The notes below the pieces were generated by a model. It saw only the letters and a list, made by a program, of their open reading frames with translations, was not told the origin of the DNA and did no database searches. 64,000 nt of DNA, taken from positions 3,186 to 67,185 of the forward strand of contig CAXSBL010000006.1 in assembly GCA_964235515.1 (NCBI GenBank), read 5' to 3'. Origin of the DNA: an uncultured Bryocella sp. GTDB lineage: Bacteria > Acidobacteriota > Terriglobia > Terriglobales > Acidobacteriaceae. Made by a program: the position numbers and the translations under genes. Positions 1 through 64,000 of this stretch are shown here, in pieces. Positions within the stretch are counted from its first letter, which is position 1; each line of letters starts with the position of its first letter.

Positions 1-919
1 GCGTACCGTCCTTCTTCCACGTAAACCGTTGCGCTCGCGTGGATCGACCCTGCACCGTAGGTGCAGCGGTGGACTTCGCCGCATACAGCAGCCAATCCGC
101 CCCGTTACGCCCCACGGCAAACGTGCCGCGTCCCGGGCCCCAGACCCCGTGCTCCGGCGAAGCCGCAAACACCGGCTCCGGCGACTTCACCCAGTTTGTT
201 GGCTGCAGCGGATCGCCGCCCTTGAACGTCAACAGACCCAGGCAGTACCGGGGCGACGCCGTGTCCGAAGCTGAGAACACCACAAACGTCTTTCCCGCGT
301 GATACAGCGCCGTCGGTCCCTCATCCACGGGGTAGTTGCGCGTGCTGCCGGCACCCTTTTCCCAGGGGTACTCCGGCTTCGCAATCAACGTTGCCGCGCC
401 TACCGGCTGCATCGGTCCTGCCAGGCGCACCATGTGAATCTCATTCGCTCCGCTGTCCACCGTCACATACATCAGGTACGGCATCCCGCCCACCGTCAAC
501 ACCGATGGATCAATCGCCGCATGCCCTCCGAGGTCCAGCGCTCCCTTGAAGCTGTAGCTTCCGAGTGCATTGTCTGTCTCGGACTCCAACGCGTAGATGG
601 CATGTTTCTTGCCCGGCACCGTCGCGGTGAAGTAAATCCACCACCGCCCGTCCATATGCCACAGCGTCGGGGACCACAGCTCCCGCAACCCATTGCTCGG
701 CGTAAACACTGTCCTGGCGTTCATGGCCGCTGTTTCCACGGTTGGTCCACTCCAGATCGTGATGTTGTCGCCGGTCGTTGCCAGCAGCAGGTAGCGCCCG
801 GCCACCGGCTGCGACGTGATGAACGGGTCTGCATGGTCCAGGATCGGGTTCTTCGCCGTTTGTGCCGTTCCAGGCACGGCAGCGACCAACAAAGCCAGTG
901 AGACAAGGAAACGCGGCAT
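1..919 (-). CDS. Secreted glycoside hydrolase family 43 (3' end runs out of the window)
   Basis: Manual translation from ATG at 919: MPRFLVSLALLVAAVPGTAQTAKNPILDHADPFI...LWSPTL...IDPSV...PWE...DEGP...GPGRGTF...DWLLYAAK...RSTRAQRFTW. Signal peptide plus GH43 five-bladed propeller motifs; no stop before base 1. Not in the ORF track. Confidence 0.85.
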   Translation of the reverse strand, partial: MPRFLVSLALLVAAVPGTAQTAKNPILDHADPFITSQPVAGRYLLLATTGDNITIWSGPTVETAAMNARTVFTPSNGLRELWSPTLWHMDGRWWIYFTATVPGKKHAIYALESETDNALGSYSFKGALDLGGHAAIDPSVLTVGGMPYLMYVTVDSGANEIHMVRLAGPMQPVGAATLIAKPEYPWEKGAGSTRNYPVDEGPTALYHAGKTFVVFSASDTASPRYCLGLLTFKGGDPLQPTNWVKSPEPVFAASPEHGVWGPGRGTFAVGRNGADWLLYAAKSTAAPTVQGRSTRAQRFTWKKDGT

Positions 920-1118
920 GCTTTCTCCGCAGTCCAGCCTAGTCCAAATTTTCTGCTGACACTAGCGCCGGTACGGTTACCTTAGTCGCCTTGGGTGTTG
1001 CGGGGTGTCCTGCTTGCGGTGGATGCCGAAGGACGGCGCATCGGGTCGCCGCAGGAACAAGACATGCTCCCTCAACCCAGGCCAGATTTGAACAGAGTGA
1101 TCCGCGAAGGAACGTAGA

Positions 1119-1889
1119 CTACCGGACCGAGATGCCTGAAAGGCGGGCGCACGCGTCGAGCAAGCTGTCCTGCAGATGGGAGTCACGGGTGGCGCCGGCC
1201 GGCTCCCGCCGCTGCAGGTGGTAGAAGTATTGGCCCGTGGTCATAGCGCCTGGGTCTTGGCTGACGGCAAGCCACGCCTGCGTCAGGTGACCTTGGGCGA
1301 GGTCTCCCGTTGCCTTTGGACCGCCCATTTTGGTTGGTACCCAGCCGGGTTCCATGGCATTGGAGAGGACATCCGGCCAAAGGCGGGCGAAGGCAAAAGC
1401 CAGCAATACATCGTGAAACTTCGTGTCTGCGTAGGCACGACTGCCGTTCCAGGAACGCCGCTCCCAGGTGAGGTCGCCAAGATGCTGTTCGCCTCTGCTG
1501 TGCAGTTCGGAGCTGACATAGACCAAGCGACCGGGTTTACGCATCAGCGCGGTAAGGACGTAGGGCGCGAGGGTGTTGATCTGGAAGACCTGGGGCAAAC
1601 CGTCGGCTGTGAGCTTGCGAGTCTTCTCCTTGTATCCGATTGCGGCGTTATGGATTACCGCGTCAAAGGAGCCGAGTTGGTTGGCCGCCACGGCGAGCGC
1701 AGAGGTCTGGTCGAGACTGGCCAGGTCGCCGAGGAGTACAGCTTCGGCGCCGGGAAGCTGCTGGTGAGTATGCTCGGCACGCTCCGTGTTGCGAGCATGC
1801 GCCACCACCGTGTGGCCTTGCTCAAGGAGCGATTTTGCGGCCATCAGACCAAGACCGTCAGAAGATCCAGTAATGAAGATGCGTGCCAC
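1119..1889 (-). CDS. Short-chain dehydrogenase/reductase
   Basis: TGSSDGLG Rossmann motif, HNAA, YADTK catalytic YxxxK, PGWVPT. Confidence 0.9.
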   Translation of the reverse strand: MARIFITGSSDGLGLMAAKSLLEQGHTVVAHARNTERAEHTHQQLPGAEAVLLGDLASLDQTSALAVAANQLGSFDAVIHNAAIGYKEKTRKLTADGLPQVFQINTLAPYVLTALMRKPGRLVYVSSELHSRGEQHLGDLTWERRSWNGSRAYADTKFHDVLLAFAFARLWPDVLSNAMEPGWVPTKMGGPKATGDLAQGHLTQAWLAVSQDPGAMTTGQYFYHLQRREPAGATRDSHLQDSLLDACARLSGISVR

Positions 1890-2024
1890 ATGAACTCCTC
1901 ACTATGGGATGAGATAACCGGCCAAAAGGGTGAGACGGCTGGATAAAGCTGGGGCTTTGGATCTGCAGCGAAGATACACGCTACCCCGAAACGAACGCCG
2001 GTCGCGAACGGGTAAAACGTAGTG

Positions 2025-3227
2025 TCAATTTACTGGCTCCCGGACGGGAACCTGGCGAGCTATCGAAAACTGAACCTTTAATGACGCGTGTGCGCTGCCG
2101 AGGCAGACCAGCAGCTTCTTGCCCGGACCTTTAAAGCCGTAGTTGATGTGGGCTACGCCGTTTGGATCAATCCTGGAGACGACTGGAGGGTCGGGAGAGA
2201 TGTCGTGGACGTCGACAGTGTCGATGAGCGAGGCTGTGGCCGAGATGGCCTTTTCATGCAGTGTGCTATCGAGCGCGACCGGGACCTCGAGACCGGCATC
2301 GGCGTTGGTCTGGTTGCAGCCTGCCTGGAGGCCGGCGATGACGTTGTCGCGGGTCACAACCTGGTCCTCCAGGATGGGATTGTCGTAGTAGACGCGGCGA
2401 AAGAAAGCATACGCCGGGGCCTTGCGATCGAGGGGCTTGATCATGTGAATGTGATCGGCAGGGATCTCCTGCGGCGGTGTGGTGACGTCGCAGCCGTACG
2501 TGGCGCTGAAGTAGCCGACAACCCGGGTATGCGGTTTGAGGTAGCGAATGAAGCCATCGTCAGCTACCGTGTCTCGATCTTCATAGGCGCAGAACCGATG
2601 AATGCCGTTGACGGAGGGGCTGCTCCGCCAGTGGTCTTCCAGTTGTGTGAGGAAATTGTTGTTGGCGGCGTCGCTGAGATCGTTGAGCAGAGGGTCTTTG
2701 TCATAGAGCGAAGCGACGCGGGCGACCGTCGAGCCCTCGTGCGGGGTGCCATAGGAGACCACGAACCGGACTTTGGCGGCATCGGCCGGATGGCGCAGCA
2801 GCATCTCCTCGACCAGAATGCCGCCGAGGCTATGGGCCACAAAGACAACCTCGCGATGATCCCAGACGTGGTCCTGGCGGAGGCTCTTCCAGAGAGTGTC
2901 CGCCAGCTGCACGCTGGACATCTTGCCGTTTGAGGCAGGCGATGGGTACTCGGCTACTACAACGTCAGAGTAGGCGAAGTGTAGGTCGGTTCTGACGAGA
3001 TCGGGCCAGTAAGCGCCGTTGGCGGCACGCCAGGATTCCCGGTCGCCGTGCAGGCCGTGAACGAAAACGATGACGCGAGGACGAATGGGGAGAGGCGCAG
3101 AGCTTTGCTGAGGGGCACTCTGCATCTGCATGGCCGCTTTTTTGGGGCTTGCGGCGAGGCTGTTTCCAGGTAAAAGACCGGTCAGGCAGCAGAAGATCAG
3201 GAGGCAATCAAGTGTGGCAGGGCGCAT
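2025..3227 (-). CDS. Secreted alpha/beta hydrolase (PGAP1/DUF676-like) with an extra C-terminal domain
   Basis: VFVHGLHG, AHSLGG nucleophile elbow, GTPHEGS, ADHIHM. Start placed at ATG 3227 because a signal-peptide-like stretch follows; the ORF-track extension to 3722 is probably spurious. Confidence 0.7.
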   Translation of the reverse strand: MRPATLDCLLIFCCLTGLLPGNSLAASPKKAAMQMQSAPQQSSAPLPIRPRVIVFVHGLHGDRESWRAANGAYWPDLVRTDLHFAYSDVVVAEYPSPASNGKMSSVQLADTLWKSLRQDHVWDHREVVFVAHSLGGILVEEMLLRHPADAAKVRFVVSYGTPHEGSTVARVASLYDKDPLLNDLSDAANNNFLTQLEDHWRSSPSVNGIHRFCAYEDRDTVADDGFIRYLKPHTRVVGYFSATYGCDVTTPPQEIPADHIHMIKPLDRKAPAYAFFRRVYYDNPILEDQVVTRDNVIAGLQAGCNQTNADAGLEVPVALDSTLHEKAISATASLIDTVDVHDISPDPPVVSRIDPNGVAHINYGFKGPGKKLLVCLGSAHASLKVQFSIARQVPVREPVN

Positions 3228-3739
3228 AGTCGCTACTATCAGTATCCACGCAAAATTGCGCGACAGAGCTCCTGATGGGAGAGGACCCGATACGGATAAG
3301 GGAGAGGGTCGACTGCTTCTTACGGCCATCCCGTTTGCAGAGAGTACATTTGCGGACCGAATCGGGATTAAACCCAAGGGGATCGGATTGGGATAGAAGG
3401 TGGCAGAAACGTGTGGACCGCCGAAGCCCCCGAAACGGTACGATCCTGCAGCGGTAAGATCCGTCGTCATTGCAAGTGTAAGGCCCCGGCTACACGTTCG
3501 CGGAGAGAGTGGCTTAGCTGCAATTTCCGCCAAGGCGACGTGTAAGTACACACCTAACATTTGCTGACAGGGGCACTTATCGAGGTGTGTGTCTCGTTTT
3601 GACACAGTGTATGCCCCGTCCATCATCATCGATGCCCCGGCAGTGCAATGGCTCCTTTGATGGCCTAACGCATAAAAGAGAAACAAGCCCAATCTGCTGT
3701 TTGGGGCAGCGTGGGCTACCACTTAGGGAGTAATGAGCT

Positions 3740-4243
3740 ATGACTAGATTTTTAAGGCGGAAGAGCGGCTCCGGATGGCTGCTCGGTTCGCTGATCCTGC
3801 TATGCACCATCAACCGGGCACAGGCCTCAACGGCAACCACGACGTTCGGTGTAAGTGCTACCGTTCAATCGACGTGTCTGATCTCCGCAACAAGTCTGGC
3901 GTTCGGGACCTATACCGGCACCGCGGTGAATTCAACCTCGACTGTTTCCGTCACCTGCACCAACACGACTACCTACAACGTCGGCTTAAATGCGGGGCTG
4001 GCTAGTGGCGCCACGGTCACCACGCGCAAGATGACGGGACCCTCCTCGTCGCTGCTTGCATACTCGCTTTATTCCGACTCAGCCCGTTCTGTGAACTGGG
4101 GGCAGACCGTCGGGACGGATACGGTATCAGGCACGGGAAATGGATCTGCGCAATCTCTGACCGTTTACGGTCTTTTGCCTGCGGCTCAATATGTGAACCC
4201 CGGCAGTTATACAGACACGATCACAGCAACCATAACTTATTAA
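3740..4243 (+). CDS. Csu-type (spore coat U domain) major pilin
   Basis: Signal peptide, two Cys, Thr/Gly-rich beta sequence, C-terminal PGSYTDTITATITY typical of SCPU/CsuA-B pilins. Confidence 0.85.
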   Translation: MTRFLRRKSGSGWLLGSLILLCTINRAQASTATTTFGVSATVQSTCLISATSLAFGTYTGTAVNSTSTVSVTCTNTTTYNVGLNAGLASGATVTTRKMTGPSSSLLAYSLYSDSARSVNWGQTVGTDTVSGTGNGSAQSLTVYGLLPAAQYVNPGSYTDTITATITY

Positions 4244-4252
4244 GTGAATTAG

Positions 4253-5023
4253 GTGAACCAGATGGGCTTCCTCTACAAGGCACGAGATCGCAGGCGCTCG
4301 ACCGTACGGTGGACGGCAGCGCTCGTCTTGCAATGCAGCCTGCTGCTCGCCACACCCAAGAGCTGGGCTCAGGGATTGATGGTTCTGCCTGTCAACGTTC
4401 AGATGGGAGCGGGGCAGGATGCCACTACGCTGACCGTTACCAACAAGAGCGAAGACACAACGGCGTTTCAAGTTCGAGCCTATGCGTGGTCCCAGAACGC
4501 CGGGACCGATGAGCTTCTGCCCACAGATGTGGTCAGGATCAGTCCACCTATCGCCACAATCGGCCCAAGAGCAACCCAGGTAGTGCGCATCGTTCTTCGG
4601 GAACGTCCTCACAATCGAGAAGCGACGTACCGTCTGGTGCTCGACCAGATCCCCGCGCCTGCACAGGCAGGCAAGGTACAGCTTGTGCTTCGGCTGTCCA
4701 TTCCAATCTTCGCTCAACCGACAACGTCTACCAATGCTCATGTCCGATTCCATGTTGAGCATAAGGGCGAGGAGTACGCGCTTGTTGCGGACAATGATGG
4801 TGCTCATCACGAGAAGGTTAGGGACGCCCTCATCATCGCAGACAATGGGTTTACGGTCAGCGCCGTCACGAACGGGTCGCCCTACATCCTTGCGGGAGCG
4901 ACACGCCACTGGCCGATTGTCTGGCCTCAGGCCGGAACCATCAACACAAAGCAACTCCGCCTCACAGCAAAGGAGGACAAGGGGCAGATCCAGCAGGCAT
5001 TGATGATCGAGGATGTACCGTGA
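4253..5023 (+). CDS. Periplasmic pilus chaperone (CsuC/PapD-like)
   Basis: AFQVRAYAW, SPPIATI, QVVRI, EATYRLVLDQIP, LRLSIPIFAQP; lies between pilin and usher. Confidence 0.85.
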   Translation: MNQMGFLYKARDRRRSTVRWTAALVLQCSLLLATPKSWAQGLMVLPVNVQMGAGQDATTLTVTNKSEDTTAFQVRAYAWSQNAGTDELLPTDVVRISPPIATIGPRATQVVRIVLRERPHNREATYRLVLDQIPAPAQAGKVQLVLRLSIPIFAQPTTSTNAHVRFHVEHKGEEYALVADNDGAHHEKVRDALIIADNGFTVSAVTNGSPYILAGATRHWPIVWPQAGTINTKQLRLTAKEDKGQIQQALMIEDVP

Positions 5024-7365
5024 CTTCCACCGCGGCGCTGAACAAGGCAAGGAGCGTTGCATGCGCTGCTGTTCTTGCTTTCACTTGTTCCTGTCCGGCG
5101 CTGGCCGAAGAGCAGCTCTTGCTGGATGTACAAATCAACCACCATGCCGTCGGTAGGGTTGGCGAATTTATGTTGAGGGATCATCACCTCTACGCGCGCT
5201 CCGCAGAGCTTCGCGAGCTTGGCTTACGTGAACCCGCGGGAGCAAAGGCGGATTTAACGGATCATTTGGTCGATCTATCCGCCATGGCCTGCCTGCGGTG
5301 GCGCATCGACACGAGCACGCAAACTATCTTCATCACGGCCAAGGATCAGTGCCGCATACCGTCGGTGCTGCATCTGGAACAGCCTGCCGAAGAGGACGTT
5401 CTTGTGCGGAGCGGCATGGGCACCACCGCCAACTACAACTTCGTGAACACATTCGTTGCGCACCAGGCGACGACACACGGCTTGCTCGATCTGCGTGAGT
5501 TCTCACCCTGGGGCATCGTGAGCTCTACGTTTGTGGCTTATGCAGGAAAAGTCACGACTCCGGAACAGCGCCATGTGATTCGGCTGGACTCTGCCTACAG
5601 CTTTGCCGATCCCTCGAGTCTGCGACGTTATGTCGCCGGTGACTTCATCTCTGCCGGCCTGAGTTGGAGTCGTCCGGTCCACATGGAGGGAGTGCAGTTA
5701 CGGTCTGACTTCAGTCTCCGACCCGACTTGATTACCTTTCCCCTTCCCAGCATTAGCGGTTCCGCCGCGGTTCCCTCTACTGTCAGCATTCTTACAAATG
5801 ATGCTTCTCCGGTGAGTCGCTCCATAGAGCCTGGACCCTTTGAGGTGCCTCAGTTACCGGTTGCGACGGGGGCCGGCACTATTTCGCTGACCGTTGCCAA
5901 TGCACTAGGCGAACAGGTAGTTGTGAATCAACCGTTTTATGCCAGTGCCTCCCTGTTGACGCCTGGTCTACAGGCATATTCGTTGCAGTTGGGGCGGCTT
6001 CGTGAAGATTGGGGCATTGAGAGCAATCACTACGGTCCTTTTGCGATGGATGCCGCCTATCGCCGCGGCTTAACCTCGAAGCTGACCGCGGAGGGCACTG
6101 TGGAGATTACGCCCACGCTGGCAGCCGCCGGTGGCGGCCTGGTAGCGAATGCCTTCAATCGAGCGGTGGTGAATGCTGATCTCACGATGAGCGAGGGAGC
6201 CGCGGGTTCCGGAATACTGGCTTCCGTCGGCCTGCAACGGGTGGGAACCCGGTTGAGCTTTGGTTGGGTGGCCACCTTTGCTTCCCCCCATTATCGAGAC
6301 ACGGCTGCCCTGGACCAGGGTCCTTTGCCACAGCAGCAACTCAATGCCAATCTCGGCTTCAGCCTGCGGCGTTTCGGCTCATTGGCCGCTGCCTTTCTCG
6401 AGAACAGCCGTGCATGTTTAGGACAACCGCTGCAGACCTCGCTCGAGCTCACGCAAGCCGCACAGATCCTGTCGATTAACTATTCTGCGCAGGTGGGCAG
6501 ATTCGCTTTGATAGCCTCTGCCTTTCGGGACCTCTTACATCCCTCGGGCGGTGGCGTCACAATTGGCTTTACCGCCCCTTTGGGGAAGAGGGGTTCGCTT
6601 TCGGTAACTGAGGAAACCGGAACAGGCTGGGGACAGGTGCAGGCGCAACGGTCCGTTGCAAACGTAGGGGACTGGGGATACCAGGCCTACGCTGCTGGCG
6701 GCAATCAGGATCACGCTTTTATGGAAGCAGAATATAAATCAGGGCAAGGCCTGTTCTCCGTCGGCATTGACCATTCCAACAACCAGAACACAGCCACTAT
6801 CAAGTCGCAGGGTGCGATCTCCCTCTTCGACGGTGGGCTGTTTCCTTCCAACACCATCTATGACAGCTTTGCCGTCGCGGATACGGGTATGTTGACCAAC
6901 ATTCCCATTTACCAGGAGCATCGAGAGATCGGACGCACGAATTCCAAAGGAAAGTTTTTGATTGCTGACCTTCGCTCGTTTGACACCAACCTGATTGCGA
7001 TCGATGCGACTGATGTTCCCCTTGCATTCAGCCTCGAAGCAACGGATCGTAAAGTTCGTCCGCAAGATCGCACTGGCATTGTGGTCCGCTTCCCGGTACA
7101 CGTCACCCGCGGCGCGTTATTGAAGCTTTTGCAGCAGGATGGTCAGGTCGTGCCGGTGGGCAGCCATGCACGGCTGCTGCCGGCGGGAGAACCACTTCCA
7201 GTCGGTTACGACGGAGAAGTCTATGTGGAGGAAGGTCTGGCACCCCACAACACCTTGCGCGTCGACGAACCGGAGGGAGGTTCCTGCGAACTTGTCTTCG
7301 ACTACCGTCCAGGCCTCGAGAGCACGACGAGCATAGGACCGTTCACCTGCGTGAGAGAGCCATGA
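5020..7365 (+). CDS. Outer-membrane fimbrial usher (CsuD-like)
   Basis: 781 aa; GDFISAGLSWSRPVHMEGVQLRSDF, PSTVSI, PGPF, VGYDGEVY, C-terminal Cys pair; GTGA overlap with the chaperone gene. Confidence 0.9.
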   Translation: MTSTAALNKARSVACAAVLAFTCSCPALAEEQLLLDVQINHHAVGRVGEFMLRDHHLYARSAELRELGLREPAGAKADLTDHLVDLSAMACLRWRIDTSTQTIFITAKDQCRIPSVLHLEQPAEEDVLVRSGMGTTANYNFVNTFVAHQATTHGLLDLREFSPWGIVSSTFVAYAGKVTTPEQRHVIRLDSAYSFADPSSLRRYVAGDFISAGLSWSRPVHMEGVQLRSDFSLRPDLITFPLPSISGSAAVPSTVSILTNDASPVSRSIEPGPFEVPQLPVATGAGTISLTVANALGEQVVVNQPFYASASLLTPGLQAYSLQLGRLREDWGIESNHYGPFAMDAAYRRGLTSKLTAEGTVEITPTLAAAGGGLVANAFNRAVVNADLTMSEGAAGSGILASVGLQRVGTRLSFGWVATFASPHYRDTAALDQGPLPQQQLNANLGFSLRRFGSLAAAFLENSRACLGQPLQTSLELTQAAQILSINYSAQVGRFALIASAFRDLLHPSGGGVTIGFTAPLGKRGSLSVTEETGTGWGQVQAQRSVANVGDWGYQAYAAGGNQDHAFMEAEYKSGQGLFSVGIDHSNNQNTATIKSQGAISLFDGGLFPSNTIYDSFAVADTGMLTNIPIYQEHREIGRTNSKGKFLIADLRSFDTNLIAIDATDVPLAFSLEATDRKVRPQDRTGIVVRFPVHVTRGALLKLLQQDGQVVPVGSHARLLPAGEPLPVGYDGEVYVEEGLAPHNTLRVDEPEGGSCELVFDYRPGLESTTSIGPFTCVREP

Positions 7366-8189
7366 AGCCACTTGCGAAGCCGTATTCTTTTCTTCTCGCG
7401 TTGCTGTCGGCTGGTAGCGCCGCCCGGGCCTGTACCCTGTCCTTCACCAGTCTGAGCTTTGGGACCTACTCGGGCGCGGCCACCACCGGCGTCAACCAGG
7501 CCACAGTCAATTGTGCGATTGGCACTAAGTACACGATCGGCCTGAACGCTGGTACGGGCTCGGGTGCTACAACAACCACGCGTGTGATGACGGGCCCCAA
7601 TGGGGCGACGCTTAAGTATCAGATCTTCCAAAATTCGTCCCGTACCACAAACTGGGGCAACACGACGGGGACAGACACCGTGGCGGGCACCGGTACGGGA
7701 AGCAATCAGACGATCTCTGCCTATTCGCAGATATTGGCCGGGCAGTTAGTTCAACCTGGGACTTATTCGGACACGATTTCGTCCAGCTCGGCTACCTTCA
7801 GCGTCGCAGCAACAGTACAGGCCACCTGTTCCATTTCGGCGAGTGCACTTTCTTTCGGCGTTTACACAGGATCCGCTCTGAGCGCCAGCTCCGGTCTCTC
7901 GGTGGCTTGCACGAGCACAACCACCTATACGATCGGGCTTAGTGCTGGAACGACTACCGGGGCCACCGACAGTAATCGCCTGATGATTGGGCCTTCAAAC
8001 AGCACGCTAAGTTACTCTCTCTACTCGGATGCAGCACAGACATCCAATTGGGGTGCGACCACAGGTACAGTGAGCGGCACGGGCAATGGAGCAACCCAGG
8101 CAATCCCTGTCTATGGGCGAGTGGCCGGTAACCAGTATAGAAATCCAGGCAGCTACACAGACACGATCACCGCCACGCTTACATATTAG
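7362..8189 (+). CDS. Two-domain SCPU pilin / putative tip adhesin (CsuE position)
   Basis: Signal peptide then two tandem SCPU-like domains, ending PGSYTDTITATLTY; ATGA overlap with the usher gene. Confidence 0.8.
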   Translation: MKPLAKPYSFLLALLSAGSAARACTLSFTSLSFGTYSGAATTGVNQATVNCAIGTKYTIGLNAGTGSGATTTTRVMTGPNGATLKYQIFQNSSRTTNWGNTTGTDTVAGTGTGSNQTISAYSQILAGQLVQPGTYSDTISSSSATFSVAATVQATCSISASALSFGVYTGSALSASSGLSVACTSTTTYTIGLSAGTTTGATDSNRLMIGPSNSTLSYSLYSDAAQTSNWGATTGTVSGTGNGATQAIPVYGRVAGNQYRNPGSYTDTITATLTY

Positions 8190-8875
8190 GGCGCTGTTAT
8201 GAAGTTGTACTTGGTAAGTTGACGAGTCTGGCACACATGGGGAGCGCGAAGGCGAAGAAGCGGAGAATCTCAGCGTCACGTCGAAGACTTTAATTTCGGG
8301 CGGACGGGGAGGTGCCGGCGAACCGCATCGGCAGGAGCGGTCCCATGCGGACCGTGCCCGGATCCCATCGCTGAGGGTAGACGGCTATGCGGTTCAGGCG
8401 CATCGCTAAGCACGCTTCACTAAGGACCTAGACCTTGCTCTGCGGGACGGGTCCAAGCTCAGCTGGTGCTGCCTGAGGCTACGGAACTCAACCTGCTGCC
8501 CGGGGGCACGTCCGTTTGTCCTGGTTCACTGGTCTGCCAATGTCGACCGAGGAGCCCAAGTTTCTTGGGCTGAGGATCCTGATCGAGGTCAAGCTCTCCG
8601 GTACGTGAGAGCATCATTGGGCCGCCTGCGGTACGCTGCCGAAGTGATTAAGCCGATCAGGGCGAACCGGCCGCAGGGGGATTTAGAGCAGGCTGTAGCC
8701 GGTGAGGAAGCGTACTGCGAGCTATGGTCGCTCTCCGTACGGAGGACATTACCGCACATGCCAAGGTGTGCCGAATAACTTGGCACACCTTGCACCAAAA
8801 GAACGGCATGAGCGATGACGAAGCCCTGCGTTCACGCCGACTTTGGACTAGACCGGCTACTTTGAATAGGTTAGA

Positions 8876-8951
8876 TGGTGGACGCGGAAGGAATCGAACC
8901 TTCAACCTGTCGATTAAGAGTCGAATGCTCTGCCAGTTGAGCTACGCGTCC
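8876..8951 (-). tRNA. tRNA-Lys(CTT)
   Basis: GGACGCG acceptor stem, D-arm GCTC/GAGC, anticodon loop CTCTTAA, T-arm GAAGG-TTCGATT-CCTTC, encoded ACCA end, 76 nt; U27-C43 mismatch at the top of the anticodon stem. Confidence 0.95.
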
Positions 8952-9077
8952 GCAGTGCGCATCTTGGGACCAGTCATCAAAGCCAGACCGTCCCAAGCAC
9001 TACATACTGATAATAGCATAGGGTTCGGCCGGTTCGGCTATCTGTGACCTGCGACATACTTCATTCGTTGCTACAAC

Positions 9078-9932
9078 TTAATCCACAAAATCCACTTCGG
9101 CGCGAGTCGGAATGATGCCACGCTCGTAGCCGAGGGAAAGTAGGCGCTGGATGGCCTCCCGGCCGTCCCTGCCATAGTCGATGGTGCGCTCGTTGACGTA
9201 CATGCCGACAAAGCGATTGGCCAGCGATGGATCGAGGTCGCGTGCAAACTGCATGGCATACTCTAACGCTTCGGCACGATGATCAAGGGCGTGCTGGATG
9301 CTCTCGCGGAGCGCCTCGGTCACAATGCGCTGGGTCTCTGGTGAGAGTGAGCGCCGAATAGCGTTGCCGCCCAGAGGCAACGGCAAACCGGTTTGCTCCT
9401 GCCACCAGACGCCGAGATCGATGATTTTCTTCAGGCCATCGTGAGCATAGGTAAGTTGGCCTTCATGGATGATGAGGCCGGCTTCATATTCACCGGCGAG
9501 CACGGCCGGAATGATCTGATCAAAAGGTACGCTTACGGTCTCGATCTCCGGGGCGAACAGTTTCAACGTGAGATAGGCGGTCGTGAGGGTGCCGGGGACC
9601 GCGACCCGAATACCCTTTAACTGCTCGAGTGTGAGCGCACGTGGCGCGACGACCATCGGACCATAATTCTCGCCCATGGACCCGCCGCAGGCCATGATGG
9701 CGTAGTTTTCTTGGATATAAGGATAGGCGTGAAAGCTTACCGCAGTGACGTCGTAGGTCTGTTCGTTCTGGGCCTTGCGATTCAACGTTTCAATGTCGGT
9801 GAGCGTATGGGTAAAACGAAACCCAGGAACGCGCACCTTGTTTGTCGCCAGACCATAAAACATGAAGGCGTCGTCCGAGTCGGGGCTGTGCGCAATGCTG
9901 ATTTCCTGAACCTGTGAAGGTGTTGCCAACAT
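9078..9932 (-). CDS. mqnD: 1,4-dihydroxy-6-naphthoate synthase (futalosine menaquinone pathway)
   Basis: ISIAHSPDSDDAFMFYGL, DIETLN, LIIHEGQL, LPLPLGGN, MYVNE; start trimmed to ATG 9932. Confidence 0.85.
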   Translation of the reverse strand: MLATPSQVQEISIAHSPDSDDAFMFYGLATNKVRVPGFRFTHTLTDIETLNRKAQNEQTYDVTAVSFHAYPYIQENYAIMACGGSMGENYGPMVVAPRALTLEQLKGIRVAVPGTLTTAYLTLKLFAPEIETVSVPFDQIIPAVLAGEYEAGLIIHEGQLTYAHDGLKKIIDLGVWWQEQTGLPLPLGGNAIRRSLSPETQRIVTEALRESIQHALDHRAEALEYAMQFARDLDPSLANRFVGMYVNERTIDYGRDGREAIQRLLSLGYERGIIPTRAEVDFVD

Positions 9933-9952
9933 AATGAAGTCCGTTTCCGGCG

Positions 9953-10555
9953 CTAACGAGTGCGCAGTGTTGAAGAGGATGGGCCCAGAGCGCGGAACGA
10001 TCCGGCAGCCGCCAGGATCTTGACGGCTTCTCCTGGCAGAAAGGGCAGTACGGCAGCAAACATTACCTGCCGCAATGTGAGATGGGCCTCGACTGCCAGC
10101 CACGCGGAACCAGCGGCGAATAAGCAAAATGTGGCCACAGTGCAGCCGAGGAGCGCTGCCGTAAAACAGGACAGCCGGCCGGCGAAATAGCGGGTCAGTC
10201 CGCTACAAATTAGCGCCACGGCGGGGTAAGCGAGTAGAAAGCCACCGCTTGCGCCAAAGAGTTGTGCCAGTCCACCCGGACCTGTTGGGCTAAACACCGG
10301 GGCGCCCAGTGCGCCCTCCAGCAAATATAGGCACAACGCGATGGCTGCCTGCCACGGGCCGAGGGCGAGCCCTACCCCCAATACAGCCAAGGGCTGCAAA
10401 GTGAAGGGAATTGGTGTGAAAGGCAAAGGAAAGGCGATGTGCGCTGCCAACGCCACGACCAGAGAAGCAAACACAGGTAGCGCAAACCGGCGCAGAGCGG
10501 CAGGCAGGGCGGATGCGGTCTCAGTCGCGGTCTCTGGAGCGGTGTGGCTAATCAT
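9953..10555 (-). CDS. bioY: Biotin ECF transporter S component
   Basis: PLPFTPIPFTLQ, GAPVFS, GGFLLAYP, PFLPGEAVK; start uncertain (10555 or 10582). Confidence 0.9.
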   Translation of the reverse strand: MISHTAPETATETASALPAALRRFALPVFASLVVALAAHIAFPLPFTPIPFTLQPLAVLGVGLALGPWQAAIALCLYLLEGALGAPVFSPTGPGGLAQLFGASGGFLLAYPAVALICSGLTRYFAGRLSCFTAALLGCTVATFCLFAAGSAWLAVEAHLTLRQVMFAAVLPFLPGEAVKILAAAGSFRALGPSSSTLRTR

Positions 10556-10920
10556 GCGTCGTACCTCTAGGATGACCGTCACGTGGCCAAATTCGGTTCA
10601 CCGTGGCGCAGTCTGCAATACGCAGTTCAATACAGCCTATTTTACCTTTGAACCGGAGCTGACGACCGATTCTCGAAAAGCGGATCCGGACGCTTTGAAT
10701 GTACGAAAGTGGCGAAGGGCTTTAGGGCACGCCATCGTGATGTTCTTCGGCCAGGTAGGAGGCAACCAATGGTTTTCTGAATGGCTCGCGGCCGACCACC
10801 CTACAATTGTCTGACCAGCAGCGACACGAGCTAGAACTACGGGTTGTCAGAGCCGGTACCGCAACCCAATTGCGCCCCGCCTGAAAAGCTTGTACGTACC
10901 TCATAATACAGTCAGAGGAT

Positions 10921-11316
10921 TTGGCTGTGCTCTCTACACCAAGCAACTCCCGCCGGGGACGCACCCCACAGTCGCTCGCTGGTTCACGCTTGCCGTTGTC
11001 TGTATGGCGTCGCCGCGCAGCCACCCTGATGGCTGGACTGCTTGCCTTAATGATGGGCTACGGTGTCATCTTTGGACACAACGGTCTGACGGCGTACGCC
11101 AACAAACGCAACGAATCCCGGATGCTGCTGCTTCAGAGTCAGCAACTCGAGCGAGAAAACAGCCGTTTGCAGGGGCACGTCGACCGACTTCAGAGTGATC
11201 CTAGCTCGATTGAGCATCAGGCTCGCGAAGAACTTCACTATACGCGGGCGGGAGAGGTCATTTATACCTTGCCAGACTCCGATGCAGCGGTACCGACGAC
11301 AGGAAGTAGCAGGTAG
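10921..11316 (+). CDS. ftsB: Septum formation initiator (FtsB/DivIC family)
   Basis: One TM segment, GHNGL, coiled coil, IEHQAREELHYTRAGEVIY. Confidence 0.8.
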   Translation: MAVLSTPSNSRRGRTPQSLAGSRLPLSVWRRRAATLMAGLLALMMGYGVIFGHNGLTAYANKRNESRMLLLQSQQLERENSRLQGHVDRLQSDPSSIEHQAREELHYTRAGEVIYTLPDSDAAVPTTGSSR

Positions 11317-11319
11317 AAC

Positions 11320-12105
11320 TCAGAGCGAGAGTAGATTCACCCACTCTGACGGATGATTGGACCAGAGATCCGGGGTCGCGTCTTTAAGGGCCTTGGGAGC
11401 CAGTCCGTAACTGCAACCCAGACTGCGAACGCCGCAGCGTCTAGCGGTTTCAACATCCACATCGGAGTCGCCGATCATGACCACTGACTCTGGCAGGATC
11501 TCCTCCCGTTCTGGGGAGGTCTGAGGCAAACGTGCATTGGCGTCCTGGATGATGGCCTGCAGACCCTCCGGATCGGGTTTCTTGGCGAAAGAGTCACCTC
11601 CATAAATAGCGAAGAAAAAGGTTTCGAGTCCAAGTGCAGCGCAGATCTCGAGAGAAGGGCGAACAGGTTTGTTCGTCAATACAGCCATTGGCAGGTCCGG
11701 GTGCCGAAAGCGAAGGTGCTGTAGCGCCTCAGCCACGCCAGGGTAGACCTTCGTATTGTCCAGCTTGTGGTCTCGGTAATATTCGAGAAAGTATTGGAAC
11801 GTCCGGTCAAACAGATCCTTTGCCTCCTCTGTGTCTGGCGAGGTGACATGGAGGCTGGCGGTTAAGGCACGACGCATGAGTGTTGCCGCACCATGTCCAA
11901 TAAAGCTTGTGATCTGAAGAGGCGAAAGTTGCCTTCGCCCTGCGTAGAGCAGGGCTGCATTTACGGAGTTGCAAAGATCCGTAGAGGAGTCGATCAGCGT
12001 GCCGTCCAAATCAAAGACCAACAAACGCACCGGTGGCGAGGGTAACTGCGGGTTGGGCTTAGGTTCGCTTACGTTCGACACCCTGCTGGCGGTAACGGCC
12101 ATCAT
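11320..12105 (-). CDS. HAD-family phosphatase (phosphoglycolate phosphatase-like)
   Basis: FDLDGTLIDS motif I, VLTNKP, KKPDP, MIGDSDVD. Confidence 0.85.
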   Translation of the reverse strand: MMAVTASRVSNVSEPKPNPQLPSPPVRLLVFDLDGTLIDSSTDLCNSVNAALLYAGRRQLSPLQITSFIGHGAATLMRRALTASLHVTSPDTEEAKDLFDRTFQYFLEYYRDHKLDNTKVYPGVAEALQHLRFRHPDLPMAVLTNKPVRPSLEICAALGLETFFFAIYGGDSFAKKPDPEGLQAIIQDANARLPQTSPEREEILPESVVMIGDSDVDVETARRCGVRSLGCSYGLAPKALKDATPDLWSNHPSEWVNLLSL

Positions 12106-12716
12106 GCGTATTTCCGCAGCATTCCTAAGACACGACCCTGGATGCTTACATTCGCAGCAGGAGCGTAGATGGGCGCCATCTCGACGTTGGAGGGTTGCAG
12201 CCGCACAAGCCCGCCCTCGCGATAAAAACGCTTCAGGGTCGCGTCAGCACCGTCCACGAGAGCCACAACGATCTCACCTTCACGCGCAGTGCGTGTACGC
12301 TCCACCAACACGAAATCTCCCGAGACGATATGTTCGTCCCGCATGGAGTCACCCCGCACCTCCAGCGCAAATACTTCACGTGCGCCAATAATGTCGCCTA
12401 GTGAAATCGTCTCTGCCGTCTCGATGGCTTCCACGGGACGACCGGCAGCTATTCGCCCGAGCAAGGGAAGACGATCCCCACTCCCGCCGCTGCGACGCGT
12501 GTTTCGTTGAGGAAGAACGTCAATCGATCGGCTTCGGTTGTGGGCACGTTGCAGCAAACCCTTTTCCTGCAGATTCGTGATGTGTTTGTGCACGGTAGCT
12601 AAGGAATTGAGGCCCAGCCCGGTTGCGATTTCTTCATAAGACGGGGAGTAGCCGTTGCTTGTGGTGAATTCGGAGAGAAAGTCCAGAACCTCTTTCTGTC
12701 TGCGCGTGATAGCCAT
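12102..12716 (-). CDS. lexA: LexA SOS repressor
   Basis: Winged-HTH with YSPSYEEIA, GRIAAG cleavage site, GDSM catalytic Ser, TLKR catalytic Lys. Confidence 0.97.
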   Translation of the reverse strand: MAITRRQKEVLDFLSEFTTSNGYSPSYEEIATGLGLNSLATVHKHITNLQEKGLLQRAHNRSRSIDVLPQRNTRRSGGSGDRLPLLGRIAAGRPVEAIETAETISLGDIIGAREVFALEVRGDSMRDEHIVSGDFVLVERTRTAREGEIVVALVDGADATLKRFYREGGLVRLQPSNVEMAPIYAPAANVSIQGRVLGMLRKYA

Positions 12717-12730
12717 TTCGCGATTGTAGC

Positions 12731-12745
12731 GAATAAAAAGCGAAC
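12731..12745 (-). promoter_or_regulatory. Probable LexA box (GTTC-N7-ATTC)
   Basis: + strand GAAT-AAAAAGC-GAAC, 14 bp upstream of the lexA ATG; one mismatch to the GTTC-N7-GTTC direct repeat known for alphaproteobacterial and Acidobacterium LexA. Confidence 0.7.
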
Positions 12746-12943
12746 TGCAAGCGGGAAGTTGATCAAGTTGGTTCTTTAGATTTCCCGAATCCGAACTGAC
12801 CTACCTGTTCCCATTTTGGGCCAGGAAAATGAGCCGACTTCACAGAAAAGCGGCCCAAGGAACACAGGATTGGTGAATGCTTAGAAAGAAGGCTGGCTGG
12901 GTGGCGCCCCTCCAGAGCAATTTGGGTACGCCGGAGTGAGCAC

Positions 12944-13645
12944 ATGAGAGTTCTTATCGTGGAAGATGACCAGGCACTAGGCAAATTCTTGTGTAAAGGG
13001 CTAGAGGTACAGGGCCACAACACGGAGTGGGCAAGCGATGGTGAGGCGGCGCTCGACGCCGCACGCCGGCAAGACCCCGATCTGCTTATTTTGGATCTGA
13101 GCCTTCCCAAGAAAGATGGCATCGAGGTTCTGGAGGAGCTCCGAACGTGGGCCACCTCGATGTCAATCGTGGTTCTTACCGGCCGCAACAATGTGGAAGA
13201 GCGTGTCAGGTGTCTCAACCTTGGTGCGGATGATTGCCTGCTGAAGCCGTTCAGCTTTCATGAGCTAATCGCGCGTTGCAACGCCATCGCGCGCCGGCGG
13301 GGCGTGGGTGCGGTATCCAGGTTGAACCATGGACCGATCGCGATGGATCTGCTCAGCCGGAAAGTGTGGCATAACGGAAAACTGATCGAGCTAACCGGCA
13401 AGGAGTTCGCCCTCTTGGAATACATGGTTCGCCGGGGGGGCGAATGCTGCTCACGGGAGGACCTTCTGCGGGATCTGTGGCAGGTAAGGGCTGAAGCTGT
13501 GACGAATGTTGTGGATGTATACGTGAACTACCTTCGCAAGAAACTTACTCCGGCCCTGCCTGAAGACGGAGCGAAGGCTCCGCTGATCGAAACGGTGCGA
13601 GGTGCGGGGTATCGGCTCACAAATCTGAAGCAAACCGCGGCTTAG
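12944..13645 (+). CDS. OmpR-family response regulator
   Basis: MRVLIVEDD, LLILDLSLP (phospho-Asp), GADDCLLKPF, wHTH with VDVYVNYLRKKL and IETVRGAGY. Confidence 0.92.
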   Translation: MRVLIVEDDQALGKFLCKGLEVQGHNTEWASDGEAALDAARRQDPDLLILDLSLPKKDGIEVLEELRTWATSMSIVVLTGRNNVEERVRCLNLGADDCLLKPFSFHELIARCNAIARRRGVGAVSRLNHGPIAMDLLSRKVWHNGKLIELTGKEFALLEYMVRRGGECCSREDLLRDLWQVRAEAVTNVVDVYVNYLRKKLTPALPEDGAKAPLIETVRGAGYRLTNLKQTAA

Positions 13646-13685
13646 ACAGCGGTCTCCTACGCAGAGCAGTAGAGGAGGATCAACA

Positions 13686-13928
13686 GTGGATCGAATTTAC
13701 GGCATTGAAGACACGTGTGCTTTGTTGGAAGAGGAACTACATAACCTCGCCCAACCCCTGACCAGCCTCCAGTGTCGGTTAGAGATTGGACTTCTGCTGG
13801 GCGACGAGGTCTCCGCGCGCGAGGCTCTGCAGGAGAGCCTGCAGGAGTTGAAACGTGTGCTCGCAGCGGTTTCGCGCATGCGGCATTCGTTGCGCCTGCA
13901 ACCCCACGCTGCAAGGCGATCGGCCTGA
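13686..13928 (+). CDS. Small protein resembling a stand-alone HisKA/DHp domain
   Basis: ELHNLAQPLTSLQCRLE resembles an H-box, followed by a second amphipathic helix; stop abuts the next ATG. Confidence 0.55.
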   Translation: MDRIYGIEDTCALLEEELHNLAQPLTSLQCRLEIGLLLGDEVSAREALQESLQELKRVLAAVSRMRHSLRLQPHAARRSA

Positions 13929-15158
13929 ATGGAAAGGTGCGAGCACGTTGTCGTCGTGGCCAGCGCTGATATCAATCTGCGCCAGAGCCTCTGCCGCAGT
14001 CTGCAACGGATGCGGTGGGAGGTCCGGGAGGCGACCGGAGGCGCGGCGGCCCTAGGGTTTCTTGAGGAGTGTCGGCCTGAGGCGCTGCTCCTGGACAGCT
14101 GCTTGCCTGATCTGGAAACTGACGCGCTTGTAGAAATAGTGCAGCAGCTCTACCCCAATGTGGACCTGATTCGTTTAGATTGCCTGCCGACCGTGCAATC
14201 GCTCAAGAGCGCGAGAAGGCATGAACTGTTGCATTCCGTTCGCGAAGCTGGGTCATCCAGGACCATGGACGGAGCCATTTGGAGCCAGCGCGCCCGGTTT
14301 ACGGGTGAGGCCAAACACTCCTCTGGTTCTGCCTCTCTGACTGACGTTGAAAAACCCTCTAGTAAGCAAGAGCCGGAGGCACCACGGTGCGTTACCCTTC
14401 TGCCGGGCATGGTGGGCGATAGCGGAGCCATGCGGGAGCTCGCTCACCTGGTCCGCTTAGTGGCCCCACATGCAGCGCGCGTGTTGATCGAAGGTGAGAC
14501 AGGGGCGGGTAAAGAGCTTGTCGCCCGTGCGGTGCACACGCTGAGCGGGCGGGAGTCTAAGCCGTTTGTGGCGCTGAACTGTGCCGCGATCCCTGAAACA
14601 CTGTTGGAGGCAGAGCTTTTTGGTCACACGCGCGGAGCGTTTACGGGAGCCGTGCAGGCACGGCTGGGCCGTATCGAAGCGGCGAACGGCGGAACGCTTT
14701 TTCTGGACGAGATTGGTGAGCTGCCGCTGGCTTTGCAGGCCAAGCTCCTGCGCTTTTTGGAGAACGGTGAGCTCCAACGCATCGGGGGCAACGATACGGT
14801 GAACGTGGATGTGCGGGTCGTGTCTGCTACTCATCAATCGTTGGAAGATCTTGCCGACAAAGGAACATTTCGCCTGGACCTATACCACCGACTGGCAGTC
14901 TTCCCTGTGCAGGTTCCGCCGTTGCGGGAGCGGATGGAGGATCTTCCCATGCTCGTAGAAGAAGTGCTGCGGGTATTGGGCAGGCAGGCACCGCGCAAGC
15001 GGATCAGCCCGCTTGCACTTCAGTGCCTGATGGAGCACTCCTGGCCGGGCAACGTACGCGAGCTCCAGAATGTGCTGCAACGAGCGGTCATTCTCTCCGA
15101 CGCCCATACGGAAATTGGCGTGAGCGATCTGATGTTTGGCCGCGTCAGGCAAAGCTGA
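13929..15158 (+). CDS. Sigma54-dependent activator with atypical receiver domain and no C-terminal HTH
   Basis: GETGAGKE Walker [21 protein letters not shown] Walker [11 protein letters not shown]; ends ~25 aa after the last AAA+ motif. Confidence 0.9.
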
Positions 15159-15327
15159 TACGCCAATCATCTGAAAGATCCGCCTTGTCGCGCCGAGCAT
15201 CACCTGGTACCTCGCGGCTGATTGGGGTGGCACGACGCGGCACGTTACGCCCGATCTAGACATGGAATGGCGGCCACAACCTTCGCTTTTTGTTTGCTTA
15301 GAAATTTCTTATCTCATGTGACCAAGT

Positions 15328-15344
15328 TTGGCATGACATTTGCT
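15328..15344 (+). promoter_or_regulatory. Sigma54 -24/-12 promoter upstream of the FliA-type sigma gene
   Basis: TTGGCATGACATTTGCT: GG at 15330-31 and GC at 15342-43 separated by exactly 10 nt; GAGGAG RBS before GTG 15381. Confidence 0.75.
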
Positions 15345-15380
15345 TTTTCTTCGTGTGTAGGCGGTTGAGGAGAGTGCCCG

Positions 15381-16286
15381 GTGGCCGTAGTCACAGAGCT
15401 TCCCAAAATATCCGCCCAGCGAGGAAGAGTGATCATGACGAATGCAAATTTGACCAGCCATTGCGGTGCTTCAGTATTCGGAGAGCTGCCTGTTTCCCTG
15501 CGGAGTGCGCCTTCTGCTGCGGTGCCTAAAACCGAGGCCAACAGCCCCTTTTTGCCGAGCGCAACCCTTTTTACGCGGGAGAGCGCCACAAAGGAGAATT
15601 TGTCTCTGGTTCGCTTTCTTGCGAGGCAACTTCATGCGCGCCTTCCCCAGCACGTCGAGCTGGATGATCTCGTCTCAGCCGGCACTGTGGGATTACTCGA
15701 TGCGGTGAAGCGTTTTGATGGTGAAAAGAAGACCCAGTTCAGAAGCTATGCGCAGTACCGTATTCGTGGCGCGATGATGGATTCGCTGCGAGCAGCGGAT
15801 TGGAGCCCGCGCACCCTGCGTCGGCAGGCACGCCTTGTTGAACAAGCGAAGCAGACACTGGCGGCCCAGGGTCTTCAAGCGCCGGATGACCAGCAGACCG
15901 CCGATCAGATGGGTGTTCCCCTGGCAACCTATCGGCAGTTGGTGAGCGATTTGAAGCGGCTGGAATTGGGCAGTCTGCAGACCGAGCGTCATGAAGATGC
16001 AGTAGAACAGGTGATTGATTCGGTTCCTGCGCCCGCCAGCGAGGATCCGCTCTTCCTTTGTCTGCAGGGAGAGACCTGGGAGTCTTTGAAGACAGCGATC
16101 GAGGCGCTGCCTGAAAAGGAACGACTCGTCTTGAACCTCTACTACTACGAGGAACTGACGATGAAGGAGATTTCGGAGGTTCTGGGCGTGGTGGGATCCC
16201 GTGTATCGCAACTGCATGCCTCGGCAGTTCAGCGGCTGAGGACCTCTTTCTGCGCGGGCACTCAGCAAGCCAGGCGCAAAGCTTAA
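15381..16286 (+). CDS. fliA: FliA/WhiG-family RNA polymerase sigma factor (sigma28)
   Basis: DDLVSAGTVGLLDAVKRFD, FRSYAQYRIRGAMMDSLRAADWSPR, LYYYEELTMKEISEVLGVVGSRVSQLH; ~65-aa N-terminal extension if the GTG start is right. Confidence 0.9.
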   Translation: MAVVTELPKISAQRGRVIMTNANLTSHCGASVFGELPVSLRSAPSAAVPKTEANSPFLPSATLFTRESATKENLSLVRFLARQLHARLPQHVELDDLVSAGTVGLLDAVKRFDGEKKTQFRSYAQYRIRGAMMDSLRAADWSPRTLRRQARLVEQAKQTLAAQGLQAPDDQQTADQMGVPLATYRQLVSDLKRLELGSLQTERHEDAVEQVIDSVPAPASEDPLFLCLQGETWESLKTAIEALPEKERLVLNLYYYEELTMKEISEVLGVVGSRVSQLHASAVQRLRTSFCAGTQQARRKA

Positions 16287-16354
16287 GCTGATGGGTCCAG
16301 CGCTGCTGGCGACGAGCCTAATTGTTAGGTTGTCGAAAAATCTGGCCTAGTTGC

Positions 16355-16381
16355 TAATGTTTTCGAGTTTGTGGCCGTTAA
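16355..16381 (+). promoter_or_regulatory. Sigma28-type promoter
   Basis: TAAT-N15-GCCGTTAA versus consensus TAAA-N15-GCCGATAA; one mismatch per box, exact spacing. Confidence 0.65.
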
Positions 16382-16401
16382 TACAAGGAGAGAGGCCATG
16401 A

Positions 16402-16608
16402 ATGAACAAAGGTCCGGTACAGCCAAAGATGGAAACGGTCGAGCTAGCCCTGGAAGCGCGGGAACTTCGCTCCAGGTGCCTTGCTGAGTTGAAGGAGCGA
16501 GTGCAGCAGGGTTTCTACAACATACCCTCGCACGCGCTTGCCGAAAAGCTTCTGCTCGCGGCGCTGCAGGAGTGTCGGGCCGGAGGTTTAATCGGGCCGG
16601 AGGTTTAA
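16402..16608 (+). CDS. FlgM-like anti-sigma28 factor
   Basis: RSRCLAELKERVQQGFYNIPSHALAEKLL matches the FlgM C-terminal pattern (R..l..lk..i..G.Y.v....iA.kll); directly after fliA, with AGAGG RBS. Confidence 0.65.
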   Translation: MNKGPVQPKMETVELALEARELRSRCLAELKERVQQGFYNIPSHALAEKLLLAALQECRAGGLIGPEV

Positions 16609-16801
16609 GTGATGCCAAGCAAGGCGGGAGCTATGCAGGTAGCAAGTCGGGCAGTGAAAGTCCGGCGGAAGGCCTGCTGCCGGCTGATGCAGACTGCTCC
16701 AGCATCGGAATCGTTCTAAAATCCAGCGGTCGTACGTGATAGGCTGACTACTGGACACTGAGTGAAGTGACAAGAATATAGAAACAGGAGCAAGAAGCGC
16801 T

Positions 16802-17068
16802 GTGTTGGCACCTGCAAAGAAAATCGACATTATCGGTAAATTTCGCACCCATGACTCGGATACGGGAAGTCCTGAGGTGCAGATTGCGATTCTCAGTGAG
16901 CGTATTGGCGAACTGACGGAGCATTTTAAGACACACAAGAAGGATCATGGCTCGCGTCGTGGGCTTTTGATGCTGGTTTCCAAGCGCCGGCGCCTTCTGG
17001 ATTATCTCAAGACGACGGATGGTGATCGCTATCGCGAAGTGATCGGCAAACTGGGCATCCGTAAGTAG
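16802..17068 (+). CDS. rpsO: 30S ribosomal protein S15
   Basis: [42 protein letters not shown]. Confidence 0.98.
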
Positions 17069-17350
17069 TGCGAAGGCCGGAAGCATGGCGTACCGGCGCG
17101 GGAGTGCAGGATGTTGCGACACCTTCAATCGCGCGGGCGAGGCCATCCGGAGGTCCGACCTACTACACCTGCCGGCCTGCTGGCTCGGCCGTCATGAACT
17201 CCGATCGTGATGACAGTAGATCTCGTACACGACCCCGCCCGGCTACGGCTTGCGGGGTTTCAGCGTTTGCAATATCGGCAGGATGTGGTTCCTGAGCGTG
17301 GGATCGCAACAATGTAGAGTTTTGAGACAGAAGAAGCAAAGGAAGATTCT

Positions 17351-19789
17351 ATGCAAGATGTAACCGTCGAGCTTGCCGGTGGCAAGCAGATCAAGTTTGA
17401 GACGGGGCGCCTGGCTAAACAGGCCTCAGGAGCAGCTTTCACAACCAGCGGCGACAACGCCGTTCTCGCCACCGCCGTTGCCTCGCCGGAGCCCAAAGAA
17501 GGCATCGACTTCTTTCCTCTGACGGTGGAGTACCGGGAGTTCACCTATGCGGGTGGACGCATTCCAGGTGGATTTATCAAGCGGGAGGGCCGTCCGAGCG
17601 AGAAAGAGATTCTGACGAGCCGCCAGATTGATCGCCCGATCCGTCCCCTGTTTCCGGAGACCTTCCGTAATGAGACTCAGGTCGTCGCATTTGTGTACTC
17701 GGCCGACAAGGCAAATGATCCTGACGTGCTGGGCATCAACGCTGCGAGTTGCGCTCTGGCGCTGAGCGACATCCCGTTCCACGGCCCAGTGGGCGCGGTG
17801 CGCATCGGCATCGTCGACGGCAAATTCGTCGTAAACCCGACGTATGCCGAACGCCTTGCGAGCACCCTGAACATCATGGTGGTCGGTACAGAGGCCGGCA
17901 TCACGATGATCGAGTCCGGTGCGCGTGAGATCTCGGAGGAGCGCGTCGTTGAGGCGATCGAGTTTGCACACACCGAGATCAAGAAGATCGTAGCTGCAAT
18001 CAAGGACCTGGCGAGCCGAGCAGGCAAGCAGAAGCGCCAGGTGGCCGAGATCGAATTAGATCAGGCCTATGCGGACGAGCTACAGGGTAAGGTAGGCGAC
18101 AGGCTGAAGGATGCGCTGAACACGGAGAAGTATCCGAAGTTCGAGAGCTACGCCAAGGTGAAAGAGCTCAAAGATGAGCTTAAAAAGGACCTGCCGGATG
18201 GTGATGCCGGGGCCGGCAAGAAGCTCTCAAGGTATTACGAGTTGTTGCGCGAGCGCATCTTCCGTGAGCAAGTACTGAATGAGCGTATTCGTCCGGATCA
18301 TCGCGCATTCAATCAGATTCGCAAGGTAACAATCGAGACCGGCGTGCTGCCGAGGGTGCATGGATCGGCTCTCTTTACCCGGGGCGAGACGCAAGCGCTG
18401 GTTGCGGCCACCCTTGGAACCACCGATGACGCACAACGGATGGAAAGCTACGAGGGCGAACAAAAGCGTCGCTTCATGCTGCACTACAACTTCCCACCCT
18501 TTTCAGTGGGTGAGGTGGGTCGTATGACCGGTGTTGGCCGTCGCGAGATTGGTCATGGGGCTCTGGCGTGGCGGGCAATCGAGGCGGTTTTGCCAGGGGA
18601 AGACGAGTCGCCGTATACCTTGCGGGTTGTTTCGGACATCCTGGAGTCGAATGGGTCGTCGTCCATGGCGACGGTGTGCGGCGCTTCGCTGGCCTTGATG
18701 CAGGCAGGTATTCCGCTGAAGGGCTCGGTTGCCGGTGTGGCGATGGGTCTGGTCAAGGAAGGCGATAACTACGCCATTCTGAGCGATATTGCCGGAGCGG
18801 AAGATCACTACGGCGACATGGACTTCAAGGTTGCCGGCACCCGGAACGGCATTACCGCGCTGCAGATGGACATCAAGATCATGGGGATCACTGCCCAGAT
18901 CATGCGTGAGGCCCTGGAACAAGCACGACAGGGACGCCTGTTCCTACTGGACACGATGGACGCGGTGATCTCCGGTGCTAACCAGGAAACCTCGCAGTTC
19001 GCTCCACGCATTCACACCTTGCAGATCCCGACGGACAAGATCCGTGACCTGATCGGACCTGGCGGTAAGACCATTCGTGGAATTATCGATGCGACCGGCG
19101 TCAAGATCGACGTTGAGGACTCAGGCCGCGTCAATGTGGCTTCGAGTGATGCAGACGGTCTGGCCAAGGCTATACAGATGATCAGTGATCTTACCGCAGT
19201 TCCCGAGGTGGGCAGGACCTATCTGGGCAAGGTGGTTCGGTTGGCCGAGTTTGGCGCCTTTGTTGAGATTTTCCCAGGAACGGATGGGCTTCTGCACGTG
19301 TCCGAGATCGCGGAGCATCGCGTGAAGGAAGTGAAGGACGAACTTCGTGATGGCGATCAGGTGTTAGTGAAGGTGCTCGCAATCGAGGGCAATCGCATTA
19401 AGCTGAGTCGTAAGGCCGTGCTGCGCGAGCAGCGTGCGAAGTTGGGTCTGCCCGAAGTACAGGAAGCTGGCTCCGATGGAGGTCGTAGCCGTGCCGATGG
19501 AAGTGGCGCGGAGCGGAGCAGCCGGCCAGAGGCGCCGAAGCCGCAGGACACGATCACCATCGAAGGAGGCGACGACTTCGATGACGACGAGGATGACGAC
19601 GAGTTGGATCTGGATCTTGAGGGAGACGAGGAGTTATCCGAAGATGGGAATGCTGTTCCCGCCCAAGATGGCTCAGCGAATCCGGCTCAGGGTGGAGACC
19701 GGGCGGCTGGAACCAACCCACGCCGCCGTCGTCGCCGCGGGCGTCGTTCAGGAACCGGGGGAGCTGCTCCGCAAGGTGGAGCGGCTTAG
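17351..19789 (+). CDS. pnp: Polyribonucleotide nucleotidyltransferase with long C-terminal tail
   Basis: FFPLTVEY, RREIGHG, LESNGSSS, GDMDFKVAG, KH and S1 domains; follows rpsO. Confidence 0.98.
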   Translation: MQDVTVELAGGKQIKFETGRLAKQASGAAFTTSGDNAVLATAVASPEPKEGIDFFPLTVEYREFTYAGGRIPGGFIKREGRPSEKEILTSRQIDRPIRPLFPETFRNETQVVAFVYSADKANDPDVLGINAASCALALSDIPFHGPVGAVRIGIVDGKFVVNPTYAERLASTLNIMVVGTEAGITMIESGAREISEERVVEAIEFAHTEIKKIVAAIKDLASRAGKQKRQVAEIELDQAYADELQGKVGDRLKDALNTEKYPKFESYAKVKELKDELKKDLPDGDAGAGKKLSRYYELLRERIFREQVLNERIRPDHRAFNQIRKVTIETGVLPRVHGSALFTRGETQALVAATLGTTDDAQRMESYEGEQKRRFMLHYNFPPFSVGEVGRMTGVGRREIGHGALAWRAIEAVLPGEDESPYTLRVVSDILESNGSSSMATVCGASLALMQAGIPLKGSVAGVAMGLVKEGDNYAILSDIAGAEDHYGDMDFKVAGTRNGITALQMDIKIMGITAQIMREALEQARQGRLFLLDTMDAVISGANQETSQFAPRIHTLQIPTDKIRDLIGPGGKTIRGIIDATGVKIDVEDSGRVNVASSDADGLAKAIQMISDLTAVPEVGRTYLGKVVRLAEFGAFVEIFPGTDGLLHVSEIAEHRVKEVKDELRDGDQVLVKVLAIEGNRIKLSRKAVLREQRAKLGLPEVQEAGSDGGRSRADGSGAERSSRPEAPKPQDTITIEGGDDFDDDEDDDELDLDLEGDEELSEDGNAVPAQDGSANPAQGGDRAAGTNPRRRRRRGRRSGTGGAAPQGGAA

Positions 19790-19809
19790 GTAAAGCGAAT
19801 CAAAAGAGG

Positions 19810-19839
19810 AACCGCGCCGTTGGCTGGCGCGGTTTTCTT
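19810..19839 (+). terminator. Rho-independent terminator after pnp
   Basis: AACCGCGCC-gttggct-GGCGCGGTT followed by TTCTT. Confidence 0.7.
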
Positions 19840-19849
19840 GCGTAAGAGC

Positions 19850-20785
19850 ATGAACATCACCGGGACAGAACGCGCACGTGGGCAGGCGGGCCCGGGCTCC
19901 TGGCTGCGGTGCTGGCCCATGGGTTTACTCTGCTGTCTGGAAGGCAGCCGTTGGTTGCTGGAAGAGTCTCTGCCGGTGACTCGTCCAACGTTGCTTTCTG
20001 CCGCAGCAGGTTGCGCGATGGCTGCGGTCATCGTCGTTGTCTGGAGGACGCTGCGGAGGCGGCGAGGTCAATCGTCGGAGCTTGTCTTCCAGCAGCGCGG
20101 TCAGGGTGAGGGTCAACGGTCCGTGGCTGCGGCTCTTCTGGTGACAAGCCCCGCGCTTGGCGGGGCCATCTCTGACCGGCACTTGAACGCGAATGTAGCG
20201 ACGATCGCGTTAGCCCTGACGCCCGCGGTGGTCGCCGTGGCAGTGACAGCTGCGAGGACCAACGATGAGCTGGCCGGGCTACTTTGGCCGGGGCTGGCGG
20301 GTACTGCGGGCCTGCTCTTGCTGCTACCGGAACCGAGTCTCTCATCGTGGCGAATGGACGTAGCCCTAGCGGCGATGCCCCTGCTTTCTGGAGTCATGAG
20401 TGTCTTCCTGACCTCGGGTGATTCAGCACTCCGTGAAGGTGGGAGTCACGCAGCTGGTCGGCATAACCGTTGGATTGAGCGAGGCCTGCTGCTGGCGGCG
20501 GTTCTGTTTGCTCTGGCTCTGCTGCCGAAGCTGCACATTCACGAAGAGATGGTGTTCTCCTGGGCTGCGAGCGCGGTGGATGGCATGGTGTCGTTGCTAA
20601 CACTCTGGACACTGCAGCGCGTGGGAGCTGTGCGGTGGTCGGCGCAGTTTCTCCTCACGCCGTTTGTGACGATTGCTGAGGGTGTGGCCCTGCTGCGACC
20701 GGCGTTAACGGCCCGGTCCTGGGTTGGTCTCTTTCTGCTCATGCTGGGTGGGGTTTATCTGCTCGTGCCGCGATCTGAAAGCTGA
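19850..20785 (+). CDS. Multi-pass membrane protein, divergent EamA/DMT-like
   Basis: About 10 hydrophobic segments; C-terminal AQFLLTPFVTIAEG...WVGLFLLMLGG is EamA-like; start uncertain. Confidence 0.5.
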   Translation: MNITGTERARGQAGPGSWLRCWPMGLLCCLEGSRWLLEESLPVTRPTLLSAAAGCAMAAVIVVVWRTLRRRRGQSSELVFQQRGQGEGQRSVAAALLVTSPALGGAISDRHLNANVATIALALTPAVVAVAVTAARTNDELAGLLWPGLAGTAGLLLLLPEPSLSSWRMDVALAAMPLLSGVMSVFLTSGDSALREGGSHAAGRHNRWIERGLLLAAVLFALALLPKLHIHEEMVFSWAASAVDGMVSLLTLWTLQRVGAVRWSAQFLLTPFVTIAEGVALLRPALTARSWVGLFLLMLGGVYLLVPRSES

Positions 20786-20869
20786 ATCGGAGCAATGGTG
20801 GTCAAGTAAGTTGCCCTTCGAGTTTGCCTGGTGGCGCGGGCGAGGGAAGTGCTTCTGTACACTCCATCC

Positions 20870-21280
20870 ATGGCCGCTTCCATGTACATCGTCGTTGAGG
20901 GCGAGGATCCTGGATTTGATATCTACGTGAATGGGCGGGCGCTGGCCCGGCAGGAGGCGGCGCTAGAGCGCCTGGCGCACACCTTGGGCGTGCGGCCGCT
21001 CCTGGATTTCTTCTCCGCCGATGAAAACTCCATGGCGCTGCTGATCCAGGAGGGTGTCGGCAATCCGGAGCTGCTCCACCGTTTGCCACCGCCTCAGTGG
21101 TTTCAACCTGCGGACGGATTGACGACAATTCGGGAGCTGATCCTGGCGCTGAAGATGGAACCACGGCGTATCGGCAAAGAAGGCGCCAGCGCTCTTAGTG
21201 AGCTTGTGGAGTATGAGGGCGTTTTGCGAAAAGCCGAAGAACGGGGCATGCGATGGCATCTGGCGTTCAGTTGGCGGTGA
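20870..21280 (+). CDS. Hypothetical protein
   Basis: MAASMYIVVEGEDPGFDIYVNG...; natural composition, fills the gap between genes. Confidence 0.6.
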   Translation: MAASMYIVVEGEDPGFDIYVNGRALARQEAALERLAHTLGVRPLLDFFSADENSMALLIQEGVGNPELLHRLPPPQWFQPADGLTTIRELILALKMEPRRIGKEGASALSELVEYEGVLRKAEERGMRWHLAFSWR

Positions 21281-21327
21281 ACGCCAAGTACGCCGCAGGC
21301 CCTAAGCGAATCTGCGAAACACTGGCT

Positions 21328-21732
21328 CTAATTGAAGCTCGGGGTCTCAGTCGAGGTCGGGGCGGCCGCCAGGGCAGTATTATTCGGTCCCAAACCCAGT
21401 TTGATGAGCGCACGCGAGTCCGGTACCAGCTTGGTCTGCCAGCCGTTATCGCCCTGCATCTTCTGCATAGCGGCGTAGCTGGCGGCATCCCAGCTGCCGG
21501 TGGGCTCTCCGGCTAGATATCCGCGCTGGATAAGAGCGGACTGGATTTCGATAGCTCGTTCGGAGCTCATGCTCGGAATGGCAGTGCGCTCAACGTGACG
21601 CACATGGAGAGAAGCCGCGTGGTGCATCACGGCGTGGGAGGAGGCGCGATGGTGAGGATGAACCGCGGCGAACCCACAAGTCGTACAGAGTAGAAGACTG
21701 ACCGGAAGGAGCCGAAAGCAGTTCAAACGCAT
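21328..21732 (-). CDS. Secreted protein with a peptidoglycan-binding-like domain
   Basis: Signal peptide; IEIQSALIQRGYLAGEPTGSWDAASYAAMQKMQGDNGW resembles PG_binding_1. Confidence 0.65.
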   Translation of the reverse strand: MRLNCFRLLPVSLLLCTTCGFAAVHPHHRASSHAVMHHAASLHVRHVERTAIPSMSSERAIEIQSALIQRGYLAGEPTGSWDAASYAAMQKMQGDNGWQTKLVPDSRALIKLGLGPNNTALAAAPTSTETPSFN

Positions 21733-21840
21733 GCGTGTACCTCTTGCGATGGAGTGGGCGGTTGCAAGCCCTCCCGACGAACTTGAGGTTACTCCTTGTG
21801 GGGAAGGACGACAAGTGGCGAGGGTTGCAGAAAGGAAGAC

Positions 21841-21873
21841 AAAAGAGGACCCCGGCTAAGTCCCGGGGCCCTT
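21841..21873 (-). terminator. Rho-independent terminator after degP
   Basis: Minus strand GGGCCCCGG-gacttag-CCGGGGTCC followed by TCTTTT. Confidence 0.65.
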
Positions 21874-21891
21874 CTCGGACAGGTAAGGATC

Positions 21892-23568
21892 CTACTGCAG
21901 AGTTCCGCCACGGTACGTATCACCGCCGGCCGGGTTGTGTGGGTCGCGTACGACGAAGACCACGTCATCCCCGGGTTTAAGGGCGGAGACGAGAGCGCGG
22001 TAATCGGCTTCATTGGTAACGGGCTTGCGGTTGATTTCGACGATCACGTCGCCCGGCTGCAAGGAAATTTGCTCGGCAAAGGAACCGGGACGCACGGCGG
22101 TGACGGTTACGCCGCCGCGGGCACCCACCTTGGACAGGGTTTCCGGCTTGGTAGGCTGCTCGGTCAGCCCAAGTTTCACCTGGCCGGCATCAGCCGAAGC
22201 TGAAGGTGTACTCTCCGCATTGGCCGCGTCCTGGTTGAACAGCTTGGAGCGATCCGTGACGGCGACCTCAACCGATTCCTTCTTGCCGTCGCGTAGATAG
22301 CCTATGTTGATGCGTGTACCGGGCGCCTTGGCAGAGACGATCGAGATGAGCGTGTCGCCATCCTTGATGGGCTGGCCATCAATGGAGACGATGACGTCCT
22401 TAGGCTGGAGGCCCGCCTTTGCCGCCGGACCATTCGGTGTGACCAGGCTGATGATGACGCCGCCGCCCGAGAAGCCGTACATGCGGCTGACTGCGGAGGA
22501 CTGCATCGCCTGAAACTGAATACCGATGGATCCTCGCGTGACCATGTGCGTGGGCGAAATCAGCTGGTTATAGACGTTGATGAGCAGGTTGGACGGCAGG
22601 GCGAAGCCGACGCCTTCAGAGCCGGCCGACTGGGTGTAAATGGCAGTGTTCATGCCGATTACTTCGCCGGCCATATCGACCAGCGGACCACCGGAGTTGC
22701 CGGGGTTAATCGCGGCATCAGTCTGGATGAAGTGCTGAAAGGTGGACTGGTCGATTCCGCCAGCGCCTTGCTCCAGATCGGAACCGGCGCGGTTGATGGC
22801 AGAGACGATGCCGGCGGAGACGGTCTTGGAGAGACCGAACGGGCTGCCGATGGCAAGAACCCAATCGCCAACCTGGGCGCTTGTGGAGTTACCCAGCTTT
22901 ATGGTCGGCAGGGGCTCCTTGGCATCGATCTTGATGACTGCGATGTCCGTGGACGGGTCGGCACCGACGACGTGCGCGGGGCGCCCTTGGTCCATGCTGT
23001 CGTCCGGGTCGGTCGAGAGCTTCACGTAGATGTGATCTGCTTTGTCGATCACATGATTATTGGTGATGATGTAGCCGCGAGGATCGACGATGAAGCCGGA
23101 TCCCAAGGCGCGACGGGTGCTCATATCCGGCTGCCCGCCACCCTGACCACCGAAGAAGTGGTTGAAAAAGTCCTGCATGTTGTTGCCGTTGTTGCCGTTG
23201 CCGTCGTCATCATTCTCGCCGCCGTTGGGAGCACCGGGCTGTCCATCCGGCAGACCACGGCGGTTGCGCCGTCCTGGAGTCTGCTGCTTCGGGGTGGATT
23301 CGGTGTTGATGTTCACAACGGCGGGGCCGACCTGCTTGGCAATCGCCGAGAAACCATTGGAGAGGTTGACGGGCGATGGAATGGCCAGCTGGTGGGCGTC
23401 ACTGGAGTCGATCCGCTGGGCCTCCTTGCCACTGACCTTGCCCGTGAGCAGAGAACCCGCAAGGATGAGGACCGAGCAGGCCCCCAGCGCAGTAAAGGTG
23501 GTAGCCGGGGTGAGGCGACGGCGAATGCGCAGCGGGGAATCGCCTTCAGGGTTGTGCAGGGATGCCAT
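21892..23568 (-). CDS. degP: DegP/HtrA serine protease with two PDZ domains
   Basis: LGSGFI, TNNHV, TDIAV, TDAAINPGNSGGPL; start trimmed to ATG 23568. Confidence 0.92.
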   Translation of the reverse strand: MASLHNPEGDSPLRIRRRLTPATTFTALGACSVLILAGSLLTGKVSGKEAQRIDSSDAHQLAIPSPVNLSNGFSAIAKQVGPAVVNINTESTPKQQTPGRRNRRGLPDGQPGAPNGGENDDDGNGNNGNNMQDFFNHFFGGQGGGQPDMSTRRALGSGFIVDPRGYIITNNHVIDKADHIYVKLSTDPDDSMDQGRPAHVVGADPSTDIAVIKIDAKEPLPTIKLGNSTSAQVGDWVLAIGSPFGLSKTVSAGIVSAINRAGSDLEQGAGGIDQSTFQHFIQTDAAINPGNSGGPLVDMAGEVIGMNTAIYTQSAGSEGVGFALPSNLLINVYNQLISPTHMVTRGSIGIQFQAMQSSAVSRMYGFSGGGVIISLVTPNGPAAKAGLQPKDVIVSIDGQPIKDGDTLISIVSAKAPGTRINIGYLRDGKKESVEVAVTDRSKLFNQDAANAESTPSASADAGQVKLGLTEQPTKPETLSKVGARGGVTVTAVRPGSFAEQISLQPGDVIVEINRKPVTNEADYRALVSALKPGDDVVFVVRDPHNPAGGDTYRGGTLQ

Positions 23569-23702
23569 GATCTTTTCTTTCCTCTGGGACTTTCTCTTTG
23601 GATCCAGGACGTGCCGGGAACGGAGCTCTCTCCGGGCAAGTCTTTGGAGCAACGGATACATAGACGCGTTTTTGCAACAAAGGTCGCTCAAAGACGCGGG
23701 CG

Positions 23703-24656
23703 CTAAGGCTCTAAGGGTAGGATACCCGCCTGGATCACTGCGGTTGGCCCGAGTTCAGCCAAGATGATGCCGCCCAGTATCAAAACGGCACCGCTTATGC
23801 CACGAGGTCCAAGATGCTCGCCGAGAAAGACTAACGAGGCGAGCCCGGCAAAGACCGGCTCCAACGTGAAGATCAGCGCGGTGTGGGTGGGGGGCACGTG
23901 GGCCTGCGCCCAACTTTGGATGGTGAAGGCGGCGGCGGTGGCGAAGACGGAGGTGATGCCGAGCGCCCAGAGTACCGTCGGCGTGGGGTTTAGAAAGGGG
24001 TGCCGCTCGAGGGGCAAGAGGAAGAGCATGACCACGGCGGCGACGGCGATCTGCAGCGTGCCGAGGACGCGGGCGTCCACCGTGCCCGCCGCACGGGCGA
24101 GCAGCAGGAGGTGAAAGGCAAAGGCGAAGGCGCAGGCCAGCGTGAGCCATTCTCCGGCGTGCATACCGGCGAGCAGCGCCCAGCCTGCACCAGGCTGGCT
24201 GGTGAGCAGGACCAGACCGGCGAAGGCGAGGACGGCACCGGCGAAGGCGAGCCGGTGAGGCCGAGGTGCTCCCGGGACACGGATGCCCGGCAGCGCGCTG
24301 AGGAGCGGTACCAGAACGACGACCAGGCCGGTGAGAAAGGCGGACTTTGAAGGGGTGGTGCGGGCGAGACCGGCGGTCTGAAACTCATAGCCGAACGAGA
24401 GCAGGACGCCGGCGGCGGCGCAGAGCTTCCATTGGGAACGGGTGAGGCCGCTGAGCCGTCGGCCATTGACGGCGAAGAGAAGCGCAGCCGCCAGGATCAT
24501 CCGGACCAGATTGAAGAGCAGGGGTGAGGCCTGGCCAAGGGCGGCCTTCGCGAGTGGAAAGGTCATGCCCCACAGGATGGCTACGGCGATCAGCAGCAGG
24601 TGCGCGGTGCGGCTTTGGGCCCTTGTGGTATTTGGGAGGGCTGCGCTCGGCACCAT
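23703..24656 (-). CDS. EamA/DMT transporter
   Basis: LWGMTFP, FQTAGL, ALIFTLEPVFA, LGEHL; two EamA repeats. Confidence 0.9.
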   Translation of the reverse strand: MVPSAALPNTTRAQSRTAHLLLIAVAILWGMTFPLAKAALGQASPLLFNLVRMILAAALLFAVNGRRLSGLTRSQWKLCAAAGVLLSFGYEFQTAGLARTTPSKSAFLTGLVVVLVPLLSALPGIRVPGAPRPHRLAFAGAVLAFAGLVLLTSQPGAGWALLAGMHAGEWLTLACAFAFAFHLLLLARAAGTVDARVLGTLQIAVAAVVMLFLLPLERHPFLNPTPTVLWALGITSVFATAAAFTIQSWAQAHVPPTHTALIFTLEPVFAGLASLVFLGEHLGPRGISGAVLILGGIILAELGPTAVIQAGILPLEP

Positions 24657-24657
24657 G

Positions 24658-26559
24658 CTAGTCTTCCACTCCGGTGCGGGGTGGCGGGTTCAGCAGACCC
24701 GTGGCGGAGGAACCTGCCTCGAAACGGGTGACGCCGCCGACCACGGTGCGGAGTACGCGTACCCCGAGCAGAGCCTGCGGGGAGGCCTTGGTGATGTCGC
24801 GGTCGAGGACGACCAGATCGGCGAGGTAGCCGGGTTCGAGTCGGCCTTTGATCCTTTCGCGAAACTCGGCAAAGGCTGATGCCTGCGTGTAGGCGTAGAG
24901 AGCTTCGTCCAGCGTGATCTTCTGCTCGGGATGAAAGGTTTTGGTGCCGGCTTCATTCTGGCGCGTGACTGCGGCGTACAGGCCGCGAAAGGGCGAGATG
25001 GATTCGACGGGGTAGTCGGTACCGAATGCGAGAGTGACACCGTGATCGAGAAACGAGCGCCAGGCGTAGGCGCGGGCCGAGCGCTCGGGGCCCAGACGAT
25101 CGCCGGCCCAGGCCATGTCGGTGAGCAGATGGCTGGGCTGCATGGAGGCGATGACGCCAAGGCGGGCGAAACGGTCAAAGGCGTCAGGGGAGACTACCTG
25201 GGCGTGTTCTATGCGGAAGCGGAAGTCTTTCGCTGCAAAGGGTCCGTCCCCGCAGGCATCTTCCGTTCTGCCCGGAAAATTGGTTTGGTGAGTAGCCCTT
25301 GCAGGGGCGTCGTTCACTTCACATTGGTAGTCCAGGACAGGCTTGCCGACCTGCTCGGCAGATTCAAACGCGTCGAGGGCGATGTCGTTGGCGCGGTCGC
25401 CGATGGCGTGGAAGCCGAGCTGGAAGCCGGCGGCGGCACGCTCGGCGGCCATCTGATTTACCTTTTCGGGGTCGAGACGGGGAATGCCGGAGTTTTCGGG
25501 ATCGTCGGTGTAGGGTTCGTTCAGAGCGGCGGTACGAGATCCTAAAGAGCCGTCCATGAAGGCTTTGAGCTGGGTGAGATGAAGTAATGGGTCAAGTGAG
25601 GGGTGAGAGTGACGGCGCTCTTCCAGGATCGGCAGCGGGAGGGTGAAATCGATCCATTCGGCGAAGCGCAGGGGGAGCTTACCGCTTTGCTCCCAGCCTT
25701 CGAGCACGAGCCAGTCCTCCCAGTCGGAGAAGTCCTGCACGCTGGTGACACCGTGGGCAAGGGCGTCCTGAATAGAGAGCGTGAGGGCACGTTTGCGGGT
25801 TTCGATGTCGGGTTTCGGGATGTGGTTCTGGAGCAAAAGCAGGGCTGGAGTTTCGCGGATAATGCCCGTGAGTTGGCCGGTGCTGTCGCGATCCAGCTTG
25901 CCGCCTTTTGGGTCGGGCGTCTCTGCAGAGAGGCCGGCTCCTTGCAGCGCCGCGGTGTTGGCAACGGCGATGTGGCCGTCGACACGGATCAGCAGCGCCG
26001 GATGGCCGGCTGTAACGGCGTCCAGATCCCGGCGAGAGGGAAGGGTGTGCGAGGGCCAGAGCGTATGGTCCCAGCCGCCCCCGAGGAGCCATTGGCCGGG
26101 TCTGGCTGTCGCGAGGTAGGAGCGAATACGGGATTGGGCGTCGGCGAGAGAGGTTGAACCGACGAGATCAATGTTCAGGCGTTGCTGGCCGGCCTGCGCC
26201 ATGTGCGTGTGAGCATCGTTGAAGCCGGGCATGGCGAAGGCGCCACGGAGGTCAATGACGGCGGTTCGCGGGCCCTTGAGGGCAAGGATTGCCGCATCAC
26301 TGCCGACGGCGGTGACGATGCCGTCGCGGATGGCGATAGCACTGACACGGCCGGGTACGGGATCGGGGTCGCCTGCGCGAAGCCGGGTGCCGGTGAGAAT
26401 GTCGCCGTGGATGAAAACGGTGTCTGGATAGATCTCCGGGGCGGAAGGAGGCGGGCCCGGGCTCTGAGAGTGCGCGGGGCTGGCACAGAGGGCCAAGGCA
26501 CAGAGCAGTGCTGGCATGAAAGTGAGTGGTCGCAGGATTTTCACTTGGGTTTGAGGCAC
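24658..26559 (-). CDS. Amidohydrolase family 3 (YtcJ-like), probably exported
   Basis: PGFNDAHTH, FMDGSLGSRTA, FHAIGDRA, RIEHAQ, FGTDYP, GRLEPGYLADLVVL. Confidence 0.9.
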   Translation of the reverse strand: MPQTQVKILRPLTFMPALLCALALCASPAHSQSPGPPPSAPEIYPDTVFIHGDILTGTRLRAGDPDPVPGRVSAIAIRDGIVTAVGSDAAILALKGPRTAVIDLRGAFAMPGFNDAHTHMAQAGQQRLNIDLVGSTSLADAQSRIRSYLATARPGQWLLGGGWDHTLWPSHTLPSRRDLDAVTAGHPALLIRVDGHIAVANTAALQGAGLSAETPDPKGGKLDRDSTGQLTGIIRETPALLLLQNHIPKPDIETRKRALTLSIQDALAHGVTSVQDFSDWEDWLVLEGWEQSGKLPLRFAEWIDFTLPLPILEERRHSHPSLDPLLHLTQLKAFMDGSLGSRTAALNEPYTDDPENSGIPRLDPEKVNQMAAERAAAGFQLGFHAIGDRANDIALDAFESAEQVGKPVLDYQCEVNDAPARATHQTNFPGRTEDACGDGPFAAKDFRFRIEHAQVVSPDAFDRFARLGVIASMQPSHLLTDMAWAGDRLGPERSARAYAWRSFLDHGVTLAFGTDYPVESISPFRGLYAAVTRQNEAGTKTFHPEQKITLDEALYAYTQASAFAEFRERIKGRLEPGYLADLVVLDRDITKASPQALLGVRVLRTVVGGVTRFEAGSSATGLLNPPPRTGVED

Positions 26560-26633
26560 TTACCTACTTTAGCGGAACATCTTTAGCGGAACATCGGGTC
26601 GGGTTCAGCCCGGCAAGCGTAACGCTGTCCAGC

Positions 26634-27908
26634 TTAGCTAGAGCTGGCGTGGTCGTCGGCTGACGAAACGGGAGCGTCGTACACGGGCCGTGTCGGTTGC
26701 GCACAGGTGTCCAGAAGCACAAGAAGAATGCGGCGGAGAGCGAGCTCCCGGCCGGTGGGGTCATACCACTCGCTGACGGTATGGAGGCCGCCGCCACGGC
26801 CGCCGGCGCCGACGGCGAGCGCAGGAACACCGAGAGAGAGCGGCAGATTGGCGTCGGTGGAGCCGATGCGGGATTCGGTGGCGATGCCGAGATGGCGGTC
26901 CACGGCGCGGAGGCTGCGCATCAGGTTGGAGTCGGCTGAGAGGGTGCCGCCAATGCGGTGGCCGGTGCGCTCGATGCGGAGCTGGAGGCGGTCGCCGGTG
27001 GAGCGGGGGCGCATCTCGGCCTCGATCTCGGCGGAGAGGCGGGTGAGGACGGTGAGTTCCAGGCGGTCGAGCTCCATCTCGGAGGTGGAGCGCAGGTCGA
27101 TATCAGCAAAGGCGGACGAAGGAATGGAATTGACCGAGGTGCCGCCATGCAGGGTGCCGACGTTCAGCGTGGTACGGGGATTGCTTGGCACAGGGAGCCG
27201 CGAGATCGCGACCAGAGCGGCACTGAGCGCAAGAATGGGGTTAGGGCGGCCGGCATCGGCCCAGGAATGACCGCCGGGGCCGGTGATGGTGGCGCGGAGA
27301 CGGCGGCTGCCGAGGGCGCGGTCGACGACCAGGCCGTCGCCTGCGCCTTCAAGAGCAATGGCAGCCTCGATGCGGGCGCCAAAGGGCGGATGCGCGAAGA
27401 GATGCCGCATCCCGCGGAGGTCGCCTTCACCCTCCTCGCCGACGTTGGCCGCGAAGAGCACGGGGCAGCCAGGCCGAAGATCCGCATGCCGGAGCGCGGC
27501 GGCGATGGCGAGCAAGGCGGTGAGGCCGGCACCGTTGTCGCAGGCGCCGGGGCCGCGGATAAGAGCGTTATCTTCGGTGGGGGTGCAGTCTGTTCCGGCG
27601 GGGAAGACGGTGTCGAGGTGCGCTGAAAAGAGAACAGTGCCTGACGCGGAAGGCGAACCTGCAGGATTCAGCAGCGCCACGGCGTTGCCTTCAGCATCGA
27701 TATGCGGGTCAGTGAAGCCGAACTCGCGGAATCGCTCGCAGAACCAGGCGGCCCGGGCGTTCTCTTTAAAGGGAGGCGCGGCGATGGGTAGGAAGGCCAG
27801 CTGCCAGCGTCGCAACTGGAGTTCATGCAGGTGAAGCCAGCTGAAGGCGCGGTGGACGGCACCCACGCTGGCCAACTCGGGAATGCGGCGGCTGTCAAAG
27901 GAGCTCAA
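26634..27908 (-). CDS. M20/M28-family metallopeptidase
   Basis: SAHLDTV, GACDNGAG, VGEEGEGDLRG, GGHSW, GGLHT. Confidence 0.85.
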   Translation of the reverse strand: MSSFDSRRIPELASVGAVHRAFSWLHLHELQLRRWQLAFLPIAAPPFKENARAAWFCERFREFGFTDPHIDAEGNAVALLNPAGSPSASGTVLFSAHLDTVFPAGTDCTPTEDNALIRGPGACDNGAGLTALLAIAAALRHADLRPGCPVLFAANVGEEGEGDLRGMRHLFAHPPFGARIEAAIALEGAGDGLVVDRALGSRRLRATITGPGGHSWADAGRPNPILALSAALVAISRLPVPSNPRTTLNVGTLHGGTSVNSIPSSAFADIDLRSTSEMELDRLELTVLTRLSAEIEAEMRPRSTGDRLQLRIERTGHRIGGTLSADSNLMRSLRAVDRHLGIATESRIGSTDANLPLSLGVPALAVGAGGRGGGLHTVSEWYDPTGRELALRRILLVLLDTCAQPTRPVYDAPVSSADDHASSS

Positions 27909-28825
27909 TGCGAGGAACCCACCGCAGCTGCCGCCATCGCCGGCTGACTCGACCGCAAAGCCTCCCGGTTGCTCCCCTCGCTGCGCGAGTCGTAGTCGAC
28001 GGCCCGGAGATAGAGACCGCTGGCCGGGGCAGTAGGACCGGCTTCGGAGCGATTTCTGCTGTTGAGAATCCTGGGCAGATCCTCAACAGGCAGGCTACCG
28101 CGACCGATATCCACCATGGTGCCCACAAGATTGCGCACCATGTGATGCAGGAAGCCGCTGCCGCAGATGTTGAACAGCAGCAGGCCTTCGGCGCGTGTCC
28201 ATGCCGCGCTGAAAATCGTCTTCACGGGGTTGGGTTCACCGGCCGTACGGATTCCGTTTGCGGATTCTTCGCGAAGCGAGAGTTCGCGGCGTGCCGCGGC
28301 CATGGCGGTGAAGTCATGGGTACCGAGCAGCAGGTCGGCTGCCTGCTGCAAGGGTGTGATCCGCAGGGGCCAGCGGCAGTCCCAGACGAAGGGCGCGAGA
28401 AACGGCGAGCAGATGCGCTCGGTTTCGGCATCGGGGAAGCGGCGCTCGAAGATGCGGTACTCGTAATGTTTGCGACGGGCCGAATGCCGGGCGTGGAAGC
28501 TTGCGGGAACGGTTTCTGCTGCGACCACACGCAGACTGACGGGCAGCATCCGGTTCAGGGCGCGCTGCAGGTTGGCCGGAGGAAGGCTGATCGGAAGGCT
28601 GAAGGAGGCGACCTGGGCGAGCGCGTGAACGCCGGCGTCGGTGCGGCCGGAGCCCTGCGGCAGGATCGGAACACCCGCGAGACCGGACAGCGCGGCGGCG
28701 AGGGTGCCCTGCACGGTGACCAGACCGGGCTGCACCTGCCAGCCGTGAAAGCCGGAGCCGTTGTAGCTGAGAGTCAGCTTCCAGTGGCTCGCTCCTGCGG
28801 TGTCCCGAGTTTGATCTGCCGGCAT
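27905..28825 (-). CDS. truA: tRNA pseudouridine(38-40) synthase
   Basis: YNGSGFHGWQVQP, GSGRTDAGVHA, GSGFLHHMVRNLVG, AGPTAPASGLYL. Confidence 0.95.
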   Translation of the reverse strand: MPADQTRDTAGASHWKLTLSYNGSGFHGWQVQPGLVTVQGTLAAALSGLAGVPILPQGSGRTDAGVHALAQVASFSLPISLPPANLQRALNRMLPVSLRVVAAETVPASFHARHSARRKHYEYRIFERRFPDAETERICSPFLAPFVWDCRWPLRITPLQQAADLLLGTHDFTAMAAARRELSLREESANGIRTAGEPNPVKTIFSAAWTRAEGLLLFNICGSGFLHHMVRNLVGTMVDIGRGSLPVEDLPRILNSRNRSEAGPTAPASGLYLRAVDYDSRSEGSNREALRSSQPAMAAAAVGSSH

Positions 28826-28954
28826 ACCTCTCCATTATGGCCTCGCCGGGCAGGTGACTCCGGTGAAGCTACCGCTGAAGCTGGAGGTCGTGGGGACTAT
28901 ACTGGCCTCGATTGCAGCAAACCATTGCAGAAACCTAAGCTAAGCAGTGAACGC

Positions 28955-31252
28955 GTGAATCAACCGGCTTTAGCCGGAACCGATCGCGATGAAAGGGTAG
29001 GGAAGCGGTTGCGGGAAGTTCCAAGTTGGTCGCGAAGGTACCGGCGAGTGGGAGCGTTGCCGGCGAGTTCCTTGCGTCTGGGCATAGTGCTGTGGGCGGT
29101 GGTTGCCCAGCCGTACCTGGCCGAGGGTGCCGGGCAGGTTTCCACGCCGCAGGCAGCGACCTCGCCAATTAGTGCTTCGACGCCGCAGGGGAGTCCGACG
29201 GTGGCTCCGCCGCCCCAGCCCGTGCAGAACGATACGACGGGAACGCCCGGGATGCCACAGGCGCCGACGCCTGCCCTGACGCAGCCGTTGTTTCTGAGGC
29301 CTACCTCGCATGATTATGCGCGGGGCAATCCGTTTTTTCCGGATCCGCTGGCGATCTACTCGGCGAAGAATTACCCGCAGCCGCAGCTGAGCAACGCCCC
29401 CAAACTTGACGATCTGCTGCGTGAGGGCAAGATCTACCTGAGCTTGGCGGATGCGGTGACGCTGGCGCTTGAAGACAACTACGACATCGCGATTGCGCGC
29501 ATCAATCTGGACATTGCGGATACGGATCTGCTGCGCGCAGAAGCCGGTTCGACGCTGCGCGGCGTCCCGACAGGGCTGATCACCAACACGCTGGGTGGAT
29601 CGACGACGACGATCACGGGCGGGGGCGGCCCGGCGGGTTCGACCTCCACGGCATCGGCGAGCGCCGGCAGTTCCGGACTGGTGCTTTCGACCAACGGCGG
29701 CGGGCCGGTGGTGGAGAACTTCGATCCTTTTCTGACGGGCACGATTCAGTATGAGAGTGCGCGCATTCCGCAGACCATTACGCTGCTGACCGGCACGGAA
29801 AACCTGCAGACAAATACGACCACCTATAACTTTGAATACCAGCAGGGATTCGCCTCGGGCACCTCGCTGGCGGTGACGTACAACAACACGCGGCAGACGA
29901 CCAACAGCGAAGGCGTGGTCTATAACCCGGCGCTGAACTCGACCTTTCGGGCGCTCGCTACGCAGCACTTGTTGCAGGGTTTTGGCCCGTGGATCAACAA
30001 GCGGTTTATTGTGCAGGCGAAGAACAACCGGCGGTACGCGGATTCGGCGTTCCGGCAGCAGGTGATCTACACCATCACCCAGGTGGAGAGTATTTATTGG
30101 GCGCTGGTGAGTGCCTATGAGGATGAGCAGGCAAAGACCCGGGCGCTGGCGCAGTCGACGCAGCTGGCCGCCGATGACCGCCGGCAGGTTGAGATTGGGA
30201 CGCTGGCGCCGTTGGATGTGGTGAACGCGGACTCTTCGGTGGCGTCCGATAAGCAGTCCCTAATCAGTTCGCAGAACAACCTCGAATACCAGCAATTGCT
30301 GATGAAGCAGGCGATCGCTCGCACGCTGGGAGACCCGAAGATTGCGAATGCGCCGGTGGTGCCGACCGACCGGGTGGGTCTGGACCGGCTGCCGGAAGAG
30401 GATGAAAAGGTTGAGGATCTCGTCAGCCAGGCGTTTCGGGACAATCCCCAGGTCGAGCAGGCCGTGCTTTCGATGGAAAACAACAAGATCACCATTCGCG
30501 CGGAGAAAAATGGCTTGCTGCCGGTGGTGGATGCCTACGGCTTTTACGGAGCGAACGCCCTGGGCGGGCAGCAGAATCCGCTGCTGAACTGCGCGACCGG
30601 GGTCTCCGGGCTTGGGTCGACGAACACGGCATTCACGCCCTGCCCGGCGGGGCTGGTAGCGACACGGGGTTTTGGGTCCACCTTGGAGAATCTGGTCAAT
30701 AACAACTATCCGGACTACGGCGTCGGGGTGAACGTCAACATTCCTCTGCGAAACCGGACGGCGCAGGCCGACCAGGTACGGTCGCAGATGGAGTACCGGC
30801 AGGCGGAGATGCGGCTGCAGCAGATCTATACCCAGCTGCGGATTCAACTAGTCAATGCGCTTTATGCGCTGAGCAATGACCGTGCTGGGGTGGTGGCGGC
30901 GCAGGCCGCGCGGGAGTATGCGGCGCAGTCCCTGGCGGCGGAGACGAAAAAGCTGGGCTTGGGGGCCTCGACGACGGCCAACGTGCTGCAACAGGGGCGC
31001 AACCTGGCGGGGTCAGATAATACGTTGAACTCGGCGGATGCGGCCTATGCGCGAGACCGTTCGGCGCTGGACCAGATATTGTCCAACACGCTGGATCGTT
31101 ACGGCATTACGCTGGCGGAGGCCGTGAAGGGCGAGGTGACGCAGAGTCCGCACGTGCCGGGGCTGACACCGCCCAAGCCACCCGCGCCGCCACAGCCGCT
31201 GGGAACCACCGCAGTGCCCGCGGGAATGCCGAGTGTGGCCGGCCCGCAGTAG
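28955..31252 (+). CDS. TolC-family outer-membrane efflux protein with Pro-rich N-terminus
   Basis: LSLADAVTLALEDNYDI, two helical repeats, LLPVVD, VNVNIPLRNR; start uncertain (GTG 28955); the ORF-track extension to 27908 is antisense to truA. Confidence 0.8.
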   Translation: MNQPALAGTDRDERVGKRLREVPSWSRRYRRVGALPASSLRLGIVLWAVVAQPYLAEGAGQVSTPQAATSPISASTPQGSPTVAPPPQPVQNDTTGTPGMPQAPTPALTQPLFLRPTSHDYARGNPFFPDPLAIYSAKNYPQPQLSNAPKLDDLLREGKIYLSLADAVTLALEDNYDIAIARINLDIADTDLLRAEAGSTLRGVPTGLITNTLGGSTTTITGGGGPAGSTSTASASAGSSGLVLSTNGGGPVVENFDPFLTGTIQYESARIPQTITLLTGTENLQTNTTTYNFEYQQGFASGTSLAVTYNNTRQTTNSEGVVYNPALNSTFRALATQHLLQGFGPWINKRFIVQAKNNRRYADSAFRQQVIYTITQVESIYWALVSAYEDEQAKTRALAQSTQLAADDRRQVEIGTLAPLDVVNADSSVASDKQSLISSQNNLEYQQLLMKQAIARTLGDPKIANAPVVPTDRVGLDRLPEEDEKVEDLVSQAFRDNPQVEQAVLSMENNKITIRAEKNGLLPVVDAYGFYGANALGGQQNPLLNCATGVSGLGSTNTAFTPCPAGLVATRGFGSTLENLVNNNYPDYGVGVNVNIPLRNRTAQADQVRSQMEYRQAEMRLQQIYTQLRIQLVNALYALSNDRAGVVAAQAAREYAAQSLAAETKKLGLGASTTANVLQQGRNLAGSDNTLNSADAAYARDRSALDQILSNTLDRYGITLAEAVKGEVTQSPHVPGLTPPKPPAPPQPLGTTAVPAGMPSVAGPQ

Positions 31253-31299
31253 CCGTTGCCGGCAGCTCGGGTAGGCTGAGGTGAGGGCAGGAGCAGACC

Positions 31300-33435
31300 A
31301 TGGAACAGGCAACCGAAAACCGACTAGGGCAGGCTGCATCCGCCTATCTGCGCTCCGCGCGATATCAGCCGGTAGCCTGGCATGAATGGGGTGAAGGTGC
31401 GTTTGCCGAAGCCAAACGTTTAGGAAAACCGGTTCTGCTGGATATCGGAGCGGTATGGTGCCATTGGTGCCATGTGATGGATCGCGAGAGTTACGAGAAT
31501 CCAGAACTAGCTGGGCTGATCAATGAGCTTTTTGTCGCGGTGAAGGTGGACCGCGACGAGCGGCCGGATGTGGATAGCCGCTACCAGGCGGCCGTGGCTT
31601 CGATCAGCGGGCAAAGCGGATGGCCGCTGACCGCGTTTCTGACGCCCGAGGGCAAGCCGTTCTTCGGCGGCACGTATTTCCCGCCGGAGGATCGCTATGG
31701 CCGGCCTGGGTTTCCCCGTGTCCTGCGCAGTATGGCCGAGGCCTGCCGCAGCCGCCTGGATGAGGTAAACGAGTCTGCTGAGAGCGTGCAGGGGGCCATT
31801 GAGCAGAATGAGACCTTCGCGGGACGGGGCGGTGAGCCGGGGCAGGAGTTGCTCGGCAAGATCCTCGAGTCGATGCTGCGGCAGTTCGATCCGCGCAACG
31901 GAGGCTTCGGCTCGCAGCCGAAGTTCCCGCATCCCGCGGCGCTGGACCTGCTGATCGATGCGGCGACGCGCTCCGGGGCCCTGGCCGAGCGGGCGCGCGA
32001 CGTGGTGCTTTTGACCCTGGGCAAGATGGCGGCGGGCGGGGTGCACGATCAGCTGGCCGGAGGGTTCCACCGCTATTCAGTGGACGAACGCTGGATTGTG
32101 CCGCATTTCGAGAAGATGGCCTATGACAACAGCGAGCTGCTGCGCGCTTATACGCACGCCTTCCAGAGCTTTGTGGACCCAAGGCTGGCGCGGGTGGCCG
32201 GCTCCACGCTGCGCTGGATGGATGAGTGGCTGAGCGATCGCGAGAGGGGCGGGTTTTATGCCTCGCAGGACGCGGATGACTCGCTGGACGACGACGGCGA
32301 CTACTTTACCTGGAGCCGCGCAGAGGCCGAGGCGGCGCTATCGGCCGAGGAGTTTGAGGTCGCGGCGGCGTACTTTAACCTCCGGGCGGTCGGGGACATG
32401 CACCACAACCCGGCGAAGAACGTGCTGCATGTCGTGACGGACGTTCCAGCGCTGGCGGCTCGGCTCGGTAGAGGGGAAGGGGACGTGGCGGCGCTGCTGC
32501 AGGAGGCCCGCAACAAGCTGCATGCGGCTCGGCTGGAGCGGCGCACGCCGTTTGTGGACCGAACAATCTACACGGGGTGGAACGGGCTTTGCGTTTCGGC
32601 GTACCTGGCGGCTGGGAGGGCCCTGGCGTTGCCTGAGGCCGTGCGCTTCGCGCTGAAGACGCTGGATCGGGTGCTGGCGACGGCATGGGACCCGGCGGTC
32701 GGTTTGACGCGCGTGGTGGCCTACCGGGGAGCGGAGGCGCCGGCCAAGAGAATTCCGGCCATCCTCGACGACTATGCCTTTGTGGGCAACGCCGCGCTGG
32801 ACGCCTGGGAGCACACGGGCGAGATGCTCTACTTCGCCGCCGCGGAGGACATCGCGAAGAGGCTGCTGAGCCGCTTCCACGATGCCGCCGAGGGTGGTTT
32901 CTTCGACACTGACCAGACCGGCGCTGGGCAGCCTCTCGGGGTACTGGGGGCGCGACGGAAACCCGTGCAGGACGCTCCTACACCTGCCGGCAACCCAGCC
33001 AGTGCCACGCTTCTGCTCAGGCTGCACGCTTTAACGGACGATGAGTCGTACCGAAGGCACGCCGTTGAAACGCTGGAGGCGTTCGGGGGCATTGTGGAGC
33101 ACTTCGGTCTCTATGCGGCCAGCTACGGTTTGGCGCTGCGGCTGGCGATTACGCCTGCGGTGCAGGTCTGCATTATCGGCGGGGATGCCCTCGCCGACGA
33201 ACTAGCCGCGGCGGCCACGGCGCGTTTTCTGGTGAACAAAAGTGTGGTTCGGCTCCGGCGAGAGCAGCTGGCGGCGTTGCCACCGGCATTGGCACAGACT
33301 CTGCCGCACGTGCCAGGCCTGGAGGCGGGCAGCGTGGCGGTTGTTTGCACAGGAAATGCATGTTTGCCGCCTGCCAACGACCCGCAGCAGCTGTTGGAGT
33401 TGTTGGGGGAGGAGCGTTGGGCTGGTTCGCTATGA
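31300..33435 (+). CDS. Thioredoxin-domain protein with alpha/alpha barrel (YyaL/DUF255 family)
   Basis: WCHWCHVMDRESY, KVDRDERPDVD, GWPLTAFLTP, PHFEKMAYDN. Confidence 0.9.
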   Translation: MEQATENRLGQAASAYLRSARYQPVAWHEWGEGAFAEAKRLGKPVLLDIGAVWCHWCHVMDRESYENPELAGLINELFVAVKVDRDERPDVDSRYQAAVASISGQSGWPLTAFLTPEGKPFFGGTYFPPEDRYGRPGFPRVLRSMAEACRSRLDEVNESAESVQGAIEQNETFAGRGGEPGQELLGKILESMLRQFDPRNGGFGSQPKFPHPAALDLLIDAATRSGALAERARDVVLLTLGKMAAGGVHDQLAGGFHRYSVDERWIVPHFEKMAYDNSELLRAYTHAFQSFVDPRLARVAGSTLRWMDEWLSDRERGGFYASQDADDSLDDDGDYFTWSRAEAEAALSAEEFEVAAAYFNLRAVGDMHHNPAKNVLHVVTDVPALAARLGRGEGDVAALLQEARNKLHAARLERRTPFVDRTIYTGWNGLCVSAYLAAGRALALPEAVRFALKTLDRVLATAWDPAVGLTRVVAYRGAEAPAKRIPAILDDYAFVGNAALDAWEHTGEMLYFAAAEDIAKRLLSRFHDAAEGGFFDTDQTGAGQPLGVLGARRKPVQDAPTPAGNPASATLLLRLHALTDDESYRRHAVETLEAFGGIVEHFGLYAASYGLALRLAITPAVQVCIIGGDALADELAAAATARFLVNKSVVRLRREQLAALPPALAQTLPHVPGLEAGSVAVVCTGNACLPPANDPQQLLELLGEERWAGSL

Positions 33436-34392
33436 GTTCTCTAGCGTAGTTGGCAGGGTGGAGACTGCTTCTGCGGGCGCAGACCCGGTTCTGCCGGGCG
33501 GAGCCGGCTCGGTACGTACCACGGTGCTGGTAAGGGCACCGAACTCGAGGCCTTCGCGGGTGAACGTGACGAGGATGCGCTGGCGCAGGGCTCGCAGGAC
33601 GCCGTCACGTTGATTGGCACGAACGCGCACATTGATCGGGTAAATGACCTCGGCGCTGGAGACCCGATCGACGCCGAGAACCTCGGGGTTGGCCAGGATG
33701 ACATCGTTAAACGCTTCGTCGGCACGCACCTCGGCGGCCAGTTGACGAAGGATCGCCACGATGCGGGCGGGGTCCTCGCGCGGGCTGACGCTGAGCGAGA
33801 GCGTTGCTACCGAGTAATCGCGAGACATGTTGGAGACGGTGGCGATGCCGCTATTGGGCACGACGTGCAGGGTGCCGTCGCCGTCGCGGAGCTTGGTGCA
33901 GCGCAGGGTGAGGTCTTCGACGGTGCCGGTCAGGGTAGCGACCTTTACGACATCGCCCACACTATATTGGTCCTCAACGAGAATGAGGATGCCATTGAGT
34001 ATGTCCTTGAACAGACTCTGCGCGCCGAAGCTGATGCCCAGGCCGATCACGCCGGCCGAAGCGATGAAGGGGCCGAGCGAAACACCGATGGCGCTGAGCA
34101 ATTGCAGGAAAAGCGAGAACCCGATCAGCGCCGAAGCGCTGGCCCGGAGGATTCCGGCGACGGTGCGCAGTTGAGCGGCACGGCGGCTGTTTCCGACCAG
34201 ACTGTCGGCGCGGCGGCGCATGCGATCGACAAAGAAGCTGACCAGCCACCAGGCGAGAGCCGCGATCAACACGGCTGCCCCGATCTTCGGGAGACCAGCC
34301 TGGAGAAAGTTGATGAAATCAACGTGCCAGCTGTGCTCAACGGAGAGCAGAGATTGTTCCTCTTGTGGCACAACGTTAGGGAGGTTCATCAT
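33430..34392 (-). CDS. Small-conductance mechanosensitive channel (MscS family)
   Basis: GISFGAQSLFKD, VGDVVKV, GTVEDLTLRCT, VPNS; start uncertain. Confidence 0.88.
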   Translation of the reverse strand: MMNLPNVVPQEEQSLLSVEHSWHVDFINFLQAGLPKIGAAVLIAALAWWLVSFFVDRMRRRADSLVGNSRRAAQLRTVAGILRASASALIGFSLFLQLLSAIGVSLGPFIASAGVIGLGISFGAQSLFKDILNGILILVEDQYSVGDVVKVATLTGTVEDLTLRCTKLRDGDGTLHVVPNSGIATVSNMSRDYSVATLSLSVSPREDPARIVAILRQLAAEVRADEAFNDVILANPEVLGVDRVSSAEVIYPINVRVRANQRDGVLRALRQRILVTFTREGLEFGALTSTVVRTEPAPPGRTGSAPAEAVSTLPTTLENS

Positions 34393-34487
34393 GGGATCGT
34401 CGGCAGGAACAACGTTTCCTGCAAGCATACTGAACGCGTTCCGTGGAAACCGGGGCAGATGCGCCGGGATATGCACAAGGGGTGACT

Positions 34488-34883
34488 ATGAAAGCTCATT
34501 TGCCGCGGCACTCGGTTGGCCGCTCGAGATTCGGTCCGGTTCTGCTGCTGTTGTTGGCAGGCGGCCTCACAGGCGTTGCGGCGACGCGGCGGTTGCAAAC
34601 ACCCTCGGGCAATGTGTCGCACCCTACACTGCCGGGCGGCACTGACACGCGGGAGGCGCACGATCCGTTTGCGGAGCAGACCGCGTCGAAGATGACTCAC
34701 CTACGCGAGGATGAACGTCGCAAGCGGCTGATTGCGGACACAGGCAGGCTGGTAGCGCTGACGAATGAACTGAAGACCGAGGTCGACAACACGACGCGCG
34801 ACGAGCTTTCGCTGGATGTTATTCGAAAAGCAACCGAGATCGAGAAGCTTGCGCGGGATGTGCGCGAGCGCATGAAGAACTGA
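34488..34883 (+). CDS. Hypothetical exported helical protein
   Basis: Signal-like N-terminus; coiled-coil C-terminus ...IEKLARDVRERMKN. Confidence 0.55.
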   Translation: MKAHLPRHSVGRSRFGPVLLLLLAGGLTGVAATRRLQTPSGNVSHPTLPGGTDTREAHDPFAEQTASKMTHLREDERRKRLIADTGRLVALTNELKTEVDNTTRDELSLDVIRKATEIEKLARDVRERMKN

Positions 34884-35027
34884 GTCGTCGAGGTGCCGCG
34901 GCGGTGGGCCCTGTCCCGTTTTGGGGGCGAACGGGCATTGCCGCTGCGCGTACAATCGCTCTGTCAGTTTTGTTGCGAAGGGAGTGCGGCCGGGGTGGGG
35001 GCGAAGAGGCGGGCGGAGAAGGAAGCC

Positions 35028-37211
35028 GTGGTAAGCGTCACCGAGCCCGCGAGCACTGCGTTCGCCGAGCCAACGGCGCCGGTGACAGGGCTTAGCCGTA
35101 CGCAGATGCTGGAGTTCTACCGGCTGATGGTGCTTTCGCGGCGAACGGACGATCGTGAAATCCTGCTGAAGCGGCAGCAAAAAATCTTCTTTCAGATATC
35201 CTGCGCCGGGCACGAAGCTCTTTTGGTCGCTGCCGGGATGGCGCTGCGACCTGGCTATGACTGGTTTTTTCCCTACTACCGCGACCGGGCGCTGTGTTTA
35301 GCGCTGGGCAACACCGTGGAAGAGCAGCTGTTGCAGGCCGTGGGCGCGGGCAGCGATCCGGCCTCGGGTGGGCGGCAGATGCCGTCACACTGGACGAGCA
35401 AACGGCTCAATATTGTGTCGCCTTCTTCCTCCACCGCGACGCAGTGCCTGCACGCGGTGGGATGTGCCGAGGCAGGACGGTATTTCAGCCGTCATCCGGA
35501 CGCTGCCGCCAAGACCTCTGGAGACTATCGCGAATACAAGGATGTGACCTTCCACCCGGACGAGGTGGTTTACGTCTCAATAGGGGAGGGCTCGACGAGT
35601 CAGGGTGAGTTCTGGGAATCGCTGAACTCGGCGTCGAATTCGAAGCTGCCGGTGCTGTATGTCGTTGAGGACAACGGGTATGCGATCTCGACGCCGGTGG
35701 AGGCCAATACGCCGGGAGGCAACATCTCACGGCTGATCGCCAACTTCCCCAATTTCCACTTTGCCGAGGTGGACGGTACGGACTTCATCGCCAGCTACCA
35801 GGCAATGACGGAGGCGGTGGCCTACTGTCGTGCGGGTCACGGGCCGGCTTTGGTGCACGGGCACGTGATCCGGCCCTACTCGCATTCGCTGAGCGACGAC
35901 GAAACGCACTATCGCTCGGCGGAGGAGCTGGACGCCGACGCGCTGCGGGACCCGATTGCGCGGATGAGTGCCTGGCTGATCTCGAACGGCGTCGCCGATG
36001 CGGAGCAACTGCATAGCCTGGAGCTGGCGGTAGAGGTCGAGGTGCAGGCGGCGAGCGACCGTGCCCTTGCCGCGGCGCCGCCGGAGGTCGCGTCGATTCT
36101 GCGGGAGGTGTACTCGGAGGTGCTGCCAGCCACCGCCGCAGCGTTTGCCTCGGAGCCGGCCGAAGTGACGGAGGGAGCGCCCGACCGGACGATGCTGGAC
36201 GGCATCAACGCCTGCCTGCGGGACGAGATGCGCCGGGATGAGCGCATTGTGGTGTTTGGCGAGGATGTTGCCGACGCCACACGCGACCGAGAGCTGCTGG
36301 AAGGCAAGCTGAAGGGCAAAGGCGGCGTCTTCAAGGTAACCGCCGGGCTGCAGCGCGAGTTCGGCAGCGACCGCGTCTGGAACGCACCGTTGGCCGAGGC
36401 CAATATCACCGGAAGGGCGATCGGCATGGCCGTGCGGGGTGTAAAGCCGGTGGTAGAAATTCAATTCTTTGATTACATTTGGCCAGCTATGCACCAGATG
36501 CGCAACGAGTTAGCGGTCATGCGCTGGCGCTCGAACGGGACCTTCACTGCGCCGCTGGTGATGCGGGTGCCGATCGGCGGCTATCTCACGGGTGGATCGA
36601 TTTACCACTCGCAATCAGGCGAAAGCATCTTCACGCACACGCCGGGGGTGCGGGTTGCCATGCCTTCGAACACCCTGGATGCGGTGGGTCTGCTACGCAC
36701 CGCGATCCGTTGCGACGACCCTGTGCTTTTTCTGGAGCATAAAAATTTGTACCGCGCGACCTTCGGACGGGCGCCGTATCCAGGGTCGGAGTACAGCATC
36801 CCCTTCGGTAGGGCGCGCACCGTTCTGGCGGGCAAAGATCTGTCCGTGATCACCTATGGCGCGGTCGTTCCGCGGGCCCTGCAGGCGGCACAGCGACTGG
36901 AACGGGAACACGGGTTACATGTTGAGGTGATCGATCTGCGCAGCCTTGCACCGTATGACTGGGAGGCGATTGCGACCTCTGTGCGTAAGACCAGCAGGGT
37001 CCTTGTGGCACATGAGGACATGCTCAGCTGGGGTTACGGTGCGGAACTGGCGGCGCGCATCGGGGACGAGTTATTCCACGATCTGGACGCGCCGGTACGG
37101 CGGGTTGGCGGTATGGACACCTTTGTGGCCTACCAACCGCTGCTGGAAGACGTGATCCTGCCGCAGGCGGATCGACTCTTTGAGGCGATGCTGGAGTTGA
37201 GCCGCTTTTAG
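35028..37211 (+). CDS. 2-oxoacid dehydrogenase E1, fused alpha+beta subunits (branched-chain type)
   Basis: YYRDRA, QMPSHW, TPP motif [12 protein letters not shown]...[32 protein letters not shown]; start uncertain. Confidence 0.9.
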
Positions 37212-37314
37212 GCCTCCTCTGATGGAACTTGGCCTTTGCGGCCCGGTGGGCAACTTTCACGGCGGGTGAGCGTTTGAACAGGCAGCGGATGGAGTTCGTC
37301 CCAAGAGGTGACCT

Positions 37315-38637
37315 GTGGCCAATAGACTCTCCTTCACCGATGCCAGCGAGTGGGGCTGCGACATGCACGGACGCGATGTCCCCCGGCGTGGCAGCGCGAC
37401 ACGCCGCGGCTTTTTGCGTAATGGGGCCCTGGCACTGGTGGGAACCTCGGCAATCCCGGCGTTCCTGACGCGATCGGTCTACGCGCAGATGGGGAAGGCG
37501 GCGGCCTCCGGCAAAAAGCTGGTCGTCATCTTTCAGCGCGGCGCCTGCGATGGTCTCAATGTGGTGGTGCCGTATGCGGAGCCGAATTATTACGCCATGC
37601 GTCCCACGATCGCGGTGAAGCCGAAGGAGGTGCTGGACCTGAACGGATTTTTTGGTCTGCACCCGGCGATGGCCTCGCTGAAGCCGCTGTATGACGGTGG
37701 ACACCTGGCGATTGTGCACGCGACCGGCTCGCCGGATCCGACGCGGTCGCATTTTGATGCGCAGGACTACATGGAATCGGGCACTCCTGGGCTAAAGAGT
37801 ACGCCGGACGGCTGGCTGAACCGTGCTTTAGGATCGGAGCCGGTGCGGGGAAAGGCCTCAGCCTTCCGGGCGGTGGCGCTGGGCACGCAGGTTCCGCGCA
37901 CGTTGCAGGGCCGCCTGCCGGCGGTGGCGGTGAACAATCTGCAGGATTTTTCTGTCGCCGGGCAGGGACCGCAGACCTCCCAGCTCTCCAACGCGTTCCA
38001 GTCCATGTACGACCAGAGCTCCGACACGATGCTGCATGGGACCGGGCAGGAGACCTTTGAGGCTGTTCGCATGTTGAAGGCCGCGAATCTTTCCCAGTAT
38101 CGGGCGGCTGGCGGAGCGACGTATCCCAACACACCGTTCGGCAATAGCATGAAGCAGATCGCACAGTTGTTGAAGGCAAACCTTGGGGTAGAAGCGGCCT
38201 TTGCGGATATCGGGGGTTGGGACACGCATCGCGACCAGGGTGGCGCCAATGGACAGCTGGCGAACCGCTTGCGGGAGTTTTCCGACGCCATCGCAGCCTT
38301 CTGGCGCGATCTGGGCGACGGCGCCGAGCAGGTAACCGTAGTGACGATGTCGGAGTTCGGACGCACGGCACATCAGAACGGAACCGGCGGTACGGATCAT
38401 GGGCATGCCAACGTGATGTTTGTGCTGGGCGGACCGGTGCGCGGCGGGCAGGTCTATGGCCGCTGGCCGGGATTGGCAAAGGAACAGCTGAACGAGGGAC
38501 GGGACCTGGTAGTCACCACGGACTTCCGTCACGTGCTCGGAGAGGCCGTGTACAAGACCCTTGGAGCGACGCGCCTGGACGAAATTTTCCCGAGCGCCAA
38601 CGTCCGGCGCGGGGACTTCCTGAATTTTGTTACGTAG
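37315..38637 (+). CDS. DUF1501-family protein with Tat signal
   Basis: TRRGFL twin-arginine, FQRGACDGLN, RSHFDAQD, GGWDTH, SEFGRT, GTDHGH. Confidence 0.85.
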   Translation: MANRLSFTDASEWGCDMHGRDVPRRGSATRRGFLRNGALALVGTSAIPAFLTRSVYAQMGKAAASGKKLVVIFQRGACDGLNVVVPYAEPNYYAMRPTIAVKPKEVLDLNGFFGLHPAMASLKPLYDGGHLAIVHATGSPDPTRSHFDAQDYMESGTPGLKSTPDGWLNRALGSEPVRGKASAFRAVALGTQVPRTLQGRLPAVAVNNLQDFSVAGQGPQTSQLSNAFQSMYDQSSDTMLHGTGQETFEAVRMLKAANLSQYRAAGGATYPNTPFGNSMKQIAQLLKANLGVEAAFADIGGWDTHRDQGGANGQLANRLREFSDAIAAFWRDLGDGAEQVTVVTMSEFGRTAHQNGTGGTDHGHANVMFVLGGPVRGGQVYGRWPGLAKEQLNEGRDLVVTTDFRHVLGEAVYKTLGATRLDEIFPSANVRRGDFLNFVT

Positions 38638-38874
38638 CTCCCTGCCCTGGTATTGAGGCAGGTTCACTTTTCTGTAGATCCGCATGGAATAAATGTGGAA
38701 TTCGGAAGAACCTTTTGGAATAATGGACGTCTACACAGATGTAGCAACTGCCGGGCTAGCAGTCCCCTCGGTCACCGGCCTCCCCTATCCGCAGCACCCC
38801 TCCCCACCTGATACCAAGGCTCCCAGAATACCGGGAGCCTTCACGCCTTTTTGAGACGTTTTGTTGGGACTAAG

Positions 38875-39798
38875 TCATAGCAACGGCGGAGGATGCGCTA
38901 CATAGATGTCCAGGAACCGGCGGACTACCTTGGTCACATCCGTGGCACTGGCGCTGCTGGGGAACTCGGCGGTCAGCTTGGGATCCTCGGCACGCTGAAC
39001 CTCCTCAGGCGGCGGGCCGTCCGTAAGGCTGATGAGGAGTTTGGGCGTTTTCAGGTTGTGGAGAGCGTCGGCCAGCGGAAAGCGCTGATGAAAAAGTAGA
39101 TTTACCGGAAAGATCCGGGTGCGGGTATCACGGCTAACGCGCGTGGCGGTATCTCCGTCGGCGGACTGCAGGATCAATCCAGAGATTTGCGGGTGCTGCT
39201 GGCATAGAGCGACAGCCAGCGAGGCGCCCAGGTGTGTCCCGTAGACGATGAGGCTGGCGGGGGAGAGACGCCGCGTCTCCGTAAGGTAATAGAGGGCCGA
39301 CTCGGCGTCCTGGCGCATGCGCTGCTGGGTCGGATGTTTGCCGCCGCTGTTGCCATAGCCACGGTAATCGAAGAGCAGGACATTGAGGCGGGCGTTGTGC
39401 AGAGCCAGGGCCGCAGGCAAGGCATCGCTCATGGAACCGGTCTCTCCATGCAGCATGAGAACGGTAGGGTCGCTGGGAAGATCGCCGGGGATCCACCAGC
39501 CGGCGAGCTGTGGTTGACCGGAGGTGTCGTCGCCGAAACGGACGGGTTCAAAGGCTAGACCCTCGCTGGTGGGTGTTTCGGTCACGGTGCGGGACGGATG
39601 CAGCACGAGTTGCCATTGCTGCACGTAGAACAGCCCGCAGACGGTGAGGTAGGCACAGAGAAGACCGATGGCCATGACGGCAAGTCCGCCTTTGACGAGC
39701 CATAGAGGGTCCACACTGTTTGGTGGTCGCTTGGCTGGTGAAGCGCCCGGCGGACGAGGTGACTTAGAAGAATGGGACGAGGTATGCACGGGAGCCAT
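38875..39798 (-). CDS. Membrane-anchored alpha/beta-hydrolase-fold protein
   Basis: N-terminal TM, LMLHG, LLFDYRGYGNS; nucleophile site degenerate (GTHLG). Confidence 0.8.
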   Translation of the reverse strand: MAPVHTSSHSSKSPRPPGASPAKRPPNSVDPLWLVKGGLAVMAIGLLCAYLTVCGLFYVQQWQLVLHPSRTVTETPTSEGLAFEPVRFGDDTSGQPQLAGWWIPGDLPSDPTVLMLHGETGSMSDALPAALALHNARLNVLLFDYRGYGNSGGKHPTQQRMRQDAESALYYLTETRRLSPASLIVYGTHLGASLAVALCQQHPQISGLILQSADGDTATRVSRDTRTRIFPVNLLFHQRFPLADALHNLKTPKLLISLTDGPPPEEVQRAEDPKLTAEFPSSASATDVTKVVRRFLDIYVAHPPPLL

Positions 39799-39847
39799 AG
39801 TGTCGGTGTCTTTTGCATCTTAAGGCTGCGAAGGGGAGGTAAGGAAC

Positions 39848-40159
39848 TTGGGGGAATGGAAGGCGATTTGCTCAGTTGCAGAGGTTCCTGCAAAGGACGA
39901 GGTGAGGGAGGTGGAGCTTGATGGCCAGATGCTCTGCCTTGCCAACGTCGGCGGGCAACTGCACGTGCTCGACAACTGGTGTCCGCATCGTCAGGGACCG
40001 CTCGGGCAGGGATGGGTGGAGGGAGAAACGGTGGTTTGCCCGTGGCATGCGTGGGCCTTTGATTGCAGAACGGGCATCGCGACCGAGCCGGAGCAGGAAA
40101 GTGTAAAAGTGTTTCCTGTACAGATCCAAAACGGGAGAGTGGAGGTGGATCTTTCGTGA
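39848..40159 (+). CDS. Rieske [2Fe-2S] ferredoxin (NirD-like)
   Basis: CPHRQGPL and CPWHAW ligand motifs. Confidence 0.9.
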   Translation: MGEWKAICSVAEVPAKDEVREVELDGQMLCLANVGGQLHVLDNWCPHRQGPLGQGWVEGETVVCPWHAWAFDCRTGIATEPEQESVKVFPVQIQNGRVEVDLS

Positions 40160-40260
40160 TTCCTCGTAATTCGACTGCGAGAAAACCTCTCCTGAGGCGC
40201 TATGCTCTCACCATCGACGGCAGGTGTTTTCAAACTGCCGGTGATCGAGGAGAGATTACG

Positions 40261-40386
40261 ATGTTGAAGCGAGCGATGCTTTCAGTATTTGGGCTTGCCG
40301 TATTATTCGGTAGCTTTGCCCCTGCACAAGCGCAATACCACCACCGCCATCGTCATCACCATCATCATCCCCGCTACAACCGTTAG
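40261..40386 (+). CDS. Small secreted His-rich peptide (41 aa)
   Basis: GAGGAG RBS; MLKRAMLSVFGLAVLFGSFAPAQA then QYHHRHRHHHHHPRYNR; own terminator. Confidence 0.75.
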   Translation: MLKRAMLSVFGLAVLFGSFAPAQAQYHHRHRHHHHHPRYNR

Positions 40387-40410
40387 GTTGAAAGGGATCT
40401 CGGAGAGGAG

Positions 40411-40433
40411 GCCCGGCGGTGGCCGGGCTTTTT
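40411..40433 (+). terminator. Rho-independent terminator
   Basis: GCCCGGC-ggtg-GCCGGGC followed by TTTTT. Confidence 0.8.
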
Positions 40434-40501
40434 CGTGTGCATCCCACCCGGGACTCAGGAGCTTCGCTGCTAAACTGAGTTGACCGCGGTGAACCGGAGA
40501 G

Positions 40502-41641
40502 ATGATGCAGGCGATTCTCGCCCTGGAAGATGGGCGCGTATTCAGGGGCCGGAGCTTTGGTGCGCCGGTGGAGCGTGTGGGTGAGGTGGTGTTTAACACC
40601 TCGCTGACGGGGTATCAGGAGATCTTCACCGATCCGTCCTATGCGGGGCAGATTGTGGTGTTGACCAATCCGCAGATCGGCAACTATGGCACCTCACCGT
40701 CGGATGCGGAGTCGTCCAAGCCGTACATCGAAGGTCTGGTGGTGCGGGAGTTTTCGCCGATCAGCTCGAACTGGCGGTCGACCGAGGTCACCGATGAGTA
40801 TCTTGAGCGCAATGGAATTCCGGTCATTGCGGATATCGATACCCGAGCCGTCGTGCGACACCTGCGGGCCAACGGCGTGATGCGCGGCTGCCTTTCAACC
40901 GCCGTCGCTGACCCGGATGCGCTGGTGGCCAAGGCGCGGGCGCATCGCAGGATGGACGGCACCGACCTGGCGAGCGAGGTTTCGACCAAAGAGACCTACA
41001 CCTGGGGAACGAGCGAACCGCGCAACAGCACGGGCGACAAGTATCTGCCGAACGTGAACGCCTCTGCCGAAGCCCAAATGCATGTGGTGGCGTATGACTT
41101 CGGCATCAAGGAAAACATCCTGCGCATGCTCACGCGAGAGAACTGCCGCGTGACCGTGGTTCCGGCGAAGACGCCTGCTGCCGACGTGCTGGCGATGAAC
41201 CCGGACGGTGTCTTCTTTTCAAACGGCCCGGGCGATCCGGAGCCGCTGGACTACGCACAGCAGAACATTCGCGAACTTCAGGGTAAGGCGCCCATGTTCG
41301 GCATATGTCTTGGACACCAGCTCTTCGGTTTGGCGCTGGGTGGAAAGACCTACAAGCTGAAGTTTGGGCACCACGGCGGCAATCATCCGATTAAAAACCT
41401 GGAAACCGGCAAGGTAGAGATCACGGCGCAAAACCACAACTTCAACGTGGATCCGGAAAGCCTGCCGGGCGATGTTGCCGTGACGCACGTGAATCTGAAT
41501 GACAATACACTGGCCGGTTTGAAGCACAAGACCGATCCGATGTTCAGCGTGCAGTACCACCCGGAAGCCTCGCCCGGGCCGCATGATTCGCATTACCTCT
41601 TCCGTGACTTTCGCCGGATGATGGAGGAGTGGAAGAAGTAA
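40502..41641 (+). CDS. carA: Carbamoyl-phosphate synthase small subunit
   Basis: [40 protein letters not shown]. Confidence 0.98.
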
Positions 41642-44600
41642 ATGCCTCGTAGAAACGACATCGCCAAGATTCTTGTCATCGGGTCCGGCCCGATTGTGAT
41701 CGGCCAGTCGGCTGAGTTTGACTATTCCGGAACACAGGCCTGCAAAGCGCTCAAGGCTGAAGGCTATGAGGTCGTGTTGGTGAACTCCAATCCGGCGTCC
41801 ATCATGACGGACCCGGAGATCGCCGACCGCACCTACATCGAGCCGTTGACGGAGGCCTACCTCGAAAAAATTCTGGAGGTGGAGCTGGACCGCATGGGGC
41901 CGAACCCCGCGGGCAAGTTCGCCGTGCTGCCGACTGTGGGTGGGCAGACCGCGTTGAACCTGGCCGTCGATCTGGCGGATAAGGGCGTGCTGGATCGGCT
42001 GGGCATTGAGCTCATTGGCGCCAAGCTTGAAGCCATCAAGAAGGCCGAAGACCGGTTGTTGTTCAAGGATGCGATGAAGAAGATCGGGCTGGATATGCCC
42101 CGGTCGATGCTCGTGAACAACCTGAGGGACGGGCTGGAATTCGCGACAAAGCTTGGTTTTCCGGTTGTGATCCGGCCCAGCTTCACGCTGGGCGGCTCAG
42201 GCGGCGGTATTGCCTATAACCGCGAAGAGCTGATGGAAATTCTTTCGCGCGGGATCGATCTTTCGCCGGTGCATGAGTGCCTGCTGGAAGAGTCTGTCCT
42301 TGGCTGGAAGGAATATGAGCTGGAGGTGGTGCGCGACCTGAACGATAACGTCGTGATCATCTGCTCCATCGAGAACTTTGACCCGATGGGTGTGCACACG
42401 GGTGATTCGATCACGGTGGCGCCGGCGCAGACGCTCTCCGACCGCGAGTACCAGCGGATGCGCGATGCGGCGATTGCAGTCATTCGCGAGATTGGCGTGG
42501 AGACGGGTGGATCGAACGTGCAGTTTGCCGTCGATCCGCAGACCGGGCGCATGACGGTGATCGAGATGAATCCGCGCGTGTCGCGGAGCTCGGCCTTGGC
42601 GTCCAAGGCGACGGGGTTCCCGATTGCCAAGATCGCCGCGCGGCTCGCCGTCGGCTACACGCTGGATGAGTTGCAGAACGACATCACCAAGGCCACGCCG
42701 GCGTGCTTTGAGCCGACGATTGACTACGTGGTGGTGAAGATCCCGAAGTGGCAGTTTGAGAAGTTTCCCGGCGCCAACGAGGTTCTGGGGCCGCAGATGA
42801 AGTCCGTGGGCGAGGTGATGGCCATCGGCCGTACCTTCAAGGAAGCCCTGATGAAGGCGGTGCGTTCGCTTGAAACAGGCAAAAAGTCGGGCACCGAAAG
42901 CATCGATCCGCGGCGGCAGACACAACGCCTGGTGACGCCGCATCCTGAGCGGTTGCAGTACCTGCGCTACGCCTTCGACAACGGCATGGCCGTGCGCGAG
43001 GCAGCGCGACTGACCGGCATGGATCCATGGTTTCTGCACCAGATGAAATTGATTGCGGACGAGGGCAAATCGCTTGGCGAGCGCGGCCTGGACGCGCTCG
43101 AAGGTTTTGATCTGCAGATCGCCAAGCGGATGGGGTTGTCGGATGAACGGCTGGCCGGGATCTTCGAACTCGAAGGCAAGGAGGGCGCGGAGCACGTGAA
43201 GACCACGCGCGAGCGGATGGGCGTGAAGCCTGTTTTCAAGCTCGTAGACACCTGCGCGGCGGAGTTTGAAAGCTTCACGCCTTACCTTTACTCCTGCTAC
43301 GACGAGGAGGATGAGGCCGCGCCGACCGCACACAAGAAGGTGATCATCCTAGGTTCGGGGCCGAACCGTATAGGGCAGGGCATCGAGTTTGATTACTGCT
43401 GCTGCCATGCGGCCTTTGCGCTACGGGAGGATGGTTTTGAGACCATCATGATCAACTGCAACCCGGAGACAGTTTCGACCGACTACGACACGTCCGACCG
43501 GCTGTATTTCGAGCCGTTGACTTATGAGGATGTGCTCGCGGTGTATGAGCATGAGGCCTCAGCGGGCGCGGAGATCGGGATGATCGTGCAGTTTGGCGGG
43601 CAGACGCCGCTGAATTTGTCGCTGCCGCTCAAGGCGGCGGGTGTGCCGATCATTGGAACCTCGCCGGAATCGATTGACCTGGCAGAAGACCGTAAGCGAT
43701 TCGGCAAGTTGCTGGAAGATTTGAAGATCCCGCAGCCGCCGGCGGCGATGGCGACCTCGGTTGAAGAAGCCTTGTCCGGGGCACGCCGGGTGACCTATCC
43801 CGTACTGGTGCGGCCGTCGTATGTGTTGGGCGGACGAGCCATGGTGATCGCGTATAACGATGATGCCGTGCGGCGCTACATGGCCACGGCGATCGAGTAT
43901 TCGCAGGAACGGCCGGTGCTGATCGATCACTTCCTGGAGGACGCGCAGGAGGTCGATGTGGACGCGCTGTGCGACGGCGACGACGTAGTGATTGCCGGAA
44001 TTATGCAGCATATCGAGGAGGCCGGGGTGCATTCGGGCGACTCCTCGTGTGTTTTGCCCGCCGTAGATCTTTCGCCCGAGGTGCTGGATACCATCCGCAG
44101 CTATACGCGCAAGCTGGCGTTGGCGCTGGGTGTGATCGGCCTGGTGAACCTGCAGTTCGCGGTGCAGCGCGGGGTGGTTTTTGTCATCGAGGTAAACCCG
44201 CGGGCCTCGCGCACGGTGCCGTATGTCTCGAAGGCAACCGGCGTGCAGTTGGCGAAGATCGCCTCGCGCCTGATGACCGGTCAGCGGCTATGCGACCTGC
44301 TGCCCGAGCAGGTGGAGAGCGGTAAGGACCTGGGCACGGGCGATCATTATTTTGTGAAGTCGCCGGTCTTTCCCTGGGCCAAGTTCCAGGGTGTGGACCC
44401 TGTGCTGGGGCCGGAGATGCGCTCCACCGGTGAGGTGATGGGCATCGGGCGCAGCTTTGGCGAGGCGTTTGCCAAGGCACAAACCGCGGCGGGGCTGATT
44501 CTACCGACCGAGGGCACACTGTTCCTGAGTGTGACCGCCCGTGATCGCGAGGGCGTGGTGCCCCTGGCCAAGAAGTTTGCCAATGCGGGATTCCATATCG

Positions 44601-44932
44601 TCGCCACGCATGGGACGGCCGCGGCGCTGGAGGCGGCTGGACTGCAGGTGGAGCGGGTGTACAAGGTGGATGAAGGCCGGCCCAACGTGGTGGACCTGAT
44701 CAAGAGCGAACGCATTCACCTGATCGTGAATACGCCCACCGGCCAAGGAGCGGTGTTTGATGAGCAGGCGCTGCGGCGAGCGGCGGTGGCCGCGCGTGTG
44801 CCCATGATTACCACGTTGGCGGCGGCGCGTGCCGCAGTGGAGGGGATTGAGGCGCTGCAGTCGGGCAAGAGCAGCATCGAATGCCTGCAGGAGTTGCACG
44901 CGGCCTACGCCAAACCGCTCTCGCTGGCTTAA
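41642..44932 (+). CDS. carB: Carbamoyl-phosphate synthase large subunit
   Basis: [33 protein letters not shown], duplicated ATP-grasp, C-terminal MGS domain. Confidence 0.98.
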
Positions 44933-44982
44933 CGGGCCGCCGCGTCGTCGCGAACGGCCCAATCTGGATTGGAATCTTTCCT

Positions 44983-46059
44983 ATGTTGCTCCAAGGCCTC
45001 TTTGTCCCGTTGACGTGTCCGTTTTATCGTGACGGCGGCAGCTATCTGCGCAAGATCGAGCACAACGTACGTCGCTACTCGCTGGGACCGGCGAGCGGTC
45101 TGGTCGCCCTGCCTCCCGACGGAGAGGCTTCCGGACTGACCGATGCCGAAACGCATGACCTGCTGAAAGCTGTCGCGGAGACGGCGGGCAAAGAGAAGGT
45201 CCTGATTGCCGGTGTGGAGCGTTCAAGTGTGAAGGCAGCGTTGGAGTTGGCGGAGATCGCCGCAGCCGCTGAGTTCGATGCAATCCTGCTGTCGCCACCG
45301 GTGAACTGGAGCCGGCTGATCCAAGGCGCGGACGGAAGTGAGGTCCTGCTGTACTATCAGGCTGTCGCGGACGCCTCGCCCCTGCCGGTGGTGCTTTGGA
45401 ACGACGCTTCGGCTGCCGCACTCCGGCTGCCGGCAAACGCCCTCATTGAACTGGCGCATACGCCCAACATCATCGGGCTGATTGATGGAGCGTTGACCGT
45501 CGAGACGTTGCGGGCTCTGCAAGAGGCTACGGCCGACGTCAAGCGTGAGGTGGTCACGACCACCGTGTTTGAGGCGGTGACCCGGCGCATGATGACGGCT
45601 TCGCTGACTCCCGTATCCGCGCCGCAGACGCTGGTGACCATCGGTGCTCCGGCCGGAGGTACGCCCGTTGAGTTACCCACGGTACCTTCCGGTTCAACGC
45701 TGAAGACGAGGACCCGCACCCTGGGCTTTCAGGTGCTCTCCGCCGGTCCAGCACAGGGTATGCTGCCGCTGCTGATTGCCGGGGCAGGGGGTGTCATGCC
45801 GTCGCTGGCGGCCTGTGCTCCGCAGGGCTGCCACGAGGTCTACGCTGCGTGGAAGGACGGCGACGAGCGGCTTTCGGCAGAACGCTCGCAACGCCTGACC
45901 GCAGCGGACGACCTGATGGAGAAGCTCGGACCCGCGGGCATTAAGTACGGCTGCGATTGGAACGGCTACTTCGGAGGCCAGCCGCGACTGCCACGGGTAT
46001 CGCTAACTGCAGAGCAACGCATGGGTGTGGAGCACGCGTTGGGTGAGGTCCGGAACTGA
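44983..46059 (+). CDS. DapA/DHDPS-family TIM-barrel protein with degenerate active site
   Basis: LLQGLFVPLTCPF, KEKVLIAGV, YYQAVADASPLPVV, GIKYGCDWNGYFGGQPRLP. Confidence 0.8.
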   Translation: MLLQGLFVPLTCPFYRDGGSYLRKIEHNVRRYSLGPASGLVALPPDGEASGLTDAETHDLLKAVAETAGKEKVLIAGVERSSVKAALELAEIAAAAEFDAILLSPPVNWSRLIQGADGSEVLLYYQAVADASPLPVVLWNDASAAALRLPANALIELAHTPNIIGLIDGALTVETLRALQEATADVKREVVTTTVFEAVTRRMMTASLTPVSAPQTLVTIGAPAGGTPVELPTVPSGSTLKTRTRTLGFQVLSAGPAQGMLPLLIAGAGGVMPSLAACAPQGCHEVYAAWKDGDERLSAERSQRLTAADDLMEKLGPAGIKYGCDWNGYFGGQPRLPRVSLTAEQRMGVEHALGEVRN

Positions 46060-46123
46060 CCTCGGCTATCGCCTTACTCTTACCGCAGCTTTTCGGTCGA
46101 ATAAAAGCGAGAAGCATGCCAGC

Positions 46124-47068
46124 TTAGCGGCGGGCCAGGCTGCTGAGACGAAGCTTCGCCTGGGCAGCCTCGGGTGAGTTTGGATAGCGTTGAACCAGGG
46201 CACGCAGCTCTCTCATGCCCGCGTCGGTCTGCTTCAGCGCGATGAGGGCTTCGCCCTTGTGCAGGTGCGCTGTGGGAATCTTTGGATTATCCGGGTAGCG
46301 TTCGAGTACCTGATCGTAATTCTTGACCGCCGCCGTGGGTTTTTCGCTGCGATTGTCGATCTCCCCTTTGTAGAAGAAGGCATTGCCGGCGAGATTATCG
46401 TCCGGATGCGCCTTGATCAGGTCGTTGAACTCGGAGGTGGCCAGGGGATAGCGGCCCGCCATGTAGTCATTAAAGGCGGCGCGATACATGGACGCCACAG
46501 GAACGCCGGTGTCCGCGGAAGGCGCGGCGTTGCTTGCGGAGGGCGGCGGCACCGGGCCGTTGGGCGCCGAGGTGGCCGGAGCCGGGATGGGCGAACCCGC
46601 TGCCGGCGGTACTGTAGCGGCTCCGGCGCCACCATTTGCGCCGGGTAAGGAGGTGACTACCGCGTTCGTGGACTGGGTCTGGCTTTGGATGTCGTTCAGC
46701 GACTTTTCCATTCGCAGCATGCGGGCCTTCAGCTCGTCGAGCGAATCATTCAGGGATTGCACCTGACCGGAGAGTTGATCGCTCTTGGCGCCCTGTGCGT
46801 CGGTCTGGTTTTGCAGCTTCAGCTGCATGCCGTTCACGGTGACGGTCATCTTATTGACCGAGTCGACGGTCTGCTGCACAAGATCCTTGAGCACACCCAT
46901 CTGCTGGTCGTTGGAGCTCTGCAGCCGGGCGAGCGAGTCGATCAGTTGCTGGACCTGGGTCTGCAGCTGAATCATGTCCTTGTTGGCCGCATGCGCCGGC
47001 GTGGCGTTGAGCGTGGCAAAGAGGAGGAGGGCGGGTGCGAAACGGCGGCAGCGGTGGACGAGATTCAT
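46124..47068 (-). CDS. cpoB: Tol-Pal protein CpoB/YbgF
   Basis: Signal peptide, coiled coil, TPR region MYRAAFNDYMAGRY...LAGNAFFYKGE; last gene of the tol-pal operon. Confidence 0.85.
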   Translation of the reverse strand: MNLVHRCRRFAPALLLFATLNATPAHAANKDMIQLQTQVQQLIDSLARLQSSNDQQMGVLKDLVQQTVDSVNKMTVTVNGMQLKLQNQTDAQGAKSDQLSGQVQSLNDSLDELKARMLRMEKSLNDIQSQTQSTNAVVTSLPGANGGAGAATVPPAAGSPIPAPATSAPNGPVPPPSASNAAPSADTGVPVASMYRAAFNDYMAGRYPLATSEFNDLIKAHPDDNLAGNAFFYKGEIDNRSEKPTAAVKNYDQVLERYPDNPKIPTAHLHKGEALIALKQTDAGMRELRALVQRYPNSPEAAQAKLRLSSLARR

Positions 47069-47171
47069 TGCCGGAGACTCCTGGCGAGAAGTGTAAACAG
47101 GAACCGCGCCGTTTGGCCGCCGCAAGGGCTAAACCGGATCGGCGCGGATGCCTTTTGAGCAGATTGGTGAA

Positions 47172-47963
47172 CTAGCGATCGATGCTGAACTGATCGCGGC
47201 GGTTTTGCTGCCAGCAGGCGTCCGTGTCCTCAGAGCAAAACTGACGCTCTTTGCCGTAGCTAACGACGCGAATGCGTTCGGGCGAGATGCCGGCGCTTAC
47301 CAGTGCAGTTTTGGCGGAGTTGGCACGGTTTTCGCCGAGGGTGATGTTGTATTCGGCCGATCCGCGATCATCGCAGTAGCCGCCGATGACGATGCGAATC
47401 GCCGGATGCTGCTGAAGGTATTGCGCGGCCTGTGAGATCACGCCCTGGGTGTCGGCCTCAATGCTGTAGCTGTCATAGCCGAAGAAGATGTCCTTTACGT
47501 TGGCGTGGAACTGGGCATCGCTGCCCATGTCGCCCTCGGTGCCATTACCGGAGTTTGCGCCGCCGGGAATCTGGGCTACACGCACGGTGACTCGGACACT
47601 GGCGTCGGTGGTGCCGCCGTCGCCCTTGACCACCAGGTGAAAGTTGGTCGAGTTCGCCGGCGAGACAGTCTGCGTGCCGTTGACGGGCACATCACCCAAG
47701 CCGTCGATGCTGGCGCTGGTGGCGTTTGTCGTGCGCCAGTTCAGCACAACGGACTGGCCGGCGTCGATGGCCGAGGGATCGGCCGTGATGTTGGCTGTGG
47801 GTGCGGGACCGCTGGTCGAAGGCGGAAGGGCATTGGAGGGAACGGCGGACGGCTTTTTGTGGCAGCCGGCGAAGGTCAGGAGAGCCAGGCTCAGCGGCAG
47901 AACCGCACGCGACAGTTTGGAGGATCTTGCTTGTATGTTCATGAGTGTTCTCCGGTTCGACAA
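47172..47963 (-). CDS. pal: Peptidoglycan-associated lipoprotein with an extra N-terminal beta domain
   Basis: Lipobox FAGC, DIFFGYD, GYCDDRGSAEYNITLGENRA, SYGKE, QQNRR. Confidence 0.9.
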   Translation of the reverse strand: MSNRRTLMNIQARSSKLSRAVLPLSLALLTFAGCHKKPSAVPSNALPPSTSGPAPTANITADPSAIDAGQSVVLNWRTTNATSASIDGLGDVPVNGTQTVSPANSTNFHLVVKGDGGTTDASVRVTVRVAQIPGGANSGNGTEGDMGSDAQFHANVKDIFFGYDSYSIEADTQGVISQAAQYLQQHPAIRIVIGGYCDDRGSAEYNITLGENRANSAKTALVSAGISPERIRVVSYGKERQFCSEDTDACWQQNRRDQFSIDR

Positions 47964-48011
47964 CCTGGGCCTTCGTAAGTTTATCGTAGTCCGATGTACG
48001 GTCTTCCTGGC

Positions 48012-49394
48012 CTAGCGGAAGCTCCAGTTCGGCATATCCGCACCTGATGTGCTGAGAGGGTGTTGCGCGGTTCCGTCGGCCAGCATCGTCATGATGCGTG
48101 AGTTCAGGTCGCGTCCGCCGGGGTTGTTGGCGAAGACGATATGGCGACCATCGGGCGACCAGGAAGGGAAGTCGCAACGGCCGATATCGTGAGTCAGCTG
48201 CATCCAGCGTTTGCTGGCGACTTCCATGACGTAGATATCCTGGCCGCCCGGGGCGCCGGGGCCGTATTTGCGATTCCAGGCAAATACGATGAATTGGCCG
48301 TTGGGCGACCACGAGGGTGATGTAGCGTAACCGCCATCGGTCATACGCGAAACGCCGGAGCCGTCCGTGTCCATGATGTAGAGCTGCGGCAGACCGGTGC
48401 GACCGCTGATCCAGGCAATCTGCGCTCCGGTCTTTGGGTTCCAGGTGGGGGAGACGTCGTTTTTGTAGGTGGTGATGCGATGCGCCGAGGCACCCTGCGG
48501 GTCAGAGATCCAGATCTGCGAATTGCCGGAGCGCGCCGACGAAAAGGCCAGTTGCTGGCCGTTGGGGGCCCAGGCCGGCGAAATGTTGGCGCCTCCTGGC
48601 GAGTAGAAGTTCACGGCACGGCCCAGCAGGAGCGAGTACATCTTGATCTGAAAGCCGTCGCGGCCGAGTGCGCTGAAGGCAATACGCGAGTTGTCGGGCG
48701 ACACCCTGGGGGACAGTGCGATTTCGCCCAGGTGCGTGACCGCGTGCTGGTTGGCACCATCGTAGTCCATCGCCCAGATCTCTTTGTTGCCGTCACCGGT
48801 GAAATGAACGTAGTAGATCTTGGTTTCGGCGATGCCCTGGATGCCGCCGCCCAGCCGGAAGATGATCTCATCGGCGAACTTGTGCGCGATCTGGCGGGCG
48901 CCATTTACGTCCGCGGCGTCGGTGTACTGTTTGGCGAAGACCTGCGGGAATTGGGCGTTGTGGGTGTCGTCGAGGAAGCCTTTTACCTGTGTCTGGCCGT
49001 TGGCGACGGCCAGTGAACCGAAGGCGACCATGCCGGCGCTTGTTGGCGCGGCGGACCACTGACCGAGGTTGATCTCGGCGGGTGAGCCCGGGGTACCTTG
49101 CGGCTCCATGCTCTTGGACACCAGATCGAAGATGCCGGCGTTGGCGAGATCACTCTGCAGCGTTGTATTGAAGGCCGTGACCAGCTCACCGGTACCACCG
49201 TCGGCGCCCCCCGGCTTGAAGTTCGCCGCTGCTAGGCGCAGCTTCTCGGCACCAGTGCTGGTTTCAAGGTGGAACGGATCCTGCGCACGGAGCCCGGCCC
49301 AAGGTGTCAGGGCGAGCAGAGAAAGGCCGGCACCGTAAATGAACGTGCGTTGGGAGAGATGGAGCCAACTACAGACTTTTTCACGAACAGTCAT
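48012..49394 (-). CDS. tolB: TolB
   Basis: AHKFADEI, MDYDGAN, repeated PAWAP/SPSWSPNG/FPSWSPDG PD40 motifs. Confidence 0.92.
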   Translation of the reverse strand: MTVREKVCSWLHLSQRTFIYGAGLSLLALTPWAGLRAQDPFHLETSTGAEKLRLAAANFKPGGADGGTGELVTAFNTTLQSDLANAGIFDLVSKSMEPQGTPGSPAEINLGQWSAAPTSAGMVAFGSLAVANGQTQVKGFLDDTHNAQFPQVFAKQYTDAADVNGARQIAHKFADEIIFRLGGGIQGIAETKIYYVHFTGDGNKEIWAMDYDGANQHAVTHLGEIALSPRVSPDNSRIAFSALGRDGFQIKMYSLLLGRAVNFYSPGGANISPAWAPNGQQLAFSSARSGNSQIWISDPQGASAHRITTYKNDVSPTWNPKTGAQIAWISGRTGLPQLYIMDTDGSGVSRMTDGGYATSPSWSPNGQFIVFAWNRKYGPGAPGGQDIYVMEVASKRWMQLTHDIGRCDFPSWSPDGRHIVFANNPGGRDLNSRIMTMLADGTAQHPLSTSGADMPNWSFR

Positions 49395-49459
49395 ACAAAT
49401 ACTCTAGATGCAACGGGAAGCCCGCGCGGGTTAAAGGAAGTGATGAGGGTTCCCTCCGG

Positions 49460-50326
49460 CTACGGAGCCTTGTAGTCGAAGCTGAACTCAATGGAGATCT
49501 TGTTGCCTGCGGGCAAGGGGCCGAAGCTGTCGATGCGCTGCACGGCGTGCATGGCGGATTGGTCGAGCGACGGCGAGGTGCTGCGGGTCTCCACGTGAAC
49601 GTCCCCCGGGGTGCCGTCACGGTCAATATCGAAGAGCAGGGTCACGCGCTTGCCCTGCGAGGAGCGCGGGTCGGCCTCACCGGCCACCCAGTTTTGCGAG
49701 ACCTTCTGGCTGACCAGGCGGAGGTAGTAGGCATAGCGGGCGCCGAAAGCTCGATCCTGCACGGTGGCGGTCGCCGTGCCGTTTTTAACCTGCGAGACGG
49801 CCTGCGGCAGTTGCGTGGCGGTCGTTTCGCCCGTCTGGGCCTTGGGCGTGAGTGGCGTGGGAAGCGGACGTTTGGCTGGCCTGGCCTCTGAGGGAACGGT
49901 GTGCGGCACCGGCTTGGGTGGAGCCTCGGTGTGTACCGGCGCCGGCTTTTTCGGCGGGGTCTTGGCCTTGATCAGGATGTCGGTCGGCTTGGGTGGCGGT
50001 TCGGCGGCCTCTTTGGGCGGCGGGGCTGGCGCCTGGTTCTCGTCTTCGGAGGCGAGCACCTGCTTTTCAATTGGCTTTGCATGGGATGGCAGTGGGATCG
50101 CCGAGACCATCGAGGCCTGGATGGCCCCGACCGAGGCCTGGCGCTCGCCCCAGCGCTCCGGCGTAGTACGGCCGAGGTAGGCGGCGGCGATCAAGGCGGC
50201 GGCCAGCACGAGGTGTAGCCCCAGAGCCCCGGCCAGGCCATCGCCGAAACGGCCAGTCTCAGCGTAGACGCCGTCCAAGGCGTATGGTTTGGCGTCGTCG
50301 GCGCGGGATGTGAAGGGGGAGTCCAT
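49460..50326 (-). CDS. tolA: TolA/TonB-family energy transducer
   Basis: N-terminal TM with His, Pro/Lys-rich linker, C-terminal TonB_C-like domain (SPSLDQSAMHAV); position in operon. Confidence 0.75.
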   Translation of the reverse strand: MDSPFTSRADDAKPYALDGVYAETGRFGDGLAGALGLHLVLAAALIAAAYLGRTTPERWGERQASVGAIQASMVSAIPLPSHAKPIEKQVLASEDENQAPAPPPKEAAEPPPKPTDILIKAKTPPKKPAPVHTEAPPKPVPHTVPSEARPAKRPLPTPLTPKAQTGETTATQLPQAVSQVKNGTATATVQDRAFGARYAYYLRLVSQKVSQNWVAGEADPRSSQGKRVTLLFDIDRDGTPGDVHVETRSTSPSLDQSAMHAVQRIDSFGPLPAGNKISIEFSFDYKAP

Positions 50327-50357
50327 GCGTTCGGTGGTTGGCGTTGCCTAGGTTGAC

Positions 50358-50762
50358 CTAGCGTAGCGGCTGGGTCACGATGCTGATGTTCGTAATGCCC
50401 GCCTGCTTGACCTCGTCCATCACGGAGGCGAAGGCGCCGAAGGGTACACGCCCGTCTGCCCTGACATAGACCGTTTTGCCGCCGGAGTTGCCTCCAGAGA
50501 GCAGCGCGGGGAGGTCGTGCACGTTGACGGGTTTATCGTCCAGAAAGACGTTCTGGTCCTTGTCGACGGTGACCACGCGGTGCTGCTCGGTGAGTTGATT
50601 GACGGTGCGCGTCTGGGGCACGGCGACTTCCACGCCGCTCTGCAGCACGGGCGCGGTGACCATAAAGATGAGCAGCAGCACAAGCACCACGTCGACGAGT
50701 GGGGTGATGTTGATGCCTTCGAGCGAGGTCTGCGTTCGTCCTTTGCTGGTGGTGAAGGCCAT
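50358..50762 (-). CDS. tolR: TolR/ExbD
   Basis: INITPLVDVVLVLLLIFMVTAP. Confidence 0.9.
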   Translation of the reverse strand: MAFTTSKGRTQTSLEGINITPLVDVVLVLLLIFMVTAPVLQSGVEVAVPQTRTVNQLTEQHRVVTVDKDQNVFLDDKPVNVHDLPALLSGGNSGGKTVYVRADGRVPFGAFASVMDEVKQAGITNISIVTQPLR

Positions 50763-50767
50763 GGCGC

Positions 50768-51574
50768 CTAAACGGTCCTCCGCCGGTCGTCGTCGGGCAG
50801 TGGCGCTGGTTGCGGAGTCGACCCCTGCGGGGCGGGGTTACCGGTGACCAGCGCGGCGTTCTCGATGGCGTTTAAAAGCTCGCGGCCGAAGTCGTCCATG
50901 CGGGCGCCGAATTCGCGAAGTTGGGCGGTGAGCTGGTTGTAGCCGACCACGGCCGGCACCGCGACGATAAGGCCGGCGGCCGTGGTGATCAGAGCTTCCG
51001 AGATGCCGGGAGCGACCGCACGCAAGGTGGCAGCGCCGGCGGTACCCAGGCCGTGGAAGGCGTCAATAATACCCATCACTGTGCCGAAAAGACCGATAAA
51101 GGGGGCGATCTGTGCGATGGTGGCCAGCCACGTCATACGCCGTTCCATCAGTGTGAGCGACTCGCTCGCGGCGGTCTGGGCGGCGCGTTCGAGTGCCTGC
51201 GGATTGGGCGGCGTACCGCGTCCGCCGGACTGGCGCTGGTACTCGTCGTGAATTTCATGGAAGACCGCGACGAGGGGACTGGGGCGGAACTGCTCGGCGA
51301 CGGCGGCGACCTCGCTCAGACGTCCGGACTTGCGGAAGGCGCGCACGAACTTGCGATTTTGGGCAGCGGCCTCGCGGAAGCTGCGCCACTTGGAGATCAT
51401 GATCGTCCACGAGAAGATGCTGGTGATCAGCAACAATGCCAAGACGGTCAGGGCCGTGGGACCGCTATTATGCAGCATGTCAGCAAGCGCGCCCGAATGT
51501 CCGGCAGTGTTCGAAGCATCGGCCGCGGTCGCCGGAAGGTCTTGCAGCCAAAGAGCAAAGGGAGGAGCTGTCAT
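50768..51574 (-). CDS. tolQ: TolQ/ExbB
   Basis: LATIAQIAPFIGLFGTVMGI, VAPGISEALITTAAGL. Confidence 0.9.
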   Translation of the reverse strand: MTAPPFALWLQDLPATAADASNTAGHSGALADMLHNSGPTALTVLALLLITSIFSWTIMISKWRSFREAAAQNRKFVRAFRKSGRLSEVAAVAEQFRPSPLVAVFHEIHDEYQRQSGGRGTPPNPQALERAAQTAASESLTLMERRMTWLATIAQIAPFIGLFGTVMGIIDAFHGLGTAGAATLRAVAPGISEALITTAAGLIVAVPAVVGYNQLTAQLREFGARMDDFGRELLNAIENAALVTGNPAPQGSTPQPAPLPDDDRRRTV

Positions 51575-51713
51575 ACGCTGCTTCTGAGTGTACTGTGCGG
51601 GGTGGCGGGAATGGCGGCAGGGGACTCAAGCTAGGCTAGTACGCCGAGGATCAGAGATCATGGGCGGCCGTGCTACGCTGGCGAGGCGAAGCCATGGCGA
51701 AGGTTAGGACTGC

Positions 51714-53405
51714 ATGCTGCTGGAATTGAGAGCGGAAAACTTCGCGGTGATCGATGCCACGGCCGCGGAGTTTGGGCCGGGACTGAATCTGCTCACCGGC
51801 GAAACGGGCGCGGGAAAATCGATTCTGATCGACGCGTTGGTCATGCTGCTGGGGGGCAAGGCGTCCAGCGACCTGGTGCGGCACGGGGCGGAAAAGGCGG
51901 TGCTGAGCTGCGTCTTCGAGTCCACGCCCGGGACCGAAGCCGTGCTCGAGGCCAATGGGCTCGACTTTGACGGCGACCAGGTCCTGTTACGGCGTGAGGT
52001 GGGTGCGAACGGCAAAGGGCGTGTTTTTGTGAACAATCAGCCGGCCACGGTTGGTGCCCTGCGGCAGCTGGCGCCGGAGCTGGCGCTGGTTCATGCGCAG
52101 TCGGAGACGATGATCGCCTTCGATGCGACGCAGCAGCAGCTCTTGTTGGACCGTTCGGCGCAGATCGGCACAGAGTTCACGGCGGCGGCGTACCGGCACT
52201 GGCGCGCCTTACGGGCGGAGCTCGATGAGTTGCAGAGCGCAGAGGGGGAAAGGCTGCGACAGATCGATCTTTGGAGCTTTCAAGCGAAGGAGATCGAGTC
52301 GGCGGGGATCGCCGATGCCGAGGAAGACGTCCGGCTGGAGTCTGAGAAGCGGCTGCTGGTGAATGCGGAGCGGCTTTTTTCCGGCGCCAACGCCGCACTG
52401 CAGCTGCTGTATGAGGATGAGGTCTCTGCGGAGGGACTTCTGGGCGGAGCGCTTCGGCATTTGGAAGATCTAGTCCGATTTCAGCCGGATTTTGCGGAAA
52501 CAGCCCAACAGCTACGCACGGCCCAGGCAGCGATCGAGGATGTGGCGGCGAGCCTGCGCGATTTCGCCGACAGAGCGACGGCCTCGCCCGAGCGGCAGGC
52601 CGAGGTGGAAGACAGGCTGGCGCTGTTGGATCGCTTGAAGCGAAAGTACGGCCCGACGCTGGCGCAGGTGGTGGCCTTTGGGAGCGCGGCGGCGGAGAAG
52701 CTGAACGATCTGGAGAACCGCGACGCGCGTTCGGCGGAGCTGGCAGGGCAGATGCTCTTGGCGGCCTCCAGCTACCGGCAAGCGGCCGAGGCTTTGACGG
52801 CCAGGCGCCAGGCAGCGGCCGCAAAACTGGCATCACGGGCGGAGCGGCAGATGAACGAGCTGGCGATGAAGGCTAGGTTCACCATCGAGGTCAGCCCCCA
52901 AACGGATGAGGCCGGGTGGAGCGCGGCGGGATGGGACGCGGTGGCGTACCGGATTGCAACCAACGCCGGAGAGCCGCTGAAGCCGCTCACAGAGATCGCC
53001 TCCGGCGGGGAGATGTCGCGCGTAATGCTGGCGTTGAAGGTGGCCGTGGAGGAGCAGGCCTCCGGACTGGCCCGGAAACGGGGCGTAGCCTCCCCGCGCA
53101 CGCTGGTCTTTGACGAGATCGATATCGGGATCGGCGGTCGCGCGGCGGAGGCGGTGGGGCAAAAATTAAAGGCGCTCGCGCGCACACAGCAGGTGCTCTG
53201 CATTACGCATCTGCCGCAGATTGCGGCGTTCGCGGACCGCCACCTGCTGATCGAAAAGAGCGAGCGCGCAGGCCGGACGCGCACCGGGGTACGTACCGCC
53301 TCCGACGGCGAAAGTGTGGAGGAGATTGCCCGCATGCTCTCCGGAGCCAGTCTCACCGAGGCCTCAAGGCTCCATGCGAGACAAATGGTGGAGGCCAGCC
53401 GTTAA
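51714..53405 (+). CDS. recN: DNA repair protein RecN
   Basis: LTGETGAGKSILIDAL, IASGGEMSRVMLA, FDEIDIGIGG, ITHLPQIAA. Confidence 0.96.
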   Translation: MLLELRAENFAVIDATAAEFGPGLNLLTGETGAGKSILIDALVMLLGGKASSDLVRHGAEKAVLSCVFESTPGTEAVLEANGLDFDGDQVLLRREVGANGKGRVFVNNQPATVGALRQLAPELALVHAQSETMIAFDATQQQLLLDRSAQIGTEFTAAAYRHWRALRAELDELQSAEGERLRQIDLWSFQAKEIESAGIADAEEDVRLESEKRLLVNAERLFSGANAALQLLYEDEVSAEGLLGGALRHLEDLVRFQPDFAETAQQLRTAQAAIEDVAASLRDFADRATASPERQAEVEDRLALLDRLKRKYGPTLAQVVAFGSAAAEKLNDLENRDARSAELAGQMLLAASSYRQAAEALTARRQAAAAKLASRAERQMNELAMKARFTIEVSPQTDEAGWSAAGWDAVAYRIATNAGEPLKPLTEIASGGEMSRVMLALKVAVEEQASGLARKRGVASPRTLVFDEIDIGIGGRAAEAVGQKLKALARTQQVLCITHLPQIAAFADRHLLIEKSERAGRTRTGVRTASDGESVEEIARMLSGASLTEASRLHARQMVEASR

Positions 53406-53478
53406 GGCGGGCGCGGGCCAAGCAACACGCGCTGGCTCCCATGCCTCCAAAGTGATTGAAGTATAAGGAGCACAACTG

Positions 53479-53625
53479 ATGGCTGAGACAAAGAAATGCG
53501 CACACCCACTTTGCAGCTGCATGGTGAACGACAAGAAATATTGCTCACAGATGTGTGAGGACTCCCAAGCTGTAACTACACTGGGTTGTGATTGTCAACA
53601 TGCGGGATGCGCGGGCCGTACCTAG
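53479..53625 (+). CDS. Bacterial metallothionein-like protein (48 aa)
   Basis: AAGGAG RBS; MAETKKCAHPLCSCMVNDKKYCSQMCEDSQAVTTLGCDCQHAGCAGRT, 8 Cys + 2 His; below the ORF-track size cutoff. Confidence 0.8.
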   Translation: MAETKKCAHPLCSCMVNDKKYCSQMCEDSQAVTTLGCDCQHAGCAGRT

Positions 53626-53730
53626 AGCCGGAATACCGGTGGTTCGTAGAGGTCCCGCACAAATCCTGGAAGGGATCGGCGGGGCCATTTCACTCTAAGT
53701 CCCCCTCGGTTTGGAGGTATACTGGTCGAT

Positions 53731-54753
53731 GTGACCACCCCCACCCTCCAGCCCGTTGATGTGCAGCCGGAAGCTGGCTCTGCACCCCATACCAAGCGTG
53801 TTCTGCTTCTGAAGCCCCGTGGCTTTTGCGCTGGTGTTGTGCGGGCGATCGACATAGTCCGCATCGCCCTCGACACCTTTGGCGCACCGATATATGTGCG
53901 CAAAGAAATCGTGCATAACTCGTATGTTGTGAACGATTTGGCCCAGAAGGGCGCTATCTTCGTCAATGAGTTGGACGAGGTTCCGGCCGGTGCCCGCGTC
54001 ATTTACTCCGCCCATGGTGTGTCTCCGGCTGTTCGGCAGCGTGCCAAGGATCGTGATCTGAAGGTGATCGACGCAACCTGCCCCCTCGTGACAAAGGTTC
54101 ACGTCGAGGCCATCAAGTTCGCCAAGCAAGGATATTCGCTTGTTTTGGTCGGCCATCGCGACCATGAAGAGGTAGAAGGCACCCAGGGCGAAGCCCCGGA
54201 TGTGACCCAGGTCGTTTCAACGCCGGAAGAGGTTGCCGAATTGGTGGTGCCTGATCCGAACAAGGTCGCTTACCTGACGCAGACGACGCTGTCGCTGGAT
54301 GAAGCCAGCACAATGATTCAGGCGCTCAAGGAGCGATTTCCTAGCATCACCGGCCCGCACGCGCAAGACATCTGCTACGCAACGGAGAACCGGCAGACGG
54401 CCGTGAAGAATGTAGCGCATGGGGCCGATCTGGTGCTGGTGGTCGGGTCGCGCAACAGTTCCAACTCCAATCGCCTTGTGGAGGTCTCCCAAAATCTGGG
54501 AACCGGTTCCTACCTCATTGACAAGGCCGAGGACATCCAGCCTGAGTGGCTGGAGTCGGTTTCTACCGTGGCGATCACGGCCGGAGCCTCCGCGCCGGAA
54601 ATTCTTGTGCAGCAGGTCGTGACTTTTCTGCAAGGCCGGGGTTTCTCCTCTGTGGAGGAGGTGGAGGTAATGCCGGAGAACGTACGTTTCGGCCTTCCGC
54701 CTGAAATCGTCCAGGCAATTGCATCCGCTCCCCCGATTCACCCGGCACCCTAG
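53731..54753 (+). CDS. ispH: 4-hydroxy-3-methylbut-2-enyl diphosphate reductase
   Basis: PRGFCAGVVRAI, SAHG, DATCPLVTKVH, DICYATENRQ, SSNSNRL, TAGASAPE. Confidence 0.97.
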   Translation: MTTPTLQPVDVQPEAGSAPHTKRVLLLKPRGFCAGVVRAIDIVRIALDTFGAPIYVRKEIVHNSYVVNDLAQKGAIFVNELDEVPAGARVIYSAHGVSPAVRQRAKDRDLKVIDATCPLVTKVHVEAIKFAKQGYSLVLVGHRDHEEVEGTQGEAPDVTQVVSTPEEVAELVVPDPNKVAYLTQTTLSLDEASTMIQALKERFPSITGPHAQDICYATENRQTAVKNVAHGADLVLVVGSRNSSNSNRLVEVSQNLGTGSYLIDKAEDIQPEWLESVSTVAITAGASAPEILVQQVVTFLQGRGFSSVEEVEVMPENVRFGLPPEIVQAIASAPPIHPAP

Positions 54754-54832
54754 CTCATCCACTGCTGCTCGCCGACTCGGGTTTTATTCCGGGTCAACGC
54801 TGGGCGTGGGTGTTTTTCGCAAACGAGAGTAC

Positions 54833-56848
54833 ATGAGTTCAATGGACGGAAGCCCTCAAGGAACGAAGCAGCCCCGGTTTGGGCGGCTCGACCTGGGAAT
54901 GGATCAGGTAAAAAAGGCCATCGATCAGTCGGTGACCTGGCTGCTGGGTCAACAGGACGAGCAAGGCTACTGGTGCGGCGAGCTTGAAGCCGACAGCATG
55001 CTTGAGGCCGACTATATCTTTCTCCATACCCTGTTGGGTACGGGAGACCGTGGCCGGATGGAGCGCTGCGCCAACGAGATCCTCCGCCATCAAAACGACG
55101 ATGGCGGCTGGAGCATCTACCCCGGCGGGCCATCCAACGTCAGCTATGGCGTGAAGTGCTACCTGGCCCTGAAGCTGATGGGCCGAGGAATCGATGATCC
55201 GATCATGGTGCGAGCGCGGGCCAACGTGCTCTCCCTTGGTGGCGTGGTCGAGTGCAATACCTTCACCAAAATCTATCTTTGCACCCTCGGGCAGTATGAC
55301 TACGATGCCGTACCGGCGGTACCGCCGGAGATCGTCCTGTTCCCGAACTGGTTTTATTTCAACATCTATGAGATCAGTTCGTGGTCGCGAGGTATCCTGG
55401 TACCGCTTTCGATCCTGTATGCAAAAAAACCGCTGAGGCAACTGACGCCCGAGCAGGGGATCGATGAACTGTTCGTCGGTGGGCGTGCCAGTTCCAAGCT
55501 GCACCTCCGCTGGGACCGCAAACCCGTTTCCTGGCGCAACTTCTTTCTATTTTTCGATCGCATGACGCACTGGGCGGAGCGGTTTCACATCCGTCCGCTG
55601 CGCCGCTTGGCGCTGCAGCGCGCCGAACAGTGGATGCTGGACCGGTTCGAGCGTTCGGATGGCCTCGGGGCGATTTACCCCGCGATGTTGAACTCGATTG
55701 TGGCGTTGCACAATCTCGGGTATTCGCAGGACGACCCGCATTTTATTCGCGCGATGGATGAGTTTGAAAAGCTGGCTATCGATGAGCCGGAAGGCACGCC
55801 CGCGTACCCAATCCCGACGCTGCGGATGCAACCCTGTTTTTCCCCGGTGTGGGATACGGCCCAGGTGATGACGGTGCTGGGTGAGGCAGGTCTTTCCAAG
55901 ACCGACCCTTGCCTGTTGAAAGCAGCTGACTGGATCTTGGCGCGCGAGGTACGGCACAAGGGCGACTGGGCCGAGAAGGTCAAGAACGTGGAGCCGGGCG
56001 GCTGGTACTTCGAGTTCAGCAATGAGTTTTACCCGGATGTTGATGATACGGGGCAGGTTCTGCTCGGTCTGAAAGCTGTCGATAACCCCCGTGAGCGCTA
56101 CCAGCACGAAGTGGAACAGCGTGCCGTGAACTGGGTGATGGCGATGCAGTGCCGCGAGGGCGGTTGGGCGGCCTTCGACAAGGACAACACCAAGAGCATC
56201 TTCCAGTACATTCCCTTTGCCGATCACAATGCGATGCTCGATCCGCCGACGGTGGACGTTACCGGGCGCATCCTGGAGATGCTGGCTGCCTACGGCTACA
56301 CGCGGCGGGATCCGCGCGTGGAAAAGGCCGTGCAGTTTGTCCTGCGCGAGCAGGAGTCGGACGGCTCATGGTTCGGTCGCTGGGGTGTGAATTTTCTTTA
56401 CGGCACCTTCTTGGTGCTGCGTGGTCTACAGGCGATGGAGTACAGCTACCTGGAGACACCGGTGCAGCAGGCGGCTGAGTGGATACGCATGGTGCAGAAT
56501 CCGGATGGGGGTTGGGGGGAGAACTGCGGGACCTACGACGATGCGACAGGTAAAGGTGTGGGGCCCTCGACTCCTTCGCAGACCGCGTGGGCGCTGCTCG
56601 GCTTGCTGGCTGCGAACGACACCCGGTCGGACTCAGTGGCCAAGGGTGTTCGCTGGTTGACCGAGCGGCAGCACGAGGATGGCAGCTGGGATGAGTTGAT
56701 TCCGGGACGTAACGGCGAGAGCTACTACACTGGAACGGGTTTTCCGCGGGTGTTTTATCTTGGCTATCATCTTTACAAGCAATATTTTCCGCTTTTGGCT
56801 TTGACGACCTATCGCAAGGCATTGGAGCGCGAGGCAGCTGAAGCGTAA
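54833..56848 (+). CDS. shc: Squalene-hopene cyclase
   Basis: YPDVDDTG (DxDD), QW-type repeats QNDDGGW, QESDGSWFGRWG, QNPDGGWGE, YYTGTGFP. Confidence 0.96.
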   Translation: MSSMDGSPQGTKQPRFGRLDLGMDQVKKAIDQSVTWLLGQQDEQGYWCGELEADSMLEADYIFLHTLLGTGDRGRMERCANEILRHQNDDGGWSIYPGGPSNVSYGVKCYLALKLMGRGIDDPIMVRARANVLSLGGVVECNTFTKIYLCTLGQYDYDAVPAVPPEIVLFPNWFYFNIYEISSWSRGILVPLSILYAKKPLRQLTPEQGIDELFVGGRASSKLHLRWDRKPVSWRNFFLFFDRMTHWAERFHIRPLRRLALQRAEQWMLDRFERSDGLGAIYPAMLNSIVALHNLGYSQDDPHFIRAMDEFEKLAIDEPEGTPAYPIPTLRMQPCFSPVWDTAQVMTVLGEAGLSKTDPCLLKAADWILAREVRHKGDWAEKVKNVEPGGWYFEFSNEFYPDVDDTGQVLLGLKAVDNPRERYQHEVEQRAVNWVMAMQCREGGWAAFDKDNTKSIFQYIPFADHNAMLDPPTVDVTGRILEMLAAYGYTRRDPRVEKAVQFVLREQESDGSWFGRWGVNFLYGTFLVLRGLQAMEYSYLETPVQQAAEWIRMVQNPDGGWGENCGTYDDATGKGVGPSTPSQTAWALLGLLAANDTRSDSVAKGVRWLTERQHEDGSWDELIPGRNGESYYTGTGFPRVFYLGYHLYKQYFPLLALTTYRKALEREAAEA

Positions 56849-56913
56849 GACTTCGGCGTTTCATCTGATACCGGGCTGATGCAAGGCCCGGGGCAGTGCA
56901 AAGGAGTTTTCGG

Positions 56914-58080
56914 ATGGCCGTTCCCGTATCGCAGGCGTTTACTGTCGCGAGCTACGTGTTGAAGCAGAAATTCAAAGGGCGCAAGCGGTACCCGCTGGTG
57001 CTGATGCTGGAGCCGCTGTTTCGCTGCAACCTGGCGTGCGCCGGCTGCGGCAAGATCCAGTACCCCGCGCACATTCTGAAGGCGGAACTGACTCCGGAGG
57101 ACTGCTTCCGGGCCGCTGAAGAGTGCGGCACGCCCATGGTAGCCATCCCGGGCGGTGAACCTCTGTTGCATCCGCGGATGCCGGAGATCGTGGCCGGCCT
57201 GGTGGAGCGCAAGAAGTATGTGTACATGTGCACGAACGCGCTGCTTCTTAAAGAGAAGCTTCACCTTTTCAAACCGAGCAAGTACCTCAGCTTCTCCGTT
57301 CATGTGGACGGCGAGCGGGAGCACCACGACTTCGGCGTGTGCCGCGAGGGTGGCTACGACATTGCCCTTGAAGGCGTTCGCGCCGCGGTAGCTGCGGGAT
57401 TCCGCGTAACGACCAATACGACTTTGTTCGATGGAGCGGATCCGAACTCAGTGCGCCGGCATTTTGACCAGATGATGGAAGCCGGTGTCGAATCGATGAT
57501 GGTTTCGCCCGGTTACACCTACGACAAGGCGCCGGATCAGAACCACTTTCTCGGTCGTGCCAAGAGCCGGAAATTATTCAGCGCCATCCTTTCAAACCGC
57601 AAGAAGCATTGGGAGTTCAATGCTTCACCCATGTTTATGGAATTTCTGATGGGCCGGCAGGAGCTGCGCTGCACCCCTTGGGGCATGCCGACGTACTCGA
57701 TTTTCGGCTGGCAAAAGCCCTGCTATCTACTGCAGGACGGCTATGCGGACACCTTTCAGGAGTTGATGGACGAGGTCGAGTGGTCCAACTACGGCACCGA
57801 GAGCGGCAATCCTCGCTGCGCCAACTGCATGGTGCACTCGGGCTACGAAGCTTCGGGCGTGAACTACACCTTTGGATCGTTGAAGGGCTTCTATCAGACA
57901 GCCAAGGCTTTTCTGAACCGCAAATACGATGATCCCAGAGCGCAGGCTCTGTTGAACGATTGGAAGCCGGAAGGGCACTTTCCCCTGGTGCAGATTTCGC
58001 CCGGTGGCGTAACTAAACCAACGCCGGTGGTGGTGACGACATCGGTCGATAGCTCACTAGCAGGCGTGGCGGGGGACTGA
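56914..58080 (+). CDS. hpnH: Adenosylhopane synthase, radical SAM
   Basis: LMLEPLFRCNLACAGCGKI, GGEPLLHP, CTPWGMP, CANCMVHSGYE. Confidence 0.93.
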   Translation: MAVPVSQAFTVASYVLKQKFKGRKRYPLVLMLEPLFRCNLACAGCGKIQYPAHILKAELTPEDCFRAAEECGTPMVAIPGGEPLLHPRMPEIVAGLVERKKYVYMCTNALLLKEKLHLFKPSKYLSFSVHVDGEREHHDFGVCREGGYDIALEGVRAAVAAGFRVTTNTTLFDGADPNSVRRHFDQMMEAGVESMMVSPGYTYDKAPDQNHFLGRAKSRKLFSAILSNRKKHWEFNASPMFMEFLMGRQELRCTPWGMPTYSIFGWQKPCYLLQDGYADTFQELMDEVEWSNYGTESGNPRCANCMVHSGYEASGVNYTFGSLKGFYQTAKAFLNRKYDDPRAQALLNDWKPEGHFPLVQISPGGVTKPTPVVVTTSVDSSLAGVAGD

Positions 58081-58081
58081 C

Positions 58082-58552
58082 ATGGCGACCTTGGGACAGG
58101 AACACCTGAAAGTCGAGCAATTGGAGCACGCCAGCCCTGACGAATTGGAGCACGCCGCAGGCCGCGAGCGTGAAAACCTGGAAGGCTGGATCCCGGCCCT
58201 GGCTACCGATTCCGAGATCCGTGAGGCGCTCGAGAAAGCGTTTGATTACCGTGGCAATGTCACGGTAACGCGCAAGGATGGCAGTCAGATTGAAGGCTAT
58301 CTTTACGATCGTCGTACCGGCGCTACGCTTGCGGATTCAATGATCCGCATCATCCCCTCGCCACCTAAAGGTGTACCCGCTGAGACAACCGTACAACGGC
58401 TGATGATTCCGTATGCCGATGTAGCGGCACTGCAGTTCTCCGGCCGCGACACGGCGGCAGGCAAGACCTTTGAGGCGTGGGTGCGCAAATATTGGGAGAA
58501 GAAGGCAGCCGGCGAGAAAAACATTCAGATTACCCCTGAAGCGCTGGATTAG
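58082..58552 (+). CDS. Hypothetical protein inside the hopanoid operon
   Basis: 1-2 bp spacing to both neighbours; natural composition. Confidence 0.75.
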   Translation: MATLGQEHLKVEQLEHASPDELEHAAGRERENLEGWIPALATDSEIREALEKAFDYRGNVTVTRKDGSQIEGYLYDRRTGATLADSMIRIIPSPPKGVPAETTVQRLMIPYADVAALQFSGRDTAAGKTFEAWVRKYWEKKAAGEKNIQITPEALD

Positions 58553-58554
58553 CT

Positions 58555-59559
58555 GTGCGGCTGTTTGTTACCGGAGCGACTGGATTTATTGGAGCGCATG
58601 TCGCCCGACTGGCGGCGGAGCGTGGCGCCGAGCTACGGTTGCTTGTCCGGCCATCCTCGAATCGTGCCTTTCTACCTGCCTCGGCGGATCTGGTAACGGG
58701 GGATTTGCGGGATCCTGATCGTTTTGCTTCAGCATTGCAGGGTTGCGATGCGCTGATCCACGTCGCTGCGGATTACCGCCTGTGGGTGCCCGACCCGGCT
58801 GAGATGTACAAGGCCAACGTCGAGGGAACGCGTCGCCTGCTACAGGTGGCGCACGCTGCGGGTGTGCCCAGGGTGGTGTACACCTCGAGCGTGGCCACGA
58901 TGGGCTTCCGCAAAGATGGAACCCTCGTGGATGAAACTGCGCCGGTGACGGAAGCCGACATGATCGGGCATTACAAGCGCTCGAAGTGGATGGCGGAGCA
59001 GGTGGCGTTGCAAGCAGGAAGGCTGGGGCAGCAGGTGATCGTGCTGAATCCAACGACGCCGATCGGATCGCTTGACGCGAAGCCCACGCCCACAGGACGC
59101 ATCGTGGTGGACTTCCTCAATCGCAACTTTCCAGCCTATGTAAAAACCGGATTGAACCTTGTGGATGTGCGCGAGATTGCGCGCACGCACCTGCACGCCC
59201 TGGAAGCTGGCCGGCCTGGCGAGCGCTACATCCTGGGCGGCGAGAATTTGACCCTGAAGCAGATCCTGGACCGGCTGGCGAGGCTAACCGGGTTGTCTTC
59301 GCCCAAGGTGCAGGTGCCGCATGCGGCGGCGATGGCGTTTGCGTTTTTTGACGAGACGATCACCGGTAAGCTGCGCGGCAAGGAACCGCGTGCCACGGTG
59401 GAAGCGGTCCGCATGGGACGCAAAATGATGTTTGCGAGCTCGGCCAAGGCGGAACGGGAGTTGGGCTTCCAGGTCCTGCCGGTGGATGAGGCTCTTGCGG
59501 AGGCGTGCCGGTGGTTTGTCGCCAACGGCTACGCCCCAGCGCCGCCGCAGCAATCATGA
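58555..59559 (+). CDS. hpnA: Hopanoid-associated NAD-dependent epimerase/dehydratase
   Basis: TGATGFIG, HVAADYRLWVPDP, YKRSK, NPTTPIG, GERYILGGENLTL. Confidence 0.9.
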   Translation: MRLFVTGATGFIGAHVARLAAERGAELRLLVRPSSNRAFLPASADLVTGDLRDPDRFASALQGCDALIHVAADYRLWVPDPAEMYKANVEGTRRLLQVAHAAGVPRVVYTSSVATMGFRKDGTLVDETAPVTEADMIGHYKRSKWMAEQVALQAGRLGQQVIVLNPTTPIGSLDAKPTPTGRIVVDFLNRNFPAYVKTGLNLVDVREIARTHLHALEAGRPGERYILGGENLTLKQILDRLARLTGLSSPKVQVPHAAAMAFAFFDETITGKLRGKEPRATVEAVRMGRKMMFASSAKAERELGFQVLPVDEALAEACRWFVANGYAPAPPQQS

Positions 59560-60242
59560 AGATTTCAGTTCCGTTCGCGATTATCGCTGCGCTGCCGCGT
59601 GAGGTGCGGGGTCTGGTTGGGAGAACGCGCCCTGAACCGGCGCTGTTGCGTTCGGGAGTCCACCTGTACCGCCTTCCGGCCGCGGTGGTGGTGACGGCCG
59701 GCATGGGTGCCTCGCGTGCGTCGCTGGCGTTTGCTTCCGTTCTTGAGGCGTTTACACCGGAATGCGTTATCTCAGCCGGACTGGCCGGCGGTTGCGGCGC
59801 TTCGGCTGCCGCGGGGATGGTGTATGAGGCGGGGGTGGTGGTAAGCGCGCAGACAGGCGAGCGGTTCCGTACACACGACGGCGACGCATCCCAGGTGCTA
59901 GTTACGACCGCGACCATAGCCGGCGTGCGGGAGAAAGCCCGGCTCGCCGCATCCTATGCTGCGACCATGGTCGATATGGAAGCGGCAACGGTGGCGCGGC
60001 TTTCGGCAGCGCATGGGCTAAGCTTCCGGGCGGTGAAGGCGATCTCCGATCCGCATGACTTTGAACTTGCATCGCTGTCTCGCTTCGCGGGGACGCATGG
60101 ACAGTTCAGAACAGCGGCATTCGCGATGCACACGGCGCTCCGGCCGCACCATTGGCGGCACGCTGCGCGGCTCGGCAGGGTGAGCAACCGTGCACTGAAA
60201 GCGATGAGCGCGCGGCTTTTTGAGATCATTTCCCAGACCTGA
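59556..60242 (+). CDS. hpnG: Hopanoid-associated nucleoside phosphorylase
   Basis: AALPREV, SAGLAGG, VDMEAA, VKAISD (PNP/MTAN family); ATGA-coupled to hpnA. Confidence 0.75.
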   Translation: MKISVPFAIIAALPREVRGLVGRTRPEPALLRSGVHLYRLPAAVVVTAGMGASRASLAFASVLEAFTPECVISAGLAGGCGASAAAGMVYEAGVVVSAQTGERFRTHDGDASQVLVTTATIAGVREKARLAASYAATMVDMEAATVARLSAAHGLSFRAVKAISDPHDFELASLSRFAGTHGQFRTAAFAMHTALRPHHWRHAARLGRVSNRALKAMSARLFEIISQT

Positions 60243-60283
60243 GCGGTAAGGGCTGCGTCTCACGAAGAGTGTGAGGTGGCTTT

Positions 60284-60724
60284 GTGACCTGGTTCGCCTA
60301 TCTGATCGCACTCCTGGCAGGAATTGCGAATCCCTTCCAGTCGGCTACAAACGGACAGCTGAACAAACAGTTTCAACAGCCGGTATGGGCGGGCATCGCG
60401 GTGTATGCCACGGGTCTGGTCGGTATGTTGGTTGTGCAGGCTTTTGTGCGGCAGCCCCTGCCGGCTTTGCACCTTCGTTCCGTGAGCTGGTGGGCCTGGA
60501 TGGGAGGTTTGATCAGCATTGCCTCCACGATGGCAGGATTGACCCTGGTACAAAAGTTGGGTGCAGGGACGTTCACATGCCTCAGCATCACCGCGGCTCT
60601 GGTCGTTTCGGTGATTTTGGATCAGTTTGGGTTGGTTGGCCTTAAGCAGCATACGGCCTCGTCCGGACGGCTGATTGGGTGTGCTCTGCTGATTGCCGGT
60701 GTATGGCTGGTGAACCGGTCTTAA
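60284..60724 (+). CDS. YdcZ/DUF606-type DMT family membrane protein
   Basis: QSATNGQL, WWAWMGG, DQFGLVG; five TM segments. Confidence 0.8.
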   Translation: MTWFAYLIALLAGIANPFQSATNGQLNKQFQQPVWAGIAVYATGLVGMLVVQAFVRQPLPALHLRSVSWWAWMGGLISIASTMAGLTLVQKLGAGTFTCLSITAALVVSVILDQFGLVGLKQHTASSGRLIGCALLIAGVWLVNRS

Positions 60725-60765
60725 CGAATGCAGGCATGGAAATGCCCGATACACTGAAGGTGATC

Positions 60766-61857
60766 ATGTCCAATGCACTTCCCAGCACCATGCGCGCGGC
60801 TGTCTACCGCGCCCCCGATGAGATCGTTACCGAGAGTCTTGACTTACCGCAGATTGGTCCCGGCGAGGTGCTGGTGCGGCTGGCCGCCTGTGGCATTTGC
60901 GGGACGGATCTGAAGAAAATTCACACCGGGTCTCATCCGGGTCCGCGGGTTTTTGGGCATGAGATGGCGGGCACGATTGCGGCCGTGGGCAGAGACGTGC
61001 GGGGCTTTGCTGTAGGCGATCGCGTGATGGCGTTCCACCATGTGCCGTGCGGCCAATGCTTCTACTGCCGGAAGCAGACCTTTGCGCAATGTGAGCAGTA
61101 CAAGAAAGTCGGGACGACTGCGGGGCTTGGGCCGGCTGCGGGTGGTGGGTTTGCGGAATATATCCGGGTGATGGATTGGATCGTTGGCGATGGGGTTACG
61201 CCGGCGGGGCTGATCCATGTGCCGGACGATATTCCCTTCGAGCAGGCCGCGTTTATTGAGCCAGTGAACACCTGTTTTAAGGCGATTCGGCTGCTCGCGC
61301 TGGAGCCGGACGATACGGTGCTGGTGGTCGGGCAGGGGAGTATTGGAATTATTCTGGCGGCGCTGGCACGGCGTACGGGGGCTACCGTGCTGACGTCGGA
61401 CCTGTATCCGGAGCGTCATGCGGTGGCGGCCGGGTTTGGGCTGGAGCATCCGCTGGATGCTCGGGGAGATGTGGTGGGAGCCTGCAGGGCGGCCACGGAT
61501 GGGCGTGGAGCGGATGTGGCGTTGGTTGCGGTCGGCTCTGATGCGCTGATCGGAATGGCGATGGGGGCCATTCGGCCGGGTGGTCGGGTGATGCTGTTTG
61601 CGAGTACCCAGCATGGGACGGCGCCGTTTGATCCGGCAGCGGTTTGCATGGAGGAGAAGACCCTGATGGGGTCCTACTCGGCCTCAGTGGCGATTCAGCA
61701 GGAGGGGATCGATCTGGTGTTTGAGGGGTATCGCACCGGCGAGTTGGACTTTACGCGGCTGATCTCGCACCGGTTTCCGGTGGAGCGGGCTGCCGAGGCT
61801 GTGCGGCTGGCCTCGAACCCGCAGCCGGATTCGCTCAAGATCATGTTGCAGCTTTAG
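60766..61857 (+). CDS. Zn-dependent medium-chain (polyol-type) dehydrogenase
   Basis: CGICGTD, GHEMAG, CGQCFYCRKQTFAQC structural Zn site, GQGSIG; start uncertain (60736-60790). Confidence 0.9.
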   Translation: MSNALPSTMRAAVYRAPDEIVTESLDLPQIGPGEVLVRLAACGICGTDLKKIHTGSHPGPRVFGHEMAGTIAAVGRDVRGFAVGDRVMAFHHVPCGQCFYCRKQTFAQCEQYKKVGTTAGLGPAAGGGFAEYIRVMDWIVGDGVTPAGLIHVPDDIPFEQAAFIEPVNTCFKAIRLLALEPDDTVLVVGQGSIGIILAALARRTGATVLTSDLYPERHAVAAGFGLEHPLDARGDVVGACRAATDGRGADVALVAVGSDALIGMAMGAIRPGGRVMLFASTQHGTAPFDPAAVCMEEKTLMGSYSASVAIQQEGIDLVFEGYRTGELDFTRLISHRFPVERAAEAVRLASNPQPDSLKIMLQL

Positions 61858-61964
61858 GGGCACGCTGTCCCAGCGTACTTTCGTCGTAAAGTCTTTGAAA
61901 TAAAGCGTTTAGATTCGCTGGTTCCATGCAGGACCCGGACGTGAGCATGGGTCTCACGGTTAGG

Positions 61965-62249
61965 TCAGCGATGCCTACTTAGGAGCACGGTTCCGGCGAC
62001 GAACAGGGTGCCTGCGGCTCCCCCAAGCAGGTAGATCGCGTGACGGTAGGCTGCCTGTACCTGCGGCGGGGTAGCCCGGGTGCTGTCCAGGCATTGGGCG
62101 CAGCCTTGCCCGTGAACCGTGGGTGTACAGAAAAACGAGCATAGAAAGAGAATGGTCGTCAGGCCCAGGCGGCTTGAGACTCCCCGCCACGTTGGCGTCT
62201 CTGGCTGACGGTTGAACTGTACCAAGCGCACCTCAGCGTCTAAAGCCAT
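61965..62249 (-). CDS. Small membrane protein with CxxC motif
   Basis: Signal-like segment, QGCAQC, C-terminal TM; downstream of the oxidase genes; start uncertain. Confidence 0.55.
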   Translation of the reverse strand: MALDAEVRLVQFNRQPETPTWRGVSSRLGLTTILFLCSFFCTPTVHGQGCAQCLDSTRATPPQVQAAYRHAIYLLGGAAGTLFVAGTVLLSRHR

Positions 62250-62417
62250 CAGGACTTTGTTTGTGAGTGCGGCACGGATGAAGCCGCTCCCTCCGGTCCT
62301 GTCACATCGGTCTTGGGTGGAACTTACCTGTCCAGTTCAAAGTTTGAACTTGGTTTCGGGTGTAAAAGAGCTATGAGCCGGGGAGCTATGAGTTAGAACC
62401 TTAGCGAGGAGCGTAAT

Positions 62418-63185
62418 CTACTGAGCGTATTCGAGGAGGGCGAAGAGGAAGATCCACAGAACGCCCATTACATGCCAGTACCAGACGGCGGAGTCGACCA
62501 CGACCTGCCGCGTTGCCATTTGGCGGGAGTAGACCAGGAGCCACAGCGCCCACATGAGGCCACCGATACCGAGAAAGAGATGGGCGGCGTGGGTGAAGGT
62601 GATGAGATAGAAGAAGTGGCTGCTCGGGTTGGAGCGAAAGTAGACGTGGGCGGCGGCTAGTTGGTCCCAGGCGATCCACTGGCCTACGAGGAAGACGAGT
62701 CCCAGGGCGAGTGTGATCGAGAGCCAGATCATGGCGCGGGTGGAGGTTGGGCGGCCGTAGCCGAACCACTCGTCCATAACGTGGTGCTCGTGAAACATGA
62801 CGCGACGGGCGGCTTCGGCCGTGGCGGAGCTTACGACGATGACGGCGGTGTTGAGCCAAAGAATCGACGGAATGGCGGTCGGAAGCCACTCATTGATGTA
62901 CCGGTCGTAGGCGTCGAAGTGGCCGTTGGCCTTGGTCACGAAGAAGACGCTGATGAGTGCGACGAAGAACATCAGATCGCCGCCGAGGGCGAAGAACATG
63001 CCGACGCGTGCCTGCGCGAGGCGTTCACGGGGACCGCGGCGCCCGGTGGGGCGGTCTTTCCAGTTTTCGTTGTCGCCGTTGCCGCCGGTGCGTTTGTCGG
63101 TGGGGGGGCGACGGCCTGAGCCGTTATCTCCTTCACCTGTGTGGTGGCGGCGGTCGATCTCCGGGGGCGTGAGAGTCGTCGGCAT
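62418..63185 (-). CDS. Cytochrome c oxidase subunit III
   Basis: LWLNTAVIVVSS, FLVGQ, FFYLITFTHAAH, WYWHVMGVLWIFLF; start trimmed to ATG 63185. Confidence 0.9.
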   Translation of the reverse strand: MPTTLTPPEIDRRHHTGEGDNGSGRRPPTDKRTGGNGDNENWKDRPTGRRGPRERLAQARVGMFFALGGDLMFFVALISVFFVTKANGHFDAYDRYINEWLPTAIPSILWLNTAVIVVSSATAEAARRVMFHEHHVMDEWFGYGRPTSTRAMIWLSITLALGLVFLVGQWIAWDQLAAAHVYFRSNPSSHFFYLITFTHAAHLFLGIGGLMWALWLLVYSRQMATRQVVVDSAVWYWHVMGVLWIFLFALLEYAQ

Positions 63186-63226
63186 GGGTGCCTTTTGTCG
63201 CGCGATGGGGTGCGTGCAGAGACAGA

Positions 63227-64000
63227 TTACTCCCGTTGGGGAGGGATGTCGTGCTCGATCACAGCATCCGGTGTCCATTGGGGTGAAAAGGTGTTGTCGG
63301 ACAGACTGTAGGAGCAAGGTTGGCGGTGAACGATAGCAATGACGGCGGGATTTTGGGGGTCGAGGGCGGCCGGAGCCCACTCCAGGGTCGTTGCCTGCCA
63401 AGGATTTTCCTCAGACTCGCGGGGACGCCGGAGCGCTAATACGAGATTGACGAGGAACGGCAGCTGAAAGAGGGCAAGGCCGAGGGCCGAGGCGCTGATG
63501 TGGCGCTGCATGCCCATGGTGCCGGCGAGCAGGTCGGTGGCGGGACCAGGAATGGAGGCGAGTTGGGCGTAGTGGCGGGGCTCGCTGGTGAGGCCGGTGA
63601 GGTGCATGGGGAGGAACGTGCTGTAGGAGAACAAGATTGTTCCCCAGAAGTGGATTTTGCCCAGGCCTTCAGAAAGGCGGCGGTGGAACAGGATCGGCGC
63701 CCAGTAGTACAGGCCGCAGAAGAGACCGAAGACGCCGGCCATGGCCATGATGAGATGGAAGTGGGCTACGACGAAGAAGGTGTTATGGAGATATTCGTCG
63801 AGGATGGGCTGGGCGAGGATGGGGCCGCTGAGACCGCCGGCGACGAAGAGTGAGACGAAGCCGAGGGCGAAGAGCATGGGCGTGGTGAAGCGTGGGCGGG
63901 AGCGCCAGACAGTGGCCAGCCAGCTGAGGACCTTGGCGGCGGAGGGAATGGCGATAGCAATCGAGGAGGCGCTGAAGACGGTGCCGGCAAATGGGTTCAT
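63227..64000 (-). CDS. Cytochrome c oxidase subunit I, C-terminal part (5' end outside the window)
   Basis: IAIPSAAKVLSW, GGLSG, LHNTFFVVAHFH heme ligands, ENPWQATTLEW. Confidence 0.93.
   Translation of the reverse strand: MNPFAGTVFSASSIAIAIPSAAKVLSWLATVWRSRPRFTTPMLFALGFVSLFVAGGLSGPILAQPILDEYLHNTFFVVAHFHLIMAMAGVFGLFCGLYYWAPILFHRRLSEGLGKIHFWGTILFSYSTFLPMHLTGLTSEPRHYAQLASIPGPATDLLAGTMGMQRHISASALGLALFQLPFLVNLVLALRRPRESEENPWQATTLEWAPAALDPQNPAVIAIVHRQPCSYSLSDNTFSPQWTPDAVIEHDIPPQRE

Follow-up and report, generated by a model that had tools for sequence, protein, structure and literature searches.

Polar flagella in Vibrio cholerae, Legionella and Pseudomonas are controlled by σ54-to-σ28 hierarchies (FlrA/FleQ, FlrBC/FleSR, FliA and FlgM), and in Vibrio and Legionella fliA is itself under a σ54 promoter. 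The fliA gene of Helicobacter pylori, in contrast to what is predicted for the one described here, is not σ54-dependent. In Streptomyces, WhiG, a sigma factor of the FliA/WhiG family, has a non-flagellar regulon and is paired with the anti-sigma factor RsiG, with c-di-GMP. For Chlamydia, we know of no σ54-to-fliA wiring and no adjacent flgM. ChpT of Caulobacter and Spo0B of Bacillus are kinase-derived histidine phosphotransferases that act between receiver proteins. The bEBPs of the FlgR/CtcC group (group 5) lack a DNA-binding domain (PMC7175178, Table 1). Our literature searches found no description of flagellar regulation in Acidobacteria.

The window, the whole 64-kb stretch of DNA analysed here, comes from a 91-contig MAG from a lichen metagenome (G000). 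Profile matches confirm the gene order proposed in an earlier sequence-only reading: between lexA (12102..12716, – strand; LexA_DNA_bind and Peptidase_S24) and the conserved right neighbour rpsO (16802..17068, + strand; Ribosomal_S15) lie genes for an OmpR-type regulator (RR6), a DHp-only protein (DHp6), a σ54 activator (EBP6), FliA and a FlgM-like protein, all on the + strand. The left neighbour, lexA, serves as a synteny anchor, occupying the same position in G117 (same genus), G058 (another genus), G106, G121 (the closest sequenced species) and conspecific strains. All five cassette ORFs are intact in the present genome, G121, G117 and several conspecific strains, and their dN/dS values (RR6, 0.06; DHp6, 0.23; EBP6, 0.14; fliA, 0.18; flgM, 0.44 over 61 codons) indicate purifying selection. 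A tblastn search of the window with 26 flagellar proteins from the genome's own clusters returned no further flagellar gene, in agreement with the reading's description of 64 kb otherwise free of them. We infer the operon structure and promoter use of the cassette from the DNA.

FliA (15435..16286, + strand; 283 aa) scores 230 bits against TIGR02479 (cut-off 189.6) and matches both Sigma70_r2 and Sigma70_r4, placing it in the FliA/WhiG family, and it is the only gene of that family above the cut-off in the whole genome. Its start is likely the ATG at 15435, behind a GAGGAAG ribosome-binding site; a GTG at 15381 was disfavoured relative to this ATG, and gene calls in conspecific strains give 283 aa. 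Ahead of fliA lies a predicted σ54 (–24/–12) promoter, TGGCATGACATTTGCT (15329..15344, + strand), which agrees with the consensus (GG-N10-GC, TGGCAC-N5-TTGCW context) at 11 of 12 positions and is the single σ54 motif match in 64 kb (0.10 expected). This block is nearly invariant relative to G121 and the sequence upstream of it has diverged; GG-N10-GC sites also precede fliA in G117, G042 and G116, and flgB in G058. The motif, the presence of RpoN (with its RpoN box, on contig C38) and the adjacent activator together point to σ54-dependent transcription of fliA.

A σ28-type promoter, TAAT-N15-GCCGTTAA (16355..16381, + strand), is predicted ahead of flgM. It is the single σ28 motif match in 64 kb (0.01 expected) and is conserved in G121, G117 and G116, and a nearly identical extended motif precedes motA on contig C9. 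Both promoters claimed by the sequence-only reading thus hold up as sole matches in the window with counterparts in relatives, and its wiring, from σ54 activator through σ54 promoter, fliA and σ28 promoter to flgM, is supported here and in relatives. The FlgM-like ORF (16402..16608, + strand; 68 aa) reaches the gathering score for the σ28-binding C-terminal region marginally (PF04316, 25.5 bits; cut-off 25) and is the only PF04316 match in the whole genome; orthologous ORFs 3′ of fliA score 40.7 bits (G116) and 34.9 bits (G106). Like FlgM of H. pylori and Campylobacter jejuni, the predicted protein is short, with about 17 residues ahead of the σ28-binding region. An exact 17-nt tandem duplication (TCGGGCCGGAGGTTTAA in two copies; 16575..16608, + strand) shifts the frame, alters the C-terminal tail and ends flgM at 68 aa. 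Three relatives lack the duplication; without it, conspecific strains have an ORF of 106 aa and G121 one of 61 aa, so that lengths of 61, 68 and 106 aa occur among close relatives.

Upstream of fliA, RR6 (12944..13645, + strand; 233 aa) is an OmpR/CusR-type response regulator with a receiver domain (PF00072, 98 bits) and a winged-helix output domain (Trans_reg_C, PF00486, 80 bits). The canonical phospho-acceptor residues can be read in it (acidic pair D8/D9, D51, T79 and K101), assigning it to the OmpR/PhoB family; its best NCBIfam match, a heavy-metal response regulator subfamily, scores under that model's cut-off. A candidate repeat upstream (GGCACG-N4-GGCACG) has no conserved counterpart in G121, and no RR6 site emerged.

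DHp6 (13686..13928, + strand; 80 aa) has no Pfam match at 0.01. At a laxer cut-off the protein alone scores a weak 15.8 bits against HisKA, under the threshold of 26.9; its homologues score above the threshold, the family profile matches solved histidine kinases with an E-value of 2.6e-18, and the AF2 model (pLDDT 79) folds as a helical hairpin. H19, Q23 and P24 are invariant across 12 homologues, marking H19 as the predicted phospho-acceptor histidine of a DHp domain. A database of 5.8 billion proteins contains 12 small, unnamed homologues; long homologues (222–267 aa) combine HisKA with a mostly degenerate CA domain, and one of seven matches HATPase_c. DHp6 itself stops after the second DHp helix and has no catalytic ATP-binding domain, and we therefore rejected it as a histidine kinase. 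With a phospho-accepting histidine and no ATP-binding domain, it would instead be a phosphotransferase or phosphatase. Its TGA stop abuts the EBP6 ATG, a junction kept in G121.

EBP6 (13929..15158, + strand; 409 aa) matches Sigma54_activat (PF00158, 228 bits) and AAA_lid_14, and its GAFTGA, Walker A and Walker B motifs, read from the sequence, mark a σ54-interacting AAA+ domain. The protein finishes just past the lid domain with no match to HTH_8, which is present, in contrast, in FleR9 of the same genome; EBP6 is accordingly of the group-5 (FlgR/CtcC) type in having no DNA-binding domain. Its receiver match is weak (E 0.003, profile positions 7–74 of 111): the N-terminal domain aligns with β1–β4 of NtrC only, α4-β5-α5 is missing, and the pseudo-receiver keeps Asp56 and lacks the DD pair, Thr and Lys of a phosphorylatable receiver. 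These losses make phosphotransfer from DHp6 to EBP6 doubtful, and DHp6 may act on RR6 only, or through binding.

Comparison with described systems brings out both likenesses and differences. As in polar-flagellar hierarchies, early and middle genes would be RpoN-dependent and FliA/FlgM would govern flagellin and motor genes; fliA is under a predicted σ54 promoter, as in Vibrio and Legionella, and a FleSR-like kinase/EBP pair is encoded in the core flagellar cluster on C9. Unlike in those hierarchies, fliA stands beside an HTH-less activator whose pseudo-receiver is truncated, the partners of that activator are an OmpR-type regulator and a DHp-only protein, and fliA lies 0.8 Mb from flhA rather than in a flhA-flhF-flhG-fliA operon. 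DHp6 may be compared with ChpT and Spo0B in its DHp hairpin, conserved histidine, degenerate or missing ATP-binding domain and position between receiver proteins, although in its 80 aa the second domain is lost altogether. WhiG belongs to the same family as the cassette FliA (TIGR02479, FliA_WhiG) and provides a precedent outside motility, but WhiG-RsiG involves no FlgM and no σ54 input. EBP6 resembles FlgR of the FlgS-FlgR systems of H. pylori and C. jejuni in being a flagellar σ54 activator with receiver and AAA+ domains and no DNA-binding domain (PMC7175178); however, the FlgR receiver is canonical and phosphorylated by FlgS, whereas EBP6 has a degenerate receiver and an adjacent partner without a kinase domain. 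The Chlamydia CtcB-CtcC/σ54 and σ28 system (PMC7482065) keeps an HTH-less activator and a FliA-family sigma factor without flagella, a parallel to the flagellum-less relatives described below, but its kinase, CtcB, is complete and the present genome, unlike Chlamydia, has flagellar genes. The trio of OmpR-type regulator, kinase-derived DHp protein and HTH-less activator with a pseudo-receiver is a variant unreported in known hierarchies, and the DHp protein of the conserved trio has often lost the ATP-binding domain.

The sequence-only reading had seen a self-contained cascade without a flagellum and had named a full flagellar regulon with σ28 promoters elsewhere as what would refute it. Such a regulon is present, as are rpoN and both core and late clusters elsewhere on the chromosome, so that by its own terms the reading is wrong for this genome, and an orphan σ28 cascade lacking export and structural genes is rejected. 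A core cluster of about 25 kb (C9:39013-64228) carries motAB, genes for a response regulator, an EBP, a PAS kinase and a FleR-like EBP with HTH_8, and flgBC, followed by fliEFGHI, fliK, flgDE, fliOPQR, flhBA and fliMN; a late cluster (C19:6983-17847) includes the flagellin gene. Together the genome encodes FlhA, FliP/Q/R, FlhB, FliF/G/M/N, FlgB-L, FliC/D/S and MotAB. One predicted σ28 promoter lies 61 nt 5′ of the start of the flagellin gene and another precedes motA; with that of flgM, these TAAA-N15-GCCGATAA-type promoters are the putative cognate sites of FliA. A predicted σ54 promoter before flgF agrees with the consensus at 12 of 12 positions. In a near-identical strain (FliG 99% identical) assembled as one contig of 4,032,933 bp, the cassette (3.016–3.030 Mb) and flagellar core (3.822–3.829 Mb) are about 0.8 Mb apart.

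With a full flagellar gene set at this distance, the cassette is very probably a detached regulatory unit of a normal σ54/σ28 flagellar hierarchy, controlling an ordinary flagellum. In such a scheme, EBP6, being FlgR/CtcC-like, would act from solution to activate σ54-RNA polymerase at the fliA promoter and probably at further flagellar σ54 promoters, for example that before flgF. Its activity would be set by the co-transcribed RR6 and DHp6, the latter serving as a ChpT/Spo0B-like phosphotransferase or phosphatase, and the PAS kinase of the C9 core cluster is a candidate for the upstream kinase. Besides flgM, whose product provides negative feedback, FliA would transcribe motAB and the flagellin gene, possibly along with some genes outside the flagellum; FlgM would keep FliA inactive until the basal body is competent.

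Relatives without flagella complicate this picture. Fifteen FliA-positive genomes of the family lack FlhA and FliP; ten of these are at least 97% complete, and 13 of the 15 also lack flagellin. The RR-HK-like-EBP-FliA order is intact in two of them (G011 and G116), and FlgM scores above the Pfam cut-off in G116 and G106. The closest sequenced species, G121, lacks FlhA and FliG and has an intact cassette with conserved promoters. Their retention of the cassette suggests a role that may extend beyond flagellar control. The reading's repurposed module is not established for the present genome and is plausible in these relatives. We suggest tentatively that the cassette is semi-autonomous, outlives the flagellum and remains functional in flagellum-less Acidobacteriaceae such as G121, G011, G116 and G106, where its regulon would be non-flagellar and might comprise surface proteins; in the present genome it would serve both outputs. 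A dual-use or repurposed cassette, maintained for a main or extra output outside the flagellum (surface or adhesin-like proteins, for example) with flagellar control in second place, appears rather unlikely. Besides the flagellum-less genomes, it draws on CTAAACATTT...GCCGAT sites that in the present genome precede genes for an NHL/Big_3_5 giant protein, a beta-propeller/phosphoesterase protein and a small membrane protein. These candidate sites, however, are motif matches, exact-consensus site counts in relatives equal those of a reversed-pattern control, and FliA is the only σ28 of the present genome, where canonical flagellar targets bear its promoter. Moreover, decay is seen in some relatives (frameshifts in G042, partial cassettes in other genomes), and recent flagellar loss could account for retention of the cassette.

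The detached regulatory unit appears to have a composite history. In G058, lexA is followed by RR-DHp-EBP and then by flgB...flhA-fliA-fliMN, a complete flagellar cluster. Across the family, fliA stands immediately after flhA in 50 of 54 FlhA-positive genomes; the present genome and G117, in which cassette and flagellar cluster are likewise split, are the sole well-assembled exceptions. FlhA of the present genome falls inside lineage B (support 100/99), whereas its FliA, a long branch of poor resolution, does not group with FliA clade B (clade support 100/100); an AU test rejects placement within clade B (p 0.006, for a group picked after viewing the tree). Since the two trees disagree, the flagellum and its σ28 seem to go back to two different ancestral sets of genes. 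A lexA-linked flagellar supercluster may have shed its structural genes, keeping its regulatory head and fliA-flgM, and the retained regulators would now serve a second-lineage flagellar set that had lost its own fliA. The reading's description of the regulatory ends of a deleted flagellar locus therefore stands as history, given the synteny in G058, but not in the sense of decay, given the dN/dS values. That the cassette is a functionless relic is very improbable: the structural genes that follow the same trio in G058 are missing at this locus and flgM carries a frameshifting duplication, but the ORFs are intact and under purifying selection, both promoters are conserved, and the genome, complete in flagellar genes, has its sole fliA and flgM here. 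That the flagellar contigs were misbinned from another organism, leaving the cassette's own genome without a flagellum, is scarcely credible despite the fragmented lichen-metagenome MAG and the lack of FlhA in the closest species, because the near-identical strain bears cassette and core on its 4.03-Mb contig, the C9 flank is 82–87% identical to G121 in nucleotides (92% in amino acids for a neighbouring gene), C6, C9 and C19 match the bin in GC content and tetranucleotide use, and G117 is split in the same way.

For the present genome, these results correct the earlier picture: far from being orphaned, the cascade very probably controls a flagellum encoded elsewhere, and a 64-kb view can mislead. 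The genome seemingly runs the flagellum of one lineage with the σ28 module of another, a clear illustration that regulatory modules can evolve apart from structural genes. Across the family, fliA-flgM, often with the whole cassette, has repeatedly been kept in relatives that have no flagellum, among them the closest sequenced species. If the cassette does outlive the flagellum, FlgM in these relatives would need some form of control other than export by a flagellar apparatus. These relatives offer a natural system for studying the function of σ28 and FlgM without a flagellum.

The interval between lexA (12102-12716, minus strand) and rpsO (16802-17068, plus strand) contains five plus-strand ORFs, here called the cassette. 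RR6 (12944-13645) is a response regulator of the OmpR type that carries the Pfam domains REC and Trans_reg_C and all of the canonical phospho-acceptor residues in its sequence; its best NCBIfam match, to the heavy-metal regulator subfamily, falls under the model's cut-off. DHp6 (13686-13928), an 80-aa DHp-only protein, gave no match in a Pfam search at E 0.01, and was matched by HisKA (15.8 bits) at a relaxed threshold only. EBP6 (13929-15158), a 409-aa sigma54 activator, matches Sigma54_activat (228 bits) and AAA_lid_14, with a weak and partial receiver match and no HTH_8 in the Pfam scan. FliA (283 aa; TIGR02479, 230 bits vs. a cut-off of 189.6) likely starts at the ATG at 15435, which is preceded by a GAGGAAG ribosome-binding site, and is also called as 283 aa in conspecific strains. 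The flgM-like ORF (16402-16608) scores 25.5 bits with PF04316 FlgM (cut-off 25). A sigma54 motif, TGGCATGACATTTGCT, lies at 15329-15344 and a sigma28 motif, TAAT-N15-GCCGTTAA, at 16355-16381, each being the sole match in 64 kb (0.10 and 0.01 expected, respectively). These profile matches and unique motifs confirm the five ORFs and two promoters described in the sequence-only reading. Its statement that the 64 kb holds no other flagellar genes is also borne out for the flagellar proteins of the genome's own clusters, which matched nothing in the window beyond the cassette. The wiring that it proposed, from the sigma54 activator through the sigma54 promoter, fliA and the sigma28 promoter to flgM, holds, and the sites recur in relatives: GG-N10-GC sites lie 5′ of fliA in G117, G042, and G116 (less clear in G011), and sigma28-type sites lie 5′ of flgM in G117, G116, and G121, the closest sequenced species. 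A search for RNA runs containing the window sequence found none.

The cascade had been taken to be self-contained, with no flagellum to serve. A whole-genome search for flagellar genes, rpoN and sigma28 sites instead recovered a full regulon in this genome (G000; 3.41 Mb in 91 contigs, 94.7% complete, from a lichen metagenome). On C9 (39013-64228), ORF prediction followed by Pfam searches delineated a core cluster that begins with motA, motB, RR9 (OmpR-type), EBP9 (HTH-less), a PAS histidine kinase, and a FleR-like activator with HTH_8 (FleR9), continues with flgB, flgC, fliE, fliF, fliG, fliH, fliI, a fliK-like gene, flgD, flgE, and a fliN-like gene, and ends with fliO, fliP, fliQ, fliR, flhB, flhA, fliM, fliN, and an HDOD protein gene. 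A late cluster at C19:6983-17847 comprises flgF, flgG, flgA, flgH, flgI, a flgJ-like gene, flgK, flgL, the flagellin gene, fliD, and fliS, with flagellin assigned by Flagellin_N matches and the remainder identified from translations. RpoN, with its RpoN box, is encoded on C38, and the only FliA-family gene above the cut-off and the only PF04316 match in the genome are the fliA and flgM of the window. Sigma28 promoters were found at the flagellin gene, where TAAG-N15-GCCGATAA stands 61 nt 5′ of the gene start, and at motA, where CTGATGTTTTCAGACTTTCTGCCGATAA has an extended motif nearly identical to that of flgM. The gene flgF, which heads the late rod/ring/hook-junction/filament cluster, has a 12/12 sigma54 promoter, TGGCACGCCGATTGCA (C19:6996-7011), directly before it. 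This set of predicted promoters fits a sigma54-to-sigma28 flagellar hierarchy. A complete regulon outside the window with sigma28 promoters is what the sequence-only reading had itself named as evidence against its view. The cassette is best read as part of such a hierarchy, and its head module, consisting of the RR, the DHp-only protein and an HTH-less activator with a pseudo-receiver, is undescribed; a literature search turned up no specific account of how flagella are regulated in Acidobacteria.

Mis-binning of the flagellar contigs into G000 is ruled out by a shared contig, the C9 flank and composition. On the 4,032,933-bp contig JASCQV010014219.1 (GCA_030012885.1), a FliG 99% identical to that of G000 is found in 3,822,072-3,829,094 and the cassette in 3,016,233-3,030,499 (BioY, DivIC, HAD, LexA / RR, EBP, FliA, S15, PNPase), placing the cassette ~0.8 Mb from the flagellar core on one chromosome. 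The two small cassette ORFs are uncalled on this contig, but gene calls for them exist on sister contigs from that study. To its left, C9 shows flanking sequence with 82-87% nucleotide identity to the G121 chromosome, a 793-aa gene near the C9 flagellar cluster has 92% amino acid identity to its G121 counterpart, and the GC content and tetranucleotide use of C6 (the contig carrying the window, at 3186-67185), C9, and C19 are consistent with the bin.

Comparison of the window with the G121 chromosome (OZ240669.1, 3.76 Mb) gave dN/dS values of 0.06 for RR6, 0.23 for DHp6, 0.14 for EBP6, 0.18 for FliA, and 0.44 for FlgM (61 codons), with dS of 0.5-0.8 across the five genes; the neighbours LexA and HAD gave 0.02 and 0.16. 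The sigma54 promoter and ~60 nt around it are nearly invariant in the EBP6-fliA spacer, the distal part of which has diverged. Together, the dN/dS values and the conserved promoters exclude a decaying relic. A GGCACG-N4-GGCACG direct repeat ~100 bp 5′ of the sigma54 promoter was discarded as a candidate site for RR6, as it is not conserved in G121. The divergent lexA-RR6 intergenic region (12717-12943) is 92% identical to that of G121, which, against a flanking-gene dS of ~0.5-0.8, indicates strong constraint, presumably from dense regulatory sites for lexA and the cassette operon. The 3′ end of flgM contains an exact 17-nt tandem duplication (TCGGGCCGGAGGTTTAA twice, 16575-16608) that is not present in three relatives and shifts the frame, giving an ORF of 68 aa here vs. 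106 aa in conspecific strains (61 aa in G121). The FlgM tail is evidently variable, and the duplication may be either genuine or introduced during assembly.

EBP6 contains the GAFTGA and Walker A/B motifs, and its C-terminus lies a few residues past the lid domain. Group-5 bEBPs, among them FlgR and CtcC, share this architecture and lack a DNA-binding domain (PMC7175178; PMC7482065), but the EBP6 receiver looks non-canonical. Its alignment to the receiver of NtrC is limited to beta1-beta4, and the domain lacks the acidic pair and the conserved Thr and Lys, retaining Asp56. EBP9 has Ala at the position of Asp56, and FleR9, unlike EBP6, carries HTH_8. RR6 and RR9 are 42% identical, and EBP6 and EBP9 are 41% identical over their full length. 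On a strain contig from the same metagenome study (L198; JASCQU010011188.1, 2648-3880), the activator is called as fragments of 138, 120, and 147 aa, which points either to a frameshift introduced by sequencing error or to an allele that is naturally broken within the population.

Homologues of DHp6 occur between regulator and activator genes, or 5′ of fliA, in many genera. Five of 12 aligned homologues, including DHp6, are short forms (ORFs of 74-121 aa), and the others (222-267 aa) contain HisKA and a C-terminal domain, with HATPase_c matched in one of the seven long forms. H19, Q23, and P24 are invariant across this alignment, and the family profile matches solved histidine kinases with E 2.6e-18. 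The AlphaFold model of DHp6 is a hairpin of two helices (pLDDT 79), for which a Foldseek search of the PDB gave no significant match (best E 0.11); DHp chains of HK853 appeared among generic hairpins (TM 0.62-0.77), which is weak support. A set of 5.8 billion proteins yielded only twelve homologues of similar size (66-85 aa), all unnamed. Because its family is kinase-derived, keeps the histidine and has repeatedly lost the ATP-binding domain, DHp6 is best read as a putative phosphotransferase or phosphatase comparable to ChpT and Spo0B. The TGA of DHp6 directly adjoins the ATG of EBP6 and this junction is identical in G121, suggesting translational coupling. Read-through of the TGA, which would join the two ORFs in the same frame across TGA-ATG, was rejected, since G121 and the strain gene calls both show this junction and two distinct ORFs. 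The 90-nt gap between RR9 and EBP9 in G000 (C9:41922-42014) contains no DHp gene, and the single DHp protein of the window may serve both the RR6/EBP6 and RR9/EBP9 modules. A DHp-like gene occupies the corresponding position in relatives (240 aa in G069, 121 aa in G017).

A survey of 121 Acidobacteriaceae genomes found FliA in 68 and FlhA in 54. Of the 54 FlhA-positive genomes, 50 have fliA immediately after flhA; the remaining four are G000, the same-genus G117, and two cases that are poor or partial. The order in G117 is lexA / RR - DHp - EBP - fliA - FlgM-like ORF ... rpsO, and its motAB-flgB...flhA-fliMN cluster is on a separate contig from the cassette. At this locus (L035, 7734-10100), ~2.6 kb separates the FlgM-like ORF from rpsO and includes an RHS/toxin-like fragment (opposite strand) and a dienelactone-hydrolase-like ORF, as judged by eye from translations. 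G058, from a different genus, has a lexA-linked RR-DHp-EBP that is directly followed by flgBC, fliEFGHI, flgDE, fliPQR, flhBA, fliA, and fliMN. The core cluster of G069 starts with motAB - RR - DHp-like - EBP - kinase - FleR - flgB, a layout like that of C9, where flhA and fliM are spaced by 42 nt without an intervening fliA. In the FlhA tree, G000 and G117 lie inside the lineage whose flhA-linked FliAs constitute clade B (support 100/99), and in the FliA tree the window FliA falls outside clade B (support 100/100). An AU test rejected its placement inside clade B (p 0.006), for a group defined post hoc and a long window branch.

The simplest reading of these data is a history of two ancestral sets. 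A lexA-linked set would have lost its structural genes, retaining the regulatory head and fliA-flgM, and a second set would have retained the structural genes but no fliA of its own. Such a history draws on the presence in the family of two flhA copies in three genomes (G041, G110, and G112) and of at least two fliA genes in thirteen FlhA-positive genomes. The G000 hierarchy is apparently of chimeric origin.

A loose sigma28 scan of the whole G000 genome gave 196 matches, the majority intragenic, and the analysis drew only on a curated set of near-consensus sites between genes. Sites of this type with an extended CTAAACATTT / CTAATGTTT -35 region are located upstream of non-flagellar genes at C49:14728-14754(-), C20:20370-20396(-), C51:4464-4490(-), and C28:41367-41393(+). 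CTAAACATTT...GCCGAT sites precede three non-flagellar genes, as motif matches alone; downstream of the C49, C20, and C51 sites are, respectively, a 1827-aa NHL and Big_3_5 repeat protein, a 944-aa beta-propeller/phosphoesterase protein, and a small membrane protein. The shared extended sites may mark a wider FliA regulon. Overall, the wiring given in the sequence-only reading stands, as does, as an inferred history, its suggestion of the regulatory ends of a deleted flagellar locus, supported by the G058 synteny and the FlhA and FliA trees; the absent flagellum, the self-contained cascade, the relic, and a module repurposed in G000 do not.

Fifteen FliA-positive genomes of the family lack both FlhA (E 1e-40) and FliP, and 13 of these also lack flagellin; completeness is at least 97% in ten. 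The RR - HK-like - EBP - FliA set is intact in G011 and G116, and partial loci are present in G118 (RR-DHp-FliA) and in G044, G047, and G054 (RR-FliA). G106 has the order lexA / FliA-FlgM ... rpsO, and the fliA locus of G042 shows apparent frameshifts. The FlgM ORF reaches 40.7 bits in G116 and 34.9 bits in G106. In another relative, G092, both FlhA copies (C12:36044-38007 and C14:217154-219129 of that genome) are broken up into two or three open frames, suggesting either flagellar genes in mid-decay or an assembly of low quality (78.7% complete). In G121 the cassette is intact and its promoters are conserved. An FlhA search of G121 gave zero matches, none of the best 120 database matches to FliG is on its chromosome, and its copy of the 793-aa C9-neighbour gene is not followed by flagellar or C9 right-flank genes.

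The orphan cascade first pictured for G000 seems, then, to exist in nature, but not in G000. The cassette-keeping relatives may have lost their flagella only recently, or a second regulon may be under FliA control. Exact TAAA-N15-GCCGATAA matches in 11 flagellum-less and 3 flagellated relatives numbered 10 vs. 11 for a reversed-pattern control, a comparison with no power, as the flagellated genomes had only 0-1. The main interest of the cassette lies in its retention in relatives without flagella.

Follow-up and report, generated by a model that had tools for sequence, protein, structure and literature searches.

The zinc-dependent dehydrogenase gene ug1, which closes a hopanoid operon in the window under study (the whole stretch of DNA analysed, 64,000 nucleotides), is tentatively regarded, with somewhat less than even confidence, as the NAD-type partner of ug2 in an old redox pair that would have an accessory part in making squalene/hopanoid lipids in Acidobacteriota and, in Acidobacteriaceae, would act on the C35 side chain. 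Bacteriohopanepolyols make up a major class of lipids in bacterial membranes, and geohopanes derive from them. A first-pass annotation had put this gene, or HpnA, forward as the missing reductase that converts ribosylhopane into bacteriohopanetetrol (BHT), and its premise holds, as the 2025-2026 literature assigns no enzyme to this step. Searches of the ribosylhopane literature found no functional assignment of ug1. As to the proposal itself, our results leave ug1 as a weak, lineage-restricted candidate for BHT formation, which could at best be lineage-specific and cannot be the universal enzyme.

The operon is encoded on the + strand of a Granulicella-type (Acidobacteriaceae) genome in the order ispH-shc-hpnH-ug3-hpnA-hpnG-DMT(ug5)-ug1, and comprises the following genes:

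53731..54753, + strand: ispH (HMBPP reductase), which opens the conserved block; NF002189 459 bits (cut-off 444) and Pfam LYTB
54719..56848 (longest ORF), + strand: shc, squalene-hopene cyclase; TIGR01507 704 bits (cut-off 431)
56896..58080, + strand: hpnH, adenosylhopane synthase (radical SAM); TIGR03470 519 bits (cut-off 225)
58082..58552, + strand: ug3, conserved hypothetical protein of 156 aa, beginning 1 bp past the hpnH stop
58555..59559, + strand: hpnA, hopanoid-associated SDR ('sugar epimerase'); TIGR03466 469 bits (cut-off 368)
59556..60242, + strand: hpnG-like nucleosidase/phosphorylase; Pfam PNP_UDP_1 45 bits
60284..60724, + strand: ug5, half-size DMT transporter of the YdcZ family, 146 aa with a GTG start, between hpnG and ug1
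60766..61857, + strand: ug1, predicted NAD-type zinc MDR dehydrogenase of 363 aa (ADH_N and ADH_zinc_N), last gene of the operon

The genes are closely packed: beyond the single base pair between hpnH and ug3 there are 2 bp between ug3 and hpnA, an ATGA overlap of the hpnG ATG with the hpnA stop (59556-59559), and 41 bp on either side of ug5. The layout first described for this end of the operon, a same-strand DMT gene 41 bp past hpnG followed at short distance by a complete Zn-MDR gene, is confirmed by the open reading frames and by Pfam and NCBIfam searches, the ug5 product reaching 111 bits with DMT_YdcZ (PF04657, cut-off 24) over model positions 2-140 of 140. A consensus scan of positions 53000-62600 returned promoter and terminator sites no more frequently than in shuffled sequence, and nothing convincing as either between hpnG, the DMT gene and ug1. 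Among sequencing runs matching positions 58000-62400 only DNA runs came up, the best of them a lichen metagenome from which this DNA may stem. The shc gene probably starts near 54833, the TIGR01507 match beginning at residue 62 of the ORF; ug3 has no match in Pfam or NCBIfam, and its counterparts at the same position in the compared loci are 62-85% identical. The hpnG product scores 55 bits with TIGR03468, below the cut-off of 187, and its name rests here on position and on the usage in PMC5462960, the protein being of the PNP_UDP_1 type. Among 80 Acidobacteriaceae loci ispH occupies the same position in most, and the gene arrangement is far beyond chance, since 66 of them have their genes in this order.

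This gene cluster is already known, its genes corresponding to ug1 and ug5 of Sinninghe Damsté et al. (2017, Front Microbiol 8:968; PMC5462960), in which ug1, ug3 and ug5 are named and their function is given as "not established" in the passages that treat them. There ug1 is a Zn-dependent ADH of ca. 370 aa directly after hpnA-hpnG in SD1, SD2 and SD3 Acidobacteria, ug2 is a Zn-MDR gene preceding hpnC-hpnD-hpnE, and Table S1 lists ug3 as 'hypothetical ca. 150 AA' and ug5 as 'transporter ca. 140 AA'. The gene studied here, from an Acidobacteriaceae genome, encodes 363 aa and comes after hpnA-hpnG, from which ug5 separates it; it matches cluster C (hpnA-hpnG-ug1) of that work in gene family, position, size class and subdivision 1, and the ug3 gene after hpnH and the ug5 transporter are also the same genes in both. 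Our analysis adds two points to those passages: ug1 and ug2 are predicted to differ in cofactor, and the two genes occur together in genomes in which HpnH was not detected and SHC is absent or weak.

The open frame of ug1 spans 60679-61857 when read from the GTG at 60679 (longest ORF), and the likely start is the ATG at 60766, which has GAAGGTGA just ahead and yields 363 aa: alignments with orthologs set in only at residue ~24-33 of the long ORF, and the majority of orthologs, as called, are 355 or 363 aa long. The product is a complete zinc MDR, with PF08240 (ADH_N) at 92 bits against 23.5 and PF00107 (ADH_zinc_N) at 69 bits against 31.8. Its fold can be taken as fixed by full-length sequence matches to solved MDRs, namely 2dq4 (TDH), 7y9p (xylitol DH), 1e3j (ketose reductase) and 4a2c (galactitol-1-P 5-DH) from the polyol/L-threonine 3-dehydrogenase branch, together with the Thermus ADH 4cpd, with E from 5e-37 to 2e-27. 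With these relatives it shares a catalytic zinc site of Cys/His/Glu plus Glu (C45, H65, E66 and E165, aligned to 4cpd and 2dq4), a four-Cys structural zinc lobe (C95/C98/C101/C109, same alignments), the GxGxxG motif (GQGSIG at 189-194, tallied across the clade at positions 190, 192 and 195) and an Asp at the end of beta-2. The zinc ligands are kept in 28-31 of 31 members of the ug1 clade, and the beta-2 residue, D212, in 30 of the 31, the other having Glu. On the single-Asp rule of thumb, Asp212 leads to NAD(H) as the predicted cofactor.

In spite of these shared features, ug1 differs from the characterised families of the branch, as it misses every curated family cut-off: the best NCBIfam match is IolM (NF041097, 163 bits against 450), and the L-threonine 3-dehydrogenase models (TIGR00692, 127 against 458 bits; NF003808, 137 against 380 bits) and GatD (118 bits, cut-off 550) are likewise far out of reach. 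In the tree it forms a clade of its own (SH-aLRT 98), marked by an extra invariant Cys42, and its orthologs are found throughout Acidobacteriaceae at 69-90% identity. The clade also has distant representatives (P0124-P0143), one of which carries an Armatimonadota name. Among the nearest outgroups are NTP-transferase-MDR fusions of the kind seen in TarI/TarJ-like CDP-ribitol synthesis (for example P0150, 35% identity), which carry a nucleotidyltransferase domain that ug1 lacks; judging from its domains, P0150 may be equivalent to TarJ, an enzyme that forms a pentitol phosphate by reducing a pentulose phosphate. An HpnG-MDR fusion was sought among the long representatives, and the 602-aa match proved to be one of these NTP-transferase fusions instead. 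The statement in the first-pass annotation that sorbitol/ribitol-type MDRs perform aldose-to-polyol chemistry is imprecise: enzymes of the polyol/threonine-type branch convert secondary alcohols into ketones and back, as between polyol and ketose, and aldose reduction is typically carried out by aldo-keto reductases. The generic nature of the curated matches, all under cut-off, would suit a soluble dehydrogenase of polyols or amino alcohols with an ordinary, non-lipid role, held in place by inherited gene order only, and so would some Granulicella loci in which ug1 adjoins SPFH/SPOR or GH31 genes in place of hpnG. We find this quite improbable, given that, in spite of rearrangements, ug1 remains linked to hpn/squalene genes across several families of Acidobacteriota in which protein identity is down to 45-55%, and that ug1 and HpnH are strongly co-distributed.

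The second member of the pair, ug2, is present in the same genome on contig C4, ahead of hpnC-hpnD-hpnE. It belongs to the same superfamily and has the same zinc ligands, but is only 34% identical to ug1 and falls in a separate clade (SH-aLRT 100), other clades being nearer to ug1. Its residue in the place of Asp212 is Gly or Val, with Lys/Arg after it, and we predict that ug2 is of the NADP type and ug1 of the NAD type. The NADP-type motif would be in keeping with ug2, or else HpnA, being the BHT-forming reductase of these bacteria instead of ug1: PMC5462960, in its passages on this step, proposes HpnA rather than ug1, and hpnH-hpnA-hpnG adjacency is found also in lineages where ug1 is missing or located elsewhere. 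This explanation appears improbable, since the same passages (citing Schmerk 2015 and Welander 2012) describe BHT formation in B. cenocepacia as not requiring hpnA and Rhodopseudomonas as having no hpnA, and since ug2 is missing from the BHT producer C. thermophilum.

Analysis of gene neighbourhoods shows that the linkage to hpn clusters on which the earlier proposal depended does recur in other genomes: hpnG and ug1 are tightly adjacent in 68/80 Acidobacteriaceae loci, and the order hpnA-hpnG-ug1-ug2-hpnC-hpnD is found in three further acidobacterial families. In eight Acidobacteriaceae loci hpnG and ug1 remain together with no hpnA, hpnH or shc within 10 kb. The DMT gene ug5 represents an insertion restricted to one clade, and because it is present in only 13/80 loci its supposed role in exporting adenine released by HpnG is unsupported. 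Outside Acidobacteriaceae the constant neighbour of ug1 is ug2 rather than hpnG, ug2 lying directly after ug1 as a tandem in 13/14 loci, an arrangement found in 0/80 of the Acidobacteriaceae loci. One family (f45) retains ispH-hpnA-ug1-ug2-hpnD/C with no hpnG in between, including three genomes in which HpnH was not detected and SHC is absent or weakly matched; in another (f43) the pair adjoins neither squalene nor hopanoid genes, and one family has it beside proline dehydrogenase, apart from hpn genes. All of this linkage is within one phylum, and some of it therefore reflects a gene order that was inherited.

The f45 block, and the HpnC/D-type genes found in 5/5 genomes tested, would be compatible with ug1 and ug2 (with hpnA) acting on the squalene/prenyl branch, for example on a hydroxylated isoprenoid intermediate, and not on the side chain, in which case the adjacency to hpnG would be a remnant of an ancestral ispH...hpnA-hpnG-ug1-ug2-hpnCDE block. 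We consider this somewhat unlikely: in Acidobacteriaceae it was ug2 and hpnCDE that ug1 left and hpnG with which it stayed, the f43 pair is linked to no squalene gene, and we know of no step in the HpnC/D/E route that requires an MDR.

We have also surveyed 401 Acidobacteriota genomes, counting ug1-clade proteins at E<=1e-55. The co-occurrence expected of a side-chain enzyme was found in one direction, HpnH being present in 43 of the 47 genomes that have ug1, and not in the other, as 34 of the 77 HpnH-positive genomes have no ug1-clade protein; in three of five such genomes checked, an HpnG-like gene adjoins hpnH. In the sister family, searches of 16 genomes with the ug1 protein gave no ortholog, and HpnH was above cut-off in 0/28 genomes. 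Four MAGs labelled Lichenicola, Novosphingobium or Verrucomicrobiae (L045, L090, L031, L053) each contain one acidobacterial-type HpnH, in one case with coordinates identical to those in a same-genus genome of the sample, and are probably mislabelled Acidobacteriaceae bins. Four further genomes (G229, G232, G366 and G432, 94-100% complete) have catalytically intact ug1 and ug2 with HpnH not found, and keep HpnC/D squalene-synthase genes, either beside ug1-ug2 or elsewhere; no SHC was detected in three of the four, and G366 gave a weak match only. The TIGR01507 search returned no SHC in five genomes, one of them HpnH-positive, with a C-terminal-domain query and PF13243 in agreement, a result that in MAGs is not proof of absence. 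With HpnH not found, SHC absent or weak and the pair intact, ug1-ug2 is independent of the C35 side chain in these four genomes. Since 34/77 HpnH-positive genomes do without ug1 and four keep it with no detected HpnH, ug1 is neither necessary for nor specific to the HpnH pathway in Acidobacteriota.

These results bear directly on the original suggestion that, at least in Acidobacteriaceae, BHT arises when ug1 reduces the ribosylhopane made by HpnG in its open-chain aldehyde form. Several observations speak for it: the BHT-forming step has no assigned enzyme, ug1 directly follows hpnG in most loci and stays with it when the cluster breaks, it was not found in the HpnH-less sister family, and the closest solved structure is 4cpd (E 5e-37), which we take to be an ADH acting on aldehydes and primary alcohols. 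An enzyme of this step would be present wherever hpnH and hpnG occur and BHT is made, and would not be maintained without HpnH and SHC, and ug1 departs from both patterns, in the HpnH-positive genomes that lack it and in G229, G232, G366 and G432. Moreover, C. thermophilum makes BHT with neither ug2 nor an evident cluster, the Glu-type third zinc ligand is that of secondary-alcohol dehydrogenases, and the NAD-type Asp is at odds with the cell-free activity of M. organophilum (Bodlenner 2015), which reportedly used NADPH. Taken together, BHT-forming reduction by ug1 is decidedly unlikely.

On the reading we prefer, that of an accessory NAD half of the ug1/ug2 pair, ug1 would be a soluble zinc-dependent MDR of the polyol/threonine-dehydrogenase branch, with a substrate of the class handled there. 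The zinc on Cys45, His65 and Glu66, with Glu165 near, would polarise a hydroxyl or carbonyl of the substrate, as in the family, and a hydride would then pass to or from NAD, in a direction that may be either. Together with NADP-type ug2 it would constitute an accessory redox module for squalene/hopanoid lipids, and in Acidobacteriaceae, where ug1 is kept with hpnG, the most likely target would be a C35 hydroxyl or carbonyl, in ribosylhopane or in the tetrol derived from it. We rate an oxidation, of a secondary alcohol to a ketone or of a lactol to a lactone, as no less likely than the reduction that would form BHT.

That the Acidobacteriaceae enzyme, acting by itself or together with ug2 as the NAD member of an oxidise-then-reduce pair, processes the ribosylhopane made by HpnG, either forming BHT or setting the stereochemistry or oxidation state at C35, is unlikely; if true, it would provide the first enzyme for the sole step of the hopanoid side chain that lacks one. 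The NAD/NADP split between ug1 and ug2, and the survival of the pair with squalene-synthase genes where HpnH was not found and SHC is absent or weak, may serve to guide experiments, and ug2 and hpnA belong in any test of the role of ug1. Alone among the core steps of the side chain, the conversion of ribosylhopane into BHT has no gene assigned to it, and a clustered candidate would make the question directly testable.

The forward strand of the window carries, between 53.7 and 61.9 kb, a single tightly packed string of eight genes:

53731-54753, + strand, ispH (NF002189, 459 bits)
54719-56848 (ORF), + strand, shc, squalene-hopene cyclase (TIGR01507, 704 bits)
56896-58080, + strand, hpnH, adenosylhopane synthase (TIGR03470, 519 bits)
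58082-58552, + strand, ug3, 156-aa hypothetical protein without family match
58555-59559, + strand, hpnA (TIGR03466, 469 bits)
59556-60242, + strand, hpnG-like nucleosidase/phosphorylase (PNP_UDP_1; TIGR03468 55 bits, below the cut-off of 187)
60284-60724, + strand, ug5, half-size DMT protein of the YdcZ type (PF04657, 111 bits)
60766-61857, + strand, ug1, zinc MDR dehydrogenase (ADH_N, ADH_zinc_N)

The gaps are 1 bp between hpnH and ug3, 2 bp between ug3 and hpnA and 41 bp on either side of the DMT gene, while hpnA and hpnG share an ATGA stop/start overlap. The first-pass annotation, which had described a DMT gene 41 bp 3' of hpnG and then a complete, closely spaced Zn-MDR gene on the same strand, proved correct in every detail (ORFs, spacers and domain matches). 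The longest ug1 frame opens at a GTG (60679) within the DMT gene; the product is nevertheless likely to have 363 aa, since the alignment of orthologs begins at about residue 24-33 of the long frame, their called lengths are mostly 355 or 363 aa, and the ATG at 60766 is preceded by a good ribosome-binding site. The genes located 3' are convergent, being a 94-aa ORF (61965-62249, - strand) and ORFs (62418-64000, - strand) resembling by eye cytochrome c oxidase subunits III and I, so that ug1 is the last gene of the operon. The product of ug3 is an acidic protein matching none of the Pfam and NCBIfam families, 62-85% identical at the equivalent position in most Acidobacteriaceae loci, and is an uncharacterised, tightly coupled HpnH partner. 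The acidobacterial 'HpnG' is fast-evolving, with identities of 33-76% whereas neighbour genes have 70-90%, and its score as an MTA/SAH nucleosidase (48 bits) nearly equals that for TIGR03468; whether it acts by hydrolysis or by phosphorolysis bears on the substrate handed to the next enzyme.

In their text and Table S1, Sinninghe Damsté et al. 2017 (PMC5462960) describe three acidobacterial hopanoid gene clusters, A comprising ug2, hpnC, hpnD and hpnE, B comprising shc, hpnH, ug3 and ispA or ispH (the text gives each once), and C comprising hpnA, hpnG and ug1. The table lists ug1 as 'Zn-dependent alcohol dehydrogenase (ca. 370 AA)', ug2 as 'Zn-binding alcohol dehydrogenase (ca. 350 AA)', ug3 as 'hypothetical protein (ca. 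150 AA)' and ug5 as 'transporter (ca. 140 AA)', each with its function 'not established', and for the step from ribosylhopane to bacteriohopanetetrol (BHT) the text proposes HpnA, not ug1. This step is still without an assigned enzyme in a 2025 Geobiology paper and in a 2026 review, the latter giving it as 'predicted nonenzymatic', and no paper found in our literature search assigns a function to ug1. The window represents both B and C, ug5 being an insertion. The genome's cluster A is on contig C4 (L108:7720-12252); the ug2 protein encoded there shares 34% identity with ug1, and the genes after it score 290 bits as HpnC, 213 bits as HpnD and 402 bits as HpnE. Related loci place the window in the Granulicella/Acidobacteriaceae lineage, and nearly all of its DNA is contained in a lichen metagenome run, possibly the source.

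Full-length alignments were obtained between ug1 and solved zinc MDRs, namely Thermus ADH (4cpd, E 5e-37), L-threonine dehydrogenase (2dq4), xylitol dehydrogenase (7y9p), ketose reductase (1e3j) and galactitol-1-phosphate dehydrogenase (4a2c). The catalytic zinc ligands are Cys45, His65, Glu66 and Glu165 of an 'IEP' motif, which is the pattern of polyol/threonine dehydrogenases, unlike classical ADHs, which have Cys; all four cysteines of the structural zinc site are also present, as is a Rossmann motif reading GQGSIG. Among curated equivalog models ug1 exceeds the cut-off of none (IolM, 163 of 450 bits; Tdh, 127 of 458 bits). The usual reaction in this MDR branch is between a secondary alcohol and the ketone, so the aldose-to-polyol analogy drawn initially is a loose one, although aldehyde-reducing zinc MDRs exist. 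At the end of strand beta-2, Asp212, the usual mark of NAD preference, is found in 30 of 31 ug1-clade sequences, and ug2 has at this position Gly, or Val in the genome of the window, with Lys/Arg as the next residue, as is usual for NADP. In the tree, the ug1 and ug2 clades (SH-aLRT 98 and 100, respectively) are separate and not mutual nearest relatives. One of the outgroups closest to the ug1 clade is P0150, a 602-aa NTP-transferase-MDR fusion, TarI/TarJ-like by domains, whose position hints at an ancestry among pentitol/pentulose-phosphate reductases.

Linkage was analysed at 80 Acidobacteriaceae loci (Granulicella, Bryocella, Edaphobacter, Terriglobus, Tunturiibacter and unnamed relatives), in which ug1 is 69-90% identical. 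The expected association with hpn clusters in other genomes is borne out: hpnG lies directly upstream of ug1 (<300 bp) in 57 loci and is separated from it by the DMT gene alone in 11, being farther away in 6 and undetected in 6; in two of these last, the upstream sequence is too short for a decision. The order hpnA, hpnG, dehydrogenase occurs in 66 loci, 58 of them with the complete string from ispH to ug1, and hpnG and ug1 are kept together in 8 loci without hpnA, hpnH or shc within 10 kb; these are close relatives, and a single event may lie behind the retained pair. SPFH/SPOR or GH31 genes precede ug1 instead of hpnG in three Granulicella loci. Since the DMT gene is present in only 13 of the 80 loci, all near the window's clade, it is a late insertion outside the conserved module, and the export of adenine proposed for it is not sustained, adjacency in this minority being its sole support. 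In none of the 80 loci is ug2 directly 3' of ug1, and once it is found at 8.5 kb: in Acidobacteriaceae the old ug1-ug2 pair is split, ug1 having been kept by hpnG and ug2 by hpnC. MAGs labelled Verrucomicrobiae, Lichenicola, Verrucomicrobia and Novosphingobium (L031, L045, L053, L090) also carry the acidobacterial operon and a single acidobacterial-type HpnH, in one case with HpnH coordinates identical to those of a same-genus genome in the sample, and are probably mislabelled or contaminated bins.

A distinct arrangement is observed at 14 ug1-clade loci from six other acidobacterial families, 13 of which have ug2 immediately 3' of ug1. The order hpnA-hpnG-ug1-ug2-hpnC-hpnD occurs in five (three families), and ispH-hpnA-ug1-ug2 without hpnG in six, all from one family (f45: L110, L112, L114-L116, L120), with hpnD/C next in five; at L112 the contig ends before. 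HpnG and HpnH of f45 genomes, where existing, are on other contigs. Three f45 genomes, in which HpnH was not found and SHC is absent or weakly matched, keep squalene-synthase-type genes and three oxidoreductases. All these arrangements probably descend from a block ispH-shc-hpnH-ug3-hpnA-hpnG-ug1-ug2-hpnC-hpnD-hpnE, the breakpoints differing between lineages. In two further loci the ug1-ug2 pair is beside proline dehydrogenase, with hpnH-hpnA-hpnG elsewhere (shown in one of both genomes), and one locus has a solitary divergent copy without the structural-zinc cysteines. With linkage to squalene or hopanoid genes so widespread, an enzyme unrelated to lipids is improbable.

Across 401 evenly sampled genomes of Acidobacteriota, ug1-clade proteins score at least 317 bits (46-84% identity) whereas other MDRs score at most 200. 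Counting HpnH over its curated cut-off, 43 genomes have both, 4 ug1 only, 34 HpnH only (33 without the unpublished G196) and 320 neither. HpnH matches occur in 122/122 Acidobacteriaceae genomes (121/121 without the unpublished G111) and over cut-off in 0/28 genomes of a sister family of the same order (0/21 without unpublished ones), and a protein search of 16 sister-family genomes found no ug1 ortholog (likewise none in the 10 that are published). The unpublished sister-family genomes, for which publication needs the depositors' permission as for G111 and G196, are G029, G034, G035, G036, G038, G040 and G061, all but the last belonging also to the 16; absences refer to sampled genomes, many of them MAGs. 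From the cross-count and the sister-family absence, ug1 tracks extended-hopanoid capacity well, with the reservation that kin are not independent. The predicted co-occurrence holds in one direction, 43 of 47 ug1-bearing genomes having HpnH, but 34 of 77 HpnH-bearing genomes are devoid of ug1, which is dispensable for these lineages. Among five of the latter checked, an HpnG-like gene adjoins hpnH in three, once with hpnA between; the 34 include two-replicon genomes, consistent with Chloracidobacterium, which lacks ug2 and is reported to produce BHT and BHT cyclitol ether. Nor is ug1 specific to HpnH-bearing genomes: in G229, G232, G366 and G432 (94-100% complete), where HpnH was not found, it has all catalytic residues intact and adjoins ug2, in three of them also ispH and hpnA, with HpnC/D next in both whose contigs reach that far. 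SHC was not found in three of these genomes and has a weak, divergent match in G366.

These results make it unlikely that ug1 is the ribosylhopane-to-BHT reductase of the first-pass annotation: the hpnG linkage in Acidobacteriaceae speaks for it, but ug1 is neither necessary for HpnH-bearing genomes nor confined to them. A role on the product of HpnG is favoured by the fact that, when the block split in Acidobacteriaceae, ug1 stayed with hpnG and not with ug2; elsewhere it stays with ug2, hpnA and squalene genes, even where no side-chain pathway was found, which favours a role independent of ribosylhopane. A squalene- or prenyl-linked function, to which the latter pattern points and the former does not, is a tentative possibility. 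Considering both linkage patterns and the split into an NAD and an NADP type, the most economical reading is that ug1 and ug2 form a redox pair accessory to the synthesis of squalene/hopanoid lipids, of which ug1 would be the NAD half. In the operon of the window its likeliest substrate would be the C35 side chain in its ribosyl or tetrol form, and oxidation would be at least as plausible as a BHT-forming reduction; it could convert a secondary alcohol into a ketone, or the lactol into its lactone, 'ribonylhopane', which is reported from R. palustris mutants.
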